NCBI GenBank assembly: GCA_045544855.1
Contig: JAZPZV010000020.1
Span: 21,484 to 85,483, forward strand
Source of the DNA: Eubacteriales bacterium
GTDB lineage: Bacteria > Bacillota > Clostridia > Oscillospirales > CAG-382
Direction: 5' to 3'
Length of the DNA stretch: 64,000 bases
Positions 1-64,000 of this stretch are shown piece by piece. Below the pieces are notes generated by a model, which was not told where the DNA came from, did not search any database, and saw only the letters and a program-made list of their open reading frames with translations. The translations under genes were made by a program, and so were the position numbers. The first letter of the stretch is position 1; every line of letters starts with the position of its first letter.

Positions 1-1
1 T

Positions 2-349
2 CTCCTCGCCACCGGGCTGGGATTTTCAGGCGGGCTGTTGACCGTAGGTCGCTTTGAGGGTGTCCGCTTGGCGGGGTTCCTCTGCCTGGAAGGTCTCTTG
101 CTCTTCCTCCCCGGCGCGGTCTGTATGGTTTTGACCGCCAAGGTCAGCGGAGCCACCCATCCCATGCCTCGGGTAATGCTCATCGCGACTTCCCTTTTGG
201 GAGGTGCCTTCCCCTTGGGAGCCTTCTTCCAAGGAAGCTTTCGCCCGGAGGCGTTGCAGATCTGCCTTCTGCTTGCCGCGGGGATCTTACTGTATTTCAT
301 CGCCGCAGAGTGGGCTATTTCCCTGTGGGAGAAGCGTCCGTTGCCGTAA
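2..349 (+). CDS. Multi-pass membrane protein, 3' part only (5' end upstream of window)
   Basis: Frame is open from nt 2 to the stop at 347-349. Hydrophobic helices (LLLAAGILLYFIAAEWAISLW). Directly precedes two ABC-2-permease-like paralogs. Confidence 0.5.
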   Translation, partial: LLATGLGFSGGLLTVGRFEGVRLAGFLCLEGLLLFLPGAVCMVLTAKVSGATHPMPRVMLIATSLLGGAFPLGAFFQGSFRPEALQICLLLAAGILLYFIAAEWAISLWEKRPLP

Positions 350-370
350 AAATTAAGAAAGGAGCCGCTT

Positions 371-1051
371 ATGAAAGGGCTTATCAAAAAAGAATTGCGG
401 AGTCTGCGTGTTTTTACGGTCGTGCCCATGTTCGGAATTCTCATCACAAGTCTCACTTTTCTTTTATTGAATTTTGAAAAAGACCTCTCTTCCGCCATAT
501 CTTACGGCTGTCTGTCTTCTATCAGTTACACCTGGGCGGTGGGAGGCTCATCCACAGATGCCGGCAACGGTTGGTTGGGGTGGATCGGTGTCCTTCCCGT
601 GAGCAAAGAGCAGTATTTCAAGGCCAAAAGCATTGGCGCTGCGGTTGCCGTGTCCCTTGTGCTCCTGCCCCAATGGATCTCTCTCGCCATACGATTCTGC
701 ACCGACGACGATCTGACTCCTCTTGGACTGATCCCCATGTATCTCGCATTGCTTTCCAAAGCCGTAAACACCGTGGCCGACTGTCTTCCTCCCCCCATCT
801 ACGCAGGAAAAAACCGAAGACTGTGGACTGTCCTCACGATCATTTCTTTTGTGCTACCCTTAGGGAACATTCTTCTGGCCCATCTATTGATCCAATCACC
901 GAACGAATTGCTGTATTGGGTACTGTTGCTTCTGCAGATCAGCGCCTGTCTGGTCCATACATTCGCAACGGTGAAAAATAAAGCCGAGCTGTTTGAAGGT
1001 TATCAGCTGGGGATCCCCCGGGAATTACAGATCAAGTTCCCAAGCAAGTAA
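371..1051 (+). CDS. ABC-2-type permease-like membrane protein, paralog 1
   Basis: ATG preceded by AAAGGAG. N-terminus MKGLIKKELRSL and several hydrophobic segments. C-terminal FEGYQLGIPRELQ motif shared with the next gene. Confidence 0.6.
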   Translation: MKGLIKKELRSLRVFTVVPMFGILITSLTFLLLNFEKDLSSAISYGCLSSISYTWAVGGSSTDAGNGWLGWIGVLPVSKEQYFKAKSIGAAVAVSLVLLPQWISLAIRFCTDDDLTPLGLIPMYLALLSKAVNTVADCLPPPIYAGKNRRLWTVLTIISFVLPLGNILLAHLLIQSPNELLYWVLLLLQISACLVHTFATVKNKAELFEGYQLGIPRELQIKFPSK

Positions 1052-1072
1052 GAAACACGAAAGGAGCCGTTT

Positions 1073-1735
1073 ATGAAAGGGCTTATCAAATACGAGCTGA
1101 AAAAGATGATTTCCGTGTGGTGGTTGGTATACGTCGCGGTCATGCTCCTCGCTTTCTACGCATTGGATTGGGAAGCGTACTACGGTTTCTACTTTGCCTT
1201 GGCTTCTGTCCACGTTTCAAAAGGTGTGAGTGACACCACGCGTGCGGACGAAAAAAGCGGCTGGCTGGCTCTGCAAGGGATGTTTCCCGTGAGCAAACGG
1301 CAGTATCTGACCGCAAAGTATATTCGTTACGGCGTGGTATGCGTGCTGAACGCCTGCTTCGTTTTTACACTGATCGGGATCCGTTGCGTTTTGAACGACA
1401 ACTTTGGCCTCCTCGCCTTTTGGCTTCCGCTCATGGTACACCTCTCCTTCTGTATGGCAATCAGCTCTACGTTCCCCGAAATTCTGGGCTTAAAGAGGCA
1501 TGGGCTTCGGGCGTTCCTGATCAGGAACGGATCGCTTCTCTGCAGCGCGGGAAACGGTGTATCGCTGATCATGCTTGTGAGCAATCCAGCTTGGGAAAGC
1601 CGTCTCCTCCCCTACGTCATCGGTTTTTTGGTGCTTGGGGCGGCCGTCTGCGTTCTGAACGTAAAAGAAAAGCTGGATCAGTTCGAGGACTATCAACTGG
1701 GGATCCCGTCGGAATTACAGAGAGAAGACACGTAA
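1073..1735 (+). CDS. ABC-2-type permease-like membrane protein, paralog 2
   Basis: ATG preceded by AAAGGAG. N-terminus MKGLIKYELKKM. Shared internal motif GWL..GMFPVSK.QY..AK and C-terminal FEDYQLGIPSELQ. Confidence 0.6.
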   Translation: MKGLIKYELKKMISVWWLVYVAVMLLAFYALDWEAYYGFYFALASVHVSKGVSDTTRADEKSGWLALQGMFPVSKRQYLTAKYIRYGVVCVLNACFVFTLIGIRCVLNDNFGLLAFWLPLMVHLSFCMAISSTFPEILGLKRHGLRAFLIRNGSLLCSAGNGVSLIMLVSNPAWESRLLPYVIGFLVLGAAVCVLNVKEKLDQFEDYQLGIPSELQREDT

Positions 1736-1784
1736 ACAAACGAAAAAAAGAAGTTCGCTATGGAAGGCGGACTTCTTTTGTGTT

Positions 1785-2363
1785 TTATGAAAATTGTTTG
1801 CGGAAGGCTTCTGCCGCGTCCCGGGCAAAGGGCAGGGTGAAGGACGGGGGGAAGGCGGTGGAGACAGCCTCCGTGGCGTTGAGCAGGCGGTACCAGGTGC
1901 CGGAGACGAAGGCCTGAGCGCCCTCGCGGGTGATGCCGCAGGGATAGGTCTTCCCTATGGGAAGGAAGGTGCGGTTCATCTCAAAGAACAGCTCCCTTGC
2001 CCCGGGGGTATGGTGGTACAGATGTGCGCTTGCCAGGAAGATCTCCTGCCTGTAGCGGGCAAACCAGCCCTCTTCGCTTTCGTGGGCCTTACGGTAGGGC
2101 TCGTAGCCCGCCTTGTCCCAATGAAGATCCAGAAACAGGTGGAGGAGCACCCCTTTTTCCAAGGGGTCGGAAAGATCCAAGGTCTCCCCGAAACGCAGCA
2201 GAGCATCCATCCGCCGTTCCGTGGGAAGGTGGCGGAAATGGGTGATATCCTTGGCTTCTCTTGCGGAAAGCAGGTCGGGGACGATGTTCCCGGTATAAAA
2301 CAGGGTGGGTGCGCCCGGATCGTACAGCTTGGCACAGGTCAGATGGACCATAGCGGAGGACAT
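1785..2363 (-). CDS. Hypothetical protein (192 aa)
   Basis: Starts 4 nt after the galE stop on the same strand (operon-like). I cannot name a motif with confidence. Confidence 0.5.
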   Translation of the reverse strand: MSSAMVHLTCAKLYDPGAPTLFYTGNIVPDLLSAREAKDITHFRHLPTERRMDALLRFGETLDLSDPLEKGVLLHLFLDLHWDKAGYEPYRKAHESEEGWFARYRQEIFLASAHLYHHTPGARELFFEMNRTFLPIGKTYPCGITREGAQAFVSGTWYRLLNATEAVSTAFPPSFTLPFARDAAEAFRKQFS

Positions 2364-2366
2364 GGA

Positions 2367-3362
2367 TCAGTTCGCCTTCTCAAAGTTCCATGCGGAACGG
2401 CACATCTCTTCCAAGGTGTGCTTGGCTCTCCAGCCCAATTCACGCTCTGCCTTGGCGGGGTCGGACCAACACTCGGCAATGTCGCCGGGGCGGCGGTCGG
2501 TGATCTCGTAGGGGATCTTGATCCCGGTGGAGCGCTCAAAGGCCTTCACCAGATCCAACACGCTGTAGCCCACGCCGGTGCCCAGGTTATACACCTTTAC
2601 GCCGGAATCGGCCATCTTGTTCACCACGGCGATGTGGCCTGCGGCAAGATCCTCCACGTGGATGAAGTCACGGACGCCGGTGCCGTCGTGGGTGGGATAA
2701 TCGTTGCCGTAGATGCACAGCTTGGGCAGGACGCCCTTTGCCACGCGGGTGACGTAGGGCATCAGGTTGTTGGGGATGCCGTTGGGGTTATCCCCGATGA
2801 GGCAGCTTTCGTGAGCGCCGATGGGGTTGAAGTAACGCAGGAGGACAACGCTCCAGCGCCGATCGGAAACGTACAGGTCGGAAAGGATCCGCTCCAGATA
2901 CAGCTTGGTGGTGCCGTAGGGGTTGGTGGTGCCGCCTGTGGGAAAATCCTCGCGGATGGGCACGGAGGCGGGAGTACCGTACACCGTGGCGGAGGAGGAG
3001 AACACGATCTTGAAGCATCCGTGCTCACGCATCACGTCCAGCAGAGTCAAAGTGCCGGTGATGTTGTTGTGGTAATACTCCAAAGGCTTGGAGACAGATT
3101 CGCCCACAGCCTTCAGTCCTGCAAAATGGATCACCGCATCGATCTTATGGGTGTAGAAAATGGTGTCCAGAGCCTCTCTGTCCAGAATATCCGCGCGGTA
3201 GAAGGTGGGCTTCTTCCCGGTGATCTTCTCGATGGCGGAGACAACAGACGCCTTAGAATTGGAAAGGTTATCCACGATCACCACTTCGTCCCCCTGCTCA
3301 AGCAGTTGGACACAGGTGTGAGAACCGATGTAACCCGTTCCGCCGGTAACCAAAATACGCAT
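2367..3362 (-). CDS. galE: UDP-glucose 4-epimerase
   Basis: MRILVTGGTGYIGSH Rossmann motif and catalytic YGTTK. Start moved to the internal ATG at 3362; the upstream 40 codons of the ORF look non-coding. Confidence 0.9.
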   Translation of the reverse strand: MRILVTGGTGYIGSHTCVQLLEQGDEVVIVDNLSNSKASVVSAIEKITGKKPTFYRADILDREALDTIFYTHKIDAVIHFAGLKAVGESVSKPLEYYHNNITGTLTLLDVMREHGCFKIVFSSSATVYGTPASVPIREDFPTGGTTNPYGTTKLYLERILSDLYVSDRRWSVVLLRYFNPIGAHESCLIGDNPNGIPNNLMPYVTRVAKGVLPKLCIYGNDYPTHDGTGVRDFIHVEDLAAGHIAVVNKMADSGVKVYNLGTGVGYSVLDLVKAFERSTGIKIPYEITDRRPGDIAECWSDPAKAERELGWRAKHTLEEMCRSAWNFEKAN

Positions 3363-3558
3363 AGAAACAACTCCCTTGCCGATTGATAGCTTTATTTTAT
3401 CACAGCTTTCGGGAAAAAGCAAGTGGCGGCGGGAAGTTTTTTGGTAGAAAGGCAGGCGTGGAACGACGTACTTTTTGTGCAAAAGACTTGACTTTGGGGG
3501 GGATTTGATGTATAATACCTTCTGAATAAAATTCCGCCCGCATATACTTTTGTGGGTG

Positions 3559-4731
3559 ATGACATTGAAGAAAACGCTTTTGATCCTCAGCGCCTTGGTC
3601 TTTCTGCTTGCGGCAGGGGTAACCGCCTTGGCTATGCCCTTGGTCTCTCCTTGCTTCCCTGCTTCCGATGCTCCTTTGGAGACGGGGACCTTTCCCGTGG
3701 AATTTCACCCGGGGGATCTTGCCGTGGGAGCGGAAAGCGCCATCCTCATTGACGGGGACAGCGGCAGTGTGCTGTACGCCAAGAATCCCGACGAAAAACG
3801 GGGCATGGCCAGCACCACCAAGATCATGACGGCATATGTGATCCTGAACCGATTATCCCCGGAGACTGTGGTGGAGATCACCCCGGAAATGACGGGGATA
3901 GAAGGCAGCTCCCTGTACTTAAAGGCGGGAGAAAAGCTGACGGTGGAGGAATTGCTGTACGGTCTGCTTTTGGAAAGCGGGAACGACAGCGCCGTTGCCC
4001 TTGCCGTTGCCTGCGACGGCAGTGTGGATGCGTTCGCCAAGCGGATGAACGAGACTGCGGCGGAGCTGGGACTTGAAAACACGCGGTTTGCCAACCCTCA
4101 CGGGCTTTCTGCAGAGGGGCATTACACCACGGCGAGAGAGCTGGCGTTGCTCACGGCGGAGGCCTTGCAGAACGAGACCTTCGGGGAGATCGTTGCCACC
4201 TATCAGACCCGTATTCCCTACGAGGGCATCGAGGGCGGGCGGTATCTCACCAACCACAATCCCCTGCTGAAAGGCTACGAGGGTATGATCGGTGTCAAGA
4301 CGGGGTGGACCACCGCAGACGGCAAGTGCTTCGTCAGTGCGGCAAAGCGGGAGGGGATGACCCTCATTGCGGTGACTCTGGGAGATACGGGAATTTCCGC
4401 TACTCACAGGAAGCTGTTGGACTATGGCTTTGAACATTTTGAAAAACGCACCCTGACGGTGGAGACGCCCTTGCAATTGCCCGTGGTGGGAGGAGAAGCC
4501 TCCTTTTTGCAAGCAGAGGCGGAAACGCTCACCGTGACCCTGCCCAAGGGCGGAGAGACGGGTGTGAGAATAGAGACCCTGCCCTTTGTGTACGCAGGGG
4601 TTGCAAAAGGCACGTACTGCGGGAGGGCTGTCTTCCTGTGGGACGGCGTGGAGGTGGGCAGTGCGCCCATGGTCACGGCGGAAACGGTGCCTGTGAAGAA
4701 GATCTCCCTTTGGGAGAAATGGTTTGGATAA
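3559..4731 (+). CDS. D-alanyl-D-alanine carboxypeptidase (serine peptidase S11, PBP5-like)
   Basis: Signal-like N-terminus MTLKKTLLILSALVFLLAAG. SxxK (STTK), SGN (ESGNDSA) and KTG (VKTGWT) motifs. Confidence 0.85.
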   Translation: MTLKKTLLILSALVFLLAAGVTALAMPLVSPCFPASDAPLETGTFPVEFHPGDLAVGAESAILIDGDSGSVLYAKNPDEKRGMASTTKIMTAYVILNRLSPETVVEITPEMTGIEGSSLYLKAGEKLTVEELLYGLLLESGNDSAVALAVACDGSVDAFAKRMNETAAELGLENTRFANPHGLSAEGHYTTARELALLTAEALQNETFGEIVATYQTRIPYEGIEGGRYLTNHNPLLKGYEGMIGVKTGWTTADGKCFVSAAKREGMTLIAVTLGDTGISATHRKLLDYGFEHFEKRTLTVETPLQLPVVGGEASFLQAEAETLTVTLPKGGETGVRIETLPFVYAGVAKGTYCGRAVFLWDGVEVGSAPMVTAETVPVKKISLWEKWFG

Positions 4732-4735
4732 AACG

Positions 4736-5533
4736 ATGGACGTAAAACTGCAAAAGTACGTTTCCGACTGCGGGCTCATGTCCCGCAGGGCGGCGGAACG
4801 GGAAATTGAAGAAGGGCATTTTGCCATCAACGGGGTAAAGGCCAAGCTGGGGGACCGTGTGGAGCCCGGCAAGGACAAGGTCACTTACCGAGGCGAGGTG
4901 CTGAAGAAGAGCGGCAAAAAGGTGTATCTGCTTCTCAACAAGCCTGCGGGAGTGGTGACTACCATGCAGGATGAGTTGGGCAGAAAGACCGTATCGGAGC
5001 TGATCGACCTGCCGGGCAAACGGGTGTACCCCGTGGGCAGGCTGGATAAGGACAGCGAGGGATTGCTTCTCATGACCGACGACGGGGAGTTTGCCAACCG
5101 CATTTCCCACCCTTCCGGCGGGATCAAAAAGGTATATTACGTGATGGTGGCGGGCAGGATCGAAAACAACCAATTGGATTCTCTCCGTGCCATGCGGGTG
5201 CTGGAGGGCGAGCCCATCAATCCCGTTGAGGTGGAGCTGATGGAGCGGAGCGATAACGCCAGCAAGGTGCGGTTCGTTCTCTCCGAGGGAAAGAACCGTC
5301 AGATCCGCAGGATGTGCGAGGCTGTGGGGCTTTCCGTTATGCAGCTGCGCAGGGTGCAGATGGGAAATCTGCGGTTGGGTACTCTGGAATACGGCGCTTA
5401 TCGCCACTTGACGGACGAAGAACGAAAAGGCTTATTAAAACTCACGAACGAGGGAAAGATACATGGAAGAAATGACCTTCGAGCAGGCTCTGGCAAGGCT
5501 GGAGCAGATCGTAAAAGAACTGGAAGGCGGTAA
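4736..5533 (+). CDS. rluB: Pseudouridine synthase, RsuA/RluB family with S4 domain
   Basis: S4-like N-terminus (KLQKYVSDCGLMSRRAAEREI) and catalytic VGRLDKDSEGLLLMTDDGE. Basic C-terminal tail overlaps xseB. Confidence 0.85.
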   Translation: MDVKLQKYVSDCGLMSRRAAEREIEEGHFAINGVKAKLGDRVEPGKDKVTYRGEVLKKSGKKVYLLLNKPAGVVTTMQDELGRKTVSELIDLPGKRVYPVGRLDKDSEGLLLMTDDGEFANRISHPSGGIKKVYYVMVAGRIENNQLDSLRAMRVLEGEPINPVEVELMERSDNASKVRFVLSEGKNRQIRRMCEAVGLSVMQLRRVQMGNLRLGTLEYGAYRHLTDEERKGLLKLTNEGKIHGRNDLRAGSGKAGADRKRTGRR

Positions 5534-5684
5534 CGTTCCGTTGGATGATCTCATGCGCCTTTACGACGAAGGCACTACCCTGGTAAAGGCTTGTACGGAG
5601 AAGATCACCGCCGCCGAGCAGAAGGTACGCCTGGTGCAGATGAAGAACGGCACCGTCACCGAGGAGGCGTTTGAAGGACAATGA
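5463..5684 (+). CDS. xseB: Exodeoxyribonuclease VII small subunit
   Basis: 73 aa with TFEQALARLEQIVKELEGGNVPLDDLMRLYDEG, typical of XseB. The stop overlaps the ispA start (ATGA). Confidence 0.85.
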   Translation: MEEMTFEQALARLEQIVKELEGGNVPLDDLMRLYDEGTTLVKACTEKITAAEQKVRLVQMKNGTVTEEAFEGQ

Positions 5685-6574
5685 GCTTGTTTGCTACACG
5701 GTTGTCCGACCACGCGGCCTTGGCCAACAAAGCCCTGGCAACGCTGTTGCCCTCCCGTGAGGACGGGTACGATAAGATCCTGCGGGAGGCCATGGCCTAT
5801 TCCGTTGAAAACGGCGGAAAGCGGCTTAGGGCCCATCTGGTGATGGAATTCTGCGAGCTTTGCGGCGGCAATAGGGAGGCTTGTCTCCCCTACGCCGCAG
5901 GCATTGAGATGATGCACGCATTCTCTTTGATCCACGACGATCTCCCCTGCATGGATAACGATACCCTGCGGAGAGGAAAGCCCACCAACCACGTGGTATA
6001 CGGCGAATCCACCGCCCTTTTGGCGGGAGACGCTTTGTCCCTGCTGGCATTGGAGACGGTGGCAAACAATCCGTCCTGCAACGATGCCGAGAATCTTGCG
6101 GCGGTGAAGCTGTTGGCTTCCTATGCCGGATGCTTTGGGATGTGCGGAGGACAGCAGATCGATCTGCAAAGCGAAAACAAGCAGATCTCCATGGAAGAGT
6201 TAGAGGCTCTGGTAAACAAAAAGACGGGTGCGCTTTTTGCCGCCGCCTGCGAGCTGGGGTGCATTGCCGCCGGCAATGACGAAAAGCGGCGGGAATTGGC
6301 AAATCGGTTCGGTTTGACCACCGGGCTGGCTTTCCAGATCGCAGACGATCTTTTGGATCTCCGTGCAGATATATCCACTTTGGGAAAGACTCCCGGGAAG
6401 GATGCGGAAAGCGGGAAATCCACCTTCGTTTCCCTTTTGGGGGAAGCGGAGGCTTACGACTATGCGTCCACCCTTTGCAAGAAAGCAAAGGAGCTGTTGG
6501 ACGGCTTTGGCGACAGCGAGGCAAAGGAATCGCTGTGTGCCTATTGTGATTACATCATCACAAGAACTTATTGA
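5681..6574 (+). CDS. ispA: Farnesyl/geranylgeranyl diphosphate synthase
   Basis: First Asp-rich motif IHDDLPCMDNDTLRRGKPT and second motif FQIADDLLD. Confidence 0.9.
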   Translation: MSLFATRLSDHAALANKALATLLPSREDGYDKILREAMAYSVENGGKRLRAHLVMEFCELCGGNREACLPYAAGIEMMHAFSLIHDDLPCMDNDTLRRGKPTNHVVYGESTALLAGDALSLLALETVANNPSCNDAENLAAVKLLASYAGCFGMCGGQQIDLQSENKQISMEELEALVNKKTGALFAAACELGCIAAGNDEKRRELANRFGLTTGLAFQIADDLLDLRADISTLGKTPGKDAESGKSTFVSLLGEAEAYDYASTLCKKAKELLDGFGDSEAKESLCAYCDYIITRTY

Positions 6575-6579
6575 CGCAG

Positions 6580-7190
6580 ATCTACGCAGGGTGACCTGCC
6601 TGATCATAAACCTGAAAAGATGGCGCAGTATCCTAGTTAACCAAGTACCGTCGAACGTGTGCCTAAAAACGCACGAAACGGCAAATCGATGAAGCTCCTT
6701 GTGCTTGCTTCTTACGCCCAGTCTGGGGTGGGTGCTGGGAGAAATGGGCCGGTGGGCCGCTCGCAATGGCATGCGATACAAGGTCCCAACGGCTTTGGAG
6801 GCTTTTTTCTGTGGGCACGGAATTGACCGTTTCACCTACAGTCTAAAGATTAAACCCATTACGCGGTGCGATGTTTTCGACGCTGTGGATGGTGTAGCCC
6901 GCCTTGAGTGAGTGCAGCGGATGATCTTCCCTCTTTGGGGAATTTCTGAAATTGTAGTTGCAAAAAAGGATTAGGCGGCGCGAGGTTATTGAGGAAATCT
7001 CCTAGGCTGAAAATCACAGGCGCGAAGCGGATTGCAGTGCGGACTCTCTTAGGCAATCAAGCCCCGGATACAGTAATGTACCGGCGTCGGTTTTAATGGG
7101 GAACCGCCTTTCGGTAACGGAAGGTAACCGCATCGGGGAAAACCTGCTTGACCGTATGCCGCAAAGTTTACGCTTCGCGTCGCCATCAAT
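6580..7190 (+). ncRNA. ole: Probable OLE-class large non-coding RNA (boundaries approximate)
   Basis: About 610 nt with no credible ORF between ispA and an oapA-like gene. The order xseB-ispA-gap-oapA-dxs-tlyA-nadK-argR-recN matches the published OLE locus. Local stems are visible. Not verified with a covariance model. Confidence 0.6.
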
Positions 7191-7191
7191 G

Positions 7192-7746
7192 TCGCTTCGC
7201 TCTCACTGCGAAGCACACGGCTTCGCAGTGATTTTCGCCCTGCTTCCGCGCAGGGCGGGCCCCTCACGGGGTTCGCAACAAGTTGCGAATTTTTCTCGCT
7301 CGTTAGCCACGGCGAGAAAAACTGTTATCGGTGTCTTTTCATGCGGAATGAATCCGCATGAGCGACGCAATTATTATCGCTTCGCTCTCACTGCGAAGCG
7401 CACGGCTTCGCAGTGATTTACACGTCCCTTCCGCGGGACGTGAGCCCCTCACGGGGTTCGCAACAAGTTGCGAATTTTTCTCGCTCGTTAGCCACGGCGA
7501 GAAAAACTGTTATCGGTGTCTTTTTGCCCGAAATGAATTCGGGCAAGCGACGCAATTATTATCGCTTCGCTCTCACTGCGAAGCGCACGGCTTCGCAGTG
7601 ATTTTCGCCCTGCTTCCGCGCAGGGCGGGCCCCTTACGGGGTTCGCACTACGTGCGAATTTTTCTCGCTCGTTAACCACGGCGAGAAAAACTGTTATCGG
7701 TGTCTTTTTGCCCGAAATGAATTCGGGCAAGCGACGCAATTATTTA
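7192..7746. repeat. Three tandem 185-bp units, each built of six hairpins
   Basis: Unit starts (TCGCTTCGCTCTCACTGCGAAGC) at 7192, 7377 and 7562. Stems of hairpins B, D and F differ between units by compensated changes. Confidence 0.95.
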
Positions 7747-7769
7747 TATGCGCTACGCGCGTTAAGGGA

Positions 7770-7848
7770 CTTCCCGAAAACGGTAGTTTTCGGCAGGGAA
7801 AGTTTTTTGGAGTTTTTAAGGACCTTTTTTTCAAAAAAGGTTCTTAAG
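7770..7848. repeat. Two-module palindromic element (CCGAAAAC-N4-GTTTTCGG plus AAGGACCTTTTTT/AAAAAAGGTTCTT)
   Basis: Hairpins at 7774-7793 and 7816-7848. The same two modules recur at 16126, 34562/34620 and 49218/49326. Confidence 0.8.
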
Positions 7849-7876
7849 AAAGGGTCTGAAGAAAAGGATTATCAAA

Positions 7877-8449
7877 ATGTCTATATTGAAGAAAAACAAC
7901 GAATCGGGGAAAGAGCCTCCCAGTAAAAAGGATGCGAAAAAAAAGAGCAGGGTAAGATGGGTCGTAACGGCATTTCTTGTGAGCTTTGTCATCTCTGCCG
8001 TGTTTTCGGTAACTATGGGAGAGGTCACGGCGAACGCCAACATTGTCGTTGCCATTTTACTGCTGCTTTTCTTTATTGCGCTGGGTATTTTGTTTGACGT
8101 AGTGGGACTTGCCGTGGCAACGGCGGATGCCTCCCCCTTCCACTCCATGGCGGCAAGAAAGCTCCGTGCGGGGAAAAAGGGTGTTTGGCTGGTGGCCAAC
8201 TCCGACAAGGTGTCCTCGGTGTGTAACGACATCGTGGGTGATATCTGCGGCGTCGTGACGGGTGCGGCGGGTGCCGCCATCGTTGCCAAGCTGTTTGCCG
8301 ACGGGGCGTTTTGGTACTCCCTGGCGGTGACCTCCCTGATCTCCGCCATCACGGTAGGAGGCAAGGCGGCCTGCAAGAACTTTGCCATGAAGCACAGCGA
8401 AAACATCGTCATGCTGGTGGCAAAGGCTATGTGTTTGTTCAGAAAATAA
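7877..8449 (+). CDS. oapA: OapA-like small multi-pass membrane protein (OLE-associated protein candidate)
   Basis: 190 aa with a Lys-rich N-terminus followed by about four hydrophobic helices. Sits between the OLE-like gap and dxs. Named from synteny only. Confidence 0.6.
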   Translation: MSILKKNNESGKEPPSKKDAKKKSRVRWVVTAFLVSFVISAVFSVTMGEVTANANIVVAILLLLFFIALGILFDVVGLAVATADASPFHSMAARKLRAGKKGVWLVANSDKVSSVCNDIVGDICGVVTGAAGAAIVAKLFADGAFWYSLAVTSLISAITVGGKAACKNFAMKHSENIVMLVAKAMCLFRK

Positions 8450-8479
8450 GGAGACCTGCCCCGAAGGGCGGGAAAGAGT

Positions 8480-10348
8480 ATGCTGGAATCCATCCACTCC
8501 CCCGAAGATCTGAAAAAGATCCCAAGGGACGAGCTTTTAAATTTGACCAACGAAATACGGGAAGAGCTGGTGCGGGTGGTGTCGGAAAACGGCGGCCATC
8601 TTGCCGCCAATCTGGGCGTGGTGGAGCTTACGGTGGCATTACACCGTGTGTTCGACTGCCCGACGGACAGCATCATCTTTGACGTGGGACATCAGGCCTA
8701 CGTCCACAAGCTTTTGACCGGGAGACGGGAGCAGTTTGCCACCCTGCGGAAGCATGGGGGGCTTTCCGGCTTCCCCAAGATCAGCGAATCGGAATACGAC
8801 GCCTTTGGGTGCGGGCACAGCTCCACCTCCATTTCCGCCGCCATCGGTATTGCCGCGGCAAAGCGGCTTTCCGGGGACGAAAGCTACACGGTGGCAGTCA
8901 TCGGAGACGGTGCTTTTACCGGAGGCATGGCCTACGAGGCTTTGAACAACTGCGCGGGAAATAACAAGCTGATCGTCATTCTTAACGACAATACCATGTC
9001 CATCGCCCGCAACGTGGGGGCAATGGATACATACCTCAACCGCTTCCGCAACAGCGGAAAGTATTTCCGTTTGAAGAGCCGTGTGAAGAGCTTTTTCCGT
9101 TGCATTCCCTTGGTGGGAAAAGGACTGGTGAAGCTGGCCACATGGGTGAAGAACCGGCTGAAGCATCTGCTGGTGCGGGAAAATTTCTTTGAACACATGG
9201 GGCTTTCCTATTACGGCCCTCTGGACGGAAACGACGAGGCTTTGCTGGAAACGGTTTTGAACGAGGCTAAGGAGGACGGGCACTGCAGTGTGGTGCATAT
9301 CCTCACCCAGAAGGGCAAGGGCTATTCCTACGCAGAGGCGCGTCCCGACCTGTTCCACGGCATCGGCAGGTTTGATCCCGCCACCGGTGAGCCTTATTCC
9401 TCCGGCGGGGGCAATTTCTCCGCCGCCTTCGGCAACGCCCTTTGCAGGCTTGCCAAGGAGGACAAGCGGATCTGCGCCATTTCCGCCGCCATGCCCGACG
9501 GCACGGGGCTTGCGGATTTTGCGGAGATCTTCCCGGACCGGTTCTTTGACGTAGGCATCGCAGAGGAGCACGCGGTGACCTTTGCCTGCGGTCTGGCGCG
9601 GCAGGGCATGAAGCCCGTATTTGCGGTGTATTCCACCTTCGCACAGAGAGCCTACGACCAGCTGATCCACGACGGGGCGTTGCAGAATCTGCCCATCGTC
9701 ATCGCTTTGGACCGCGCAGGTCTGGTGGGCGAGGACGGTCCCACGCACCACGGTATTTTCGACGTGGCGTTTTTGAATCAGATCCCCGGGTTCACGGTGT
9801 ATTCCCCCGAAACCTACGGGGAATTGGAGGTCTGTCTGAAAAAGGCTGTTGCGCTCCCCTCTCCCGCGGCGGTACGTTATCCCAGGGGGAAGGAAGCCAC
9901 CTGCACGCAGGAAGCCGTTTATGCAGACGATTCCCTGGCGGTGTACGATTACGGCAGTGATCCCGCCGTGGTGTTCTATACCTACGGCCGTTTTTCCGCA
10001 GAGGTGCGGCAGGCGGCCGAGACCCTTGCAGGCAAGGGCATTTCCGCAAGAGTGGTGAGACTGATCCGCGTGAAGCCCTTGGAGGTTTCCCGCTTGGCGG
10101 CCTACGCAGAGGGTGCAAGCCTTGTGTACGTGGCGGAGGAAGGCATTCGGGAAGGCGGCGTTGGGGAGACCTTGGTGTCTGCCTTTGCGGAAGCCGGTCT
10201 TTGCAGAAATACCCGTGTGTTCATCCGTGCCATTGCGGGGCAATTCCCCACCCATGGCACCACCAAGGAGCTGTTTGCCGATCTGGGCATGACCGCAGAG
10301 CAGATGGCCGCAGAGGCGGAAGGGATGGTGGGCAGTTTTGCGCATTGA
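8480..10348 (+). CDS. dxs: 1-deoxy-D-xylulose-5-phosphate synthase
   Basis: 622 aa. TPP motif GDGAFTGGMAYEALN and transketolase-like middle and C-terminal regions. Confidence 0.95.
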   Translation: MLESIHSPEDLKKIPRDELLNLTNEIREELVRVVSENGGHLAANLGVVELTVALHRVFDCPTDSIIFDVGHQAYVHKLLTGRREQFATLRKHGGLSGFPKISESEYDAFGCGHSSTSISAAIGIAAAKRLSGDESYTVAVIGDGAFTGGMAYEALNNCAGNNKLIVILNDNTMSIARNVGAMDTYLNRFRNSGKYFRLKSRVKSFFRCIPLVGKGLVKLATWVKNRLKHLLVRENFFEHMGLSYYGPLDGNDEALLETVLNEAKEDGHCSVVHILTQKGKGYSYAEARPDLFHGIGRFDPATGEPYSSGGGNFSAAFGNALCRLAKEDKRICAISAAMPDGTGLADFAEIFPDRFFDVGIAEEHAVTFACGLARQGMKPVFAVYSTFAQRAYDQLIHDGALQNLPIVIALDRAGLVGEDGPTHHGIFDVAFLNQIPGFTVYSPETYGELEVCLKKAVALPSPAAVRYPRGKEATCTQEAVYADDSLAVYDYGSDPAVVFYTYGRFSAEVRQAAETLAGKGISARVVRLIRVKPLEVSRLAAYAEGASLVYVAEEGIREGGVGETLVSAFAEAGLCRNTRVFIRAIAGQFPTHGTTKELFADLGMTAEQMAAEAEGMVGSFAH

Positions 10349-11072
10349 TCTGTTTCTTGCGGAAAACGGCTATTGCAAAAGCCGCTCCAAGGCTGCGGAA
10401 GCCATTAAGGAAGGCCGTGTTCTGGTAGGCGGCAAGCCTGTGGAAAAGCCCTCTTTCCTTGTGGAGGACGGCATGGAAGTGACGCTTCTGGAAACGGAGG
10501 AGGAAGGCTTCGTCTCCCGTGCGGGGTACAAGCTGGAAGGGGCGCTGAAGGCCTTTGGCGTAGACGTTTCCGGCATGACCGCCGTGGACCTGGGTGCTTC
10601 CACCGGGGGCTTTACCGATTGTCTGTTGCAAAGAGGCGCCTCCTACGTGTACGCCGTGGACGTGGGACACAGCCAGCTGGACGAAAAGCTGCTGTGTGAT
10701 GCCCGTGTAAAAAATATGGAAAAAACCAACGCACGGTACTTGAAAAAGGAAGATTTTGCCCGTCCCGTGGACATTGTGGTGACGGACGTTTCCTTTATCT
10801 CCCAAAGACTTTTATACCCCGCCGTGGGGGACATTCTCCCTGTGGGCGGGCTCTTTATCTCCCTGATCAAGCCCCAGTTCGAGGTGGGAAAACAGCACGT
10901 GGGAAAGGGCGGCATCGTCCGTGATCCCCGTGGAAAGCTGTTTTGCAATCTGCTGGAGGCGTTGAAGCTTGAGGGAAGCAATCACGGATTAAAGCTTTTA
11001 TCATACACCGACTCCCCCATTTTGGGCGGGGACGGCAATCGGGAATACCTGGCCTATTGGCGGAAGGAGTGA
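10338..11072 (+). CDS. tlyA: TlyA-family rRNA 2'-O-methyltransferase (hemolysin A-like)
   Basis: S4 N-terminus (RIDLFLAENGYCKSRSKAAEAIKEGRV) and SAM motif VDLGASTGGFTDCLL. Confidence 0.85.
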   Translation: MRIDLFLAENGYCKSRSKAAEAIKEGRVLVGGKPVEKPSFLVEDGMEVTLLETEEEGFVSRAGYKLEGALKAFGVDVSGMTAVDLGASTGGFTDCLLQRGASYVYAVDVGHSQLDEKLLCDARVKNMEKTNARYLKKEDFARPVDIVVTDVSFISQRLLYPAVGDILPVGGLFISLIKPQFEVGKQHVGKGGIVRDPRGKLFCNLLEALKLEGSNHGLKLLSYTDSPILGGDGNREYLAYWRKE

Positions 11073-11078
11073 AGTCCC

Positions 11079-11909
11079 ATGCTGTACAAAACCATACTGC
11101 TGTATCCCAATCAAAGCAGACCGGTGGATCGGCGTGACTTTGAGAAGGTAGCTTCCCTGCTGTCGGGCATGGGGTACACCCTGTTCACCTCGGACAGCTC
11201 CTTTGCCACCGATGAGATCCGTTATCTCCCCACCCACGCCGCCTACTCCGGCTGTGATGCGGTGGTGGTGTTGGGCGGTGACGGCACCATGCTTGCCGCC
11301 GCACGTCTGGCAAGAAAGACGGGGATCCCCTTGGTGGGCATCAACTTCGGCACTTTGGGCTATATGGCGGAATTGGAAATTTCGGAATGCCACCTGCTGG
11401 CAGGGCTGGAGGAAGCGGGCATCGAGGAGCGTATGCTTTTGGATGCCACCGTGGAAGGGGAAGGCGTTCCCCTGCAGACCATGACGGGGTTGAACGAGGC
11501 GGCGGTCTGCCGTGCCGTTCCCGGTACGCTGATCCGTTTGCGGCTGTTCTGCGACGGCAACGAGGTCTGCTCTTACCGCGGGGACGGGATGATCGTTTCC
11601 ACCCCCACAGGCTCCAGCGCATACAACCTTTCCGCAGGCGGGCCCATCATCGATCCCAAGCTGAACGCTTTTTGCGTGTCTCCCCTGGCGCCCCACACCC
11701 TGGCGGCCATGCGTCCCATGGTGTTCTCCCCGGACTCCGTGCTTACGGTGGAGATCGAAGGAGATGCCTCCGTGGCGGTGGACAGCAACCTCTTCCCTGT
11801 TTTGAAGGGCAAGAGCCGCCTTACGGTGAAGCAGAGCGAGGACAAGGTGAAGCTTTTGAAGCTGAAAAACGCAGGCTTTTACGAAGCGCTGATGAAGAAA
11901 CTGACGTAA
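11079..11909 (+). CDS. nadK: NAD kinase
   Basis: GGDGTML motif, later NEA and STPTGSSAYNLSAGGP motifs. Confidence 0.9.
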   Translation: MLYKTILLYPNQSRPVDRRDFEKVASLLSGMGYTLFTSDSSFATDEIRYLPTHAAYSGCDAVVVLGGDGTMLAAARLARKTGIPLVGINFGTLGYMAELEISECHLLAGLEEAGIEERMLLDATVEGEGVPLQTMTGLNEAAVCRAVPGTLIRLRLFCDGNEVCSYRGDGMIVSTPTGSSAYNLSAGGPIIDPKLNAFCVSPLAPHTLAAMRPMVFSPDSVLTVEIEGDASVAVDSNLFPVLKGKSRLTVKQSEDKVKLLKLKNAGFYEALMKKLT

Positions 11910-11930
11910 GGTCAATAAAGAGAGAGCTTT

Positions 11931-12401
11931 ATGAAAAACAAACGACAAGCAGCCATTCTGGAGCTGATCGAGAATAACGTGGTGGACACCCAGGAGCTTT
12001 TGCAGGAAATGCTGGCGGCAAGGGGCTTTTCCGTGACCCAGGCCACCGTTTCCAGAGATATCCGAGAGCTGAATCTGGTGAAATCCATCGGAGAGGACGG
12101 GGTGTATAAATACCGTGCCCAAGTCTCCCCCAGGAAAGAGCGGCAGATGATCTCCGACACCTACATTCCCATTCTGCGCCACGCCGCCACCGGGGCGGAA
12201 GCCGCCGGCAATCTGGTGGTGGTCAAGACCCGTAACGGCATGGGCAACGCCGTGGGTGCAGCCCTGGATGCCATTGCCATCCCCGAATGCGTGGGCACGC
12301 TGGCGGGGGACGACACCCTGCTGATCATCGCCAAAACACCCGAAGGTGCAGAGAGGATCTGCAACGACCTGTGCAGAATGATCTTCTCCGACCACGATTG
12401 A
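11931..12401 (+). CDS. argR: Arginine repressor
   Basis: 156 aa. Winged-helix N-terminus (KRQAAILELIENN..VTQATVSRDIREL) and C-terminal GTLAGDDT motif. Confidence 0.9.
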   Translation: MKNKRQAAILELIENNVVDTQELLQEMLAARGFSVTQATVSRDIRELNLVKSIGEDGVYKYRAQVSPRKERQMISDTYIPILRHAATGAEAAGNLVVVKTRNGMGNAVGAALDAIAIPECVGTLAGDDTLLIIAKTPEGAERICNDLCRMIFSDHD

Positions 12402-12432
12402 CCGCCCGACACGAAAGGAGCGTGGAGTCTCC

Positions 12433-14097
12433 ATGCTGACATCCCTTCATATCGAAAACATCGCCCTGATCCGTAGGCTTGATCTTGAGCCCGCGGCGGG
12501 GTTTTGCGCCTTTACGGGGGAAACCGGTGCGGGCAAAAGCATTCTGATCGATGCCATCGGTCTTCTTTGCGGTGCCAGAGGAGAGCGGGAGCTGATCCGT
12601 TCGGGAGAGGAATCCGCTTTGGTGGAGGGGGTATTCGATTGTCCCGTCCGCATGGAAAAGGCCTTGGAGGAGCTGGACGTTACCCCCGAGGAGGACGGGC
12701 TGCTGTTTTTAAGCCGCAGGCTGACGGCCGACGGCAGAAGCACCGCCAAGATCAACGGCAGAACGGTGCCTCTCGCCAAGCTGAGAGAGGTTGCGGCGTT
12801 GCTTTTGAACATCCACGGTCAGCAGGACACCCAAAGCCTTGCCTCCGAGGAAAAGCAGAGGGTGCTTTTGGATCTGTTCTGCGGAAACGAAGGCCTGTTG
12901 GAGGAGTACGGCAGAATTTACGGAGAATGCCGTGCCCTGCAGAGAGAATTGAAGGAAAGAAAAGAAAAAGCGGAGGATCTGGCGGAACGCAGAGATCTTC
13001 TGGAATATCAGGTAAGAGAGCTGAAGCAGGCCAAGATCCGCCCCGGTGAAGAGGCGGAGCTGACGGCGGAGCACGCTCTGCTTGCCAACAGCGAAAAGGT
13101 GACGGAAAACGCCCACGAGGCCTACGGTGCTTTGTACGGCAATGATCTTTCCGCCATGGCACAGCTGAAGACCTCCATGCAGGCGGTGAAGCGGTTGGCT
13201 TCCATTCTGCCCGAGTGCAAGGAATACTTTGCACGGATGGAGGACGTGAAGGCAGAGCTGACGGACATTGCGGAAAGTCTGTTGCCCTACGCCGACCACA
13301 TGGAAAACACGGCGGAACGGTTGACGGTGGTGGAAAACCGCTTGGAAAAGCTTTCCGCATTGGAACGGAAATACAGGACCGACGAAGCGGGGCTGGCGGA
13401 AAAGCTGAAAAAGGCCTCCGCAGACCTGGCACTTTTGGAAAACTGCGGGGAGGATTGCCTGCAATTGGAAAAGGCGCTTAAGGAAAAGGAAGCCCTTCTG
13501 AAGGAGGCGGGTGCGGCCTTACGGCAGGCCCGTATCCGCGGAGGGAAGCTTCTTTCGGAGCGGGTGCAGGAAGCTTTGGCAGAGCTGGATATGCCCAAGG
13601 TGCGGTTCGTGATCTCCGTGGAAGAAGGAGCTGCCACCCCCGACGGTATGGATGCCATTGACTTCTCCGTCAGCGCCAATGCGGGAGAAGCGCCCCGTCC
13701 CATCGGAAAGATCGCCTCGGGTGGTGAGCTTTCCCGTATTATGCTCTGTCTGCAATGCGTTTTGGCAGACGTGATGGAGACCCCCACCATGATCTTTGAC
13801 GAGATCGACACCGGTATTTCCGGCAAGACCAACGAAAAGATCGGGCGGATGATGGCACAGATCGCCTCCGGCGGCAACACCCAGGTGATCTGCGTCACCC
13901 ATGCGGCACAGCTGGCGGCTTGCGCTTCCCATCAGTACCGCATTTCCAAGAAGGAAGAAAACGGCAGAACCCAGACGGAGGTCCTGCTTCTGAACAGAGA
14001 AGAACGGATCGGGGAGCTTGCCCGCATTATGGGCGGTCTGCAGGTGACGGATACCGTTCGGAAGGCGGCAGAGGAACTGCTGGACGGTGGGGCATGA
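12433..14097 (+). CDS. recN: DNA repair protein RecN
   Basis: Walker A FTGETGAGKSILIDA, long coiled-coil middle, signature ASGGELSRIML and Walker B MIFDEIDTG. Confidence 0.95.
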   Translation: MLTSLHIENIALIRRLDLEPAAGFCAFTGETGAGKSILIDAIGLLCGARGERELIRSGEESALVEGVFDCPVRMEKALEELDVTPEEDGLLFLSRRLTADGRSTAKINGRTVPLAKLREVAALLLNIHGQQDTQSLASEEKQRVLLDLFCGNEGLLEEYGRIYGECRALQRELKERKEKAEDLAERRDLLEYQVRELKQAKIRPGEEAELTAEHALLANSEKVTENAHEAYGALYGNDLSAMAQLKTSMQAVKRLASILPECKEYFARMEDVKAELTDIAESLLPYADHMENTAERLTVVENRLEKLSALERKYRTDEAGLAEKLKKASADLALLENCGEDCLQLEKALKEKEALLKEAGAALRQARIRGGKLLSERVQEALAELDMPKVRFVISVEEGAATPDGMDAIDFSVSANAGEAPRPIGKIASGGELSRIMLCLQCVLADVMETPTMIFDEIDTGISGKTNEKIGRMMAQIASGGNTQVICVTHAAQLAACASHQYRISKKEENGRTQTEVLLLNREERIGELARIMGGLQVTDTVRKAAEELLDGGA

Positions 14098-14627
14098 CTT
14101 GGTTGAAGACCCACAAAAAGCAGGTGTTCACCTGGCTGTTGATCCTTGCCACCCTGGGATGTCAGATCTTTATCTTCTCCAACTCCCTGCGGGACGGAGA
14201 AGAATCCGCCAAGCAAAGCGGTATCGTGGTGGAGCTGGTAAAGCCCCCTGTGGAACAGCTTTTGCCCGTCGTGAAGGTAGAGCCCACGGAGCAGAACATC
14301 GTGCGCTTCGTGCGGAAGGCGGCACACTTTTTGGAGTTTGCCCTGCTTGGCTGTCTGTGCTGTTTTACGGCACGGCGATTTACGGAAAAGAAAGGGTTGT
14401 TTTTGACCTTGCCTTTGGGATACGCGGTGCTTACCGCCTTTGCGGATGAAGGGATCCAACTCCTTTCCGCAGGACGGGCAGGCAGGCTGACGGACGTGCT
14501 CATCGACAGCGCAGGCGCTGTGACGGGGCTGTTGTTCGCCTTTGGCTGTCTGGCACTTTGGGGGTATTTCCGCAAAAGGAAGGACAAAAACAAGGTTACC
14601 CACAAAAATACGGAGGAAATGAAATGA
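14094..14627 (+). CDS. VanZ-family membrane protein
   Basis: ATG overlaps the recN stop (ATGA). Motifs KAAHFLEFALLG and DEGIQLLSAGRAGRLTDVLIDSAG. Confidence 0.75.
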   Translation: MTWLKTHKKQVFTWLLILATLGCQIFIFSNSLRDGEESAKQSGIVVELVKPPVEQLLPVVKVEPTEQNIVRFVRKAAHFLEFALLGCLCCFTARRFTEKKGLFLTLPLGYAVLTAFADEGIQLLSAGRAGRLTDVLIDSAGAVTGLLFAFGCLALWGYFRKRKDKNKVTHKNTEEMK

Positions 14628-16024
14628 AAAACACCATGAAAGCAAAAAGGATCTTCTCTCTGCTGACGGCGGTGGTTTTGCTCTGCCTGCCCTGCTTGCT
14701 GGCTTCCTGCGAAACGGAAAGCCCGGAGAGCACAAGCAGTACGGAAAGCATTGCGCCCCCCACCCATGCAGAGCTGTTCTGGGAGGCGGTGTGCACCGTG
14801 GGGGACTATTTCGGTCCCATGGAGGCCACCTTCGGGATGCCCCTGTTCACCATTCTGACGGGCTCTGAGGACGGCACCGAGACGGAGATTTTGAACATCG
14901 AGAAGATCGCCGCCATGAACGTGAATCTGCTGGGAGATCAGCCCGTTCGCAAGGAAGCGGTGACCAAGACCTTGGGGAATTTGATCAACACCTCCGGCAC
15001 CTGGTATGCCGCAGGGGAGGAGATCCTGTTCGAGGAGCTGGCAAACGAGGATCTGGAGTATTTCCTCCTCCCCGAGGTGCAGGCGGATCCTTACGCCCTG
15101 ACCTCCGGCGGCGGGCTTAGCTCCATGCTGAGCATGGACATGAATCTGGTTCCCGACGGACTTTTGGATTCTTTGGAAACGGCTGTGAAGGAGCTGTTCA
15201 CCGACGAGATGATCCTGATCGCCAAGAGCGACGTGGTGGATACCTACACCATCACCATGGATCCCGAGACCGCCAAGGCTTTTGACGCTATTCTGGAAGA
15301 AAACATGAAGGAAAGCGGCATGGACGGTCTGTTCGGCACCGGGGACTTGACCAACAACGAGGGCATTGAGGTGTCCGGCGGCACTTCAGAGCTGACCAAG
15401 GTGCTGGTTCTGAACGTGGCGGAAGGCAAGAACTATCAGCTGAAGCTTTCCACCATGGATAACGGTACTGCCGTTTCCGTTGCATATTTCACCATTTCCG
15501 TGAACGGCGCGGTGACCACCCTGCAGTACACCGTCACCGAAGGAGAGACGGAGGTCTCCCGCACAAGCTGTACCTTCACCGTGGCGGCCAACAATCTGAA
15601 AATGGAGGCCGAGATGGTGGAAAACGGCAACACCACCACTGCGGATCTCACCGTTTCCGCAGACGAGGTCAAGAAGCTCACCTTCAAGGGGGACATCAAC
15701 ACCTCTTACGTGGCGGAGGGGATGACCCTTGCTGTCCCCATCGCTGTCAGCGGTACTTATCACGATACGGAAAACGAAGTCAAGACCACCTTCGCCCTGT
15801 CCGCTTCCGTGTCCGGACTGCTGGAACTCGCCGTTTCCGGTGAGAACGTCTTTATCCCCGGCACCCCCGAGGTTAAGGCACCCCAGGCCGATCTGAAGGT
15901 CACCGAGACGAATATGGATACGCTGATCCAACAGATGGAATCCGTGTATCCCTCTGCCGCCGCCCTTTATCAGACCCTGATGGGGCTGACGGAGTTCGAC
16001 CCCGGGACGGTCCCCAACCAATAA
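14624..16024 (+). CDS. Lipoprotein, unknown function
   Basis: GGAGG RBS and ATG overlapping the vanZ stop. Signal plus lipobox LLASC. Thr/Glu-rich beta-type sequence. Confidence 0.75.
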   Translation: MKNTMKAKRIFSLLTAVVLLCLPCLLASCETESPESTSSTESIAPPTHAELFWEAVCTVGDYFGPMEATFGMPLFTILTGSEDGTETEILNIEKIAAMNVNLLGDQPVRKEAVTKTLGNLINTSGTWYAAGEEILFEELANEDLEYFLLPEVQADPYALTSGGGLSSMLSMDMNLVPDGLLDSLETAVKELFTDEMILIAKSDVVDTYTITMDPETAKAFDAILEENMKESGMDGLFGTGDLTNNEGIEVSGGTSELTKVLVLNVAEGKNYQLKLSTMDNGTAVSVAYFTISVNGAVTTLQYTVTEGETEVSRTSCTFTVAANNLKMEAEMVENGNTTTADLTVSADEVKKLTFKGDINTSYVAEGMTLAVPIAVSGTYHDTENEVKTTFALSASVSGLLELAVSGENVFIPGTPEVKAPQADLKVTETNMDTLIQQMESVYPSAAALYQTLMGLTEFDPGTVPNQ

Positions 16025-16030
16025 ACAAAA

Positions 16031-16063
16031 GAACGGGGACGCTTTACGGCGTTCCCGTTTTTG
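16031..16063 (+). terminator. Rho-independent terminator of the recN-vanZ-lipoprotein unit
   Basis: AACGGGGACGC-tttac-GGCGTTCCCGTT followed by a T-run. Confidence 0.7.
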
Positions 16064-16196
16064 CTACAAGGGGGGGCGCAACCTCGCTTTAGCGAGGTAT
16101 AGAATCATTCAAAGAACTTTTAATGCCGAAAACTGACGTTTTCGGAAAATGATCGAACGTATTCACATTGCGGGGTTAACACATTGGAGGTAACTT

Positions 16197-17015
16197 ATGC
16201 ATTACGATCTGCACGTACACACCCACCTTTCCGATTGTGCGGCCAAGGACGCCTTGTTCCACCGCTATATCGCCGCGGCGGAAAAAGCCAACCAAACCGT
16301 TCTGGGCTTCACCGACCACAGCTGGGGCAAGGGTGTCCCCGGGGCCTCTTCCTGGTACCAAAAGCAGCCCTATGAGCGGCTGGCGGCACAGAAAAAGGAG
16401 ATCGAATTCTACCTGGCGGAGCATCCCTCTACCGTAAAGGTGTTCCAGGGCGCAGAGGGAGAATACGCAAACTTCTTGCTTGGCTTGGACGAGGAGGCGG
16501 CGCAGTACGCCGATTATATCATCATCCCCCACGACCACGTCCACATGAAGGGCTTCGTGATCCCTGCGGACAAAACAAGCGCCAAGGACGTGGCGAAATT
16601 CCTGCTGGAAAGCTTTGAAGCCCTTTGCAAGCACCCGAAAAGAGGGCTGTTCGTAGGGCTTTGCCACCCCATGATCCCCTGCTGTATGCCCTGGGAATTC
16701 AAAAACGAAGCCTACAAGTACATCACCGACGCCCAACTGAAGGACGCCTTGACGGGGGCCAAGGAGGCGGGGCTGTGGATGGAACTGAACCTTTCCGAAT
16801 TCGGCTCTGTGCCGGACGGCGAATTGGAAAGCTTTGAATATCTGCGCTTCTTCCGCATTGCCAAAGAGGTGGGGAATATTCTGTATTGGGGCAGCGACTC
16901 CCACACCGTGGAGTCTTACGAAAAGCGGATCCCCTATTCCGAAAAGATCCTCGCCCTCACGGGGCTTACGGAAGAGGATTTCATGGCGGCAGAGCGTGCC
17001 ATGCTAAGCCGTTAA
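16197..17015 (+). CDS. PHP-domain metal-dependent phosphoesterase
   Basis: MHYDLHVHTHLSDCA motif, later FTDHSW and GSDSH. RBS GGAGG. Confidence 0.8.
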   Translation: MHYDLHVHTHLSDCAAKDALFHRYIAAAEKANQTVLGFTDHSWGKGVPGASSWYQKQPYERLAAQKKEIEFYLAEHPSTVKVFQGAEGEYANFLLGLDEEAAQYADYIIIPHDHVHMKGFVIPADKTSAKDVAKFLLESFEALCKHPKRGLFVGLCHPMIPCCMPWEFKNEAYKYITDAQLKDALTGAKEAGLWMELNLSEFGSVPDGELESFEYLRFFRIAKEVGNILYWGSDSHTVESYEKRIPYSEKILALTGLTEEDFMAAERAMLSR

Positions 17016-17407
17016 AGCGTGCCGTACACCGCCATGGTGAAGGTCTCCAGAGCCCTCTTGCGGTCACGGTAGATGGCGGAGCGTTCCTTTTGGTGGCGTT
17101 CCGAAAGCTCTTCCACACAGTCCTTGGTGCGGTGGACGAAAAACAGATCCAGCAGATCCTTTTGGTATTCCGTCAGCACGGCGTACCCCCGTTCCATCCG
17201 CTCGGATTCCTCGTACAGGGCGCGGAGGCGATGCCTTACGTCCTGTGCCTTGGTGTTCAGCCGTTCTCTGCGGGGGCATTCCCCAATGGTGGGGTCTGCC
17301 AGCTCCCCTTCCAGAAAACGGATCTCGTCCTCAAGAGTCTCCCGGGCGATCTCCACCAAGGACTTTCGCGCCAGCATTTTTTCGGCAATTTTGGTGTAGC
17401 TGTCCAT
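17012..17407 (-). CDS. Small sigma-70 region-4-like HTH protein
   Basis: 131 aa. The C-terminal LTEYQKDLLDLFFV...ELSERHQKERSAIYRDRKRALE resembles a sigma region 4 HTH. Transcribed divergently from the LRR gene pair. Confidence 0.55.
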   Translation of the reverse strand: MDSYTKIAEKMLARKSLVEIARETLEDEIRFLEGELADPTIGECPRRERLNTKAQDVRHRLRALYEESERMERGYAVLTEYQKDLLDLFFVHRTKDCVEELSERHQKERSAIYRDRKRALETFTMAVYGTL

Positions 17408-17714
17408 TTTGTTTCCTTTCTTCTCATAAACCTGTCTGTCATCTCATCGCCGTCACGGATGGAGCGTAACCGTGGCGGCGTCCTTCTTTTTCAAACAACG
17501 AACATCTGTTCTTGTTCGGTAAATGGAGTATAGCACAAAAATTCCCCCTTGTCAAGGGGTTTTTGCTTTTTGTACACATTGCACAAAAAAACGGTCGACC
17601 CATGTCAAAAATGCAGAAATTTGTCCACAGGACATTTTTTCATGCTTTGTTTCTTGTTTCTTCACATTTTCTATGGTAAAATAAAGAAAAAATGACTTGA
17701 AAGGAGTGTCTTTT

Positions 17715-20321
17715 GTGAAGAAGACGTTATCTTTGGTTCTTTGCCTTGCTTTGCTTTCGGTGGTGTGTCCCGTCTTTTTCACCGAAGAAGCCGTGGCGTG
17801 CGGACCGTACCCGGGGGAATCGTATTACGAACAAGGGTATGAAGAGTATGAAAACGGCAGATATTCCTGTGCCGTTAAGGGAGACGAGGCGGTTCTGCTG
17901 CATTACAAGGGCGTCTTTGGCCAAACGGAGATCGTTGTGGATGCCAATATCGGTCCCTACAAGCTGGTTGAGATCGCCGACAACGCCTTTGAGGGTTGCG
18001 GCGCCAAGCGGGTGGTGATTCCCGAGGGCGTAGTGGAAATGGGCGATGGGGTATTTGAACAAAGCTCTGTGGAAGAGATCGTTCTCCCGAACAGCTTGCG
18101 GGTCATTCACGGTGCATTCACCAACATGGATCAGATTGAGAAAATCGTGATCCCCGAGGGTGTGGAGGAACTGTACGACACGGTGTTCTCCAACTGCGAG
18201 AAGCTGAAGGAAGTGACCCTGCCTTCCACGCTGAAAAGCGTTGTAAATCTGTTCAGCAATTGTCCTTCCATAGAGACTGTGGTGTTGCCGGAAGGCTTGG
18301 AAGTCATGGACGGCTACGTTTTCTATTTGTGCGACAGCGCAAAATCTCTTATCATTCCTTCCACGGTACGTTCTATGAGCTACGCTCCCGTGGTAGGCTG
18401 CGACAGCTTTGAATCGTTGTCTGTAGCCCCGGGAAATGAAAACGTAAAGCTGGAAAACGGATGCCTCATCACCTCCGAGGGAGTGTTGGTGCAAGGCTTC
18501 TCGGGATGTGTGATCCCCACGGAGGGGTTGGCTGCCATTGGCGGCAGTGCCTTCTACCACGCAGATTGGCTGGAAGAGATCACCATTCCCCACGGCGTGA
18601 CATCCATCGGCGCAGGTGCTTTTATCGGATGTAATAACTTGACCAAGGTAGTTCTGCCCCGGGGGCTTACACAGATAGGAGTATCCGCATTCTCCGGCTG
18701 TAAGGCTTTGAAAGAGGTCGCGCTTCCCGACAGCGTTGAAAGCATTGGAGACACTGCCTTCACCGGCTGTAAGCAGCTGGATCTGAAGATGCCGGCCGGC
18801 TTGAAGTCTGTGGGGGAAAGCGCATTCAGAAACACAGCCATTACCTCCGCCATCTTCCCCGAAACACTGGAATTTCTGGGAGAACAAGCGTTAAGAGATT
18901 GCGAGCAGTTGGAAGTCCTTCATCTTCCCGCAGGGCTGAAGAGCCTGCCTTGGCTGCTCACCTCAGGATGCACAAATGTGAAGGAGCTGGTATTACCTGC
19001 CGGCTTGGAAACCTACGAGCCGGGTTCGTTCAGCTATATGCCCAATCTGCAGAAAGCGGAGCTGGACGAGAGCAATCCCAACTTCTATTTGAACGGCTTC
19101 TGCCTGATGAGTAGAGACGGCACGCTTTTGGCGGCGCTCTCAGGTGGCGATATCCCGAAAGAGACGAAGGTTATCGGCAAGCAAGCCTTCCGGCACTTTG
19201 TTCAACATGAGCCCCTGTTCCTTCCCGAAGGCGTGGAACGCTTGGCATCGCAGGCTTTCGACCAAGCGGACGTACCTGAGATCGTTTTGCCCGCCTCGTT
19301 GAAAATAATTGATGATTATGCGTTTTATTATGCAAATATCGAAAGCCTTTACATTCCCGCCACGGTAGAGGATATGGGATATAATCTGTGTCAGGGCTGC
19401 TTCTACCTACGTCAGGTGGATATGGGATATGAGAAAAAACCCGACGGATGGGAGGACAGAATGACGCTGAGCTTTGGCGGACGAGTTGTCTGGAACGTAA
19501 ACTCCCGCCGCACAGACATCTATAAGGTCAGCGGTGATTTCCGATACGAGATAGTAGATGGCGAAGCTCATATCGTAGAGTATCTGGGCGATGCCACCGA
19601 GTTGGTGATCCCCGAGACCATCGACGGCTACAAGGTAACGGTATTGGGAATGAAAGCATTGGAAGATCAAGCTAAGCTTACTTCCATCACCTTGCCGAAC
19701 ACCATCCATACTCTCGAAAGGAATTCCATTGATGGTTGCGCTTCCTTAAAGGAGCTGATTCTTCCCAACAGCGTAAAGACTCTGAAACACTGTGCCATTT
19801 GGGACTGCGAAAGCTTGGAATACGTATATATCCCCAATGTGACAACGGTGGGATCCCAAGCCATTGACTATTGCACTAACCTGAAAAAGGTGGAGTGTGC
19901 GCCCACAAAACAACCTGCTTCTTGGGACGATCGCTGGCACGGTTACGTTTCCGAGATCGAGATCGTTTGGGGCGTTCCCCATCCCAATGAGGAGGATCCT
20001 GTGGATCCGCCCGTGGAGCCGATTGATCCGCCGGAGGTTTCGGAGGAAGTGAGCGAAGAGGTTTCCGAAGAGGTTTCGGAAGAAGTTTCGGAGGAAGTTT
20101 CCGAGGAAGAATCTGTGGAAGTTTCCGAGGAAGAATCCGAAGCGGTCTCCGAAGAAGAATCTGCGGCAAGCGAGGAGGAACAGACGTCCTCTGCCGAAAG
20201 CATCGCGGAAAGCGAGACGGAAGAGCCTGCAAAGGGCAGCTTCCCCTGGATTCCCGTGGGGATCGCCGTGGTATTGGTTGCCGCTGTGGCGGTGATCTTG
20301 GTTATCAGAAAAAAGAAATAA
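17715..20321 (+). CDS. BspA-type leucine-rich-repeat surface protein 1 with acidic EVSE linker and C-terminal TM anchor
   Basis: Probable GTG start 8 nt after AAAGGAG. Signal peptide, then many IPEGV..IG..AF..C..L..V.LP repeats. Tail is (EVSE)n plus TM plus RKKK. Confidence 0.85.
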   Translation: MKKTLSLVLCLALLSVVCPVFFTEEAVACGPYPGESYYEQGYEEYENGRYSCAVKGDEAVLLHYKGVFGQTEIVVDANIGPYKLVEIADNAFEGCGAKRVVIPEGVVEMGDGVFEQSSVEEIVLPNSLRVIHGAFTNMDQIEKIVIPEGVEELYDTVFSNCEKLKEVTLPSTLKSVVNLFSNCPSIETVVLPEGLEVMDGYVFYLCDSAKSLIIPSTVRSMSYAPVVGCDSFESLSVAPGNENVKLENGCLITSEGVLVQGFSGCVIPTEGLAAIGGSAFYHADWLEEITIPHGVTSIGAGAFIGCNNLTKVVLPRGLTQIGVSAFSGCKALKEVALPDSVESIGDTAFTGCKQLDLKMPAGLKSVGESAFRNTAITSAIFPETLEFLGEQALRDCEQLEVLHLPAGLKSLPWLLTSGCTNVKELVLPAGLETYEPGSFSYMPNLQKAELDESNPNFYLNGFCLMSRDGTLLAALSGGDIPKETKVIGKQAFRHFVQHEPLFLPEGVERLASQAFDQADVPEIVLPASLKIIDDYAFYYANIESLYIPATVEDMGYNLCQGCFYLRQVDMGYEKKPDGWEDRMTLSFGGRVVWNVNSRRTDIYKVSGDFRYEIVDGEAHIVEYLGDATELVIPETIDGYKVTVLGMKALEDQAKLTSITLPNTIHTLERNSIDGCASLKELILPNSVKTLKHCAIWDCESLEYVYIPNVTTVGSQAIDYCTNLKKVECAPTKQPASWDDRWHGYVSEIEIVWGVPHPNEEDPVDPPVEPIDPPEVSEEVSEEVSEEVSEEVSEEVSEEESVEVSEEESEAVSEEESAASEEEQTSSAESIAESETEEPAKGSFPWIPVGIAVVLVAAVAVILVIRKKK

Positions 20322-20355
20322 AGAAACTTTATTAAGATAGAAAGGGGTGTCTTTT

Positions 20356-22971
20356 GTGAAGAAGACGTTATGTTTGGTTCTTTGCCTTGCTTTGCTTTCG
20401 GTGGTGTGTCCCGTCTTTTTCACCGAAGAAGCCGTGGCGTGCGAGGGAGACGATTGGGGTGACAGATACCGCGAAGACGGATACGCAATAGAAGAGTTTG
20501 GAGACTACCGCCTTGCCATCAAGGACGGCGAGGCTACCCTGCTGGAATATTACGGATGGGAAAAAGACATCGTTATAGAGGCGGAAGTGGGCGGCTATCC
20601 CATCGTGGAAATTGATTCCATGGCTTTTGCCTACACCGTCCCGGAGACCCTTGTGATCCCGGAGGGTGTGAAAGAGATCGGCGGGTTCTATTTCTACAAC
20701 GGATTTGATTTAAGAGAGATCACCCTGCCCTCCACTCTGCGGGTCATCCACGGCGGGTTTGACGGCTGTGATGCCGTAGAGAAGATGGTGATCCCCGAGG
20801 GCGTGGAGGAAATGCACGGAACGGCTTTCTCTTATTGCGAAAAGCTGAAGGAAGTGGTTCTGCCCTCTACCCTGAAAAAAGTGGGCGGCTTGTTCATTGA
20901 ATGTCCCTACGTGGAAACCGTACTTCTCCCCGAGGGGCTGGAAGAAATCACAGGGATCATCTTCTACGACTGCGCCAACGCAAAATCGGTGGAGATCCCC
21001 TCCACGGTGAAGCACATGACCCACGCCCCTGTGGTGCGCTGTGAAAAGTTTGAAGAGCTGACTTTTGCCCCCGGGAATGAGTACCTACGGATGGAAAACA
21101 ACTGTCTGATCACCGCCGACGGCGTACTGTTGCAAGGCTACGAGGGCAGTTCCGTCCCCGCCGAGGGGATCACCGCCATCGGTGCTTACGCTTTCTGCTA
21201 CGCCGACTGGCTGACGGAAGCCATTTTGGGGGATGAGGTCACCTCCGTGGGAACCTGGGCGTTTTTGGGTTGTGAGAACCTGACCAAGGTCAGCCTTCCG
21301 GAAGGGATCACTGCAATTGAATCCCAGACCTTTCAAAGCTGCACGTCTCTGGCGGAATTCCGGATGCCTTCCACCGTTACAAAGATCGGTTCCTTTGCTT
21401 TCCACAAGTGCAAGGAGCTGTCCCACGTAGACTTCCCTCCCGCTTTGGAGGAGCTGGGAAGAAGTGCGTTCAACAATTCCGGCATCACCTCCGCCATCCT
21501 GCCGGATACCATCACAAGCTTGGGTACGGAAGTTTTTTACGGCTGTAAGAATCTGGAAACTCTGCGGCTCCCCGCCGGTCTGCCCGATCTGGGGGAAAGC
21601 TTGCTTTCCGGTTGCTCCAATTTGAAGGAGCTGGCGCTTCCCGAAGGAATTACCTCCATCGATCGCTTTGCTTTAAGCAATTTGGAGAAGCTGGAGAAGC
21701 TGCATTTGCCCTCCACCCTGGTAAACGTGGAAGGCGACTCCTTCGGAGCCATTCCCAATCTGAAGGAGCTGACGGTTGCGGAAGGCAATCCCGTTTTGTA
21801 TACAGAAGGTCCCTTCCTGATGAACAAAGACGGTACCTTGGTGCGTGCCTTTGCTTATGGGGAGCTGCCCGAGGGGATCACCACCATTGGCGGATACGCC
21901 TTCTACAACTGCTCCGGCTGGGACGTGTTTACCGTTCCCGAGGGTGTGGTCACCATTGAGGAGCACGCTTTCTACAGCGCCGCCGTGAACAGGATCGACC
22001 TACCCCGAAGCTTGAAAGAAATCGGGCAGTGCGCCTTCTCCCGTGCGGAGATCAAAAGCATCTTCCTGCCTGCTACCATCCAATCGCTGGACTATGACGT
22101 ATTTGAGCTTTGTTCTTGTTTGGCCACGATCTACGCAGAGCCTGCGGAACGCCCCTCCTTCTGGGCCAGTTGGGACGGTGACTTCAAGGGAACCGTGGTA
22201 TGGGGAGCAACGGGAATTCCCGATGACAACTTCCTGCGTAGCGGCGACTACCTCTACGATATCGTAGGAGACGGCGTCAGCATCCGCGCCTATCTGGGCG
22301 AAGCAACGGAGATCACGATTCCCCCGGAGCTGGGCGGATTGCCTGTGATCCAATTAGGAAACGGCGCATTCACGGAACAGCAGGCTTTGGTTTCCATTAA
22401 ACTGCCGGACACCTTGAAGCGCGTGGGCGACCAAGCATTCCAATACTGCTCCTCCCTTAAGGAGCTGGTCTTCCCGGACGGCGTGGAATACATCGGCAGA
22501 GACGCATTGTTCAGCTGTAACAGCCTGGAATATGTTTATTTGCCCGATGCGGACGTGGTCGGCACCGATGCAGTCTCCTATTGCCGTGAATTGAAGGTGG
22601 TGGAATGTGCGCCCAAGGAACAGCCTGCCGGATGGTCTTTGCGGTGGTACGCTGCGCTCCCCGCCGCCCAAATCGTTTGGGGCGTGAACGAGGAAGAACC
22701 CGTTGAGCCTCCCGTTGAGCCGGTTGACCCGCCGGAGGTAAGCGAGGAAGTGAGTGAAGAGGTCTCGGAGGAAGTTTCCGAAGAGGTTTCCGAGGAAGTG
22801 TCCGAAGAAGAAAGCGCCGAAGCAAGCGTGGAGGAACAGGTATCCTCCGCCTCCGGCGAGACGGTGAGTGAAACGGAAGAGTCCGACGGAGAGTTCCCCA
22901 AGATATGGATCGTTGTCATTGCGATTTTGGTTGCCATGGCAGTGGCCATCGTGATTTTGAGAAAGAAGTAA
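20356..22971 (+). CDS. BspA-type leucine-rich-repeat surface protein 2 (paralog)
   Basis: Same GTG start context and signal peptide as gene 1 and collinear LRR body. The track ORFs are 874 codons in both genes. Confidence 0.85.
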   Translation: MKKTLCLVLCLALLSVVCPVFFTEEAVACEGDDWGDRYREDGYAIEEFGDYRLAIKDGEATLLEYYGWEKDIVIEAEVGGYPIVEIDSMAFAYTVPETLVIPEGVKEIGGFYFYNGFDLREITLPSTLRVIHGGFDGCDAVEKMVIPEGVEEMHGTAFSYCEKLKEVVLPSTLKKVGGLFIECPYVETVLLPEGLEEITGIIFYDCANAKSVEIPSTVKHMTHAPVVRCEKFEELTFAPGNEYLRMENNCLITADGVLLQGYEGSSVPAEGITAIGAYAFCYADWLTEAILGDEVTSVGTWAFLGCENLTKVSLPEGITAIESQTFQSCTSLAEFRMPSTVTKIGSFAFHKCKELSHVDFPPALEELGRSAFNNSGITSAILPDTITSLGTEVFYGCKNLETLRLPAGLPDLGESLLSGCSNLKELALPEGITSIDRFALSNLEKLEKLHLPSTLVNVEGDSFGAIPNLKELTVAEGNPVLYTEGPFLMNKDGTLVRAFAYGELPEGITTIGGYAFYNCSGWDVFTVPEGVVTIEEHAFYSAAVNRIDLPRSLKEIGQCAFSRAEIKSIFLPATIQSLDYDVFELCSCLATIYAEPAERPSFWASWDGDFKGTVVWGATGIPDDNFLRSGDYLYDIVGDGVSIRAYLGEATEITIPPELGGLPVIQLGNGAFTEQQALVSIKLPDTLKRVGDQAFQYCSSLKELVFPDGVEYIGRDALFSCNSLEYVYLPDADVVGTDAVSYCRELKVVECAPKEQPAGWSLRWYAALPAAQIVWGVNEEEPVEPPVEPVDPPEVSEEVSEEVSEEVSEEVSEEVSEEESAEASVEEQVSSASGETVSETEESDGEFPKIWIVVIAILVAMAVAIVILRKK

Positions 22972-22979
22972 TATGGACA

Positions 22980-23008
22980 GGAGCCGTGTCTTCACGCGGC
23001 TCCTTTTC
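22980..23008 (+). terminator. Rho-independent terminator after the LRR pair
   Basis: GGAGCCGTG-tcttca-CGCGGCTCC followed by TTTT. Confidence 0.75.
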
Positions 23009-23092
23009 CTTTGGAAAAAAAGCGGTTTTCTCTTGCATTTGGGGGATTTGTGTGCTATACTTGGATGAATGAAACGCGGAGGTTCTTTCTGT

Positions 23093-23812
23093 ATGTTATT
23101 GTTTTACGTTCGCCACGGCGACCCTATCTACGATCCCGATTCCCTGACCCCCTTGGGCCACAAGCAGGCGGAAGCCCTTGCCAAGCGGTTGTGCCGCTAC
23201 GGCATTGACGAGATCTATTCCTCTTCCTCCAACCGCGCGGTGCTGACGGGTACCCCCACGGCGGAGCTTTTGAAGAAGGAGATCCACAAGGTGGATTGGT
23301 GTCACGAGGGCAAGGCGTGGGAATACACCGCCATGCCCAACGGAAAAGGCGGCCGTTCCTGGCCCATTGCCTGTGCAGATAACGCCCGTTTGTTTATGCG
23401 TCCCGACGTCATGGCCTTGGGCGAGAAGTGGTACACCCACCCCGACGTGATGGCTCTTCACGATTTTACACCGGGGCTTGCCGCCATCAACCGGGACGTG
23501 GATGCGTTTATCGCCTCTTTGGGCTACGAACACGACAGAGAAAACCATATTTATCTCCCCACCGCCCCCAACGATAAGAGAGTGGCGCTGTTTGCCCATT
23601 ACGGCGCGGGGATGTGCGTGCTGAGCAGTCTTTTGGATATCCCCTACAACGTATTCTGCACCCATTTCAATCTCTCCACCAGCGGTATGACGGTGATCAA
23701 ATTCCAGGAACGGGATGGCTTTGTCATTCCCGAGGTACTGACCCTTTCCAACGACTCCCACGTTTACGCCGAGGGTCTGCCCACCAAGTACAACAATGCG
23801 TATTATTTCTGA
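23093..23812 (+). CDS. Histidine phosphatase family protein (phosphoglycerate-mutase-like)
   Basis: MLLFYVRHGDP (RHG motif) with GGAGG 10 nt upstream. Later LFAHYGAG. Confidence 0.8.
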   Translation: MLLFYVRHGDPIYDPDSLTPLGHKQAEALAKRLCRYGIDEIYSSSSNRAVLTGTPTAELLKKEIHKVDWCHEGKAWEYTAMPNGKGGRSWPIACADNARLFMRPDVMALGEKWYTHPDVMALHDFTPGLAAINRDVDAFIASLGYEHDRENHIYLPTAPNDKRVALFAHYGAGMCVLSSLLDIPYNVFCTHFNLSTSGMTVIKFQERDGFVIPEVLTLSNDSHVYAEGLPTKYNNAYYF

Positions 23813-23813
23813 T

Positions 23814-24317
23814 ATGAAAAAACTGTTTTTACTGCTTTTGGCGGTGTGCCTGCTGGCGGGGTGTGAACAGCCTCCCTCCCCCGCGGTTTCCGAGGGGGGA
23901 GAATCCTCCGTGGAGGAAAGTGAGATCTCGGAGGAATCCTCCGAGGAAGAAAGCCTGCCGGAAAAGCAGGTTCTGGTTTTGCTTTACGAGTATTACATCA
24001 CCGCAAACGTGAAGTCCGACGGGATCTTCTACGAATACACCTACTGCTTTGACGAGGAAGGCAGGGTATTCAACGCCGTAGCGAAGCTGATCTACCCATC
24101 ACGGGAAAAGGCGGAGACGGAGTATTACCAGCTGATCAAGGCGGAATACCCCAACGTGGAATTGAAGGGCAATGAACTGTACTTCTCCTTCCCCAAAAAG
24201 AAGTGCCCCTACTTCGGCATCACCTACACAGCACTCCCCTACCTGCTGGAGGAATCGGTGTATATCATCACCGACTTCAACCTTCCGGAGGAGGAAGAGG
24301 TGTCCGAGGAAGATTGA
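23814..24317 (+). CDS. Lipoprotein, unknown function
   Basis: MKKLFLLLLAVCLLAGC lipobox followed by an acidic Ser/Glu linker. Confidence 0.7.
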   Translation: MKKLFLLLLAVCLLAGCEQPPSPAVSEGGESSVEESEISEESSEEESLPEKQVLVLLYEYYITANVKSDGIFYEYTYCFDEEGRVFNAVAKLIYPSREKAETEYYQLIKAEYPNVELKGNELYFSFPKKKCPYFGITYTALPYLLEESVYIITDFNLPEEEEVSEED

Positions 24318-24320
24318 TTT

Positions 24321-24390
24321 CTTTCAAAAATCAAAGAAAATGAAAGAAAATCAAAGAAAATCGAAAAAAATTCAAAAAAGTTTGAAAAAC
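24321..24390 (+). promoter_or_regulatory. Phased A-tract array (UP-element-like) upstream of the rplM promoter
   Basis: Seven consecutive 10-mers of the form NAAAGAAAAT, so exactly 10-bp period. Confidence 0.6.
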
Positions 24391-24393
24391 CTC

Positions 24394-24421
24394 TTGACAA
24401 ATCCGTTTTCTGTGCTATAAT
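24394..24421 (+). promoter_or_regulatory. Sigma-A-type promoter of rplM-rpsI
   Basis: TTGACA (24394-24399), 16-nt spacer ending in TGC, TATAAT (24416-24421). Confidence 0.7.
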
Positions 24422-24465
24422 TGCAAAGGCTTAAGAAAATATGGATTTATGAAAGGACTATGCAT

Positions 24466-24894
24466 ATGTCTACTACGATGCTCAAAAAAGAGACCGTTGA
24501 GCGCAAGTGGTACGTAATCGACGCCGCAGGTAAGACCCTGGGTAAGGTTGCTGTCGCTGCTGCAACGATCCTGAACGGTAAGCACCGCCCCGAATACACT
24601 CCTCACGTGGATTGCGGCGAATGCGTGATCGTGATCAACGCCGGTAAGGTCGTTCTCACCGGTAAGAAGCTGGATCAGAAGATCCACTACCACCACACCG
24701 GTTATATCGGTGGCATGAAGGCTGTCAAGTATCGCACTCTGATGGCTACCAAGCCCGAAATGGCAGTTGAACTGGCCGTTAAGGGTATGCTTCCCAAGAA
24801 CACCATCGGTGACAACAGCTTTGGCCGTCTGAAGGTCTATGCCGGCGCTGAACATCAGCAGGCTGCCCAGATGCCCATCCCTGTTGAACTCTAA
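24466..24894 (+). CDS. rplM: 50S ribosomal protein L13
   Basis: [29 protein letters not shown]....[12 protein letters not shown]. Confidence 0.95.
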
Positions 24895-24909
24895 GAAATA
24901 AGGAGGTAA

Positions 24910-25320
24910 ATGAACATGACTTACACACCCGCAGTTCCTTATTTTTACGGCACCGGCAGAAGAAAGACTTCCGTAGCTCGCGTTCGCGTTATGGTTGGTA
25001 CCGGTTCTATCACCGTTAACGGCAAGGCCGCAAAGGAATATTTCGGTCTTGACACTCTGATGCTCATCGTCAACCAGCCCTTCACCACCACCGGTACCGA
25101 AGGCAAGTTCGACGTGATCTGCACCGTTAAGGGCGGCGGCCTCTCCGGTCAGGCAGGCGCTGTTCGCCACGGTATTGCAAGAGCTCTTCTCCAGGCTGAC
25201 GATGCTTATCGTCCCGTCCTCAAGAAGGCAGGCCTCTTGACCCGTGACCCTCGTATGAAGGAAAGAAAGAAGTACGGCTTGAAGGCTGCTCGTCGCGCTT
25301 CTCAGTTCTCCAAGAGATAA
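24910..25320 (+). CDS. rpsI: 30S ribosomal protein S9
   Basis: [17 protein letters not shown] ... C-terminal [25 protein letters not shown]. Confidence 0.95.
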
Positions 25321-25352
25321 TTACAGCCTTACGGCAATTATTTCGATATACA

Positions 25353-25384
25353 AAAAGCTCTGCATCTGCGGAGCTTTTTTGTTT
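25353..25384 (+). terminator. Rho-independent terminator of rplM-rpsI
   Basis: AAAGCTCTGCA/TGCGGAGCTTT arms followed by TTTTTGTTTT. Confidence 0.8.
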
Positions 25385-25386
25385 TC

Positions 25387-25494
25387 AAGCACCTCGGTCA
25401 TTGCAACACCGAAATCACCTCTAATATCTACGTTCACATTTTCAAAGAATACAAAGCCAAGATGGCTGAATCTATCGAGCACGATTTGCTTTGA
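25387..25494 (+). pseudogene. 3'-terminal remnant of a tyrosine recombinase/integrase gene
   Basis: Translates to KHLGHCNTEITSNIYVHIFKEYKAKMAESIEHDLL*. This is the LGH....T...Y.H box II with the catalytic Tyr. No upstream coding part remains; it abuts the rpsI terminator. Confidence 0.7.
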
Positions 25495-25536
25495 TCAAAA
25501 AGGGCGGTTCAATTTGTATAGAATTGAGCCGTCCTA

Positions 25537-25565
25537 TTTACTTTTCACCGTTTTTATGGTATAAT
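25537..25565 (+). promoter_or_regulatory. Promoter module copy P1 (TTTACT-17-TATAAT)
   Basis: CCTATTTACTTTT...TGGTATAAT. Same layout as P2-P4. Confidence 0.6.
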
Positions 25566-25609
25566 ACAACTAATAGATAAACTTGAATTTGGAAAAGGAG
25601 TATGATTGT

Positions 25610-25957
25610 ATGAAATCGATGAAAACTATAGCTATTCTACTAACACCGCTTTTATTATTCGCTATCTTGTTTATTCCTTATAATTTAGCTAATCAACACT
25701 TTATTGTCGATTGGCTGGGCTGTGGCTGCCCTGTAATAGATGAAGCGGGCAATATGGTTGAAAACAACTTTAACGCTAATGATTTCACGGCATTATTTTG
25801 GTTAGTTATCTCTGTTTGTGTGGTTGCAATTTCGGTGTTTTTATCAAAAAGAATACCGAAAGAAAAGATGTGGTTCAGAGTTCTGTATATAGTAGGTATG
25901 CTTTTGATATCACTCGTGATAACTTATCAATTCTGCCAAATGATGATGTGGAAGTGA
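25610..25957 (+). CDS. Small membrane protein, low GC
   Basis: ATG 9 nt after AAAGGAG. Three hydrophobic helices. AT-rich codon usage unlike the flanking core genes. Confidence 0.6.
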   Translation: MKSMKTIAILLTPLLLFAILFIPYNLANQHFIVDWLGCGCPVIDEAGNMVENNFNANDFTALFWLVISVCVVAISVFLSKRIPKEKMWFRVLYIVGMLLISLVITYQFCQMMMWK

Positions 25958-26114
25958 CAAATTCCAATTTGTCGAGCTTAATAGGCGTTGAATGTTGGTG
26001 TGATTTTGGTGCAAATTTGGTGCAACACTTTATGCGACGATACTCACGATATTCACGATATCAAACGGTGTTCTTAAAACTCCAAGAGATAAGCGGTTTT
26101 TATTGGAAAATTCA

Positions 26115-26142
26115 GCACTCACGTTTGTGGGTGCTGTTTTTT
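26115..26142 (+). terminator. Terminator hairpin, copy 1 of an identical pair
   Basis: GCACTCAC-gttt-GTGGGTGC followed by TGTTTTTT. The same 28 nt recur at 27568. Confidence 0.7.
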
Positions 26143-26214
26143 CGTTTCGACGTGTCGATAAGTGGCCGGCACGCATGGGATATGGTGTAAAGTCGTTTTG
26201 CCCTTCAACGCAAA

Positions 26215-26399
26215 CGGGCTGCCGAAGGACGTCAGCCCCTACGAAGCCGAACAGAGGGAGGGTAAAAAACAGACCTGGATTTCCCGCATGGAGGACGGTA
26301 AAAAACACGTTTTATGCCTACCTCGTTGCGCGAAAATGCGGTTTCATTTTAGCCCATACATCTTGCGTTTTCGTAGGGGTTGACGTCCACGGCAACCCG
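26215..26399. mobile_element. MITE-like element with imperfect terminal inverted repeats of about 30 bp
   Basis: CGGGCTGCCGAAGGACGTCAGCCCCTACGAAGCCG at 26215 versus the reverse complement of CGTTTTCGTAGGGGTTGACGTCCACGGCAACCCG ending at 26399. No ORF inside. Confidence 0.4.
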
Positions 26400-26478
26400 A
26401 AGCCGAAGATAACGAGTTTTGGCGACGCAAGGATATTTTTTCGTGACAAAAAGGGCATGGAATTGTAAACAATCCCTC

Positions 26479-26507
26479 TTTACTTTTAGCAAAATGTGTG
26501 GTATGAT
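26479..26507 (+). promoter_or_regulatory. Promoter module copy P2 (TTTACT-17-TATGAT)
   Basis: CCTCTTTACTTTT...TGTGGTATGAT, 49 nt upstream of the ATG at 26556. Confidence 0.6.
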
Positions 26508-26555
26508 GATACAAATTCGTATCGACCAACTTGAGAGCAAACGAGGGTATAAGAA

Positions 26556-27161
26556 ATGAAAATAGATGGCTGCGTAACAGACGGAAGCGGTGCGCCCATA
26601 GCAAATGCGCTGGTTGAAATAAAAGGAGAATCCTTCGATACGCTTTTCAGCACGGAAAGCAACGAAGACGGCTATTACATGCTGGACATCCCGGCAGGTC
26701 GATACCCTTTTTTGACAGCAGTGAAGGACTACGGAATCAACTATTTGGAATACTGGTGCCAGAATATTTCCCTGCAAGCTGACATGTCGTTGAACGTGAG
26801 CTTCGACAAATTGGAGATCTACGGATTGCACGTATTTTCTGTCAAAGGCGCCGGTAATAGCCTGATGGCATATTTCAGACCCATGAGTTTGCCTAAATTC
26901 CGGCAAGGGTTGCAAGATATTGCGCCGGAGAACCTTGTGATCAAAGCAAGCATCGACGGGCAGGAAAGACCCGTTATCCATACGAATCCGGTTAAGGAGC
27001 TTACGGAAGGTCTTGAATTGTCCGCATACCTGATCCAGGTTGAAACAAGTGGGCGCGATATTCCTTGGCACAAGTTTGATCTGCAAATCACAGACGCCGA
27101 TCGTCATTACGGTGCGGCAACAATTTTTAATCAAGACGTTCAGCAGTGTGGGAATGTGTAA
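26556..27161 (+). CDS. Carboxypeptidase-regulatory-like (CarboxypepD_reg) domain protein
   Basis: N-terminus KIDGCVTDGSGAPIANALVEIKGESFDTLFSTESNEDGYYMLDIPAGRY is typical of the beta-sandwich fold. Low-GC gene. Confidence 0.6.
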   Translation: MKIDGCVTDGSGAPIANALVEIKGESFDTLFSTESNEDGYYMLDIPAGRYPFLTAVKDYGINYLEYWCQNISLQADMSLNVSFDKLEIYGLHVFSVKGAGNSLMAYFRPMSLPKFRQGLQDIAPENLVIKASIDGQERPVIHTNPVKELTEGLELSAYLIQVETSGRDIPWHKFDLQITDADRHYGAATIFNQDVQQCGNV

Positions 27162-27198
27162 TCGTTAGAGGAATTTGAAGTTGACGGAGGTATCGCAG

Positions 27199-27546
27199 AT
27201 GACAATCGGAGAAGTAAGTTTATATACGAATGACGTGGTAACCTTGGCAAATTTCTATAAGCAACTGTTCGATATTGATAATCAAAGCAACGATACCGTG
27301 CATCAGGTTATCATATCCGAGGGAACGTCGTTTACAATTTACAATGATGGTTCCCGCAAGAATAACAATAATCAGAATATCAGATTAGCATTTACTGTAG
27401 ACGATATCCACGCAGAATACCAAAAGCTCCTGACACTCGGCGTTGAGATCATTGAAAAACCCACTAAGCGACCTTGGGGAGCGACGAATATGAGTTTTTA
27501 CGATCCCGATAGAAATATAATCTATTTCAGAAGTTTCACTACCTAA
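27199..27546 (+). CDS. VOC-family (glyoxalase/bleomycin-resistance) protein
   Basis: GGAGG 8 nt upstream of the ATG. The 115-aa sequence ends KPTKRPWGATNMSFYDPDRNIIYF. Confidence 0.8.
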   Translation: MTIGEVSLYTNDVVTLANFYKQLFDIDNQSNDTVHQVIISEGTSFTIYNDGSRKNNNNQNIRLAFTVDDIHAEYQKLLTLGVEIIEKPTKRPWGATNMSFYDPDRNIIYFRSFTT

Positions 27547-27567
27547 CAAAGTCCAATTTGACAAGCG

Positions 27568-27597
27568 GCACTCACGTTTGTGGGTGCTGTTTTTTTA
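27568..27597 (+). terminator. Terminator hairpin, copy 2 of an identical pair
   Basis: GCACTCAC-gttt-GTGGGTGC followed by TGTTTTTTT. Confidence 0.7.
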
Positions 27598-27763
27598 CGG
27601 GCGATTCGTGAATCGCCCCTACGGGCACGACTTGGGAAAGGCGAAGCTCCCTGCGGGAGATGCTCCCTTCGGGAGCGGAACGTGCTTTCGGTCTTTTGCA
27701 CCCACGGCTTTGTCGAGGAGCAAAGGGTTCCCCTTTTTGTAGGGGCGATTCACGAATCGCCCG
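27598..27763. mobile_element. 166-bp MITE-like element bounded by perfect 25-bp inverted repeats
   Basis: CGGGCGATTCGTGAATCGCCCCTAC (27598-27622) is the exact reverse complement of GTAGGGGCGATTCACGAATCGCCCG (27739-27763). The core holds CTCCC-TGC-GGGAG and GCTCCC-TTC-GGGAGC hairpins. Confidence 0.55.
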
Positions 27764-27788
27764 CGTGGGGAACAAGATGAATTTTCTC

Positions 27789-27817
27789 TTTACTTTTTGA
27801 GAAAAGCATGGTACAAT
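27789..27817 (+). promoter_or_regulatory. Promoter module copy P3 (TTTACT-17-TACAAT)
   Basis: GAATTTTCTCTTTACTTTTT...ATGGTACAAT. Directly follows the 25-nt palindrome, as in P4. Confidence 0.6.
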
Positions 27818-27845
27818 TACAATACAAATACTAAGGAGGAGCGTT

Positions 27846-28763
27846 ATGGGAACATACGTAAGCACGGGCAGATCTTTTGAGTTGCCATTCAGAAGTATTC
27901 TGCACAAGAATGCGTTTGCGCCGACGGACAAGGATGAAACGATCATTGAAGCGTTGGCAAATGCCAATTTGAGCCATATTCAGACCACAAAAACTCCTTC
28001 GGAAAATGAATTGAAAATTTTGAATGAAATATTCAAACGCAATCCGAATATCGCTTTCAGAGAGTACAGCTTATCCTTCAAAAGCGTTGACGTTGCGTAT
28101 TTAGCGAAGCTAACGCATTTGAAATCGCTTTACTTGGATATATACAGCGAAATAGAAAACCTTGACGTTATAGAGAAGCTGAATTTGGATTACCTATCAT
28201 TGCATTGCTTTCATCTGAAGGACTATGAATTTTTGCGAAACGTAAGCTCGTCCATCAAAGGATTGACAATCGATTTGGAAGACAAGACTTACAGGATGGA
28301 CATCAACCACATTCTCCATATGACGGAGCTTGAATCCTTGGCCATTCGAAACGTAAAGAAAGGTCTTGATCAAATCGGCAAATTCGAAAATCTCAAAGCG
28401 CTATATCTGAGATCGATCGGCATAAAAGAGTATGGCTTTTTAAGAGAAATGAATGTCAAAAAAATATATCTCAGCTTTCAGAACGCCGCGTACTTTGATA
28501 CGTTTGGGATCAACGAAACCATTGAAGAAGTCAGTCTGTGGATGAACAAGAGTTTGACCGATCTGAGCTTTTTGCTTCAGTTCCCCAATTTGAAGAGGGT
28601 CATTATCTCCAACCAAAAGAAAGTGGAGTTTATCCCGGATCTAACGGGACTGACAAAGCTTGAAGAGATCTATTTTTTGGAAAAGGATGCCGAAGAGGTT
28701 CGCAAGCACTGTAATCCCAACGTTAAGATCCACTCGCACTACAATCCGGCCGATATTAGCTGA
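27846..28763 (+). CDS. Leucine-rich-repeat protein without signal peptide, low GC
   Basis: AAGGAGGA RBS. Repeats of the type L..L..L.L... (LTHLKSLYLDIYS, LNLDYLSLHCFHL, FENLKALYLRSIG, FPNLKRVIISN). Confidence 0.75.
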   Translation: MGTYVSTGRSFELPFRSILHKNAFAPTDKDETIIEALANANLSHIQTTKTPSENELKILNEIFKRNPNIAFREYSLSFKSVDVAYLAKLTHLKSLYLDIYSEIENLDVIEKLNLDYLSLHCFHLKDYEFLRNVSSSIKGLTIDLEDKTYRMDINHILHMTELESLAIRNVKKGLDQIGKFENLKALYLRSIGIKEYGFLREMNVKKIYLSFQNAAYFDTFGINETIEEVSLWMNKSLTDLSFLLQFPNLKRVIISNQKKVEFIPDLTGLTKLEEIYFLEKDAEEVRKHCNPNVKIHSHYNPADIS

Positions 28764-28913
28764 AGAGACCTCATTCCGAGCGGGCGTATAGCTTAATACC
28801 ATGCACAGCGATACACCGTCATGGGTTGAAAAAGAATTTCTCGCTTTTTTGTGAGGAATTTCCGCTTTTCGGTTGTATAATGGGTAGACGAAAACGGAAA
28901 AGAGGGTGTTTTT

Positions 28914-29792
28914 ATGAAGAAGATCATATCTTTCCTACTTGCCCTTCTGCTGGGGATCACTGCTTTGGCGGGGTGCGGGCAGACGCAATCGGAGCGCTCC
29001 ACGGGGGAACCATCCGCCGAGCCTCAGGGCTCCCCATACACATACAGCGACTCGGAGATCCGCGCGGGAGAGCAGGTCATCCGCCCCATTCAGACGATTT
29101 TGTGGCGGGAGACCGCAGACAAGGAAGCTCCCGACGGGAAACGGTTTGAGGATCCGGGAGGGGCGTACAAGATCCTGAACGATCCCGCCACCGACGTTGC
29201 CGACTTCCCCAGGATCACCACCTCGGAAGCCTTGACGTTGATCCAGCCCCAAGGGACGGAACAGAACACGCGCCCTTCCATATACGATATGCAGTTCCGG
29301 GAGGTCTATTTCTACGGGATCTGCTGGGAGACCTTGCACACCCTTACCCCCGGTGAATACGTGGTGACCTTTACCCAGCGGAAGGAATACCGCCCCAACA
29401 GCCAGGGGGGCTACGAGGTCTGCTGTTACCAGAACATCTTCGTTCTGGTGGTGGAGGCAGCGGAGATCACCTCCTCTTGCGTGAAGCAGGAGGGCGACGA
29501 GTATTTTGTGATACTGCCCATTTCCGGGGTAGAGCTGAGGGTGAGAGACACCGAAGTTCCCCGCCTTGCTTGGCTGGACGACGAGCTGTTGCGGGCGGCG
29601 GAGGAAAAAATAAGCCAAGAGATGGCGAAATACACCGATTCCCCCTATTTCTATTTGGAAACGGACAGAGAGGGCTATCTTTGCCTGGCTTCCGAGGAGA
29701 TCGTTTACTTCGACGGCTCCGAGGATGAAGCGGATAGCGGCGGTTGCGGCGACCACAAGCACGTCTTCGCCAGCGAAAGGATCATGAAGTAA
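28914..29792 (+). CDS. Lipoprotein, unknown function
   Basis: MKKIISFLLALLLGITALAGC lipobox. High-GC codon usage resumes here. Confidence 0.7.
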   Translation: MKKIISFLLALLLGITALAGCGQTQSERSTGEPSAEPQGSPYTYSDSEIRAGEQVIRPIQTILWRETADKEAPDGKRFEDPGGAYKILNDPATDVADFPRITTSEALTLIQPQGTEQNTRPSIYDMQFREVYFYGICWETLHTLTPGEYVVTFTQRKEYRPNSQGGYEVCCYQNIFVLVVEAAEITSSCVKQEGDEYFVILPISGVELRVRDTEVPRLAWLDDELLRAAEEKISQEMAKYTDSPYFYLETDREGYLCLASEEIVYFDGSEDEADSGGCGDHKHVFASERIMK

Positions 29793-29809
29793 AGCACGGG
29801 AGGCCAAGT

Positions 29810-30244
29810 ATGGTCAGAGAGATCAGAGAAAATGAATTGCAGGCCCTGTTGGAATTGTATTTGTTCTTGCACGAGACGGAGGTGCCGGAGATGACGGACC
29901 GTCTGCGGGAGACCTGGGAGGCCATTCTGGCGGATCCCAACCATCATATCATCGTGAAGGAAGCGGATGGAAAGCTCGTTTCCTCCTGCGTTTGCGTGGT
30001 GATCCCCAATCTGACCAGGGGTGTGTGTCCTTACGCCTTTGTGGAAAACGTGGTGACCCACGGAGATTTCCGCGGCAAGGGCTACGCCACGGAGTGTTTG
30101 GCCTACGCAAAAAAGCTCGCAGAGGCGGCAGGGTGCTACAAAATGATGTTGCTCACCGGCTCCAAGGAGGATTCCACGCTGGATTTCTACCGCCGTGCAG
30201 GGTACAATTCCGAGGACAAGACGGCCTTCGTGCAGTGGCTTTGA
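29810..30244 (+). CDS. GNAT-family N-acetyltransferase
   Basis: ATG at 29810. Acetyl-CoA motif FRGKGYATECLAYA. Confidence 0.85.
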   Translation: MVREIRENELQALLELYLFLHETEVPEMTDRLRETWEAILADPNHHIIVKEADGKLVSSCVCVVIPNLTRGVCPYAFVENVVTHGDFRGKGYATECLAYAKKLAEAAGCYKMMLLTGSKEDSTLDFYRRAGYNSEDKTAFVQWL

Positions 30245-30257
30245 AAAAAGGCTTTGA

Positions 30258-30288
30258 CAGCATCCGTGAAAAGCGGGTGCTGTTTTTT
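30258..30288 (+). terminator. Rho-independent terminator
   Basis: CAGCATCCG-tgaaaag-CGGGTGCTG followed by TTTTTT. Confidence 0.75.
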
Positions 30289-30313
30289 GTAGGGGCGATT
30301 CACGAATCGCCCG
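30289..30313. repeat. Third identical copy of the 25-nt palindrome GTAGGGGCGATTCACGAATCGCCCG
   Basis: Identical to 27739-27763. Produces the spurious IHESP/IRESP peptides in the ORF track. Confidence 0.9.
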
Positions 30314-30334
30314 GATAAGGACGAATTTTTCCTC

Positions 30335-30363
30335 TTTACTTTTTCCCCTTTTTGTGGTATGAT
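30335..30363 (+). promoter_or_regulatory. Promoter module copy P4 (TTTACT-17-TATGAT)
   Basis: GAATTTTTCCTCTTTACTTTTT...TGTGGTATGAT. Confidence 0.6.
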
Positions 30364-30394
30364 CAAGAAAGCAACGGAAAGAGAGTACAGACCA

Positions 30395-30838
30395 ATGACA
30401 GAGACGCCCATCATCAGAAAAATGGAAGAACAAGACAGGCAAAGCGTACTGGAGATGATGCGCATGTTTTACGCCTCCCCTGCCGTTTCCACAAACGGAT
30501 CGGAGGAGATCTTCCAAACGGACATCGACTGCTGTGTAGAAGGCTCTCCTTATCTGGAGGGATACGTGTTCTTGCAGGCGGGCGAGGTGGCAGGCTACGG
30601 GATGCTGGCAAAAAGCTTTTCCACCGAGTTCGGAAAGAGATGCATCTGGATCGAGGATCTGTACGTGAAGGAAGCCTTTCGGGGTCTGGGCTTGGGCAGT
30701 GCGTTTTTGCGGTTTGCAGAAACGGCTTACCCCGACGCTTTGTTGCGTTTGGAGGTAGAAGAAGACAACGAGAGGGCTTTGCACGTCTACAAAAAGGGCG
30801 GGTTTACCCTTTTGCCCTATATGGAAATGAAGAAATAA
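30395..30838 (+). CDS. GNAT-family N-acetyltransferase
   Basis: Start moved to the ATG at 30395, because the track start at 30359 lies inside the -10 box of P4. Motif FRGLGLGSAFLRFA. Confidence 0.8.
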   Translation: MTETPIIRKMEEQDRQSVLEMMRMFYASPAVSTNGSEEIFQTDIDCCVEGSPYLEGYVFLQAGEVAGYGMLAKSFSTEFGKRCIWIEDLYVKEAFRGLGLGSAFLRFAETAYPDALLRLEVEEDNERALHVYKKGGFTLLPYMEMKK

Positions 30839-30936
30839 GACTCCACCTGCGGTTGAGTTCTCCCCTATTCAACCTACGGTGTGTAGACTTTGGTGAAAAA
30901 GACGGGTATACTGCATAGCGAAAGGAGGCCGAGACA

Positions 30937-31548
30937 ATGGATCAATTGAAGATCGGTAAATTCATTGCAGAACAAAGAAAGAAAAACGACTTGACCCAGA
31001 TGCAATTGGCGGAAAAGCTGAACATCACGGACAGAGCGGTTTCCAAATGGGAAAACGGGAAGGCGATGCCCGACGTTGCCACCATTCCCGCGCTGTGCGA
31101 TATTCTGGGCGTCACCATCAACGATCTATTTACAGGGGAGGTAGTATCTGTGGAGAACTACGACAAGAAAATGGAAAACAATTTAATGGAAATGGCACAG
31201 GAGCTGGAGCGAAAAAACAAAACGGTCTGGAGATCCATGTGGATCATTCTGTGGCTCAGCATGGCGGCATTGCTGGCGGGCTGCCTGGCCGTGGCGTATT
31301 ATATCCCCGAGGAAATCTGGCAGGTCGTGGCGGTTTTAGGGCTCGGCGTGGTATTCCTGATCCCTTGCTTCTACGCATTGAAGCTGGAGATCAGCGTGGG
31401 CGCTTACAAGTGCAAGAAATGCGGCCACGAGATCGTGCCTACCTATTCCCAGGCGTTGAACGCCATGCATATGGGCACCACCCGTTACCTGAAGTGTCCT
31501 TCCTGCGGCAAACGCAGATGGTGCAAAAAGGTTTTGAAAAAGAGCTGA
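30937..31548 (+). CDS. XRE-family HTH regulator with two TM helices and a C-terminal CxxC...CxxC zinc ribbon
   Basis: LTQMQLAEKLNITDRAVSKWENGKAMP HTH, two hydrophobic helices, then CKKCGHE....CPSCGKR. Confidence 0.8.
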   Translation: MDQLKIGKFIAEQRKKNDLTQMQLAEKLNITDRAVSKWENGKAMPDVATIPALCDILGVTINDLFTGEVVSVENYDKKMENNLMEMAQELERKNKTVWRSMWIILWLSMAALLAGCLAVAYYIPEEIWQVVAVLGLGVVFLIPCFYALKLEISVGAYKCKKCGHEIVPTYSQALNAMHMGTTRYLKCPSCGKRRWCKKVLKKS

Positions 31549-31565
31549 AAAACGGTTAAAGCCAC

Positions 31566-31594
31566 AGCGGGAGCGAAATGCTCCCGCTTTTTTG
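31566..31594 (+). terminator. Rho-independent terminator
   Basis: AGCGGGAGC-gaaat-GCTCCCGCT followed by TTTTT. Confidence 0.8.
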
Positions 31595-31671
31595 TTTACA
31601 ATTGAAATTCTTGACAGAATGGAAAATGCGTGGTATACTGAAAAGGAGAAAAACCACGGGAGGAACGGTGT

Positions 31672-32214
31672 ATGAGAAACAAATCGCCTTACGAGCTCTT
31701 CAGGACGGGACAGTGGTCCTTATTGGGGGTATTGGCGGTGACGGCCATTAATATTGTATTGGCCGCTTTTTCCGTGTCGCTGTACTTCCCTTTTTCCGCC
31801 TGCATTCCCAGAGACCTCATTCTGTGGGGGGCGAAGACCGGTGGAAGCTGGGCTTCCCTGGGGGTGGTTGGCGCCATTCTCGTTTTCTTCTGCTTCCTTG
31901 CCTGTGAGATTTTGGTGCTGAGGCAGGAAAAGCTCCCCGCCTTCCGTTTGGCCTTTGGGCTTTACGCCGCAGACAGCTTGGTGTATCTGGTGTTTGCGTT
32001 GCCGGAGATCACCCAGCACGGTTTTGGCATCATGTCCATCACCGAGGTGTTGTTGCGGTGGTTCATTCTCACCGCCCTTTACCGTGCGGACAAGGTCTGG
32101 CTGGACCCCCAAAGAAAGAACCCTGCCTTCCGTGTGGAGCCTCCCGCAAAAAAGGAAAAGCCCGAGCCTCGTCCCCAAGACGACGATGATGAAGACGAAG
32201 GGATCCAATGGTAA
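31672..32214 (+). CDS. Membrane protein with acidic C-terminus
   Basis: Four hydrophobic helices, tail PQDDDDEDEG. Promoter TTGACA...TGGTATACT at 31611-31639. Confidence 0.6.
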   Translation: MRNKSPYELFRTGQWSLLGVLAVTAINIVLAAFSVSLYFPFSACIPRDLILWGAKTGGSWASLGVVGAILVFFCFLACEILVLRQEKLPAFRLAFGLYAADSLVYLVFALPEITQHGFGIMSITEVLLRWFILTALYRADKVWLDPQRKNPAFRVEPPAKKEKPEPRPQDDDDEDEGIQW

Positions 32215-32246
32215 TTTTAGTTATCAAAAATGAAAGGAATAAAACC

Positions 32247-33200
32247 ATGAAACGCATTCTTCTTTTACTCCTTGCCACCGTTCTTTTGCTTGCTTCCTGC
32301 GGGGAAGCGGCACCTGCACCCAACGAAAGTTCTGCGGAAAACTCTTTGGAAAGCTCCGTGGCAGAATCCTCCACCGAGGAGAGCGCAGGCGGGGATACCA
32401 TTCCTCCCGCTTTTGTGAACGCCAAGAACGGCAAGCTTCCTTCCGTCTCCCACGATGCGGGAAGTGCTGTGGATCTGCTGGAAGGCGTGGAGGCGATGGA
32501 TAACGTCACCGCCGCCGAGGACTTGCAGATCGCCATCACGAACGAGGGCGGGTATGATCCCGATATTCCCGGCACTTATACCGTCACCGTTGCCGTCACC
32601 GACGAAGCGGGCAACAAGGCAGAGGCCACTGTTGAGGTCACCGTGCGCCCCGTATACGAAAAGATCACCCTCACCCTGGGCGGGGAGATCCCCTATCGTC
32701 TCAACGATACCTCCGCTTTGGTGTACACCTCCTCCGGCACCTCCTTCCGCACGGCGGACGTGATCCAGGTGATGGACAAGGACTTCTTCCTGGAAGAATA
32801 CAACGCTCACAAGGCAGAACATACCAACAACGGCACCGTTCCCTTCTTCCCCAACGGCGTCATCGTCATCACCGATGAAAACGGACTGATCGTACAGGTA
32901 CGCATCGCCTGCGGTGAGACCATTCAAATCAATGCAGACAACTCCGTGAAGACCTCCGGTCTTTCCTGGACCAACTCCATCGACGCCACCTCCGGCGGCG
33001 GTATGTTCAAAGGGCTTGCAGCAGAGCTGGACAGCATCATCCCCAACGGCGGGCAGCTGGCCTTCGTGGGCAACCCCGGGGCAGTCCTCTGCCGCACCTT
33101 CCTGATCCAGTCCCTCTTCTCCTCCGACTACGTCAGCGGTGCGTTGGCTTTGAACCAACAAAACATTTACCCCATCGGCGGAACGCTGGTGCTGGAATAA
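32247..33200 (+). CDS. Lipoprotein with Ig-like (DUF5011-type) domain
   Basis: Lipobox LLASCGEAAPAP. PDIPGTYTVTVAVTDEAGNKAEATVEVTV is typical of Ig-like surface domains. Confidence 0.7.
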   Translation: MKRILLLLLATVLLLASCGEAAPAPNESSAENSLESSVAESSTEESAGGDTIPPAFVNAKNGKLPSVSHDAGSAVDLLEGVEAMDNVTAAEDLQIAITNEGGYDPDIPGTYTVTVAVTDEAGNKAEATVEVTVRPVYEKITLTLGGEIPYRLNDTSALVYTSSGTSFRTADVIQVMDKDFFLEEYNAHKAEHTNNGTVPFFPNGVIVITDENGLIVQVRIACGETIQINADNSVKTSGLSWTNSIDATSGGGMFKGLAAELDSIIPNGGQLAFVGNPGAVLCRTFLIQSLFSSDYVSGALALNQQNIYPIGGTLVLE

Positions 33201-33212
33201 AGGAGAGTCCGT

Positions 33213-34535
33213 ATGAAAAAATGGTTTTTGTTTCTACTTTCGGCAGTTTTGCTGTTATCCGCCTGCGGAGAAGCGGCGCCTGCACCCACAGAAAGCAACG
33301 GGGGCGCCTCCTCGGAGCCTCCCGTAAGCACCGAGCCGGATACCGAGCCTCCCGTGTTGCGGATCAACAAGAGCGTTCGCGAGGTGACCATCAAGAAGGG
33401 TGCTACGTTCGATCTGATGCAAGGCGTTACCGCCAAGGATAACGTGGACGGCAAGATCGAGGACCGTGTGGAGATCAACGACGGCGGGTTCGACCCCAAC
33501 GTTCCCGGGGTATACACCATCGGCTATTTCGTTGCCGACTCTGCGGGCAATGCGGCGGAGGCGGTATTCCGCACCATCACCGTGATGGAGACGGAGGCCA
33601 TGGCCGCTCCTCCGCTTTGGGAGGGTGTGATCGAAGGAGAAAAGAAGAATCCCGCCAAGCCCGCTTTGTTCGGCGGCGCCTGGTACTACAAGGTGGTCTC
33701 CTCCAAGGACAAGTGGGTGGGCATTGAAGCCACCGTGACCCTGCCCGAGATCGATATCAACCGCTACAACGGCAGTTACGACGACAGCCTTGCCGCAGAT
33801 CCGGGCGCCAAGAATCTGGACAACCCCTCCGTTTACCTTGGCGGTCACGCACAGACAGAATCCGACGTGGGGCTTTCCTTCTCCAGAGCGCTTACGGACG
33901 TGAAGTCCGGCACTCTCAGCACCGGGAACATCGCCTTCCGTCCCTTCTGGCGGTACATCACCGATGAGGATCAGGACGTGGGCGGTTACGACGCCCACGG
34001 CGGTGAGTACGCCGTTTCCGCCAACGGAAACAACTGCATTGCCAATTATCATTGGAAATACACCGAGTACTATTACCTCCCCGGGGATCAGCTGAGGATC
34101 ATCGTGTTCTCTCCCGAGCCCGGGAAGATGCAGCTGCAGATCGATGTTTTGGCAGTTTCCACCCTGCCCTCCTCCGTGGAGATCCGCGAGAAGTACGGCT
34201 GGAACGCCCCTGCGGATTTCTTGAGCCCCATCTTCACCTCTCCCGGGCAGGGAACGGGAATGGATGCGGAGTTCAAGCGGGTATGTGCCATTGACCAGTC
34301 CGGCAACGAGGGCGGTACGGCCATTGCCACCGAGACCTTGGTGAAGGACGTGATCTGGCACGAGACTTATCTTTACCGCGAGATCGACGGTACGCTTTAC
34401 CGTGTTCCCATGAGCGAGGACAGACGGGCCGCCATCGGTGCGCCCTATGAGGATCGGTTCACCGTCACCCACGAGGGGGTGGACTCCTCCAAGGGCGGCG
34501 AGGTGGTCACCATCCATCCGGGGTATAAGGAGTAA
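33213..34535 (+). CDS. Lipoprotein with Ig-like (DUF5011-type) domain and large unknown C-terminal domain
   Basis: Lipobox LLSACGEAAPAP. PNVPGVYTIGYFVADSAGNAAEAVFRTITV. Confidence 0.7.
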   Translation: MKKWFLFLLSAVLLLSACGEAAPAPTESNGGASSEPPVSTEPDTEPPVLRINKSVREVTIKKGATFDLMQGVTAKDNVDGKIEDRVEINDGGFDPNVPGVYTIGYFVADSAGNAAEAVFRTITVMETEAMAAPPLWEGVIEGEKKNPAKPALFGGAWYYKVVSSKDKWVGIEATVTLPEIDINRYNGSYDDSLAADPGAKNLDNPSVYLGGHAQTESDVGLSFSRALTDVKSGTLSTGNIAFRPFWRYITDEDQDVGGYDAHGGEYAVSANGNNCIANYHWKYTEYYYLPGDQLRIIVFSPEPGKMQLQIDVLAVSTLPSSVEIREKYGWNAPADFLSPIFTSPGQGTGMDAEFKRVCAIDQSGNEGGTAIATETLVKDVIWHETYLYREIDGTLYRVPMSEDRRAAIGAPYEDRFTVTHEGVDSSKGGEVVTIHPGYKE

Positions 34536-34561
34536 GAATACGGGGCAAGAAGGTACGGGGC

Positions 34562-34639
34562 GTTAAGAACCTTTCTTTGAAAAGAAAGGTTCTTAACAAT
34601 CTCCAAAGAAACCTCATTGCCGAAAACTGTCGTTTTCGG
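34562..34639. repeat. Two-module palindromic element (17-bp-arm AAGAACCTTTCTTT palindrome plus CCGAAAAC-N4-GTTTTCGG)
   Basis: Arms 34562-34578/34581-34597 are perfect. The second hairpin is at 34620-34639. Confidence 0.85.
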
Positions 34640-34933
34640 GGGAAATGAAAAAGCCGGTGCAATCTCACTTTCATTGCCTCGGCTTTTATCAATAGGAACC
34701 TCATCCACCGTTTGCGGGGGATGAAGAAGGTTCTTTTCCTGCTTTATACTCCCCGCAACGGTCCTCCTTCCCCAGAGGGGAAGGCAAAAACTCCCTTTCG
34801 GGAGTTGGAAATTGTCGTATGCCCCTGCGGGGCGGAACTAAGATCGTCTATTCTCTCGCCATGATTTATGGCTGTGCACGATTGAACGCTTTTTGCGCAC
34901 GCCGTAGGCGGATGAGGTTCCTTCGCTTTTGAA

Positions 34934-34968
34934 TTAAAAACGAGGCTGGGTCGAAAGACTCAGCCTCT
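34934..34968 (-). terminator. Rho-independent terminator of the cotF-like operon
   Basis: On the minus strand, GAGGCTGAGTC-tttc-GACCCAGCCTC followed by a T-run. Confidence 0.75.
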
Positions 34969-34978
34969 TGCGTTCTCT

Positions 34979-35224
34979 TTAATTGCTTGCGTATTTCTGC
35001 TTGGTTTGGTTGATCTTGGACTGCTCCACGTTTTGGGTGGGGTACCAGCCCTTTTCCTTCATTTTGTCGTAGATCTCCTTCTGCATCTGCAGAGTACGGG
35101 TGAGAGAAGAATCGAAAACGTTTCGCACCTTGGCGGTGGAGGATTCGATAGATCCGTGGAGGTAGAGGTCTCCTACCCCCTTGGTGGTGAGGAGAAGGCT
35201 CTCCATGAGGTTTTTGTCGTCCAT
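34979..35224 (-). CDS. CotF-like spore coat protein
   Basis: 81 aa. DLLLTTKG...YLHGSIESSTAKVRNVF pattern of Coat F domain proteins. Confidence 0.75.
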   Translation of the reverse strand: MDDKNLMESLLLTTKGVGDLYLHGSIESSTAKVRNVFDSSLTRTLQMQKEIYDKMKEKGWYPTQNVEQSKINQTKQKYASN

Positions 35225-35247
35225 GTGTGTTCCTTTCCGTTGAAATG

Positions 35248-35421
35248 TTACAGTACGTTGTAGAGGGTGTTAAACAACTCTCCGTGGCCTGCGGCAAGGC
35301 CGCTGACGAAGTTTTTCAGCTGGGGGTCGGTCAGCTTGGCGGCGCACTCGGTGCATTGGGTCATGAGAAATTGCTCGTGCCCCAGGGCGTCCTCCAGATA
35401 CAGCAGTTCTTTTTCGCTCAT
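35248..35421 (-). CDS. Small CotF-associated spore coat protein (57 aa, below ORF-track cutoff)
   Basis: My translation: MSEKELLYLEDALGHEQFLMTQCTECAAKLTDPQLKNFVSGLAAGHGELFNTLYNVL*. GGAGG about 8 nt upstream. Ends 24 nt before the next gene. Confidence 0.6.
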   Translation of the reverse strand: MSEKELLYLEDALGHEQFLMTQCTECAAKLTDPQLKNFVSGLAAGHGELFNTLYNVL

Positions 35422-35555
35422 GAAGTGTCCTCCTTTGAAAATATTTACAAAAACCTCTTTACATCCCCGCTTCCTTTGTGGTAAACTAAGGAAGTAAAGT
35501 GTTCTGTATCTATCTTTGCCTTGTTTTGGGAAAGATATACAGGAATGGGAAAGGA

Positions 35556-36200
35556 ATGTCTTTTATGAGCGGATTCGAGATCGGCAGAGTGGCGGTGGGC
35601 GATCTGAGCACCAACTGCTACGTGGTGAAAAACAAAGAGACGGGGGATGCCTGCGTCATCGACCCCGGCGACAATCTGACGCTGATCCAGGATCTGCTTC
35701 ACCGTATGGACGCAAAATGTCGGCTCATTCTGTTGACCCACGGTCACTTTGACCACATTTTGGCGGTGGGAGACCTGCGCAGTGACCGTGCTCCCGTTTG
35801 CATTCACAAATCGGACGCACATATGCTCACACAGCGGGATATGTTCTCCAACATGATCCCATACGATCCCCGCCCCTTTGAGGCGGCGGATTACGTGTTT
35901 GACAGGGAAGCAAGCTACACCGTTGGCGGCTTTACCTTCTACGTGATCCCCACCCCCGGCCACACCAAGGGAAGCGTTTGTTATTTGTTTGACGACAACC
36001 TGTTCACCGGGGACACCCTGTTCAAGGGAGGCATCGGCACGCTGAACTTCGGCGGGGATGCTTACGATATGGCAAACACCCTGCGGATGCTTTGCAAGCT
36101 TCCCGGGGATTACACCGTTTACCCCGGTCACGATGAGAAGACCACCCTTTCCGACGAGATCGCTCACAATCCCTTCCTGCAGGAGTACAGAAGAAAATGA
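35556..36200 (+). CDS. MBL-fold metallo-hydrolase (glyoxalase II-like)
   Basis: THGHFDH motif, later PTPGHTKGS and PGHD. Confidence 0.85.
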   Translation: MSFMSGFEIGRVAVGDLSTNCYVVKNKETGDACVIDPGDNLTLIQDLLHRMDAKCRLILLTHGHFDHILAVGDLRSDRAPVCIHKSDAHMLTQRDMFSNMIPYDPRPFEAADYVFDREASYTVGGFTFYVIPTPGHTKGSVCYLFDDNLFTGDTLFKGGIGTLNFGGDAYDMANTLRMLCKLPGDYTVYPGHDEKTTLSDEIAHNPFLQEYRRK

Positions 36201-36697
36201 AACGATTCCTTGTTTCGGCAGTTCTTGCCGTTTTTGCCCTGCTCTTTCTTTGCGGCTGTGCCCCCGGCCCCATCAACGAGGGGGAGACCTATCTGGAGGG
36301 GGCTTGGTATTTTTCCGATGAGACCATCGGGCTGAACGTAGGCTACAACTTCTTCCCCGACGGGGGCGGGTATCAGTTCATCGGCAGTACGGTGAACCCC
36401 ATCCGCTACGGCGTTTACGAGGGGAATATCTACATCGCCGTAGGTGGCGGCAGGGCGGACGCATTCTCCTTTGAACAAAAGGGAGACAGCATCGTTATCG
36501 GCGGCTTGGAATACCTTTACGCCGAAGAGGATGAGGACACCGCTCAGTCCATTGCGGACATCATCTCCAAGGAAAGCCCTGCAGATCCTCAAGCCCCCAC
36601 GGGCGGGGTCACCTTTTACATCCTGGCCTGCGTGGCCTTTGGGCTGGTGATCTTCCTGCTGGTGTGGGTGGTGCGTACCTTCCGCAAGAAGGCGTAA
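36197..36697 (+). CDS. Lipoprotein with C-terminal TM/KK tail
   Basis: Lipobox LFLCGC. Tail GGVTFYILACVAFGLVIFLLVWVVRTFRKKA. Confidence 0.65.
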   Translation: MKRFLVSAVLAVFALLFLCGCAPGPINEGETYLEGAWYFSDETIGLNVGYNFFPDGGGYQFIGSTVNPIRYGVYEGNIYIAVGGGRADAFSFEQKGDSIVIGGLEYLYAEEDEDTAQSIADIISKESPADPQAPTGGVTFYILACVAFGLVIFLLVWVVRTFRKKA

Positions 36698-36720
36698 GTT
36701 TGATAGCTGATGAAAGGGTG

Positions 36721-38124
36721 ATGCCTTTGAAAAAACTGATCTGTATGACAGCTTGCTGTGCTCTCTTGTTTGCAGGCTGTAACGCCCACGAACACAAATA
36801 TACCGATACCGTAGTCCCTCCCACCTGCACGGAAATGGGCTACACCGTCCATAGCTGCGGGTGCGGCGAGACGTATTTTTCCGACTACCGCACCACCGCC
36901 ACCCATTCCTTTGGGGACTGGATCGCAGGGGTCACAGCTACCTTGACGGAAGGCGGCGAGGAGTACCGCCTCTGCAAGACCTGCGGATATTTGCAGACCC
37001 GTAACACGCAAAACGCCTCCGTGTTGCCCAAGGTCTATCTTTCCTCCGAGGGCAGTGTTTTCTATTCCCACGGAGAACTGCATTTCACCTGCGACAGCAA
37101 CTCCCTGGTGGGGGAAGGCAAGCCGGAGATCCAGCTGTTGTTCACCAAAAACGGCAGTTTATTCCCCGTGGATCTGGGATGGGGCGAGCAGAGCGCTTAC
37201 CGCCTGGATCCCTGCACCCCCGATCTGACTTACGCCCGCGCCTCTGCGGCGGAAGCACTTTGGGATGCTTGCACAAAGCTTCGGGAGAATGCTTCCGAGG
37301 CTCCCGTGTCCCGCCTGTATCCCGTAGGCGGCGGATATCTCGTTCAGGTCTATCACGATGACGACTATTTGGGGATCTACCGTTTGACGCCTCCCATGGG
37401 CGGATGGGCTTACGCCGCGTCTCAGGTCGGCCCTACGGCCGTCTTCCGCGGAAGCAAGCACAGTGCGGAATGTCTGTTCCTCACCTCCCCCGTGTACGAC
37501 GAAGAAGGCTTTGCCCTGCAGTATTGCTCCACCGAAAACGGAGAGTGGGCAAAAGAAAGCTTTGAAGCCTTTATAAACTTTGTACGAAAATCCTCCGACG
37601 GGGACTTTAAGGAAAAGCTCTCCGAGTATACCGATCTTACGGCACTGATGGATCACTTCTTGCTCACCGTTCTTTTCGGTTCCGGCAACGGCGACACGGA
37701 AGGGACCCTCTGGTCCACGGCGGACGGGGTGCATTGGCTACCTTCCTTCTCTCCCCTCCACACGGCCTACGGCTTGACAGAGGATGGCAAGCAGACCTCT
37801 GCCGCCTTGGGGATCCCCATTCCCGTTGAGAGCGCCTCCATAGCTTACGAAGGGGACAACCTTCTGTGGCAACGGCTTTGCAACGTATTCGGTGAAGAAT
37901 TGAGAGTTCGTTACACCCGGCTCCGCGCCTCGGCGCTTCATTCCCCCACGGCTCTGTACAGAAGCGTTCTGCATCAGCAAGCGGCGGCAGAAGCAGAGCT
38001 TTTGGAGATGGAAAAGAATCTGCTCCCCTCTCTTTCTCAGAACGCAGTAAAGGTGGAGACACTGAAAGACTATATTCAAGACCGCCTTGCCGCCATGGAT
38101 GCATGGTTAGGCGCTTTTGAATAA
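36721..38124 (+). CDS. CotH-like protein with Cys-rich N-terminal module (lipoprotein)
   Basis: Lipobox LFAGC. HxYxxxVxPPTCTEMGYTVHSCGCGE module. The C-terminal LWQRLCNVFGEELRVRYTRLR...LKDYIQDRL resembles the CotH C-terminus. Confidence 0.5.
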   Translation: MPLKKLICMTACCALLFAGCNAHEHKYTDTVVPPTCTEMGYTVHSCGCGETYFSDYRTTATHSFGDWIAGVTATLTEGGEEYRLCKTCGYLQTRNTQNASVLPKVYLSSEGSVFYSHGELHFTCDSNSLVGEGKPEIQLLFTKNGSLFPVDLGWGEQSAYRLDPCTPDLTYARASAAEALWDACTKLRENASEAPVSRLYPVGGGYLVQVYHDDDYLGIYRLTPPMGGWAYAASQVGPTAVFRGSKHSAECLFLTSPVYDEEGFALQYCSTENGEWAKESFEAFINFVRKSSDGDFKEKLSEYTDLTALMDHFLLTVLFGSGNGDTEGTLWSTADGVHWLPSFSPLHTAYGLTEDGKQTSAALGIPIPVESASIAYEGDNLLWQRLCNVFGEELRVRYTRLRASALHSPTALYRSVLHQQAAAEAELLEMEKNLLPSLSQNAVKVETLKDYIQDRLAAMDAWLGAFE

Positions 38125-38156
38125 GAGAAAAATGATAGAAAAATCACGAAAAGCTA

Positions 38157-38185
38157 TTGACAAATCGTGATCGCCGTGCTATAAT
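38157..38185 (+). promoter_or_regulatory. Sigma-A-type promoter of the T-box leader
   Basis: TTGACA (38157-38162), 17-nt spacer, TATAAT (38180-38185). Confidence 0.7.
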
Positions 38186-38191
38186 CCCTAC

Positions 38192-38452
38192 AACTTCATA
38201 AAAGCTGTGACGAGGACAAGGGTGTTCGTTTATCCGGTTTTCAGAGACCTGCCGTTTGGTGCGAGGCAGGAGCCGCTACGTTCGCTTATCACCTCCGAGC
38301 CGCAATGCCGAGCCTTGAACGGCAGGGTCAGGTGTTGACGGAGTTTCCGCCGTAGAAAGGGAAAAGCGTTGGTTGACGTGTCAAATGAGTGGTTGTAAAG
38401 TACTTTTGGGTTCAAAGACTTTATCTCGTTGCAGATAAAGTCTTTCTTTTTT
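38192..38452 (+). promoter_or_regulatory. T-box riboswitch-like leader
   Basis: GCUGUGACGAGGA K-turn-like base. AGAGA bulge (38243-38247). Distal stem CCUGCC/GGCAGG with a GUUUGGUGCGA loop. Stem III TTGAC-GT-GTCAA. AUGAG-UGGUUG bulge. Antiterminator UAAAGU/ACUUUA competes with terminator 38414-38452. Confidence 0.65.
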
Positions 38453-38513
38453 CCTCTCAAAGACAACGGCAAGCACAGGAAAAAATTTTTCGGAACAGAA
38501 AGGAACAAAAGAA

Positions 38514-40817
38514 ATGGAACAGCAGACCAAACTCATCGCCCAACGATTGAAATGGGCGCGTATCAACGCCGACGTCTCCCCCGAGACCCTTGCCTCCGCC
38601 TGCGGTGTCACCGTAGAGGAATATCTGGAGCTGGAAAAAGGGGAAAAGGATTTTTACTTTAACTTTTTGTATAACTGCGCATTGACCTTGCAGATGGACC
38701 TTTCCGAGCTGGTCTCCGGTACGGACCCCAAGCTTGGCTTCTTTACCCTCACCCGCGCAGGGGGCGGTATGCCCATCCGTAAGGGAGACGGCTTCCATTA
38801 CCGTCACGTAGCGCCCTTTTTGAAGAACCGTCTTTCCGAGCCCTTCGTGGTCACCGCGGTGTACGACGCCGTCAAGGAGACCTCTCCCATCGAGCTTGCC
38901 ACCCACCCCGGGCAGGAGTTCGACATGGTTTTGGAGGGGCAGTTAAAGATCCAGCTGGACGATCACGTGTTCATCCTCAACGAGGGAGACAGCATCTTCT
39001 ACGAATCCGAGCACGCTCACGGTATGGTGGCCATGGGCGGGAGGGACTGTAAGTTCCTTGCCATCGTTCACAAGGAGGGCGAGACTCCCGAGAACCAGCC
39101 CGTTTTGCAGGAGACTCCCTTCGTGGCAAAAGAGGTGGATTCCTTTGCGGATCCCGTGGCCTATAACAAGAGATACGAAAACTGCATCTATAAGAAGTTC
39201 GTAGAGGAAGACATCGACGAAAACGGCAGGCTGAAGAGCATCCGCTTCACCCCGCCCGAAAACTTCAACTTTGCCTACGACGTGATGGACGCTTTGGCGG
39301 AGAAGAATCCCTCCAAGCGTGCCATGGTCTGGGTGGACGACGACCTTACCCAAAGAGACTTTACCTTTAAGGAACTGCAGGACGAGGTCAACCGTACCGC
39401 CAACTACTTCGCTTCCCTTGGTGTCAAGAAAGGCGACCGCGTGATGCTGGTGCTGAAGCGGCACTATCAGTTCTGGTTTGCCATCCTGGCGCTTCACAAG
39501 CTGGGTGCCGTTGCCATCCCCGCCACCAATCAGCTGGTGGAAAAGGACTTTGTTTACCGCTTTGATGCGGCAGGGGTCTCCGCCATCTGCTGTACTGCCG
39601 ACGGCAAGGTAGCCGAAGAGGCGGAAAAAGCCGCCGCCAAGTGCGAGACGGTGAAGACCCTGGTGCTGGTCAACGGCAGCCGCGAGGGCTGGCACGATTA
39701 CGACACCGAGGTACGCCGCTTCTCCAAGCGGTTCGACAGAGTGGATACCAAGCTGGAAGAGCCCATGATCCAGCTGTTTACCTCCGGTACTACGGGCTAT
39801 CCCCGTATCGCCACCCACGATCACGGCTACGCGCTCGGTCACCTCATCACCGCCCGCTGGTGGCATTGCGTGGATCCCGAGGGACTGCATTTCACCGCCT
39901 CCGACACCGGATGGGGCAAGGCGCTGTGGGGCAAGCTTTACGGCTGTTGGTTCTGCGAATGCGCCGTGTTCGTTTACAACTACGAGCGGTTTGATCCCGA
40001 GAAGATGCTCCCCCTGTTTGCAAAATGCGGGGTGACCACCTTCTGCGCACCGCCCACTATCTACCGCTTCCTGATCAAGTGCGATCTTTCCAAGTACGAT
40101 CTTTCCACCATCCGTTACGCCTGCACGGCGGGTGAAGCTCTGAACCCCGAGGTATGGAACAAGTTCCACGAGGCAACGGGCTTGAAGATCATGGAGGCGT
40201 TTGGGCAGACGGAGACCACCCTCACCATCGGCAACCTTTACGGCGAAACACCCCGTCCCGGTTCCATGGGTGTTCCCTCCCCCGCTTACGACGTGGACAT
40301 CGTTCACGAGGACGGCACTCCCTGCGCCGTGGGTGAAGTGGGCGAGATCTGTATCCATTACGAGGAGGGCAACAAGCCCTACGGTCTGTTCATGGGGTAT
40401 TACAGAGATCCCGACAAAACTGTGGCGGCTATGCACGACGGGCTGTATCACACCGGCGACACCGCTTGGAAGGATGAAGATGGCTTCTACTGGTACGTGG
40501 GCAGAACCGACGACCTGATCAAATCCTCCGGCTACCGCATCGGGCCCTTTGAGATCGAAAGCGTTCTCATGGAGCTTCCCTACGTACTGGAATGTGCGGT
40601 AACCGGTGTTCCCGATCCCGTCCGCGGACAGGTGGTGAAGGCCACCATCGTCCTCACCGGCGGCACGGAGGAAAGTGACGGCTTGGTGAAGGAGATCCAG
40701 AATTACGTGAAGACCCATACCGCTCCTTACAAATATCCCAGAGTGGTGGAATTTGTAAAGGAACTTCCCAAGACCATCTCCGGCAAGATCCGCCGCGTGG
40801 AGCTGAAAGGGAAATAA
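38514..40817 (+). CDS. Fusion protein: XRE HTH + cupin + AMP-forming acyl-CoA synthetase
   Basis: N-terminal HTH (LIAQRLKWARINADVSPETLA). Cupin (DMVLEGQLKI..GDSIFYESEHAHG). AMP-binding motifs LFTSGTTGYPR, YHTGD, GRTDDLIKSSGYRIGPFEIES and a terminal PKTISGKIRR. Confidence 0.85.
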   Translation: MEQQTKLIAQRLKWARINADVSPETLASACGVTVEEYLELEKGEKDFYFNFLYNCALTLQMDLSELVSGTDPKLGFFTLTRAGGGMPIRKGDGFHYRHVAPFLKNRLSEPFVVTAVYDAVKETSPIELATHPGQEFDMVLEGQLKIQLDDHVFILNEGDSIFYESEHAHGMVAMGGRDCKFLAIVHKEGETPENQPVLQETPFVAKEVDSFADPVAYNKRYENCIYKKFVEEDIDENGRLKSIRFTPPENFNFAYDVMDALAEKNPSKRAMVWVDDDLTQRDFTFKELQDEVNRTANYFASLGVKKGDRVMLVLKRHYQFWFAILALHKLGAVAIPATNQLVEKDFVYRFDAAGVSAICCTADGKVAEEAEKAAAKCETVKTLVLVNGSREGWHDYDTEVRRFSKRFDRVDTKLEEPMIQLFTSGTTGYPRIATHDHGYALGHLITARWWHCVDPEGLHFTASDTGWGKALWGKLYGCWFCECAVFVYNYERFDPEKMLPLFAKCGVTTFCAPPTIYRFLIKCDLSKYDLSTIRYACTAGEALNPEVWNKFHEATGLKIMEAFGQTETTLTIGNLYGETPRPGSMGVPSPAYDVDIVHEDGTPCAVGEVGEICIHYEEGNKPYGLFMGYYRDPDKTVAAMHDGLYHTGDTAWKDEDGFYWYVGRTDDLIKSSGYRIGPFEIESVLMELPYVLECAVTGVPDPVRGQVVKATIVLTGGTEESDGLVKEIQNYVKTHTAPYKYPRVVEFVKELPKTISGKIRRVELKGK

Positions 40818-40934
40818 GCAGGGTTTTCCGTCAAATCCGACAATTTTTTGACATCTGTTTCTACAAAATAACGGTTGACATCCTGCGGGAAATGTGGTAA
40901 CATATAGGAAACGATCATAAGGAGTTATTTTGCC

Positions 40935-41414
40935 ATGAAGAATAATAACGTCGCTGCCGAGGCAGTTGCGGAAGAGACCAAGGTGATCCTTCCCGAAGAG
41001 AATAAGCCCAAAAAGGTCAAGGCACCCAAGGATAAAAAAGAACTCCACAGCATTTTCTTTGCCGCTGCATGGATCATCGCCGTCGTTGCATTGCTGTTCG
41101 CTCTGCTGGGGCAGAACGCTATGAACACCAAGGACGGTTACGCTTCCCTCAGCTACCACTGGTTTGAAGAGGTCACCAACAGAAAGACCGGCGAGGTTAC
41201 CACCGAGTGGACCGAGCAGGAGTTTGTGATCCCCGTGCTGACCACCGCGTTCTACGCTTTGGTTTCTCTGGGATTGGGTCTCGTCAGCACCGGCTTGGGC
41301 GTTACCAGCAACATCCTCAAGAAGGATAAGAAGGTTCTTACCTATCTTCCCGGCGTTGTTGTTTCCGTGTTGGCAATGATGTGCTTCCTTTCCACGGTAT
41401 TCACCAACGTATAA
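40935..41414 (+). CDS. Membrane protein, unknown function
   Basis: Lys/Glu-rich N-terminus followed by four hydrophobic helices. GGAG RBS. Confidence 0.6.
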   Translation: MKNNNVAAEAVAEETKVILPEENKPKKVKAPKDKKELHSIFFAAAWIIAVVALLFALLGQNAMNTKDGYASLSYHWFEEVTNRKTGEVTTEWTEQEFVIPVLTTAFYALVSLGLGLVSTGLGVTSNILKKDKKVLTYLPGVVVSVLAMMCFLSTVFTNV

Positions 41415-41427
41415 CAGTTTCCATAAA

Positions 41428-41466
41428 CAAAAAAGCGACCTGCTTTTGGCAGGTCGCTTTTGTTTT
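41428..41466. terminator. Bidirectional terminator between convergent genes
   Basis: AAAAGCGACCTGC-tttt-GGCAGGTCGCTTTT flanked by A-run and T-run. Confidence 0.8.
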
Positions 41467-41469
41467 GCT

Positions 41470-42174
41470 TCAGATCTCTTCTATGTGGTTCACGTACTCC
41501 AGAGAGCCGAGAGCATTGATGATCTCGGTGTGAGTTTTATACTTCCGCAGCTCCTTCCCCGTGATGGTCACCGCCAGGGAGTACACCGCCAAGCCGGAAT
41601 TCAGGTAGGCGGTGTTGGCTTCGATCTCGTCGATGGTCAGCCCCAATTCACGAATGGTGGCCACGAAGTTCTGCAGATAAGCGATGTTTTTCAGCTCCAA
41701 ATGCACCTCGAAGTGGTTGGAACGGTTTTTCAGGTATCCTTCCACGTGGGGGAACAGGGAGAGACTGCAAAGAAGCGCCAGGAACGCCACCAGGGTGATG
41801 GTGTAAAGCCCTGCACCGATGGCAAGGCCTAAGATCCCGCACGCCCAAAGCCCCACGGAGGTGGTGAGCCCCTTGATCTGGTTACGGGAGGTAAACAACA
41901 CGGAGTTCACGGTGATGATGGCGATGCCGATGACGGAGGCGGCAGACAGCAAAAACAGCTCCTTCCCCAGATACAGGTCCATCAAAATGGCAATGGTGCT
42001 GGCCAGGGAAACCAGCATAAAGGTGCGAAGTCCTGCGGCGTGGCGCTTGCTGGAGCGCTCACAGCCGATGAGCATCCCCATGACCACGGAAGCGGCCACA
42101 CGGATCAAAACGGAATAGATGTTGATCTCCGTGGCCCAAGTCCCCAAGAGATCTGCAATAGGATCTACGATCAT
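41470..42174 (-). CDS. mgtC: MgtC/SapB-family protein
   Basis: VLIRVAASVVMGMLIGCERSSKRHAAGLRTFMLVSLAS and a C-terminal ACT-like domain. Confidence 0.85.
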   Translation of the reverse strand: MIVDPIADLLGTWATEINIYSVLIRVAASVVMGMLIGCERSSKRHAAGLRTFMLVSLASTIAILMDLYLGKELFLLSAASVIGIAIITVNSVLFTSRNQIKGLTTSVGLWACGILGLAIGAGLYTITLVAFLALLCSLSLFPHVEGYLKNRSNHFEVHLELKNIAYLQNFVATIRELGLTIDEIEANTAYLNSGLAVYSLAVTITGKELRKYKTHTEIINALGSLEYVNHIEEI

Positions 42175-42191
42175 TGGTAATTCCTCCTTTG

Positions 42192-43631
42192 TTAGCGGCG
42201 TCTGCCGAAGTTTCTGCGACGGATACGGTAAGCCTCCCAGTGCTCCTCGGCGGCTTCGGTGAAGGCCTGCTCCTCCTCGTGGGGAGGGGGCAGGGTCTCC
42301 TGGATCTTGCGGATACGGCGGATGAGAAGCTCTGCGTCGGAAAGCTGTTCCCCGTGGCTTACTTCCTCTGCGGGGATCAGATCCTCCAGCTTTTCGGAAT
42401 AGGCGCCGGAAAGATACAGAGCAAGCTTTGCCAGAGCAGGACCAACCAACTCGTACAGGATGCCCGCCGCAAGGATCACGGTGTGCAAAGCACTCCCCAC
42501 TTCCCCGCCGATGGTACGGGCACCGATGGCGGCAAGACCGATGGCCACCCCCGCCTGGGGGATCAGGGCAAGGCCTAAGTAGTTGCGGGTCTTTTTTGAG
42601 GTGCGTACCAACTGACAGCCCAAAAAAGCGCCCAGATACTTCCCTGCGATGCGCACGAGAAAATACAGAATACCCACTACCAGCAAAGAAATGCTTCCCA
42701 CAGCCCCCACGGGGGAAAGCAAAGCTCCCAGGTCAAAGCGGAGACCGCTTCCCACGAAGAAGATCAGCAGGATGGGCGGGCTGAAATAGCCAAGCTGCTT
42801 GAACAGCTTACTGTCGTCGGTGGTGTTGACGTACACCGTTCCCATAGACATACAGCCAAGAAGCGGCGAGATGTTCAGTACGGCGCACACTCCGCAGAAG
42901 GCCGCCAGCAGGGACACGGAGATGATCAGGCGGTTATCCGTGGAGCGTTTGGTGGGCATGAGCCATTTCATTAAAAGGCCGAACAAGCCGCCCAACAATA
43001 AAGCTCCCAAATTGGCGATCAAGGGGAACAGCACGTCCCAAAGGGCCACGTCCCCGCCGGGGGACAGCAAGGACAGTGCCAAGGACACCGCCACACTGTA
43101 GGCCACCAGACCGATGATGTCATCCAGGGCCATGGATTGGAGCAGGGTGTTGACAAACTCCCCCTTTGCCCCGGTCTGACGGATGGTCACGGCGGTGGAG
43201 GTGGGGGCGGTCACCGCCGCCAAGGCGGCAAGAACGATGGAAAAAGCCAGATTCAGCCCCAACACGAAGTACAAAAGAACAAAAACCAGGCCGGATGCCA
43301 AGGTGGACTCCAGCAAGGCGATGACCAGCACCCTTCCCCCGTTTTTCCGTAAAACGGAAAGGCGGAAGAATTCACCGATGGAAAAGGCCACGAAGGACAA
43401 GGCCACGTCGGACAAAAAGTCCATCCCCTCCGCCACGGGAGCGGGAATCAGGCTCAGGCAGTAAGGACCCAGAAGGATCCCCGTGAGAATGTAAGCGGTG
43501 ACGTTGGGCAGGCGGCAAAGCTTGGTGAGCCTGGTCATAGCAAAGCCGCAAAACAGGATCGCAGCGATGGAGAACACCACTCCCCCGGAGGGAGAAGCGG
43601 TATACAGCCCTTCCGCAAAGGTTTTAAACAA
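42192..43631 (-). CDS. Cation:proton antiporter (CPA2/Kef-type)
   Basis: LPNVTAYILTGILLGP motif and about 12 helices. Probable TTG start at 43631, 9 nt after GGGGAG; the track start at 43694 adds 21 unlikely codons. Confidence 0.8.
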   Translation of the reverse strand: MFKTFAEGLYTASPSGGVVFSIAAILFCGFAMTRLTKLCRLPNVTAYILTGILLGPYCLSLIPAPVAEGMDFLSDVALSFVAFSIGEFFRLSVLRKNGGRVLVIALLESTLASGLVFVLLYFVLGLNLAFSIVLAALAAVTAPTSTAVTIRQTGAKGEFVNTLLQSMALDDIIGLVAYSVAVSLALSLLSPGGDVALWDVLFPLIANLGALLLGGLFGLLMKWLMPTKRSTDNRLIISVSLLAAFCGVCAVLNISPLLGCMSMGTVYVNTTDDSKLFKQLGYFSPPILLIFFVGSGLRFDLGALLSPVGAVGSISLLVVGILYFLVRIAGKYLGAFLGCQLVRTSKKTRNYLGLALIPQAGVAIGLAAIGARTIGGEVGSALHTVILAAGILYELVGPALAKLALYLSGAYSEKLEDLIPAEEVSHGEQLSDAELLIRRIRKIQETLPPPHEEEQAFTEAAEEHWEAYRIRRRNFGRRR

Positions 43632-43726
43632 TGGCAACACTCCCCTTTCTATTGAGGAAAAAGTTGCGGAGCACCCCCAAAAGATGCCCCGCACGGTAAA
43701 ACAAGATTACGTTCCCGGGGCAGAGA

Positions 43727-44416
43727 TCATTCTTCTGCCACTTCGAACTTATACCCTACGCCCCAAATGGTCTTCAGCGTCCATTTTTCGGAAGCGCCCT
43801 CCAGCTTCTCGCGGAGACGCTTGATGTGCACGTCAACGGTACGGCTGTCGCCCAGGTAATCGAAGCCCCAGACCTTATCCAACAGCTGGTCTCTGGTGAA
43901 CACTCGATTGTAGTTGAAGGCCAGGAAGTAGATCAGCTCCAGCTCCTTGGGGGGCAGGTCGATGGCCTTGCCCTTGATCTTCAACTCGTACTTCTGGAGA
44001 GAGATCTCCAGGTTGTCGAACTTGATCACCTCGCCGTCGGCATTGTCGTGCTTGGCGTAGCGACGCAGGACCGCCTTGATACGGGCGCATACCTCCTTCA
44101 TATCAAAGGGCTTGACGATGAAATCGTCTGCACCCAGCTCCAGCCCAAGGACCTTATCGATGGTCTCGCCCTTTGCGGTAACCATGATGATGGGCTTGGA
44201 GGATTGCTTGCGGATCTCCTGACAGACCTGCCAGCCGTCCATACGGGGCATCATGATATCCAAAAGCACCAGATCGGGCTCGTAGGTACGGAACAGGCTC
44301 ACGCCCTCCATACCGTCCTGCGCGGTGCGGACCTCGTAGCCCTCCTTTTGAAGATACATACAAAGAAGATCGCAGATGTTGCTGTCGTCGTCGATACAAA
44401 GAATACGGGTCGCCAT
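43727..44416 (-). CDS. OmpR-family response regulator
   Basis: MATRILCIDDD..DLVLLDIMMPRMDG receiver domain. Winged helix RTVDVHIKRLREKL. No histidine kinase adjacent. Confidence 0.9.
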   Translation of the reverse strand: MATRILCIDDDSNICDLLCMYLQKEGYEVRTAQDGMEGVSLFRTYEPDLVLLDIMMPRMDGWQVCQEIRKQSSKPIIMVTAKGETIDKVLGLELGADDFIVKPFDMKEVCARIKAVLRRYAKHDNADGEVIKFDNLEISLQKYELKIKGKAIDLPPKELELIYFLAFNYNRVFTRDQLLDKVWGFDYLGDSRTVDVHIKRLREKLEGASEKWTLKTIWGVGYKFEVAEE

Positions 44417-44641
44417 AGAGGAACCTCCTGTAAAATTCATAGTTTTGTTATTTTTGGAACTCTTTCCGATAACAATATACCATACATTTTTCCCATTGTC
44501 AATAGGTTTTTGTCAAATTTGGTAAATTTTATTCAAAAACTTTTATGAAACAAAATTGTATATTGCAATTGTCCGGGAAATGGTGTATAGTATAGGATAG
44601 AGATTTTTAGCACGCAGAAGAAAAAGAGGTATCTTTTTGTT

Positions 44642-45736
44642 ATGAAACTTGGTATTGTCGGTCTTCCCAACGTGGGAAAAAGCACCCTGTTCAACGCCCT
44701 GACCAAGGCGGGTGCGGAAAGCGCAAACTATCCCTTTTGTACCATCGACCCCAACGTGGGCATCGTTGCCGTTCCCGACGAGCGGCTGGATAAGCTGGCG
44801 GAGATGTATCACCCCAAGAAGGTGACCCCCGCCGTCATTGAGTTCGTAGACATCGCAGGGCTTGTGAAGGGCGCTTCTCAGGGAGAAGGGCTGGGGAACA
44901 AGTTCCTTTCCCATATCCGCGAGGTGGATGCCATCGTCCACGTGGTTCGTTGCTTCGGCGGTAGCGAGGTCATTCACGTGGAGGACAGCGTTGACCCTGC
45001 CAGAGACGTGGACATCATCAACACCGAGCTGATCCTTTCCGACATGGAGCTGCTTGAACGCCGAATCGACCGTGTGAAGAAGGCAGGCAAGGGGGACAAG
45101 TCCGCCCTGGCCATTCTTCCCGCATTGGAGCGCATCGGGGATGCGTTGCAGAACGGCAAACCTGCCAGAAGCGTGGAGCTTTCCGAGGAAGAAAAGGCAG
45201 AGCTGTTCGATCTGCCCCTGCTTTCCTGGAAGCCCGTGATCTACTGTGCCAACGTGGCCGAGAATGACCTTGCCAAAGATCCCACTGAAAATCCCTACTA
45301 CAACGCCCTTTGCAAGGCAGTCGAGGGAGAACGTGCGGAGATCATCACCGTTTGCGCCGGTATTGAGGCAGAGTTGGCAGAGCTGGACGAGGAGGAACAG
45401 CAGGCGTTCTTGGAGGATCTGGGGGTTACCGAAGCCGGGCTTGCCAAGCTGATCCGCGCTTCCTACCATCTGCTGGGGTACATCAGCTATCTCACCGCGG
45501 GAGAGCCCGAGGTTCGCGCCTGGACCATCGTGAGAGGCACCAAGGCGCCCCAGGCGGCAGGTAAGATCCACTCCGACTTTGAGCGGGGCTTCATCCGCGC
45601 AGAGGTGGTGGCCTTCGACGCCTTGATGGAAAAGGGCTCTTACGTTGCCTGCAAGGAGGCGGGGCTGGTCCGCTCCGAGGGCAAGGAGTACGTGATGCAG
45701 GACGGAGACATCGTTCTCTTTAGATTTAACGTTTAA
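44642..45736 (+). CDS. ychF: Ribosome-binding ATPase YchF
   Basis: [19 protein letters not shown]-loop and a TGS-like C-terminus. Confidence 0.95.
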
Positions 45737-45834
45737 TGTTTATACGGGAACCTGTTTTGAAGTTTTTCAAAAAGAGTTTCGGTGAGCGACGCAATTTATT
45801 GTAACTTCATAAAATGAGTTTTGATGAGAGAGCC

Positions 45835-45868
45835 CGAGAGAGAACCTTTTTCCAAAAGGTTCTCTCTC
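45835..45868. repeat. Palindromic AACCTTTT/AAAAGGTT-type hairpin
   Basis: GAGAGAACCTTTT-tcc-AAAAGGTTCTCTC. Preceded at 45785-45800 by GAGCGACGCAATTTAT, which also closes each 185-bp unit at 7361, 7546 and 7730. Confidence 0.8.
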
Positions 45869-45900
45869 GGAACAACCAAAATAAAAAGGAGACAGACACT

Positions 45901-48447
45901 ATGCATTTCAAAAGACTTCTCCCTGCGCTGCTGGCGGTGATCCTGCTGGTGGCTTCCCTGCCCTTTGCGGTGTCCGCAGAGGTGGTGACGGTGAAGATCA
46001 ACGGCTTCAACTGCTTCCGCAACAGCGGCAACCTGATCATCTACACCGATTCCTACGGTTCCGAGACCAACACCAACGAATGGGGCGTAGAGGCGGTGGT
46101 AGGCCCTGACAACAAGGTGATTTCCGTTGGCGGAAACGATAACGCCATCCCCGCAGGCGGGTTTGTGATCTCCGGTCACGAATCCGACGTAGACGGCAAG
46201 ATGCGCACCTGGATCCAGAAAAACGTAAACGTAGGCGACTACGCTTACTACAATGAACGCACCATGCTGTTGACGGTTTCCACCGAGCCCATCGATATGA
46301 ACGAAGAGGTGTTCTACGATGCGGAAAGAACGTTCAACGGTGTCAACGTCACCCGCGGCGAGAACTATCTGGTGGTTTACACCCCCTCCAAAGGCAAGAC
46401 CACCGGTACCAACGAGTTCGGATACGAGGTAATCGTTGAGGACGGCTTGGTAGTCTCTTTGGGCGGCAACGATACCGCCATTCCCAAGAACGGTTTCGTG
46501 GTCTCTGCCCACGGCTCTTCCATCGACTGGCTGAAGACCTACGTACAGCTGGGCATGACCGCTTCCTACGATGCTTCCGCAAAGACCGTCAAGTTCAGCT
46601 ACAACGCCGAGAGCCTGGAGCGTGGCATGGCGGCGATCCTGGAGGCTCTGTCCCCCGCCTTGGAGGACGCCAAGGAAAACTTCATGTATTTGCAGTACGA
46701 CGTGCTGGAACAGCAGATCGCCGAGGCGAAGAAGCTGTTCGAGGACGCCCTGGCGGCACACAAGAACGATGGCTCCGACAGAGAGTTTGCCACGGTCTGC
46801 GACGTGGTCACCGACAAGGTAGCCATCATCCGCAGCTCTATCTCCGAAAGCTACACCGTGCAGTACCGTGCGGCTTGGGTGCGCCCTTCTCAGAAGAGCG
46901 CAAAAGAGGTTGACGCCTACGTGAAGGAGCTTCACGACGCAGGGATCAACACCATCTGCGTGGAGGGCAACTTCAACAACGGCGTGATCATGAACACCCC
47001 CAAGGATTGCTATTTCCAGCGGATCAAGACCTTCAACTACGACGTGCTCCAGGCATACGTGGACGCTTGCCACAAGTACGGCATGGAATGCCACCTTTGG
47101 ATGGCCATCATGGAGGTGGGTCACAGCAAGGGGCAGTATTACTCCGACAACATCGCCTACAAGAAGCCGGAGTGGCTCTCTCTGAGCAACAAGGGTACTC
47201 CTCACAACCCCGACGACTTCATGATGATCGACCCTGCCAACGACGAGGCACGGGAATATCTTGTAAACTTCTACGAATACATCATCCGCAACTACGATAT
47301 CGACTGCTTTGAATTGGACTACATCCGTTACTATTCCAGAGCGGATCTGGACTTCGGCTACACCGAGGCGGCCTTTAAGAAATTTGAGGAGCAGTACCAC
47401 TACGGCGTGACCCCCACCTACGACACCAATGCTTCTTACTGGGAGGATTGGAAGAAGTTCCGTATGTCCCAGGTCACCGAGATGGTGAAGGCTGTCCGCG
47501 AGATGATCGACCGTGTTCGTCCCGAGGTGCTTCTCTCCGCAGATGTGGTCGCCACCGTGAACGGCGCTACGGAATACAACTATCAGGACTTCGTGACCTG
47601 GCTCCAGAACGATTGGCTGGACATTCTTCATCCCATGGCCTACGGCGACGGCTACGGCGACGATATCCGTCAGCAGGTGAAGCTGGCCGGGGATCAGTGC
47701 ATGATCGTTACCGGCTTGGGTGTGTTCATGGCAGAGCTGGGCGCTACCGAGATGGTACGCCAGGCGGCGGAGGACAATATGAACGGCGCTTACGGCGATT
47801 GCTTCTTTGAAGGCTCTGCTTATCTGAAGGATATGGCAGGCCCTGCCCTGCAGGAAACCGTTTATCGCAACGACGCCATCGCGCCCTTCTCAGATCCCGA
47901 CGCCTCCATCAAGGCTTGCCTGGACTACATGAAGGGCAGGATCAACGACGTATTGGTTCCCTTCGGTGGTCTCACCGCCGAGGAAGCCGAGAGCTTTGGG
48001 GAAATGATCGATGGGTTGAAGGAATCCGTTACCGATGGGAAAATGGACGGCGATATGCTGATGGACTTCACCCTGGCCATTAAGAAGCTGACCAACAAAA
48101 AGGTGAAGGATACCATGCTGGCAGACCTTTACAGAGCGGAGCAGATCACCTGCGTGCTCTACAAGGTGGATCAGAACAAGCTTTACGGGGAGCTGAAGCT
48201 TCCCGAGGGAGAGCCCTTTGATCCCAACCCCGCACCCGGACCCGGGGAAACAAGCAAGGACGAGAGCGAGGACGAGGAAAGCAGCCAGCCCTCCGAGGAA
48301 TCCTCCCAAGCGGAATCCACCACCGAAAACACTGCTTCCGCACCCGAGGAAGCAGGCAGCTCTTCCACCACGATCATCATCGTGATCTGCGTGGCAGTGG
48401 CTTTGGCAGGTGCCGTGGTGATCATCCTGGTCCTGCGCAAGAAATGA
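45901..48447 (+). CDS. Secreted glycosyl-hydrolase-like family 10 (GHL10/YngK-type) protein with C-terminal TM anchor
   Basis: Signal MHFKRLLPALLAVILLVASLPFAVSA. RAAWVRPSQKSAKEVDAYVKELHDAGINTICVEG is typical of GHL10. Acidic linker plus TM plus RKK tail. Confidence 0.7.
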   Translation: MHFKRLLPALLAVILLVASLPFAVSAEVVTVKINGFNCFRNSGNLIIYTDSYGSETNTNEWGVEAVVGPDNKVISVGGNDNAIPAGGFVISGHESDVDGKMRTWIQKNVNVGDYAYYNERTMLLTVSTEPIDMNEEVFYDAERTFNGVNVTRGENYLVVYTPSKGKTTGTNEFGYEVIVEDGLVVSLGGNDTAIPKNGFVVSAHGSSIDWLKTYVQLGMTASYDASAKTVKFSYNAESLERGMAAILEALSPALEDAKENFMYLQYDVLEQQIAEAKKLFEDALAAHKNDGSDREFATVCDVVTDKVAIIRSSISESYTVQYRAAWVRPSQKSAKEVDAYVKELHDAGINTICVEGNFNNGVIMNTPKDCYFQRIKTFNYDVLQAYVDACHKYGMECHLWMAIMEVGHSKGQYYSDNIAYKKPEWLSLSNKGTPHNPDDFMMIDPANDEAREYLVNFYEYIIRNYDIDCFELDYIRYYSRADLDFGYTEAAFKKFEEQYHYGVTPTYDTNASYWEDWKKFRMSQVTEMVKAVREMIDRVRPEVLLSADVVATVNGATEYNYQDFVTWLQNDWLDILHPMAYGDGYGDDIRQQVKLAGDQCMIVTGLGVFMAELGATEMVRQAAEDNMNGAYGDCFFEGSAYLKDMAGPALQETVYRNDAIAPFSDPDASIKACLDYMKGRINDVLVPFGGLTAEEAESFGEMIDGLKESVTDGKMDGDMLMDFTLAIKKLTNKKVKDTMLADLYRAEQITCVLYKVDQNKLYGELKLPEGEPFDPNPAPGPGETSKDESEDEESSQPSEESSQAESTTENTASAPEEAGSSSTTIIIVICVAVALAGAVVIILVLRKK

Positions 48448-49205
48448 TGGGTAAGCTTTTTGGGGAACCGTCCGTAGCGGCGGTTCCCTATTCTCTCCCC
48501 GCACAGGGCTTGGTCTCCCCTGTCAAGCTGGCGTTTCTTTCCGATCTTCATGGAGAAGAATATGGCAGAAGCCTGGAATTGGTGCGGGAATTTGCCCCGG
48601 ATCTGGTGATCTTCGGGGGCGACACCTTTGACGAGCGGGTCTCCCTGAAGGGCGGGCTTGCGGCATTGCAGGCCTTTCAAAAGGAGTTCCGAACCTTCTA
48701 CGTGCCCGGCAACCATGAGATCAAGACAGGGCGTTACGATCTGGTGAAGCGGGCGGCAAGAGCCACGGGGGCGCGCCTGTTGGCGGGAGAAAACGCTTTG
48801 GTGGTGATCGGAGAGAATCAACTTTTGATCTGCGGGGTGGAAGATCCTCTGCACCGGGAAGAGGTCTACAAGCAGCAGCTTTTGGACGCCTGCCAAGCGG
48901 TACGTCCCGGCAGATGTGCCTTGCTGGTGACCCACCGTCCCGAACGGGCCAAGGATTATGCTGGGTTGCCCTTTGATCTGGTGTTGACCGGTCACGCTCA
49001 CGGTGGGCAATGGCGGTTTCCCTTCCTGGAAGACGGCTTTTTAGCTCCCGACGTAGGGTTCTTCCCCAAGTACACAGGCGGGCTCTACGATCTGAAGGGC
49101 ACCAAGCTATTGGTCAGCCGCGGGCTGGCAACGAAAAACACCCGCGTTCCCCGCATCGGCAACCCGCCGGAGCTGTGTTTGGTTACGTTGGTACCAAAGG
49201 GATAA
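48444..49205 (+). CDS. Metallophosphoesterase
   Basis: SDLHG, GGDTFDE, GNHE and GHAHGGQ motifs. ATG overlaps the upstream stop. Confidence 0.8.
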   Translation: MMGKLFGEPSVAAVPYSLPAQGLVSPVKLAFLSDLHGEEYGRSLELVREFAPDLVIFGGDTFDERVSLKGGLAALQAFQKEFRTFYVPGNHEIKTGRYDLVKRAARATGARLLAGENALVVIGENQLLICGVEDPLHREEVYKQQLLDACQAVRPGRCALLVTHRPERAKDYAGLPFDLVLTGHAHGGQWRFPFLEDGFLAPDVGFFPKYTGGLYDLKGTKLLVSRGLATKNTRVPRIGNPPELCLVTLVPKG

Positions 49206-49217
49206 AGAAGGAACGGA

Positions 49218-49400
49218 CGAGAGAAACCTTTTTTGTAAAAAAGGTTTCTCTCGTGCTCTTTTCCAAAAAACTTTTCATGCAAAAGAACCTTCCGCAAAAG
49301 CAGAAGGTTCTTTGTGTTTTTTCTCCCCAAAACGACAGTTTTGGGCAATGGGTTTTCTTTTTTGTTAAACTTTTTTCTTTTTCCGAAAAGAAAAAAGTTT
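49218..49400. repeat. Four consecutive palindromic hairpins in a convergent intergenic region
   Basis: Hairpins at 49218-49253, 49282-49312, 49326-49345 and 49367-49400, with near-perfect arms of 8-16 nt. Confidence 0.85.
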
Positions 49401-49411
49401 AGTTGCTCCCC

Positions 49412-50713
49412 TTACAGCACCAACCACAGCCCCAGCAGAGCGGCGGCCATGGAGCAGAGGGACACGGGTGCGCAGTAGCGGATGAACTTGCCGAAGGACA
49501 TCTTCACCCCGTAGCGGGAAAGGAGGCTCATCCACAGGATCCCCGCAAGAGCGCCGATAGGGGTGAGGTAAGCACCCAAGTTAGATCCCGCCACCGCGGC
49601 GAACAACGCCCCTGCCGCCTCTGAAGAGGGCACGGCCGCCACCACGGCGGAATAGAACACGCTCATGGGAATGTTGTTCACCAGATTGGCGGCAAGGAAG
49701 GAGGAAGCACCGAAGGTGAGGATGCCGTTCCCTTGGGTCAACAGAGAGGCCAGGGCTTCCGTCGCCCCCGCCTTGCGGAGCGCCAGCACCACCACGAACA
49801 TGGAAAGCACGAAGGGAATGATCTCCCAGGGCGCACGGCGGAAGGAATCGGTGATCATTTTCAAGCCCTTCCCTCGGGCAAGGAGGTACACCGCCATGGA
49901 AACGTACAGACTGACAAAGCACACCAAAGTGATCAGCCACATGGGCATGGCAAGGAAGTTGGAAAACACCAGCAGGAGGATACATACCGCCAAGTGCAAA
50001 ATGGCGGTGATCACCGCAGGCAGATCCTCCAAGCGGGGATGATCGTCGTTTGCTTCCATGGGCTTTTGCAGACTTTTTCGGAACATCAGCCACAGGACGA
50101 TAAAAGAAACCGTTCCCGCAAGCAACGTGGGCAGCCACATCACCTGCAGGTAGGAAAGGAAATCCACTTCCCCGGAGGTACACAGGCAGATGTTGGTGGG
50201 ATTACCGATGAGCAATCCCATGCTCCAGGTATTTGCCGCCACAAACTCAGATACCAGAAATGGCAGAGGGTCGATCTTGGCGCCTTTTGAGAAGAAGCAC
50301 AGGAAGGGAGTGAAGGTGAGGATCACCACGTCGTTGGAGGTGAACACGGTGAGCACGGAGACCATGAGATACAGGCTGACGAACAGCTTTTTCTGACTGC
50401 TCCCCGCGTGGTGCAGAACCTTGGAGGCCAGCCAACGGAAGAAGCCCGCCTGATCCAGAAATACGGAAAGCAAGGTCATGGAAAGGAACAGCACCAAAAG
50501 CTGCAGGGGATTGATCCCGCCGCTTTGGGTGAGGCCTTCCAGGATCTCTTCCCCGCTGATCCTGCCCAGGAGCCACAAGAGCACCCCGCCGATAAGGGGG
50601 GCGAACCAATAAGTACTGATAAAATGCCGACGGACAGATACCGACGGGAAGAAGAACACCAGCCCCAGCATGGTGATGCAGGCCGCGGCGGCGATGAGAA
50701 CGGTAAGGAGCAT
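49412..50713 (-). CDS. ArsB/NhaD-superfamily permease
   Basis: 433 aa, 10-12 helices, GINPLQLLVLFLSMTLLSVFLDQAGFF motif region. Confidence 0.75.
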   Translation of the reverse strand: MLLTVLIAAAACITMLGLVFFFPSVSVRRHFISTYWFAPLIGGVLLWLLGRISGEEILEGLTQSGGINPLQLLVLFLSMTLLSVFLDQAGFFRWLASKVLHHAGSSQKKLFVSLYLMVSVLTVFTSNDVVILTFTPFLCFFSKGAKIDPLPFLVSEFVAANTWSMGLLIGNPTNICLCTSGEVDFLSYLQVMWLPTLLAGTVSFIVLWLMFRKSLQKPMEANDDHPRLEDLPAVITAILHLAVCILLLVFSNFLAMPMWLITLVCFVSLYVSMAVYLLARGKGLKMITDSFRRAPWEIIPFVLSMFVVVLALRKAGATEALASLLTQGNGILTFGASSFLAANLVNNIPMSVFYSAVVAAVPSSEAAGALFAAVAGSNLGAYLTPIGALAGILWMSLLSRYGVKMSFGKFIRYCAPVSLCSMAAALLGLWLVL

Positions 50714-50860
50714 ATTGCGACCTCCAAAAGGATTCTCTCATTTATACGCCTTTTTTCACCGTTCGTCAAGGGGTTTTTCCGATTTTCTGTTGACAAATCG
50801 CCTGTTTCTGTGGTATACTGCTTTGGTATAAACAGTAACACACAAGGAATGGTAATTGTT

Positions 50861-52087
50861 ATGACAGTCTATGAAGATCTTCAGTGGCGCGGCTTGATCG
50901 AGAGCATCTCCGATCCCGCCCTGATCGACAAATTGAACGAGGGTGGTCTCACCTTCTATATCGGTACCGACCCCACGGCGGACAGCCTGCATTTGGGGCA
51001 TTATTCCTCTTTCCTTATCACCCGCCGTCTGGCAGAGGCAGGCCATCACCCCCTGATCCTGGTGGGCGGTGCCACCGGATTGGTGGGCGACCCCAGAGGA
51101 ACCGTGGAACGCGCCCTTTCTCAGAAGGAAGTGGTATTCCGCAACTTTGAGGCCTTGAAGGCACAGGTACAGAAGCTGTTCCCCTACCCCGTGGTGAACA
51201 ACTACGACTGGATCAAGGATATGAACGTTCTGGACTTCTTCCGTGACATCGGTAAGTTCATCAACGTTGGCTATATGCTGGGCAAGGATCACGTAAAACG
51301 TCAGATGGAGACGGGTATCTCCTACGCCGAGTTCTCCTATATGCTCATCCAGGGCTACGACTTCAAGTATCTCCACGAGCATATGAACGTGGATCTCCAG
51401 GTGGCAGGCTCCGACCAGTGGGGCAACATCACCACCGGTATTGAGCTGATCCGCAAGACCACCGGGGAGACGGTCTACGCCATGACCATGCCTCTGATCA
51501 CCGATTCCCAGGGCAACAAGTTCGGCAAGTCCGAGGGCAACGCCGTTTGGCTGGATAAGAACAAGACCTCCTCTTACGAGCTGTATCAGTTCCTGTTGAA
51601 CGCAGAGGACGTGATGGCCGTTCCCTATCTGAAGCGTCTGACCTTCCTCTCCCGCGAGGAGATCGAGGAGATCGAGCGTCAGCACAACGAACAGCCCCAT
51701 CTCCGCTTGGCGCAGAAGGCCTTGGCAAAGGAGATCATCACCGACCTCCACGGCGATGGTGCATACGAGGAAGCCGTTCGCATCAGCGAGCAGTTGTTCT
51801 CCGGGGACATCAAGTCCATCCCTCCCCAGGATCTGCTGGCGGGACTGAAGAACGTGCCCCATTTTGAGATCCCCGAGGGCACCCGTCTGCTGGACGCTTT
51901 GAAGCTGGGCGGCGCCGCATCCTCCAACCGTGAGGGCAACGATTTCCTGAAGGCAGGGGCGGTGTCTTTGAACGGCGACATCGAAAAGGACGGCAACGTA
52001 CTGTTGACCAAGGAAAACGCCATCGACGGCAAATTCGTGGTCATCCGCAGAGGCAAGAAGAAGTACTACGTAGCGACTTTCTGCTAA
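50861..52087 (+). CDS. tyrS: Tyrosyl-tRNA synthetase
   Basis: HIGH-type motif ADSLHLGH, KMSKS-type KFGKS and a C-terminal S4 domain. Promoter TTGACA (50790) / TATACT (50814) leaves only about a 35-nt leader. Confidence 0.95.
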   Translation: MTVYEDLQWRGLIESISDPALIDKLNEGGLTFYIGTDPTADSLHLGHYSSFLITRRLAEAGHHPLILVGGATGLVGDPRGTVERALSQKEVVFRNFEALKAQVQKLFPYPVVNNYDWIKDMNVLDFFRDIGKFINVGYMLGKDHVKRQMETGISYAEFSYMLIQGYDFKYLHEHMNVDLQVAGSDQWGNITTGIELIRKTTGETVYAMTMPLITDSQGNKFGKSEGNAVWLDKNKTSSYELYQFLLNAEDVMAVPYLKRLTFLSREEIEEIERQHNEQPHLRLAQKALAKEIITDLHGDGAYEEAVRISEQLFSGDIKSIPPQDLLAGLKNVPHFEIPEGTRLLDALKLGGAASSNREGNDFLKAGAVSLNGDIEKDGNVLLTKENAIDGKFVVIRRGKKKYYVATFC

Positions 52088-52093
52088 TGAGTT

Positions 52094-52128
52094 CTCCCCC
52101 GTGTTTGAAAAAAGCACGGGGGATTTTT
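52094..52128 (+). terminator. Rho-independent terminator of tyrS
   Basis: TCCCCCGTG-loop-CACGGGGGA followed by TTTTT. Confidence 0.8.
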
Positions 52129-52213
52129 CTGTAAAAATGAACCTTTCTCCCCTTTTTTCCGTCTTAATAGGTGAAAACGTTTTCAAAGAAAAAAACAACG
52201 GAGGCGTGCCAAA

Positions 52214-53461
52214 ATGGAATTTGAAGATTTGCTGAAACAGCACATGGGCGTTTTGGAACGCTTTGTGAAGTACAAGATCGGCAACCCCGCAGACGGCGAG
52301 GACGTTCTGCAAGAGGTATGCTTATCGGCGTACCGGCATTTTCCCGACTTGAAGGACCCTGCCGCCTTTAAGGGCTGGCTGCTTGCCATTGCGCGTAACA
52401 AATGCAACGATCACTACCGCAAGAAGGGTGAGCCCGCGAAGGTGTCTTTAGACGAGGTAGGCGAAGCCGTTCTCACCGTGGGCGCAAGAGGGTTGATACA
52501 AGCGAATCCGGTGCGGGACACCCTGGAACGGCTTTGTGAAAGGGATCGGCAGATCCTGTATCTTGCGTATTTTGCAGAGCTCTCCCAAAAGGAGATCGCC
52601 GCAAGACTTCATATCCCGGTAGGAACGGTGAAAAGCCGCCTCCATCACGCAAAAGAAGCGTTCAGAGAACGCTTCACGGAGAAAGGAAGAAGATTTATGA
52701 AAGATTTTCCCAAGACGATGCCCGCATACACCATCGAGAAGGGAGAAGGCACCCCCTTCCCCCTGCACCACCGGGAGCTCCCCGGGATGTTTATCATCCC
52801 CCGCATGGGGGAAAAACTCAGCTTTGCCATGTACGACTTCCCCGAGAGGGTACAAAACGGCAAGTACGCCATGGAGACGGTGGGCAAGGTCAGCATTCAC
52901 GGCGTGGAGGGCGTTGCCATCAAAAAGCGCTACGAAAACGGCAAGGAACACGCCTGCGAAACGGTTTACGCCGCCCTGTCGGACACCCATTGCAAGTACC
53001 TGGGCGGGATGTATCACGACGGCGAAGGGGTGACGCATCTGGTGACCTTCTTGGACGAAGAGTTTGAAGAAAGCTACGGCATCGGGGAGAACAACTGCGG
53101 ATTTCCCGTGGAACGGATCCCCCGCGGGCTGGTCACCGAGACGGAAGCGGGAGAGCTCACCATGGGGACGGGAGATCTTTCCGACGTGGTGGGACGCTAT
53201 ACGGTGGTGCTGGACGGCAAGCGCTACGACACGGTGAAGCTTGTTGACTTTCAGGAAGGAAGCGGCGGCGGGATGCTGTGCGAGTACTATCTGGACGCTC
53301 ACGGAAGAACGGTGCTGTGGCGGCGGTTCAACAAGGACGATTGGCAGTTTGACCGCTACGGGAAGCCTTGGACGGAAATGCTTCCCGACAATCAGCAACT
53401 AACTGTGAACGGCGAGACCTACGTTCATTGGTACGATTGCATCACGGACTACGTGCTTTGA
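52214..53461 (+). CDS. ECF-type sigma-70 factor fused to a roughly 250-aa C-terminal domain of unknown function
   Basis: Region 2 (DVLQEVCLSAYRHF..FKGWLLAIARNKCNDHYRKK) and region 4 (LSQKEIAARLHIPVGTVKSRLHHAKE), then 250 aa without a TM segment. Confidence 0.8.
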   Translation: MEFEDLLKQHMGVLERFVKYKIGNPADGEDVLQEVCLSAYRHFPDLKDPAAFKGWLLAIARNKCNDHYRKKGEPAKVSLDEVGEAVLTVGARGLIQANPVRDTLERLCERDRQILYLAYFAELSQKEIAARLHIPVGTVKSRLHHAKEAFRERFTEKGRRFMKDFPKTMPAYTIEKGEGTPFPLHHRELPGMFIIPRMGEKLSFAMYDFPERVQNGKYAMETVGKVSIHGVEGVAIKKRYENGKEHACETVYAALSDTHCKYLGGMYHDGEGVTHLVTFLDEEFEESYGIGENNCGFPVERIPRGLVTETEAGELTMGTGDLSDVVGRYTVVLDGKRYDTVKLVDFQEGSGGGMLCEYYLDAHGRTVLWRRFNKDDWQFDRYGKPWTEMLPDNQQLTVNGETYVHWYDCITDYVL

Positions 53462-53469
53462 GGATATGA

Positions 53470-53506
53470 AACGACCCTCGATGGAGTGCATCGGGGGTCG
53501 TTGTTT
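53470..53506. terminator. Bidirectional terminator between convergent genes
   Basis: AACGACCCTCGATG-gagtg-CATCGGGGGTCGTT. Confidence 0.7.
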
Positions 53507-53509
53507 ACG

Positions 53510-55453
53510 TTATGCTTTCTTTTTCTTGAAGATAGGCAGGAGCACCACGGCCAGTACGATCACTGCGGCGACGATGGCGATCCAAAGCCAAGTGCCGCCA
53601 TCTTCCTCGGCCTGCTGTGCGGCAGAAGATTCCGCGGGGGCAGAGGACTCGGGTTGGGATTCCGCAGGGGTGGACTCTGCGGGAGATTCCGTAGAAGACT
53701 CCTCGGGTGCAGACTCTTCGGGTGCAGACTCCTCGGGGGTGGATTCCTCCGGCTTGGATTCCTCGGGCTTGGATTCCTCGGGGGTGGAGGTATCGGGGGT
53801 AAAGCCCTCCTTCACGCCTACCAGGAATTCCGAGCAGAACACGAAATTACCTCCCGCCACGCCGAAGGACATCTTCACGTATCTTGCGGTGACGGGTGCG
53901 GTTTCGAACTTGATGCAGGAATCCTTGGAATCCATGATCTGCAGAGGAGTGGTCAGCAAGCGGAAATTTCTGCCGTCCTCGGAAATATAGAGGTTGATCC
54001 CCGTGGGAGAACCGATGCCGTAATCCAAACGGTTATCGAAATGGGCGTAGAAGTGGGTCAGGTCGTTGCGAACCTCCCCAAGGTCGATGGTGACGCTCAT
54101 TTTACCGTCGCTGTCCAGCAGGGAGTGGTGGTATGCGTGCCAATCGGTGCTGAGGGGGGTGTCGGCGAGGATGCCGTCGGTAAGCTCCTTGCCGTCCACC
54201 TGTTGATACTCTGCGCCGTTGCCGTCCACGTAGGATCTGCTGGCGGTATACTTCTTACCGATGGAGATCCAATCCACGTCGGGTGCTTTGAGAGAATCTC
54301 TGCCGATATCGTCCACCACGATATAGCCGTTTTCCGTCTGCTCGGGACGGACGGCATCGATATCCGCCTGTGTCAGGGTCTTCTTGGCGTATTTGTAGGT
54401 GAGGTCGTAGACCAGACGGTAACGCTCGTCGGTGGAATAGCAGGCCTTGTAATACACGGCGGTCTTACCGTCCTGGTAATACATCTTCACGGCGTTCATC
54501 ATGGAAGAATTCAACCCGCCCTCCAGATAGTTCAGATATCTGGCGAAGTATTCGTCGGTGTAAACTCTGCCGTCACATTCCATTTCCATGGAAAGACCGT
54601 ACTGTTCGGAGGCGGCTATGCTGGCCTTCACACGGGTGGGGTCGTTGTAGCCGATCCACATCAGGTTGGGCTGCATACAAGCCACGTCGAAGCCGAAGCT
54701 TTCCCAACGCTCGTAGCCGTTGGCCTTGTACCAAGGGATCCAGATGAACTTCAATCCCTTGGAATGGAGGTAGTCTGCGGCGTACTTCAGGATCTCGGCA
54801 TCATCCCCTGCGGCGATGTACTCCTCCAGCCAATAGAAGCCCACCAGATCCAGATTCTTGTAGCCTCGCTGTTCAAAACGGGAGATCTGTTCGTCGATCA
54901 TCCATTTGACGGCGTACTTTCTGTCTTCCATTTTGGAAAAGTTCAGACTTCTGCCCCCCAGAGTGCCGAAGTTGGTCGCTCTCTTGCCGGGGTACAAAAG
55001 GGTGAAGAACACGCCCGCCTTGCTGTCCGTGTTTCCCAAAGCCGCCTTGGTGGTGCCGTAAGCCTTTTCCAAGGCGTCTACGTTTGCCCCTGCGGCAAAG
55101 GTATCGTCCACGTAGGAGGTCCAGTCGATGGCCTTGGTGGGGTTGCCTTCATCCAAATGCATCCTCGCCCCGGAGGGACCGTAGTCCATGCAGGGCAGGA
55201 ACAGGTAGCTGTCGAAGAAAAAGTCCTTGATATTGCCCTTGGTATCCAGATAAGCGGTGTAGGGCAAAAGGTCCTTTTCGTAATGTCTGCCGTTGTCCGC
55301 ACCGGAGCGGCGGAAGGTATAGGTGAGACAGACGTTCTCGTAGCCCTCCAGATCGTCGGCGGTGGGGACCTTGGTTGCTGCGGCCGGCTGAATGCACAAC
55401 AGCAAGGGCAACACCAGCAGAACCGTTAAGGTGATAGAAAGAATTCTTTTCAT
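53510..55453 (-). CDS. Secreted DUF4855-like/discoidin-like domain protein with PEES linker and C-terminal TM anchor
   Basis: Signal MKRILSITLTVLLVLPLLLC. The functional name is tentative. Tail is (PEES) repeats plus GGTWLWIAIVAAVIVLAVVLLPIFKKKKA. Confidence 0.7.
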   Translation of the reverse strand: MKRILSITLTVLLVLPLLLCIQPAAATKVPTADDLEGYENVCLTYTFRRSGADNGRHYEKDLLPYTAYLDTKGNIKDFFFDSYLFLPCMDYGPSGARMHLDEGNPTKAIDWTSYVDDTFAAGANVDALEKAYGTTKAALGNTDSKAGVFFTLLYPGKRATNFGTLGGRSLNFSKMEDRKYAVKWMIDEQISRFEQRGYKNLDLVGFYWLEEYIAAGDDAEILKYAADYLHSKGLKFIWIPWYKANGYERWESFGFDVACMQPNLMWIGYNDPTRVKASIAASEQYGLSMEMECDGRVYTDEYFARYLNYLEGGLNSSMMNAVKMYYQDGKTAVYYKACYSTDERYRLVYDLTYKYAKKTLTQADIDAVRPEQTENGYIVVDDIGRDSLKAPDVDWISIGKKYTASRSYVDGNGAEYQQVDGKELTDGILADTPLSTDWHAYHHSLLDSDGKMSVTIDLGEVRNDLTHFYAHFDNRLDYGIGSPTGINLYISEDGRNFRLLTTPLQIMDSKDSCIKFETAPVTARYVKMSFGVAGGNFVFCSEFLVGVKEGFTPDTSTPEESKPEESKPEESTPEESAPEESAPEESSTESPAESTPAESQPESSAPAESSAAQQAEEDGGTWLWIAIVAAVIVLAVVLLPIFKKKKA

Positions 55454-55511
55454 ACAGGCCTCGCAAAAACAGTATTTTATTCATTATAGCATAGATGCAC
55501 ACGCTTGTCAA

Positions 55512-55546
55512 CGAAAAAAGCTCCGATGGCAAACATCGAAGCTTTT
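55512..55546 (-). terminator. Rho-independent terminator after degV
   Basis: On the minus strand, AAGCTTCGATG-tttgc-CATCGGAGCTT followed by TTTTTT. Confidence 0.75.
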
Positions 55547-55560
55547 TGGTAAGTATTCTC

Positions 55561-56421
55561 TTATCTTTGCGTGCCCAGGAAGAACACGGCGATGGTGCCG
55601 GGGCCGGAGTGTGCGCCAATGATGGTACCGGTGGGAGAGATGATGACCTCGGGAACCTTCAACTCCGCCTTCAGCTTCTCTGCGATCCACTCTGCCTCCT
55701 CCAGACAGTCGCCGTGGCAGATGGCCATGGTCTGGGTGGCGGGCCGGGTGGCATATTCCTTCACCTTATCCACCATGGTCTGCAGGGAGGCTTTTCTGCC
55801 TCTCACCTTGGACATATTGATGAGGTGGCCCTCGTCATCCACGTGAAGGATGGGCTTGATCCCCAGCATAGTGCCCGCAACGGCGGTCACGGCGGAGATC
55901 CGGCCGCCACGCTTCAAGAACATCAGGTCGTCCACGGTGAACCAATGCACCAACCGGAGCAGGTTCTCGTTGACCCAATCACGCACCTCCTCGATGGTGG
56001 CGCCTGCCTGCTGTTTCCTTGCCGCCAAAACGGTAAGCAGGCCGTGGCCTGTGGAAGCGCACTTGGTGCTGATGTGATACAGCTTACGGTCGGGGTATTT
56101 TTCCGCCAGCTCTTCCATTGCCAGCTTGCCGTTGTTATAAGAACAGCTCAAGCCCTCGGAGAAGCCAAGGTACAGAATGTCCTTGCCGGACTCCAATACG
56201 GGGATCATCTTTTCGGTATATTCCTCGGGAGAGGGTGCGGAGGTGGAGGCCACTTCCCCTGCACGCAGACGTTCATAGAAGGCGTGGCTATCCAACGTAT
56301 CGATATCTTCCTCCTTGCCGCTGACGAACAAATGCAGATTCACGATCTGCAAACCGTAGCGGTTGATCTCCTCTATGGGCAGATCCACGGAGGAATCCGC
56401 AAAAATAACAAATTCAGCCAT
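55561..56421 (-). CDS. degV: DegV-family fatty-acid-binding protein
   Basis: FVIFADSSVDLP N-terminus and the typical DegV length and pattern. Confidence 0.9.
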   Translation of the reverse strand: MAEFVIFADSSVDLPIEEINRYGLQIVNLHLFVSGKEEDIDTLDSHAFYERLRAGEVASTSAPSPEEYTEKMIPVLESGKDILYLGFSEGLSCSYNNGKLAMEELAEKYPDRKLYHISTKCASTGHGLLTVLAARKQQAGATIEEVRDWVNENLLRLVHWFTVDDLMFLKRGGRISAVTAVAGTMLGIKPILHVDDEGHLINMSKVRGRKASLQTMVDKVKEYATRPATQTMAICHGDCLEEAEWIAEKLKAELKVPEVIISPTGTIIGAHSGPGTIAVFFLGTQR

Positions 56422-56491
56422 AGGAAAAACTCCTTATCGTTTTTGTTTGTAGGCACAGTATACCACAATTTTCCGTCCTTGTCAATGGTTT

Positions 56492-57814
56492 TTAGCACAG
56501 TGTGTGCTGATTTTTTAAGACGAAAAGCAGGTCTTCACGGGTGTTTTGCCACTTACCGTCGAACACGCCCTCCAAAAGGAACTGCAGAATCTTCCCTACC
56601 TCTTCCCCGGCGGGAACGCCCAATTCCAGCAATTCCTTGCCTCCGATGGCAAGAGCGGAAACGGAAAGACAGGGGTTGCTTTCCAGCACCGCCTCCACGG
56701 CGGCACGGCGTTCCTTGGCGGAAGCAAGACAGGCTTCGGGATGGGCTTTGGCGGCGGCATCCCCTTCCATAAGGGTCAAAAGGGGCTGTGCCAATTCCGG
56801 AGTGATCCGTGCCAGCAGGCGCAAGATCCGCGGGGTATCCCACTTTCTGAGAAGGGTATCGTGCTCTCGGATCAAGGTTTTGACACGGCGTATCAGCTTC
56901 TTTTCCATGCGCAAACGGTTCATGGCTTCTTCCGCCAGCCTTGCGCCCGCCTCCGGGTGACCCTTGAACCGACCACCGTCTGCCGTCTGCGGTTTCCCCA
57001 GATCGTGGAAGAAGGCGGCAAGGCGCAGGGTGGGATCGGGCGGCATGGCCTCCACCACCTGCAGAGTATGGGTATACACGTCGTGGAGATGGTAGGGAGA
57101 CTTTTGGTCAAACTCAAAAGCGGGGCGGATCTCCGGCAGGAAGAAGGCGATGAGCTCACGGTATTCGGAAAGGACCTTTCTTGCCCCCTTGCCGCAAAGA
57201 AGCTTGGTGAATTCCACGGCGATCCGTTCCATAGAGATATGCGCCAGCAAGGGAATAGATTCCAGCATGGCGGTCTTGGTAGCCTCCTCCACGGTGAAAT
57301 CCAGAGTGGAAGCAAACCGTGCCCCCCGCAAGATCCGCAAGGCATCCTCGCGGAAGCGGCGGGCAGGATCCCCCACACAGCGGATGAGCCCCTTTTGCAG
57401 GTCTTCCCTGCCGCCGAACAGATCCACAAGGCCCGTTTTCGGGCTCCAGGCCATGGCACAGACGGTGAAATCCCTGCGAGAGAGATCCTCTTCCAAGGTG
57501 GAAGCGAAGGTCACCCCGTCGGGATGGCGGCCGTCGGAATAGGTGCTTTCGGTACGGAAGGTGGTGATCTCCAAGGGAAGGTGTTGGGAAAACACCGTAA
57601 CGGTGCCGTGACGGATGCCCGTTTCCACCACGTTTTGATCGAAAAACAGCTTTTTCACTTCCTCGGGAGTGGCGGAGGTGGTGAGGTCATAGTCCGTGGG
57701 AGTCACGCCCCGCAGGACGTCCCGCACACAGCCCCCCACCAAAAAGCCTTGGCGTCCGTTGGAATTCAGCCGTTCCAAGGCCTCCGTGACTTGAAAGGGC
57801 AGGTCAGTCCACAT
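56492..57814 (-). CDS. cca: CCA-adding tRNA nucleotidyltransferase
   Basis: GGCVRDVLRG..DYDLTT head domain and HD motif FFHDLGK. Confidence 0.9.
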   Translation of the reverse strand: MWTDLPFQVTEALERLNSNGRQGFLVGGCVRDVLRGVTPTDYDLTTSATPEEVKKLFFDQNVVETGIRHGTVTVFSQHLPLEITTFRTESTYSDGRHPDGVTFASTLEEDLSRRDFTVCAMAWSPKTGLVDLFGGREDLQKGLIRCVGDPARRFREDALRILRGARFASTLDFTVEEATKTAMLESIPLLAHISMERIAVEFTKLLCGKGARKVLSEYRELIAFFLPEIRPAFEFDQKSPYHLHDVYTHTLQVVEAMPPDPTLRLAAFFHDLGKPQTADGGRFKGHPEAGARLAEEAMNRLRMEKKLIRRVKTLIREHDTLLRKWDTPRILRLLARITPELAQPLLTLMEGDAAAKAHPEACLASAKERRAAVEAVLESNPCLSVSALAIGGKELLELGVPAGEEVGKILQFLLEGVFDGKWQNTREDLLFVLKNQHTLC

Positions 57815-58574
57815 AGGAGAACAGGTCGCCGCTTTCGATGTAGCAGATCTCTAAATCGGGATACTTTTCCGCCAGATCGGAAGCGAAGGCCTCCATCCCC
57901 GGGGCTTCGCAGGCGCAATGTCCCAGCACCAGCATGGCCTTGGGGATACCGAATTGGGAAGCATCGCGGATGGGCTCGCCGTCCCGCCATTCGCAGATCT
58001 CCCCGGTGATCATCAGCTGGTTGTCGTCCCCAAGGAACTTATCCGCCGCACCGCTTCCCCCCGCACCCAGCATCACGTTGATGTTGGTAACGAGTAACCC
58101 GGGGTCGCCGATGATGCGGGGATGGCGGATGCCCAGGGTCTCTTTTACGCTCTTGGCCAGATCGTACACCGTGGTGGGAGTGTCCAGCACGAAGCTGTTT
58201 CTGCCGTCAAAGACACCCTTCCAGCCCGCAAAACGCAAAAAACCTTCATTGATGTGGTCGAAATCCACGCCCCAATGGATGTAGTCGTGGAAACGGTACA
58301 GGGTGAAGGGCAGTTCCGCAACGAAGGCACGCTTTTGGAGGGTGACGTCGTCCTCTCTGGGGTTCTCAAAATGGTCGTGGAAGGTGGGCTCGTGGGTGAT
58401 CACCATGTCCGCACCCCACTTTTTGGCTTGGTTCAGCACGTCGGGGGTGGCGGTCATACAGATGGCAACCTTCTTCACTTCCTTTTCCGGGTCGCCGTGC
58501 TTGCAGGTGTCTACGGTGGGTCTGCCCAGATCGGCCCCTGCGATGAGCTGTTCCATCAGTTCTCTTGCTGTCAT
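57804..58574 (-). CDS. NIF3-family dinuclear metal-centre protein
   Basis: ADMVITHEPTFH motif and C-terminal GHCACE. Overlaps cca by 11 nt. Confidence 0.8.
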   Translation of the reverse strand: MTARELMEQLIAGADLGRPTVDTCKHGDPEKEVKKVAICMTATPDVLNQAKKWGADMVITHEPTFHDHFENPREDDVTLQKRAFVAELPFTLYRFHDYIHWGVDFDHINEGFLRFAGWKGVFDGRNSFVLDTPTTVYDLAKSVKETLGIRHPRIIGDPGLLVTNINVMLGAGGSGAADKFLGDDNQLMITGEICEWRDGEPIRDASQFGIPKAMLVLGHCACEAPGMEAFASDLAEKYPDLEICYIESGDLFSYVD

Positions 58575-58642
58575 AAAAGGGACTTCCTTTCCATAAAAAA
58601 GCGGGAGAAGCGTGTTGCTTCCCCCGCAAAATAAATGAATAA

Positions 58643-59953
58643 TTAGTTCAAAGTGATCACGGGGATCTTGGCGTAGTCGTTTCTGCCGATGATACCGCCG
58701 CCGTTACGGTAGGTGATGTTCTTCCAAACGTTCTTGGAAACGTCGCTTTCGTTGGTGGAGTTCACGGAGAAGGTCAGACCCATTTCGGTGCCCTTCTCGG
58801 GAGTCACACCCAGCTCTGCGAAGGAAACAGCAACCTCGTAAACGGTGATCTGCTCGCCGTCGTCACGGGAGCAAGCAACCTGTGCGTCGGTAACGCCGTA
58901 GAAGCAGGTATCACCGCTGTCGTTTACTGCAAATCCGGAGGAAATAACCACCTTCTCGTTATCGGCAGTCTTGTCGATCACGCGGTCAAAGTGCTCGGAG
59001 ATGTATTCCCCTGCAGGGCTTTCGGAGGAGAACTTCACCTGGATGCACTCGTACTGCCACATATCCCCCGCCTTATCCTGGGTGATGGGGCAATAGTGAT
59101 AGGGAGACTGTACCACCACGCAGAGATACAGATAGGTATCGTCGTAGGTCACGTAGTAGTCTGCGGTGGCGTAGTAGTTGTCCTTCTCGAACTGAGCGTA
59201 GGACCAAGCCTCGTTCTCTGCATCGATGTGGTCGATGAAATACTTGTCCCATTCGCCTTCGGTAAAGGTACCGTCGATGGTGGGAGCGGTGTCGGCCTTG
59301 TCTACCTCGTAGTCAACGCCGTCGTAGAGATGGAGACCGTGGGGGAACACGGTGGTGCCGTCGGCAACGTCCTTGGCACGGGTGATGTAAGTTTCCTGAT
59401 AAGAATGGATAGCGATCAGGAAGCCGTCCTCATCGGCGATAACTTCCTCAGCCTCGCCAACCTCGTAGAAGGCGGTCTTCACGTAGCCGAAATACTCGTG
59501 ATCGTAGGTGAACGCAACCACGGCGAAGTCAGCCAGCTCCTCGGCATCCAGCAGACCGTATTCCTCGGTGTAGAGGATCACGGCGCCGTAAGAGGGCTCA
59601 ACGTCCACGCCGGTCAAAGGAATGGCGTTGGAGCTTGTGGCGCGGTCGTTCACGGTAACGGTGCCGATGGAGACGAACTTGTTGATGGTCTCGGGAGGGG
59701 TCTGCTCACCGGGATCTTCGGTGGAAGTATCCTCGGAAGGCTCCTCGGAGGGTTCTTCGGAAGGCTCTTCGGAAGGTGCCTCAGAGGGGTTTACGGCCTC
59801 GGAGGATGCTTCCTCGGAAGAAACGGGGGCTTCACTGCTAACGGGAGCGGAAGAGGAAGCGGTGTTGCTTGTTTCTTCGGTCTCGCCGCAGGCTGCCAGA
59901 GCGAATACCATGACAGCTGCCAGCAGAAGGGTCAGAAATCTTTTCATTTTCAT
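58643..59953 (-). CDS. Lipoprotein with CBM9/DOMON-like C-terminal domain (tentative)
   Basis: Lipobox FALAACGE, a Ser/Glu/Pro linker, then IDGTFTEGEWD...YLYLCVVV... Confidence 0.65.
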   Translation of the reverse strand: MKMKRFLTLLLAAVMVFALAACGETEETSNTASSSAPVSSEAPVSSEEASSEAVNPSEAPSEEPSEEPSEEPSEDTSTEDPGEQTPPETINKFVSIGTVTVNDRATSSNAIPLTGVDVEPSYGAVILYTEEYGLLDAEELADFAVVAFTYDHEYFGYVKTAFYEVGEAEEVIADEDGFLIAIHSYQETYITRAKDVADGTTVFPHGLHLYDGVDYEVDKADTAPTIDGTFTEGEWDKYFIDHIDAENEAWSYAQFEKDNYYATADYYVTYDDTYLYLCVVVQSPYHYCPITQDKAGDMWQYECIQVKFSSESPAGEYISEHFDRVIDKTADNEKVVISSGFAVNDSGDTCFYGVTDAQVACSRDDGEQITVYEVAVSFAELGVTPEKGTEMGLTFSVNSTNESDVSKNVWKNITYRNGGGIIGRNDYAKIPVITLN

Positions 59954-60007
59954 ATTCTCCTTACTTGTTTATGTTTTTCTTTATTATATAGGAAAACCAA
60001 AGGGATG

Positions 60008-60526
60008 TCAAGACTTTTTTGCGTTCTTGCGGTCAAAACGCCACATGGCGATGAAGATGGAGGCGGTATTGAAGCACTCGGTGATCACCCCTGCCCAGGA
60101 GACCTTCACCAAATTGTACGCCAGCCACATCCAGGAGCCAGGAAGGGTGAGGCGGCGGACGGCCTTGGGCTGATCCACCCACAGCCCGAAGCTTGTGACC
60201 ACCATGGCCACGGTGGGAAGCAAGGACAGCCAATTTTCCCAGGTGGCGATACAGCACCCTGCGGAAACGATAGAGAACAGATAGGGCCAGAAGGATCGGG
60301 AAGCCCAGGGGGCGGACCCCTTCTTGGAATATACAAATCCCCTTGCCACTCCGATGGCGTTCATGGCCATGCCGGAATAGGCACCCAGAAGTCCGAAGTG
60401 CAACGTCCATACCATGGAGGAAAGCATTTGCAGGAAGGTGATCCTTTCCCGCTTGTTTTGCTGAAAGGAGATGAACGCCAGGGTCATCCCCACGAAGCCC
60501 ACAGCCTGGGCGATATAATAGGTCAT
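60008..60526 (-). CDS. YgjV-family inner membrane protein
   Basis: Start at ATG 60526 (MTYYIAQAVGFVGMTLAFISFQ). Five helices. Confidence 0.7.
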   Translation of the reverse strand: MTYYIAQAVGFVGMTLAFISFQQNKRERITFLQMLSSMVWTLHFGLLGAYSGMAMNAIGVARGFVYSKKGSAPWASRSFWPYLFSIVSAGCCIATWENWLSLLPTVAMVVTSFGLWVDQPKAVRRLTLPGSWMWLAYNLVKVSWAGVITECFNTASIFIAMWRFDRKNAKKS

Positions 60527-60720
60527 AAAGAAGTCCGTCCTTTTTCCGGAAAGATACGGGGTATTATACTGCATTTGAAAGAGAAATGCAAGAGGGAGAA
60601 AAATATTTGCGTTTTTTAAAAAAGCTTTGGACGTTTGGCGGACTTTCGACATATGTATTATGAGCACGGAATTTCAGTAAAGCTCCCCCTCTGCCCAACC
60701 GGTATTTTTTCAAAAAATAC

Positions 60721-60750
60721 TTGACAAGGGGGGGGCTGAATGTGTATAAT
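60721..60750 (+). promoter_or_regulatory. Sigma-A-type promoter
   Basis: TTGACA (60721-60726), 18-nt spacer, TATAAT (60745-60750). Leaves a leader of about 136 nt. Confidence 0.6.
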
Positions 60751-60892
60751 AAAAATCGAGAAGGTGTCTTTTATCTCCTTCATCCCAAACAGAGGTGGTT
60801 TCCATGAAGCAGCCCGTAGGAATCGGGTGACGCCGGTTATCCGGTTCTGAAATCGAATTACGGAAAAAATAAAAAGAAAGGTAGCACCTAAC

Positions 60893-63469
60893 ATGAAATT
60901 ACGCACATGCAACCCAAGCGTGCGTACTTCCCTGCTGATGTTGCTTTCCCTTTTGTTTGTGATGAGCGTTACGCTCCCCGTATTTTCGGTTTACTCACAA
61001 CCAACAGGCAAGACGGCAGAGGTCGTTACGCAGGAACCTCTCATACCGCAGGAGGATATTCCCCCCGCCGTGGGTAAGGAGCTTGCCGCAGAGCGCGGGC
61101 ATATGCTCCGCCTGCGGGCTTCGGAAGGTAATCTGAATACTGTGGTATTCCGCAACCAAGACCAAACCCAAACCATGTACGTCTTTAACCACCCCGTGAA
61201 ATACGTCAATACCGTGGGTGAAATCAAAGATATTTCCATTGAGATCGCAGACAGCACCAAAGAGCAGGGCGCCTTTGTCACCAAGGACGCCTACGTACAG
61301 ACCTTCTTCCCCCGCGATCTTTACGACGGCGTAACAATCAGTGCAGACGACGTCAGCATCCGCTCCGTTCCCGTCGCACCCGCCTCCCGCAATACGGCGC
61401 AGGCATACAGAGTGGATTCCGAGACGGTTGCATATCCTTATGGTAAGAATACGTCGCTCGAATACACCCTGACCTATACGGGCTACAAGGAAGATATCGT
61501 GGTCTCTTCCTACACGGGGCAGACGGAATATCAATTCCGTTTGTATACCGGAGGTTTGCAGTTGATCTGTGAGGACGGCTCCTATTACCTGGCAGACGCT
61601 GACGGCAAGCTCCGCGCCACCATCGGGGATATCATCGTCTTCACCGCAGACGAACGGAACAACTGCATGGGCAGCATGACCCATGTCACCGTCAAACCAA
61701 ACGAAGAATATCTGCTGACCATTCACTTAGATGCAGATTACCTCAAGGACGAAAAAACGGCGTACCCCATCCGCATCGATCCCACCGTTGAAATTCTTTA
61801 CGAGCAGAACGGCGAGGGCGCCATTGAGGACGTGACCATCAACAGTCTGGAAGGCTCTTCCGGTTCCTCCGGTTCTCTGTTCATCGGCAAGCGGGACACC
61901 TACGGGATCTCCCGTGTGCTGATGAAATTCCCGGGGCTTTCCGACGATTTAGTGGCGTTCCCCGGGCAGCTCCTGAAAGCGGAAGTGGAACTCCGGGATA
62001 TCCTGGGCGGAAGCACCGCTATGACCGTAACGTGCCATATTTTCACAGGTGGCACTTGGGACGAGGACACTGCAAGCTGGACCTCGGTAAATCCCAACAG
62101 TTACAGCCCCGCCATCAGCTCCAACTCTGTTTCCTATTCCAACGGAACCTCCATCTCCCATCGGTACACGTTTTCAATCATGGATGCTTTGATCGAATGG
62201 ACCAACGGAGTTGCAGATCCCGAGCAAGGCTTGATCTTTAAAACCACTCCCACGCAGGAAGCTTCGTCAACGCTTCTTCATAAAACATTCGCTTCCTACA
62301 ACCGTTCTTCTTATCAGCCCAGCTTGTACATTGTATACACCAACCCGTTTTACAGTTCGTTCGCGGAAACGAGTTCGTTGTATTCGAGAGAAGATTCCTC
62401 TGTTTCCGTATATGATAACTTGCAAATGTTTTCCAATTGCTATGGCTACGCGTTACGAATGTTTTGCAGTTCAGACGAAGGAACGCCTTATAAGCAGCAG
62501 CCTGGTGAGTTTTTTGACAAAACGAATGGCGTGTACTTAGATAGTTGTAGCACAACAGTTTATAATTATTCTGACACAAAAGCGTGTCGTAACTCTGCGT
62601 ACACATCAAGTCTGTCAACGGCCAAAGCCATCTTTTACGAGCTAATCGAAAAAGACATGGCACAAATGGGATACAGCATAGAAGAAGCTGATGCCTCTGC
62701 CTTAAGCGAACCCACCACAGCAAGCAAGCGATTGGTACTTTTGGTGATGGATCGCACTTTATCCGCTATTGAGGAGGAAATTTGGGAAGAATCCGGTCAT
62801 AACCCCTACTACGATTACCGATATGATTACCACTTCTATATGCAACATACCGACGGCACCTGGTCTCACAAGCCCGGAAACGGAGAAGCTATCTCTTACT
62901 GTATAAATGATCCAACCGTCACTTTAACAAACGAAAACATTCTGACGCACGCTGCGGATGGAAACGGAGACTGCTTTGCAAACGATCCTTATGTATGCAA
63001 CCGATACAATGAAATCGTTATGTTGTTTTACGTGACAAAACCTGCCGTTGCAGATTACAACCACAAGGCCGGACAAAACGAAGAGGACGCGTTTTCTGAA
63101 ATATGCACCGTAGATCTCGCAGGAGATAATTTCGTGACTGCGCAAAAAATTCGGCCGGATATCACCGTACAAGGCAAAGCAGACCATCAAAACGATTCGG
63201 ATTATTTCGTGATGACAACCACCCAATCCGGAAATTACCAAATCGTTTTCAACAAAGCAGAAACGACGGATTCAGCAACTTTCACTTGGACTGTTTCCGT
63301 GATCACAGAGGCCGGTCATTTAATCAACAACGTTCAAGGCACAGGTACCACGATGAGTTTTAGTGCTACTTTAGGAACAGGAGAGTACTATATTTTTGTG
63401 AAGTGTTTGACAGAGCATTCCATGAGACAAGATTTGGAGTATTCCATTGAATGCCGAACACCGGAATGA
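60893..63469 (+). CDS. Secreted multidomain protein: DNRLRE-like N-terminal region, Cys-His hydrolase-like module, PPC-type C-terminal domain
   Basis: Signal peptide. SRVLMKF..LLKAEVEL...WDEDTASW is typical of DNRLRE domains. SNCYGYAL ... YHFYMQHTDGTWSHKPG is a candidate Cys/His pair. DSDYFVMTTTQSGNYQIVF...YYIFVKC is PPC-like. Confidence 0.7.
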   Translation: MKLRTCNPSVRTSLLMLLSLLFVMSVTLPVFSVYSQPTGKTAEVVTQEPLIPQEDIPPAVGKELAAERGHMLRLRASEGNLNTVVFRNQDQTQTMYVFNHPVKYVNTVGEIKDISIEIADSTKEQGAFVTKDAYVQTFFPRDLYDGVTISADDVSIRSVPVAPASRNTAQAYRVDSETVAYPYGKNTSLEYTLTYTGYKEDIVVSSYTGQTEYQFRLYTGGLQLICEDGSYYLADADGKLRATIGDIIVFTADERNNCMGSMTHVTVKPNEEYLLTIHLDADYLKDEKTAYPIRIDPTVEILYEQNGEGAIEDVTINSLEGSSGSSGSLFIGKRDTYGISRVLMKFPGLSDDLVAFPGQLLKAEVELRDILGGSTAMTVTCHIFTGGTWDEDTASWTSVNPNSYSPAISSNSVSYSNGTSISHRYTFSIMDALIEWTNGVADPEQGLIFKTTPTQEASSTLLHKTFASYNRSSYQPSLYIVYTNPFYSSFAETSSLYSREDSSVSVYDNLQMFSNCYGYALRMFCSSDEGTPYKQQPGEFFDKTNGVYLDSCSTTVYNYSDTKACRNSAYTSSLSTAKAIFYELIEKDMAQMGYSIEEADASALSEPTTASKRLVLLVMDRTLSAIEEEIWEESGHNPYYDYRYDYHFYMQHTDGTWSHKPGNGEAISYCINDPTVTLTNENILTHAADGNGDCFANDPYVCNRYNEIVMLFYVTKPAVADYNHKAGQNEEDAFSEICTVDLAGDNFVTAQKIRPDITVQGKADHQNDSDYFVMTTTQSGNYQIVFNKAETTDSATFTWTVSVITEAGHLINNVQGTGTTMSFSATLGTGEYYIFVKCLTEHSMRQDLEYSIECRTPE

Positions 63470-63491
63470 TAGACCTATAGGAGGGATACCC

Positions 63492-64000
63492 ATGAAGAAA
63501 ACATTGACTATTTTAATGATTTGCATTTTGCTTATCGGCGTTGGCGTTGCGTTAACCGTACTTGCCGATACGGCGGAAGAGGCAAAGGAAAACTCCGAAG
63601 CGGCAGTTGTTCAAGAACCCGTGGATATTGATACTCCGATTGCACCAACCATGGCTCTTGACTCCCTGTACACCGTAAAGGATGAAATTGTAACCATTTT
63701 GGACGAAGAAAAAGTTGATGCTCTGCTTTCTTCGTCTAAAGAAACGGGCGAGCACGCGCTGACAGAAGAAAGCTTCGAGGCTTTAATGGCAAACACGTTT
63801 CGTTTGATGAAAGAATACACCAAATTTGAAACTACGGACAAAACGATGCTCGATTCTACCGTAACGAAAGAAGAATTCGTCTTCAATGACTTGATTAGAA
63901 TGCAATTAGAAGCGCTCGCCTCCGACGCATACGTTTTCTCAACGCATGAAGCGTTTCCACTTTCGGTGTATATAAACTCACACATCCCCGGCACTATCTA
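63492..64000 (+). CDS. Membrane-anchored/secreted protein, 5' part only (runs off window)
   Basis: AGGAGGG RBS. ATG at 63492. MKKTLTILMICILLIGVGVALTVLA. My translation shows the frame open to nt 64000. Absent from the ORF track because it has no stop. Confidence 0.6.
   Translation, partial: MKKTLTILMICILLIGVGVALTVLADTAEEAKENSEAAVVQEPVDIDTPIAPTMALDSLYTVKDEIVTILDEEKVDALLSSSKETGEHALTEESFEALMANTFRLMKEYTKFETTDKTMLDSTVTKEEFVFNDLIRMQLEALASDAYVFSTHEAFPLSVYINSHIPGTI

What the first reader, a model, noticed from the sequence alone, without database searches (positions are those of the whole stretch)
38157..38513. T-box-like leader controlling a non-synthetase gene (HTH-cupin-acyl-CoA ligase)
A consensus promoter sits at 38157-38185 (TTGACA-17-TATAAT). 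It is followed by a roughly 320-nt leader that shows the T-box hallmarks in the right order:
- A K-turn-like GCUGUGACGAGGA base.
- An AGAGA bulge.
- A 6-bp distal stem, CCUGCC/GGCAGG, with loop GUUUGGUGCGA.
- A small stem III, TTGAC-GT-GTCAA.
- AUGAG-UGGUUG-UAAAGU.

In that last element, AUGAG can pair with CUCGU (38424-38428) and UAAAGU with ACUUUA (38417-38422). That forms an antiterminator with a UGGU bulge, which implies discriminator base A. It is mutually exclusive with the strong terminator AAAGACTTTATCT/AGATAAAGTCTTT plus T-run (38414-38452).

The 3' side of the specifier loop reads CUACGUUCGCUUAU (38276-38289). CUU-A (Leu) sits nearest the closing helix; UUC-G (Phe) and UAC-G (Tyr) are alternatives.

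A speculative rationale follows. Some anaerobes make Leu or Phe by activating isovalerate or phenylacetate to the CoA ester and reductively carboxylating it. An uncharged-tRNA switch on an acyl-CoA ligase would fit that route.
Basis: partly seen in the sequence, partly recalled or inferred. Interest (0 to 1): 0.65.

Follow-up and report, generated by a model that had tools for sequence, protein, structure and literature searches.

The report
Isoleucine T-box controlling branched-acid CoA ligase
This is a real tRNA-sensing (T-box) RNA switch that reads isoleucine, not leucine or phenylalanine, and turns on an enzyme that most likely activates the short branched acid 2-methylbutyrate so an anaerobe can rebuild isoleucine from it, which gives a genetic handle on a route known from rumen physiology.

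Summary
The T-box leader is real (window 38198-38452). Rfam's T-box model matches it end to end at 46.7 bits, E 3e-9. That is below the curated cut-off of 93, which six leaders in front of orthologous genes pass. Ten close leaders give strong covariation: 93 % paired against 35-46 % when partners are slid, and 26 compensatory pairs.

CUU lies inside a helix.

About 100 leaders upstream of orthologues read only AUC (Ile) or GUA/GUC (Val).

The gene encodes an HTH-cupin domain fused to a ligase about 60 % identical to M. acetivorans Macs, whose preferred substrate is 2-methylbutyrate. Its best NCBIfam match is MbcS, which uses 2-methylbutyrate and isobutyrate.

Ile-type and Val-type ligases are separate clades. 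They differ at an acyl-pocket residue (Gly468 against Ala).

In 20-29 genomes the ligase heads an operon with a four-subunit VorB-type 2-oxoisovalerate:ferredoxin oxidoreductase and often IlvE.

In this window the gene stands alone, and no VOR gene lies within the 64 kb.

It is a new member of a known kind, with an unreported target and a specifier loop lacking the usual S-turn.

The parts
38157..38185 (+). Sigma-70-type promoter: TTGACA (38157-62), 17-nt spacer with TG, TATAAT (38180-85)
   Evidence: 12 of 12 consensus matches. The same layout is present in relatives L081, L085 and L086.
38204..38300 (+). T-box stem I. It comprises the K-turn base (GC-UGU-GA / GA-GC), basal helix GAGG 38212-15 / CCUC 38292-95, middle helix 38220-28 / 38279-87, helix 38235-39 / 38271-75, AG bulge AGAGA 38243-47, and distal helix 38248-53 / 38265-70 with loop GUUUGGUGCGA.
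   Evidence: Rfam alignment; RNAalifold; pair counts per helix 87-100 % paired, each with compensatory changes.
38288..38291 (+). Specifier AUC (isoleucine) plus the following A, immediately 5' of the basal helix
   Evidence: Position follows the TBDB rule (PMC7778990). It is invariant in 10 of 10 close leaders. AUC occurs in about 60 orthologous leaders and GUA/GUC in 32 paralogous leaders, with no other codon.
38303..38353 (+). Stem II (38303-09 / 38331-37) and the stem IIA/B region (ACGG...CCGU, 38338-53)
   Evidence: helix 5 is 96 % paired with 5 compensatory pairs. GACGGAGUUUCCGCCGUA is nearly invariant.
38366..38379 (+).
   Evidence: helix 6 is 100 % paired in 10 sequences.
38385..38429 (+). 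Antiterminator. A1 is AUGAG 38385-89 / CUCGU 38425-29. The bulge UGGUU (38390-94) holds the tRNA 3'-end-binding UGGU. A2 is GUAAAGU 38395-401 / ACUUUAU 38418-24, with an inner extension.
   Evidence: Constrained folding gives -7.8 kcal/mol. The same form occurs in 9 of 10 relatives, with compensatory A2 changes.
38414..38452 (+). Intrinsic terminator: 13-bp stem 38414-26 / 38433-45, loop CGUUGC, U-run. It shares 38414-26 with the 3' strand of the antiterminator.
   Evidence: (-16.4 kcal/mol for the 3' domain); helix 7 (6 compensatory pairs).
38514..40817 (+). Regulated gene of 767 aa: weak XRE-type HTH (about residues 8-71), Cupin_2 (128-185), and a Macs/MbcS-like AMP-forming acyl-CoA synthetase (241-767). 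Pocket residue Gly468 is the Ile-type signature.
   Evidence: Pfam; PDB 3ETC at E = 2e-199; NCBIfam MbcS model as best hit at 469.6 bits; E. coli Acs alignment; class analysis.

Best explanation
The region 38157-38513 is a promoter followed by a transcription-attenuating T-box riboswitch specific for tRNA-Ile (specifier AUC, read by anticodon GAU).

How it works:
- When tRNA-Ile is charged, the 13-bp terminator (38414-45 plus the U-run) forms and transcription stops before the gene.
- When tRNA-Ile is uncharged, stem I binds it through the AUC specifier and the AGAGA / distal-loop platform.
- The free NCCA end of the tRNA then pairs with UGGU (38390-93).
- That pairing stabilises the antiterminator (38385-38429), and RNA polymerase reads into the gene.

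The gene product is inferred to be a 2-methylbutyrate:CoA ligase carrying an N-terminal HTH-cupin module. 2-Methylbutyryl-CoA would be reductively carboxylated by a VOR-type 2-oxoacid:ferredoxin oxidoreductase to 2-oxo-3-methylvalerate and then transaminated by IlvE to isoleucine. The switch would therefore turn on isoleucine salvage from an abundant fermentation acid when isoleucine runs short. A paralogous clade with GUA/GUC (Val) T-boxes would do the same with isobutyrate for valine.

Shown here: the RNA architecture, its covariation, specifier conservation, protein homology, the clade split and the operon context in orthologues.
Inferred: tRNA binding, enzyme substrate and direction of flux.
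For: RNA:
- Full-length Rfam T-box match, E = 3e-9.
- Leaders upstream of orthologues pass the Rfam cut-off at 95-100 bits: L019, L079, L058, L018, L001 and L071.
- An nhmmer profile finds the leader upstream of about 90 % of orthologues.
- Covariation is strong.
- The antiterminator and terminator alternative is conserved.

Specifier:
- AUC-A sits at the canonical position.
- Only Ile or Val codons occur in front of this gene family.
- tRNA-Val genes found in related genomes have discriminator A73, matching UGGU.

Protein:
- About 60 % identical to MacsMa (3ETC, E = 2e-199), whose preferred substrate is 2-methylbutyrate (PMC10455477).
- The best NCBIfam model is MbcS, an enzyme selective for 2-methylbutyrate and isobutyrate and poor on isovalerate (PMC10026030). 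This mirrors the Ile/Val-only specifiers.
- 28 of 29 Val-type ligases form a pure clade, and nearest-neighbour class agreement is 83 of 85.
- Residue 468 is Gly in 56 of 56 Ile-type and Ala in 28 of 29 Val-type ligases. It aligns with acyl-pocket Val310 of E. coli Acs.

Context:
- In 20-29 loci the ligase is followed at -4 to +20 nt by a ParA-like gene. Next come a Fer4 delta subunit and the alpha subunit (VorB, 548.8 bits against a cut-off of 399). Beta, gamma and IlvE (505.8 bits against a cut-off of 307) follow.
- This includes Ile-type ligases directly (L055, L060, L077).
- Rumen literature states that 2-methylbutyrate is a precursor of Ile and isobutyrate of Val (PMC7356843).
Against: - The window's own leader is below Rfam's gathering score (46.7 against 93). 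It lacks the S-turn consensus (AGUA/GAA) of canonical specifier loops, and its T-box core is UGGUUGUAAAG instead of UGGUACCGCG.
- No tRNA-Ile gene is available from this genome to check the anticodon and discriminator.
- In this window and its close relatives the gene is monocistronic, and no VOR, IlvE or ParA-like gene lies within the 64 kb (tblastn). The rest of the pathway is therefore unproven for this organism.
- The ligase scores below NCBIfam's equivalog cut-off for MbcS (469.6 against 850).
- The HTH-cupin module has no assigned role.
- No experiment of any kind was done.
Confidence: 0.75

Rival explanations
1. The Ile T-box is the same, but the ligase serves membrane lipid synthesis. 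It would scavenge 2-methylbutyrate to make 2-methylbutyryl-CoA primers for anteiso branched-chain fatty acids, as S. aureus MbcS does. It would be induced when isoleucine, the normal source of that primer, is scarce.
For: - MbcS is the best-scoring NCBIfam family, and its documented role is BCFA primer supply (PMC10026030, PMC11167679).
- In the window clade the gene is monocistronic, with no VOR or IlvE nearby.
Against: - In 20-29 orthologous loci the ligase is co-operonic with VOR and often IlvE under an amino-acid-starvation switch.
- Inducing an oxidative IlvE-to-VOR route that consumes BCAA when the BCAA is scarce would be counter-productive. The T-box logic fits the biosynthetic direction.
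- The two uses are not mutually exclusive.
Confidence: 0.14
2. One reading: the specifier is CUU (Leu), UUC (Phe) or UAC (Tyr), and the ligase activates isovalerate or phenylacetate.
For: Those triplets do occur in 38276-38289. A Phe T-box in front of a PaaK-like ligase exists in other genomes.
Against: - CUU pairs with GGG in the helix under the loop in all 10 relatives.
- UUC and UAC lie deeper in that helix and are not conserved.
- Only AUC-N abuts the basal helix, which is the canonical specifier position.
- No orthologous leader carries a Leu, Phe or Tyr codon there.
- The closest characterised enzymes do not favour isovalerate.
Confidence: 0.03
3. The protein is primarily a transcription factor. 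HTH-cupin would be the business end and the ligase domain a sensor or moonlighting part, so the T-box would control a regulator rather than a metabolic step.
For: - XRE-type HTH plus cupin is a common regulator architecture. Homologues score for HTH_3, HTH_19 and HTH_31.
- Many residues that separate Ile-type from Val-type proteins lie in residues 40-136.
Against: - All catalytic ligase motifs are invariant across 14 diverse homologues.
- The protein is about 60 % identical to an active enzyme.
- A pocket residue tracks the T-box specifier.
- The window protein's own HTH is weak (E = 0.0035).
- A dual role remains possible.
Confidence: 0.05
4. A decaying or non-functional T-box remnant: a constitutive terminator or leader with no tRNA response.
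For: The Rfam score is half the gathering threshold, the S-turn is missing and the T-box core is non-canonical. One relative (L088) looks degenerate and one (L089) has lost the leader.
Against: - Every helix is maintained by compensatory change across relatives whose ligases are 58-92 % identical.
- The specifier, AGAGA, distal loop and UGGU are invariant.
- The S-turn-less form is shared by all 90 ligase-associated leaders, including ones that pass Rfam's cut-off.
Confidence: 0.03

Closest known systems
T-box leader / riboswitch (Rfam RF00230), e.g. B. subtilis tyrS, glyQS and the ilv-leu leader
   Same: - Stem I with K-turn, specifier loop, AG bulge and distal loop.
- Stem II, IIA/B and III.
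- UGGN bulge in an antiterminator that competes with an intrinsic terminator.
- Codon followed by one nucleotide directly 5' of the basal helix.
- Controls an amino-acid supply gene.
   Different: - Scores 46.7 bits against a gathering score of 93.
- The specifier loop is minimal (5' ACAA / 3' AUCA) and lacks the AGUA/GAA S-turn.
- The T-box core is UGGUUGUAAAG rather than UGGUACCGCG.
- The A2 helix is extended.
- The target is an acyl-CoA ligase. I found no report of this in the searchable literature.
MacsMa, medium-chain acyl-CoA synthetase of Methanosarcina acetivorans (PDB 3ETC)
   Same: - About 60 % identity over residues 241-767, E = 2e-199.
- Gly replaces the Acs pocket Trp414 (window G564).
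- The Macs GWGK motif is present.
- Its preferred substrate, 2-methylbutyrate (PMC10455477), matches the Ile specifier.
   Different: The window protein carries an extra 240-residue N-terminal HTH-cupin module. It is bacterial and T-box controlled. Its substrate has not been measured.
MbcS, S. aureus short-chain acyl-CoA synthetase (NCBIfam NF047394)
   Same: It is the best-scoring NCBIfam model (469.6 bits). MbcS accepts 2-methylbutyrate and isobutyrate but hardly isovalerate (PMC10026030), which parallels the Ile-type and Val-type clades and the absence of a Leu type.
   Different: - The score is below the equivalog cut-off (850).
- MbcS has no HTH-cupin domain.
- MbcS feeds fatty-acid primers.
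- No T-box control of MbcS was found in the papers read here.
Reductive carboxylation of branched-chain volatile fatty acids to BCAA in rumen and anaerobic microbes (VOR-dependent)
   Same: Orthologous operons encode exactly ligase, VorB-type four-subunit oxidoreductase and IlvE. 2-Methylbutyrate to Ile and isobutyrate to Val are the reported precursor relations (PMC7356843).
   Different: The pathway is known from physiology and labelling. I did not find the gene set and its T-box control described here in the literature I could search. In this window only the ligase is present.

Membership tests
T-box leader (RF00230) | Match to the Rfam covariance model at the curated gathering score | tested here: not met
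   Window: 46.7 bits against a gathering score of 93, although full-length with E = 3e-9. Six orthologous leaders score 95-100 bits and pass.
T-box leader (RF00230) | Stem I with a K-turn (GA motif) at its base | tested here: met
   The K-turn reads GC-UGU-GA...GA-GC. G14, A15, G102 and A103 are invariant in alignment A2. The basal helix is 100 % paired, with G-C changed to A-U in 4 sequences.
T-box leader (RF00230) | Specifier codon at the 3' end of the specifier loop, followed by one nucleotide (usually a purine) | tested here: met
   AUC-A at 38288-91, invariant in 10 of 10 leaders. The position rule is from PMC7778990.
T-box leader (RF00230) | S-turn (loop E, AGUA/GAA) in the specifier loop | tested here: not met
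   None of 90 ligase-associated leaders has GAA before the codon and 1 of 90 has AGUA. In the window the loop is ACAA / AUCA.
T-box leader (RF00230) | AG bulge and distal loop that form the tRNA-elbow platform | tested here: met
   AGAGA and the GGUGCGAG distal loop are invariant or nearly so in 112 leaders. The distal helix is 96.7 % paired with 4 compensatory pairs.
T-box leader (RF00230) | Stem II, IIA/B and stem III | tested here: met
   Helices 5 and 6 are 96 % and 100 % paired. The IIA/B segment GACGGAGUUUCCGCCGUA is conserved. The pseudoknot itself was not tested.
T-box leader (RF00230) | UGGN in a bulge of an antiterminator that excludes a downstream terminator | tested here: met
   UGGU is at 38390-93. 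The A1-bulge-A2 form is found in 9 of 10 leaders, and 38414-26 is shared with the terminator. The rest of the 14-nt T-box consensus is divergent.
T-box leader (RF00230) | N of UGGN complementary to the cognate tRNA discriminator | tested here: inconclusive
   No tRNA genes occur in the window and no tRNA-Ile in any locus. tRNA-Val(UAC) and tRNA-Val(GAC) of related genomes have A73. A73 for bacterial tRNA-Ile is textbook knowledge and was not tested.
T-box leader (RF00230) | Uncharged-tRNA-dependent antitermination | not testable with these tools
   Needs in vitro transcription or reporter assays.
Macs/MbcS-type branched short-chain acyl-CoA synthetase | AMP-binding plus AMP-binding_C domains with the Macs pocket signature (Acs Trp414 replaced by Gly; GWGK motif) | tested here: met
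   Pfam; 3ETC alignment; E. coli Acs alignment giving W414 to G564 and V310 to G468; the signature is described in PMC10455477.
Macs/MbcS-type branched short-chain acyl-CoA synthetase | NCBIfam MbcS equivalog cut-off | tested here: not met
   469.6 bits against a cut-off of 850. It is still the top model, ahead of acetate-CoA ligase at 355.5.
Macs/MbcS-type branched short-chain acyl-CoA synthetase | Preference for 2-methylbutyrate or isobutyrate | not testable with these tools
   Inferred from homology, the T-box specifier and the Gly/Ala pocket split.
BCVFA-to-BCAA reductive carboxylation pathway | Ligase together with VOR-type oxidoreductase and BCAA aminotransferase in the same genome | tested here: inconclusive
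   Met in orthologous operons. There are no hits in the 64-kb window, and the rest of this genome is not available.

The most novel reading that the evidence does not exclude
The HTH-cupin-Macs family, its S-turn-less Ile and Val T-boxes and the linked ParA-like/VOR/IlvE genes together form a previously undescribed regulon. It would be the genetic basis of the classical branched-chain volatile fatty acid use by gut and rumen Clostridia. The paralogues would be substrate-specialised by a Gly/Ala pocket switch, and the fused HTH-cupin module would add a second, ligand-sensing layer (feedback or autoregulation) specific to each amino acid.
Probability: 0.35. Interest if true: 0.75.

Novelty: new member of a known kind. 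Interest (0 to 1): 0.6.

Why it matters
- T-box specifiers act as built-in functional labels. Here they assign two paralogous, generically annotated 'AMP-binding / acetyl-CoA synthetase' proteins to isoleucine and valine supply.
- Together with the conserved VOR-IlvE operons, they point to the genes for converting 2-methylbutyrate and isobutyrate into amino acids.
- That conversion has been known for decades from rumen nutrition, where branched-chain VFA are growth factors for fibre-degrading bacteria. As far as I could find, it is poorly tied to genes and regulation.
- It yields directly testable predictions: tRNA-Ile-dependent read-through, substrate preference, a G468A specificity swap and isotope flow.
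- It shows that Rfam's T-box cut-off misses a coherent subgroup lacking the S-turn.

Tried and rejected
- Unconstrained MFE folding of the leader gave z = -0.74 and did not reproduce stem I. It is uninformative for a multi-state RNA, so I replaced it with comparative analysis.
- MAFFT mis-registered the antiterminator because the bulge length varies. I used constrained folds per sequence instead.
- My BLAST clustering merged a different ligase family with the orthologues. That family is a TIM barrel fused to a FadD-like domain, 23 % identical, lying downstream of LeuA-like genes. I recognised and separated it.
- The first NJ-tree script timed out. I replaced it with identity-based clustering.
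- Papers PMC2767475, PMC2976453 and PMC2271356 (Macs structure and kinetics; the Vitreschak T-box survey) are not held. I therefore cannot exclude that an older comparative survey lists this target.
- tblastn of VOR, IlvE, ParA-like and LeuA-like representatives against the window found nothing.
- No tRNA-Ile gene was found in 60 loci.
- I did not run structure prediction of the HTH-cupin module, because it would not change the verdict on the RNA.
Full report
**1. Observation**

- A perfect sigma-70 promoter, TTGACA-17-TATAAT with an extended TG, lies at 38157-38185.
- The ORF 38514-40817 starts about 320 nt downstream.
- Rfam at its curated thresholds finds only an OLE RNA elsewhere in the window.
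- With permissive filters, the T-box model RF00230 matches 38198-38431 from model position 1 to 219 at 46.7 bits, E = 3e-9. The gathering score is 93.
- No other family comes close; the next best E-value is 1.6.
- The unconstrained MFE of the leader is uninformative (z = -0.74), as expected for an RNA with alternative states. It does recover the 13-bp terminator, which the terminator scan also finds.

**2. Comparative evidence that the RNA is real**

Collecting relatives:
- The downstream protein has thousands of homologues.
- I fetched 80 genomic loci at 53-59 % identity and 12 closer loci at 62-92 %.

Presence of the leader:
- nhmmer with the window leader, iterated to a profile, finds a homologous leader directly upstream of the orthologue in about 90 % of cases and only once in the window.
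- Six of these leaders pass Rfam's own cut-off at 95-100 bits. The window's leader is therefore a divergent member of a bona fide T-box group.

Covariation on ten window-type leaders (alignment A2):
- RNAalifold recovers stem I (four helices), stem II, stem III and the terminator without guidance. 26 of its 59 predicted pairs are compensatory.
- For the 52 pairs of those helices, 93.1 % of cells are paired against 35-46 % with slid partners.
- 26 pairs change on both sides against 5-15 when slid, and 0 of 500 shuffles reach the observed values.

The antiterminator and terminator:
- MAFFT mis-registers the antiterminator, so I folded each 3' domain with UGGN held unpaired.
- In 9 of 10 leaders the same form appears: A1 (GAG/CUC, up to 5 bp), a bulge starting UGGU, and A2 (6-7 bp).
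- A2 shows compensatory changes: UAAAGU/ACUUUA, UAAAGC/GCUUUA, UGAGGU/ACUUCA and UGAAG/CUUCA.
- In the window, the 3' strand of the antiterminator (38418-29) overlaps the 5' strand of the terminator (38414-26).
- Folding energies are -7.8 kcal/mol for the antiterminator form and -16.4 kcal/mol for the terminator form. This is the usual T-box arrangement, in which tRNA binding must tip the balance.

**3.

- The proposed stem III, TTGAC-GT-GTCAA, would have a 2-nt loop. The conserved stem III is GCGUU 38366-70 / GACGU 38375-79.
- Most important is the specifier.
  - In the Rfam alignment and the RNAalifold consensus, the basal helix is GAGG 38212-15 / CCUC 38292-95.
  - The helix above it runs up to U38287, and the 3' side of the loop is only A38288-U-C-A38291.
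  - By the standard rule, the specifier occupies positions 2-4 from the 3' end of the loop (TBDB, PMC7778990). That makes it AUC (Ile), followed by A.
UUC and UAC lie deeper in that helix and vary.

**4. The specifier across the family**

- In the 112-leader alignment, every leader that precedes an orthologue of this gene has one of two codon types at that position. About 60 have AUC, followed by A, C or once G. The other 32 have GUA (28) or GUC (4).
- The nucleotides before the codon vary (CCC, UUU, CCU, CUU and others), so only the codon itself is under constraint.
- Where two copies of the gene lie in tandem (about 20 loci), the first has an Ile leader and the second a Val leader.
- tRNA-Val(UAC), the exact complement of GUA, and tRNA-Val(GAC) found in related loci both have discriminator A73, matching UGGU.
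- No tRNA-Ile gene was captured.

**5. The gene**

Domains and nearest relatives:
- Pfam finds Cupin_2 (residues 128-185), AMP-binding (262-630) and AMP-binding_C (680-758), plus a weak XRE-type HTH at residues 8-71. Homologues score for HTH_3, HTH_19 and HTH_31.
- The closest solved structure is 3ETC (E = 2e-199, about 60 % identity over residues 241-767).
- 3ETC is the M. acetivorans Macs, whose preferred substrate is 2-methylbutyrate (PMC10455477).
- The best NCBIfam model is MbcS at 469.6 bits, below its cut-off of 850. The next model is acetate-CoA ligase at 355.5.
- MbcS selectively activates 2-methylbutyrate and isobutyrate and barely isovalerate (PMC10026030). That specificity pair matches the Ile/Val-only specifier pattern.

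Ile-type and Val-type proteins:
- Among 85 full-length orthologues, the nearest neighbour has the same specifier class in 83 cases, and 28 of 29 Val-type proteins form a pure clade.
- The most discriminating column is window residue 468, in D/E-T-G-W-x-K. It is Gly in 56 of 56 Ile-type proteins (including the window) and Ala in 28 of 29 Val-type proteins.
- Aligned to E. coli Acs, residue 468 corresponds to Val310 and window G564 to Trp414.
- Trp414 (Trp416 in M. thermautotrophicus numbering) is the Acs pocket residue replaced by Gly in Macs (PMC10455477). Ile312 in M. thermautotrophicus numbering is one of the four acetate-pocket residues (PMC3477478).
- Equating Ile312 (M. thermautotrophicus) with Val310 (E. 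coli and S. enterica) uses the two-residue numbering offset and my recollection of Ingram-Smith et al. 2006.
- A bulkier residue in the clade linked to the smaller acid (isobutyrate, C4) and Gly in the clade linked to the larger one (2-methylbutyrate, C5) is what substrate specialisation predicts. This is an inference.

**6. Context**

In the window and its close relatives:
- The gene is monocistronic, flanked by CotH, a metallo-beta-lactamase-fold protein, MgtC and a Na+/H+ exchanger.

In the gut and rumen relatives:
- Clustering of neighbouring ORFs shows that the ligase is followed on the same strand by a set of recurring genes.
- The first is a ParA/CbiA-like P-loop protein (29 loci).
- Next comes a small 2x[4Fe-4S] protein.
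- Then come POR_N+PFOR_II (22 loci), TPP_enzyme_C (14 loci) and POR gamma (15 loci).
- Last is a class-IV aminotransferase (9 loci).

Spacing and naming:
- Gaps are operon-like. Ligase to ParA-like is -4 to +20 nt in 19 of 26 cases, alpha/beta/gamma overlap, and gamma to the aminotransferase is 3-27 nt.
- NCBIfam names the alpha subunit VorB, 3-methyl-2-oxobutanoate dehydrogenase (548.8 bits, cut-off 399). It names the aminotransferase branched-chain amino acid aminotransferase (505.8 bits, cut-off 307).
- Both Val-type ligases (for example L054, L070) and Ile-type ligases (L055, L060, L077) head such operons.

What this supports, and its limits:
- This gene set is what the route from acid to acyl-CoA to 2-oxoacid (by reductive carboxylation) to amino acid needs. 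The ParA-like gene is the one member with no assigned role.
- Rumen literature reports this route for 2-methylbutyrate to Ile and isobutyrate to Val (PMC7356843).
- The window itself contains none of these partner genes, so for this organism the pathway beyond the ligase is inferred.

**7. Mechanism and rivals**

- Best explanation (confidence 0.75): an Ile-specific transcriptional T-box induces a 2-methylbutyrate:CoA ligase when tRNA-Ile is uncharged, to feed isoleucine synthesis by reductive carboxylation.
- Main rival (0.14): the ligase supplies anteiso fatty-acid primers, as MbcS does. The T-box logic, together with the VOR-IlvE operons, argues for the biosynthetic direction, because a starvation switch should not induce a BCAA-consuming route. 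The two uses could coexist.
- A mainly regulatory role for the HTH-cupin protein (0.05) is unlikely.
- A decayed, non-functional switch (0.03) is also unlikely.

**8. How it compares with known T-boxes**

- It works like a classical transcriptional T-box and meets most defining features: K-turn, specifier plus one nucleotide, AG bulge and distal loop, stems II and III, and UGGN in an antiterminator that excludes a terminator.
- It fails two tests.
  - It does not reach the Rfam gathering score.
  - It lacks the S-turn consensus. None of 90 ligase-associated leaders has GAA before the codon and only 1 of 90 has AGUA. Neighbouring LeuA-like and PaaK-like leaders in the same loci are canonical.
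- The window clade also replaces UGGUACCGCG with UGGUUGUAAAG and extends helix A2.

**9. Novelty**

- Six full-text searches found no paper connecting a T-box with this ligase family, and none describing the ligase-VOR-IlvE operon.
- Databases call the protein 'AMP-binding protein', 'cupin domain-containing protein' or 'acetyl-CoA synthetase'.
- Key older papers, including the Vitreschak 2008 survey, are not held, so prior mention cannot be excluded.
- I rate it a new member of a known kind: a T-box with an unreported target and an atypical specifier loop. The regulon-level reading is the more novel possibility.

Noticed in passing
window 6604-7202 (+): Full-length OLE (ornate large extremophilic) RNA, Rfam RF01071 at 361.7 bits, E = 1e-102. 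It fits a Clostridia-type anaerobe as the source organism.
   Followed up: no
window 40935-41414 (+), promoter-like site 40875-40903, terminator 41431-41461: A small unannotated protein with three hydrophobic segments lies directly after the ligase. It keeps the same position in L081, L084, L085 and L087 at 30-65 % identity and has no Pfam match. Whether it belongs functionally with the ligase (for example acid uptake) is unknown.
   Followed up: partly
L018 11572-13675; L016 12595-14216: A canonical T-box (Rfam 101.8 bits) with an S-turn and specifier GAA-UUC-C (Phe) precedes a PaaK-like phenylacetate-CoA-ligase-family gene and an ACT-pair protein.
   Followed up: partly
L011 578-5567, L077 548-5630, L018 1423-5597 and about 10 other loci: T-boxes with CUC (Leu), AUC (Ile) or apparently GUC specifiers control an operon. 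It holds a short LeuA-like synthase (best NCBIfam model 2-isopropylmalate synthase, below cut-off), a fusion of a xylose-isomerase-like TIM barrel with a FadD-like ligase, and an Amidohydro_2 protein. Its function is unknown. It often sits next to the Ile/Val ligase genes.
   Followed up: partly
window protein residues 40-136 (window 38631-38921): Besides pocket residue 468, most residues that separate Ile-type from Val-type ligases lie in the HTH-cupin module (positions 54, 106, 66, 67, 50, 111, 91, 94, 40). This suggests the cupin binds a ligand specific to each class.
   Followed up: no
all 90 ligase-associated leaders (for example window 38216-38219 / 38288-38291): The specifier loop of this T-box subgroup lacks the AGUA/GAA S-turn, and the helix runs right up to the codon. 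In 20 Ile-type leaders the nucleotide after the codon is C rather than a purine.
   Followed up: partly
L089 5934-6001; L088 5726-5950; L005, L012, L013, L028, L032, L033, L050: Exceptions to the rule. L089 has only 66 nt between a cohesin gene and the ligase, with no leader. L088's leader has CGGU and no A2 helix. A Ruminococcus-like subgroup and two Lentisphaerae/Victivallaceae MAGs carry the ligase without any detectable T-box.
   Followed up: partly
L064 3026-8250: The tandem Ile-type and Val-type ligase genes are 84 % identical to each other, unlike all other pairs. This points to a recent duplication or gene conversion. They are the only nearest-neighbour class mismatch.
   Followed up: no
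L019 6527-7186, L054 8286-8948 and 27 other loci: A ParA/CbiA-like P-loop NTPase of about 220 aa is always wedged between the ligase and the VOR genes, with no NCBIfam match. It may be an Fe-S maturation or assembly factor for the oxidoreductase.
   Followed up: no
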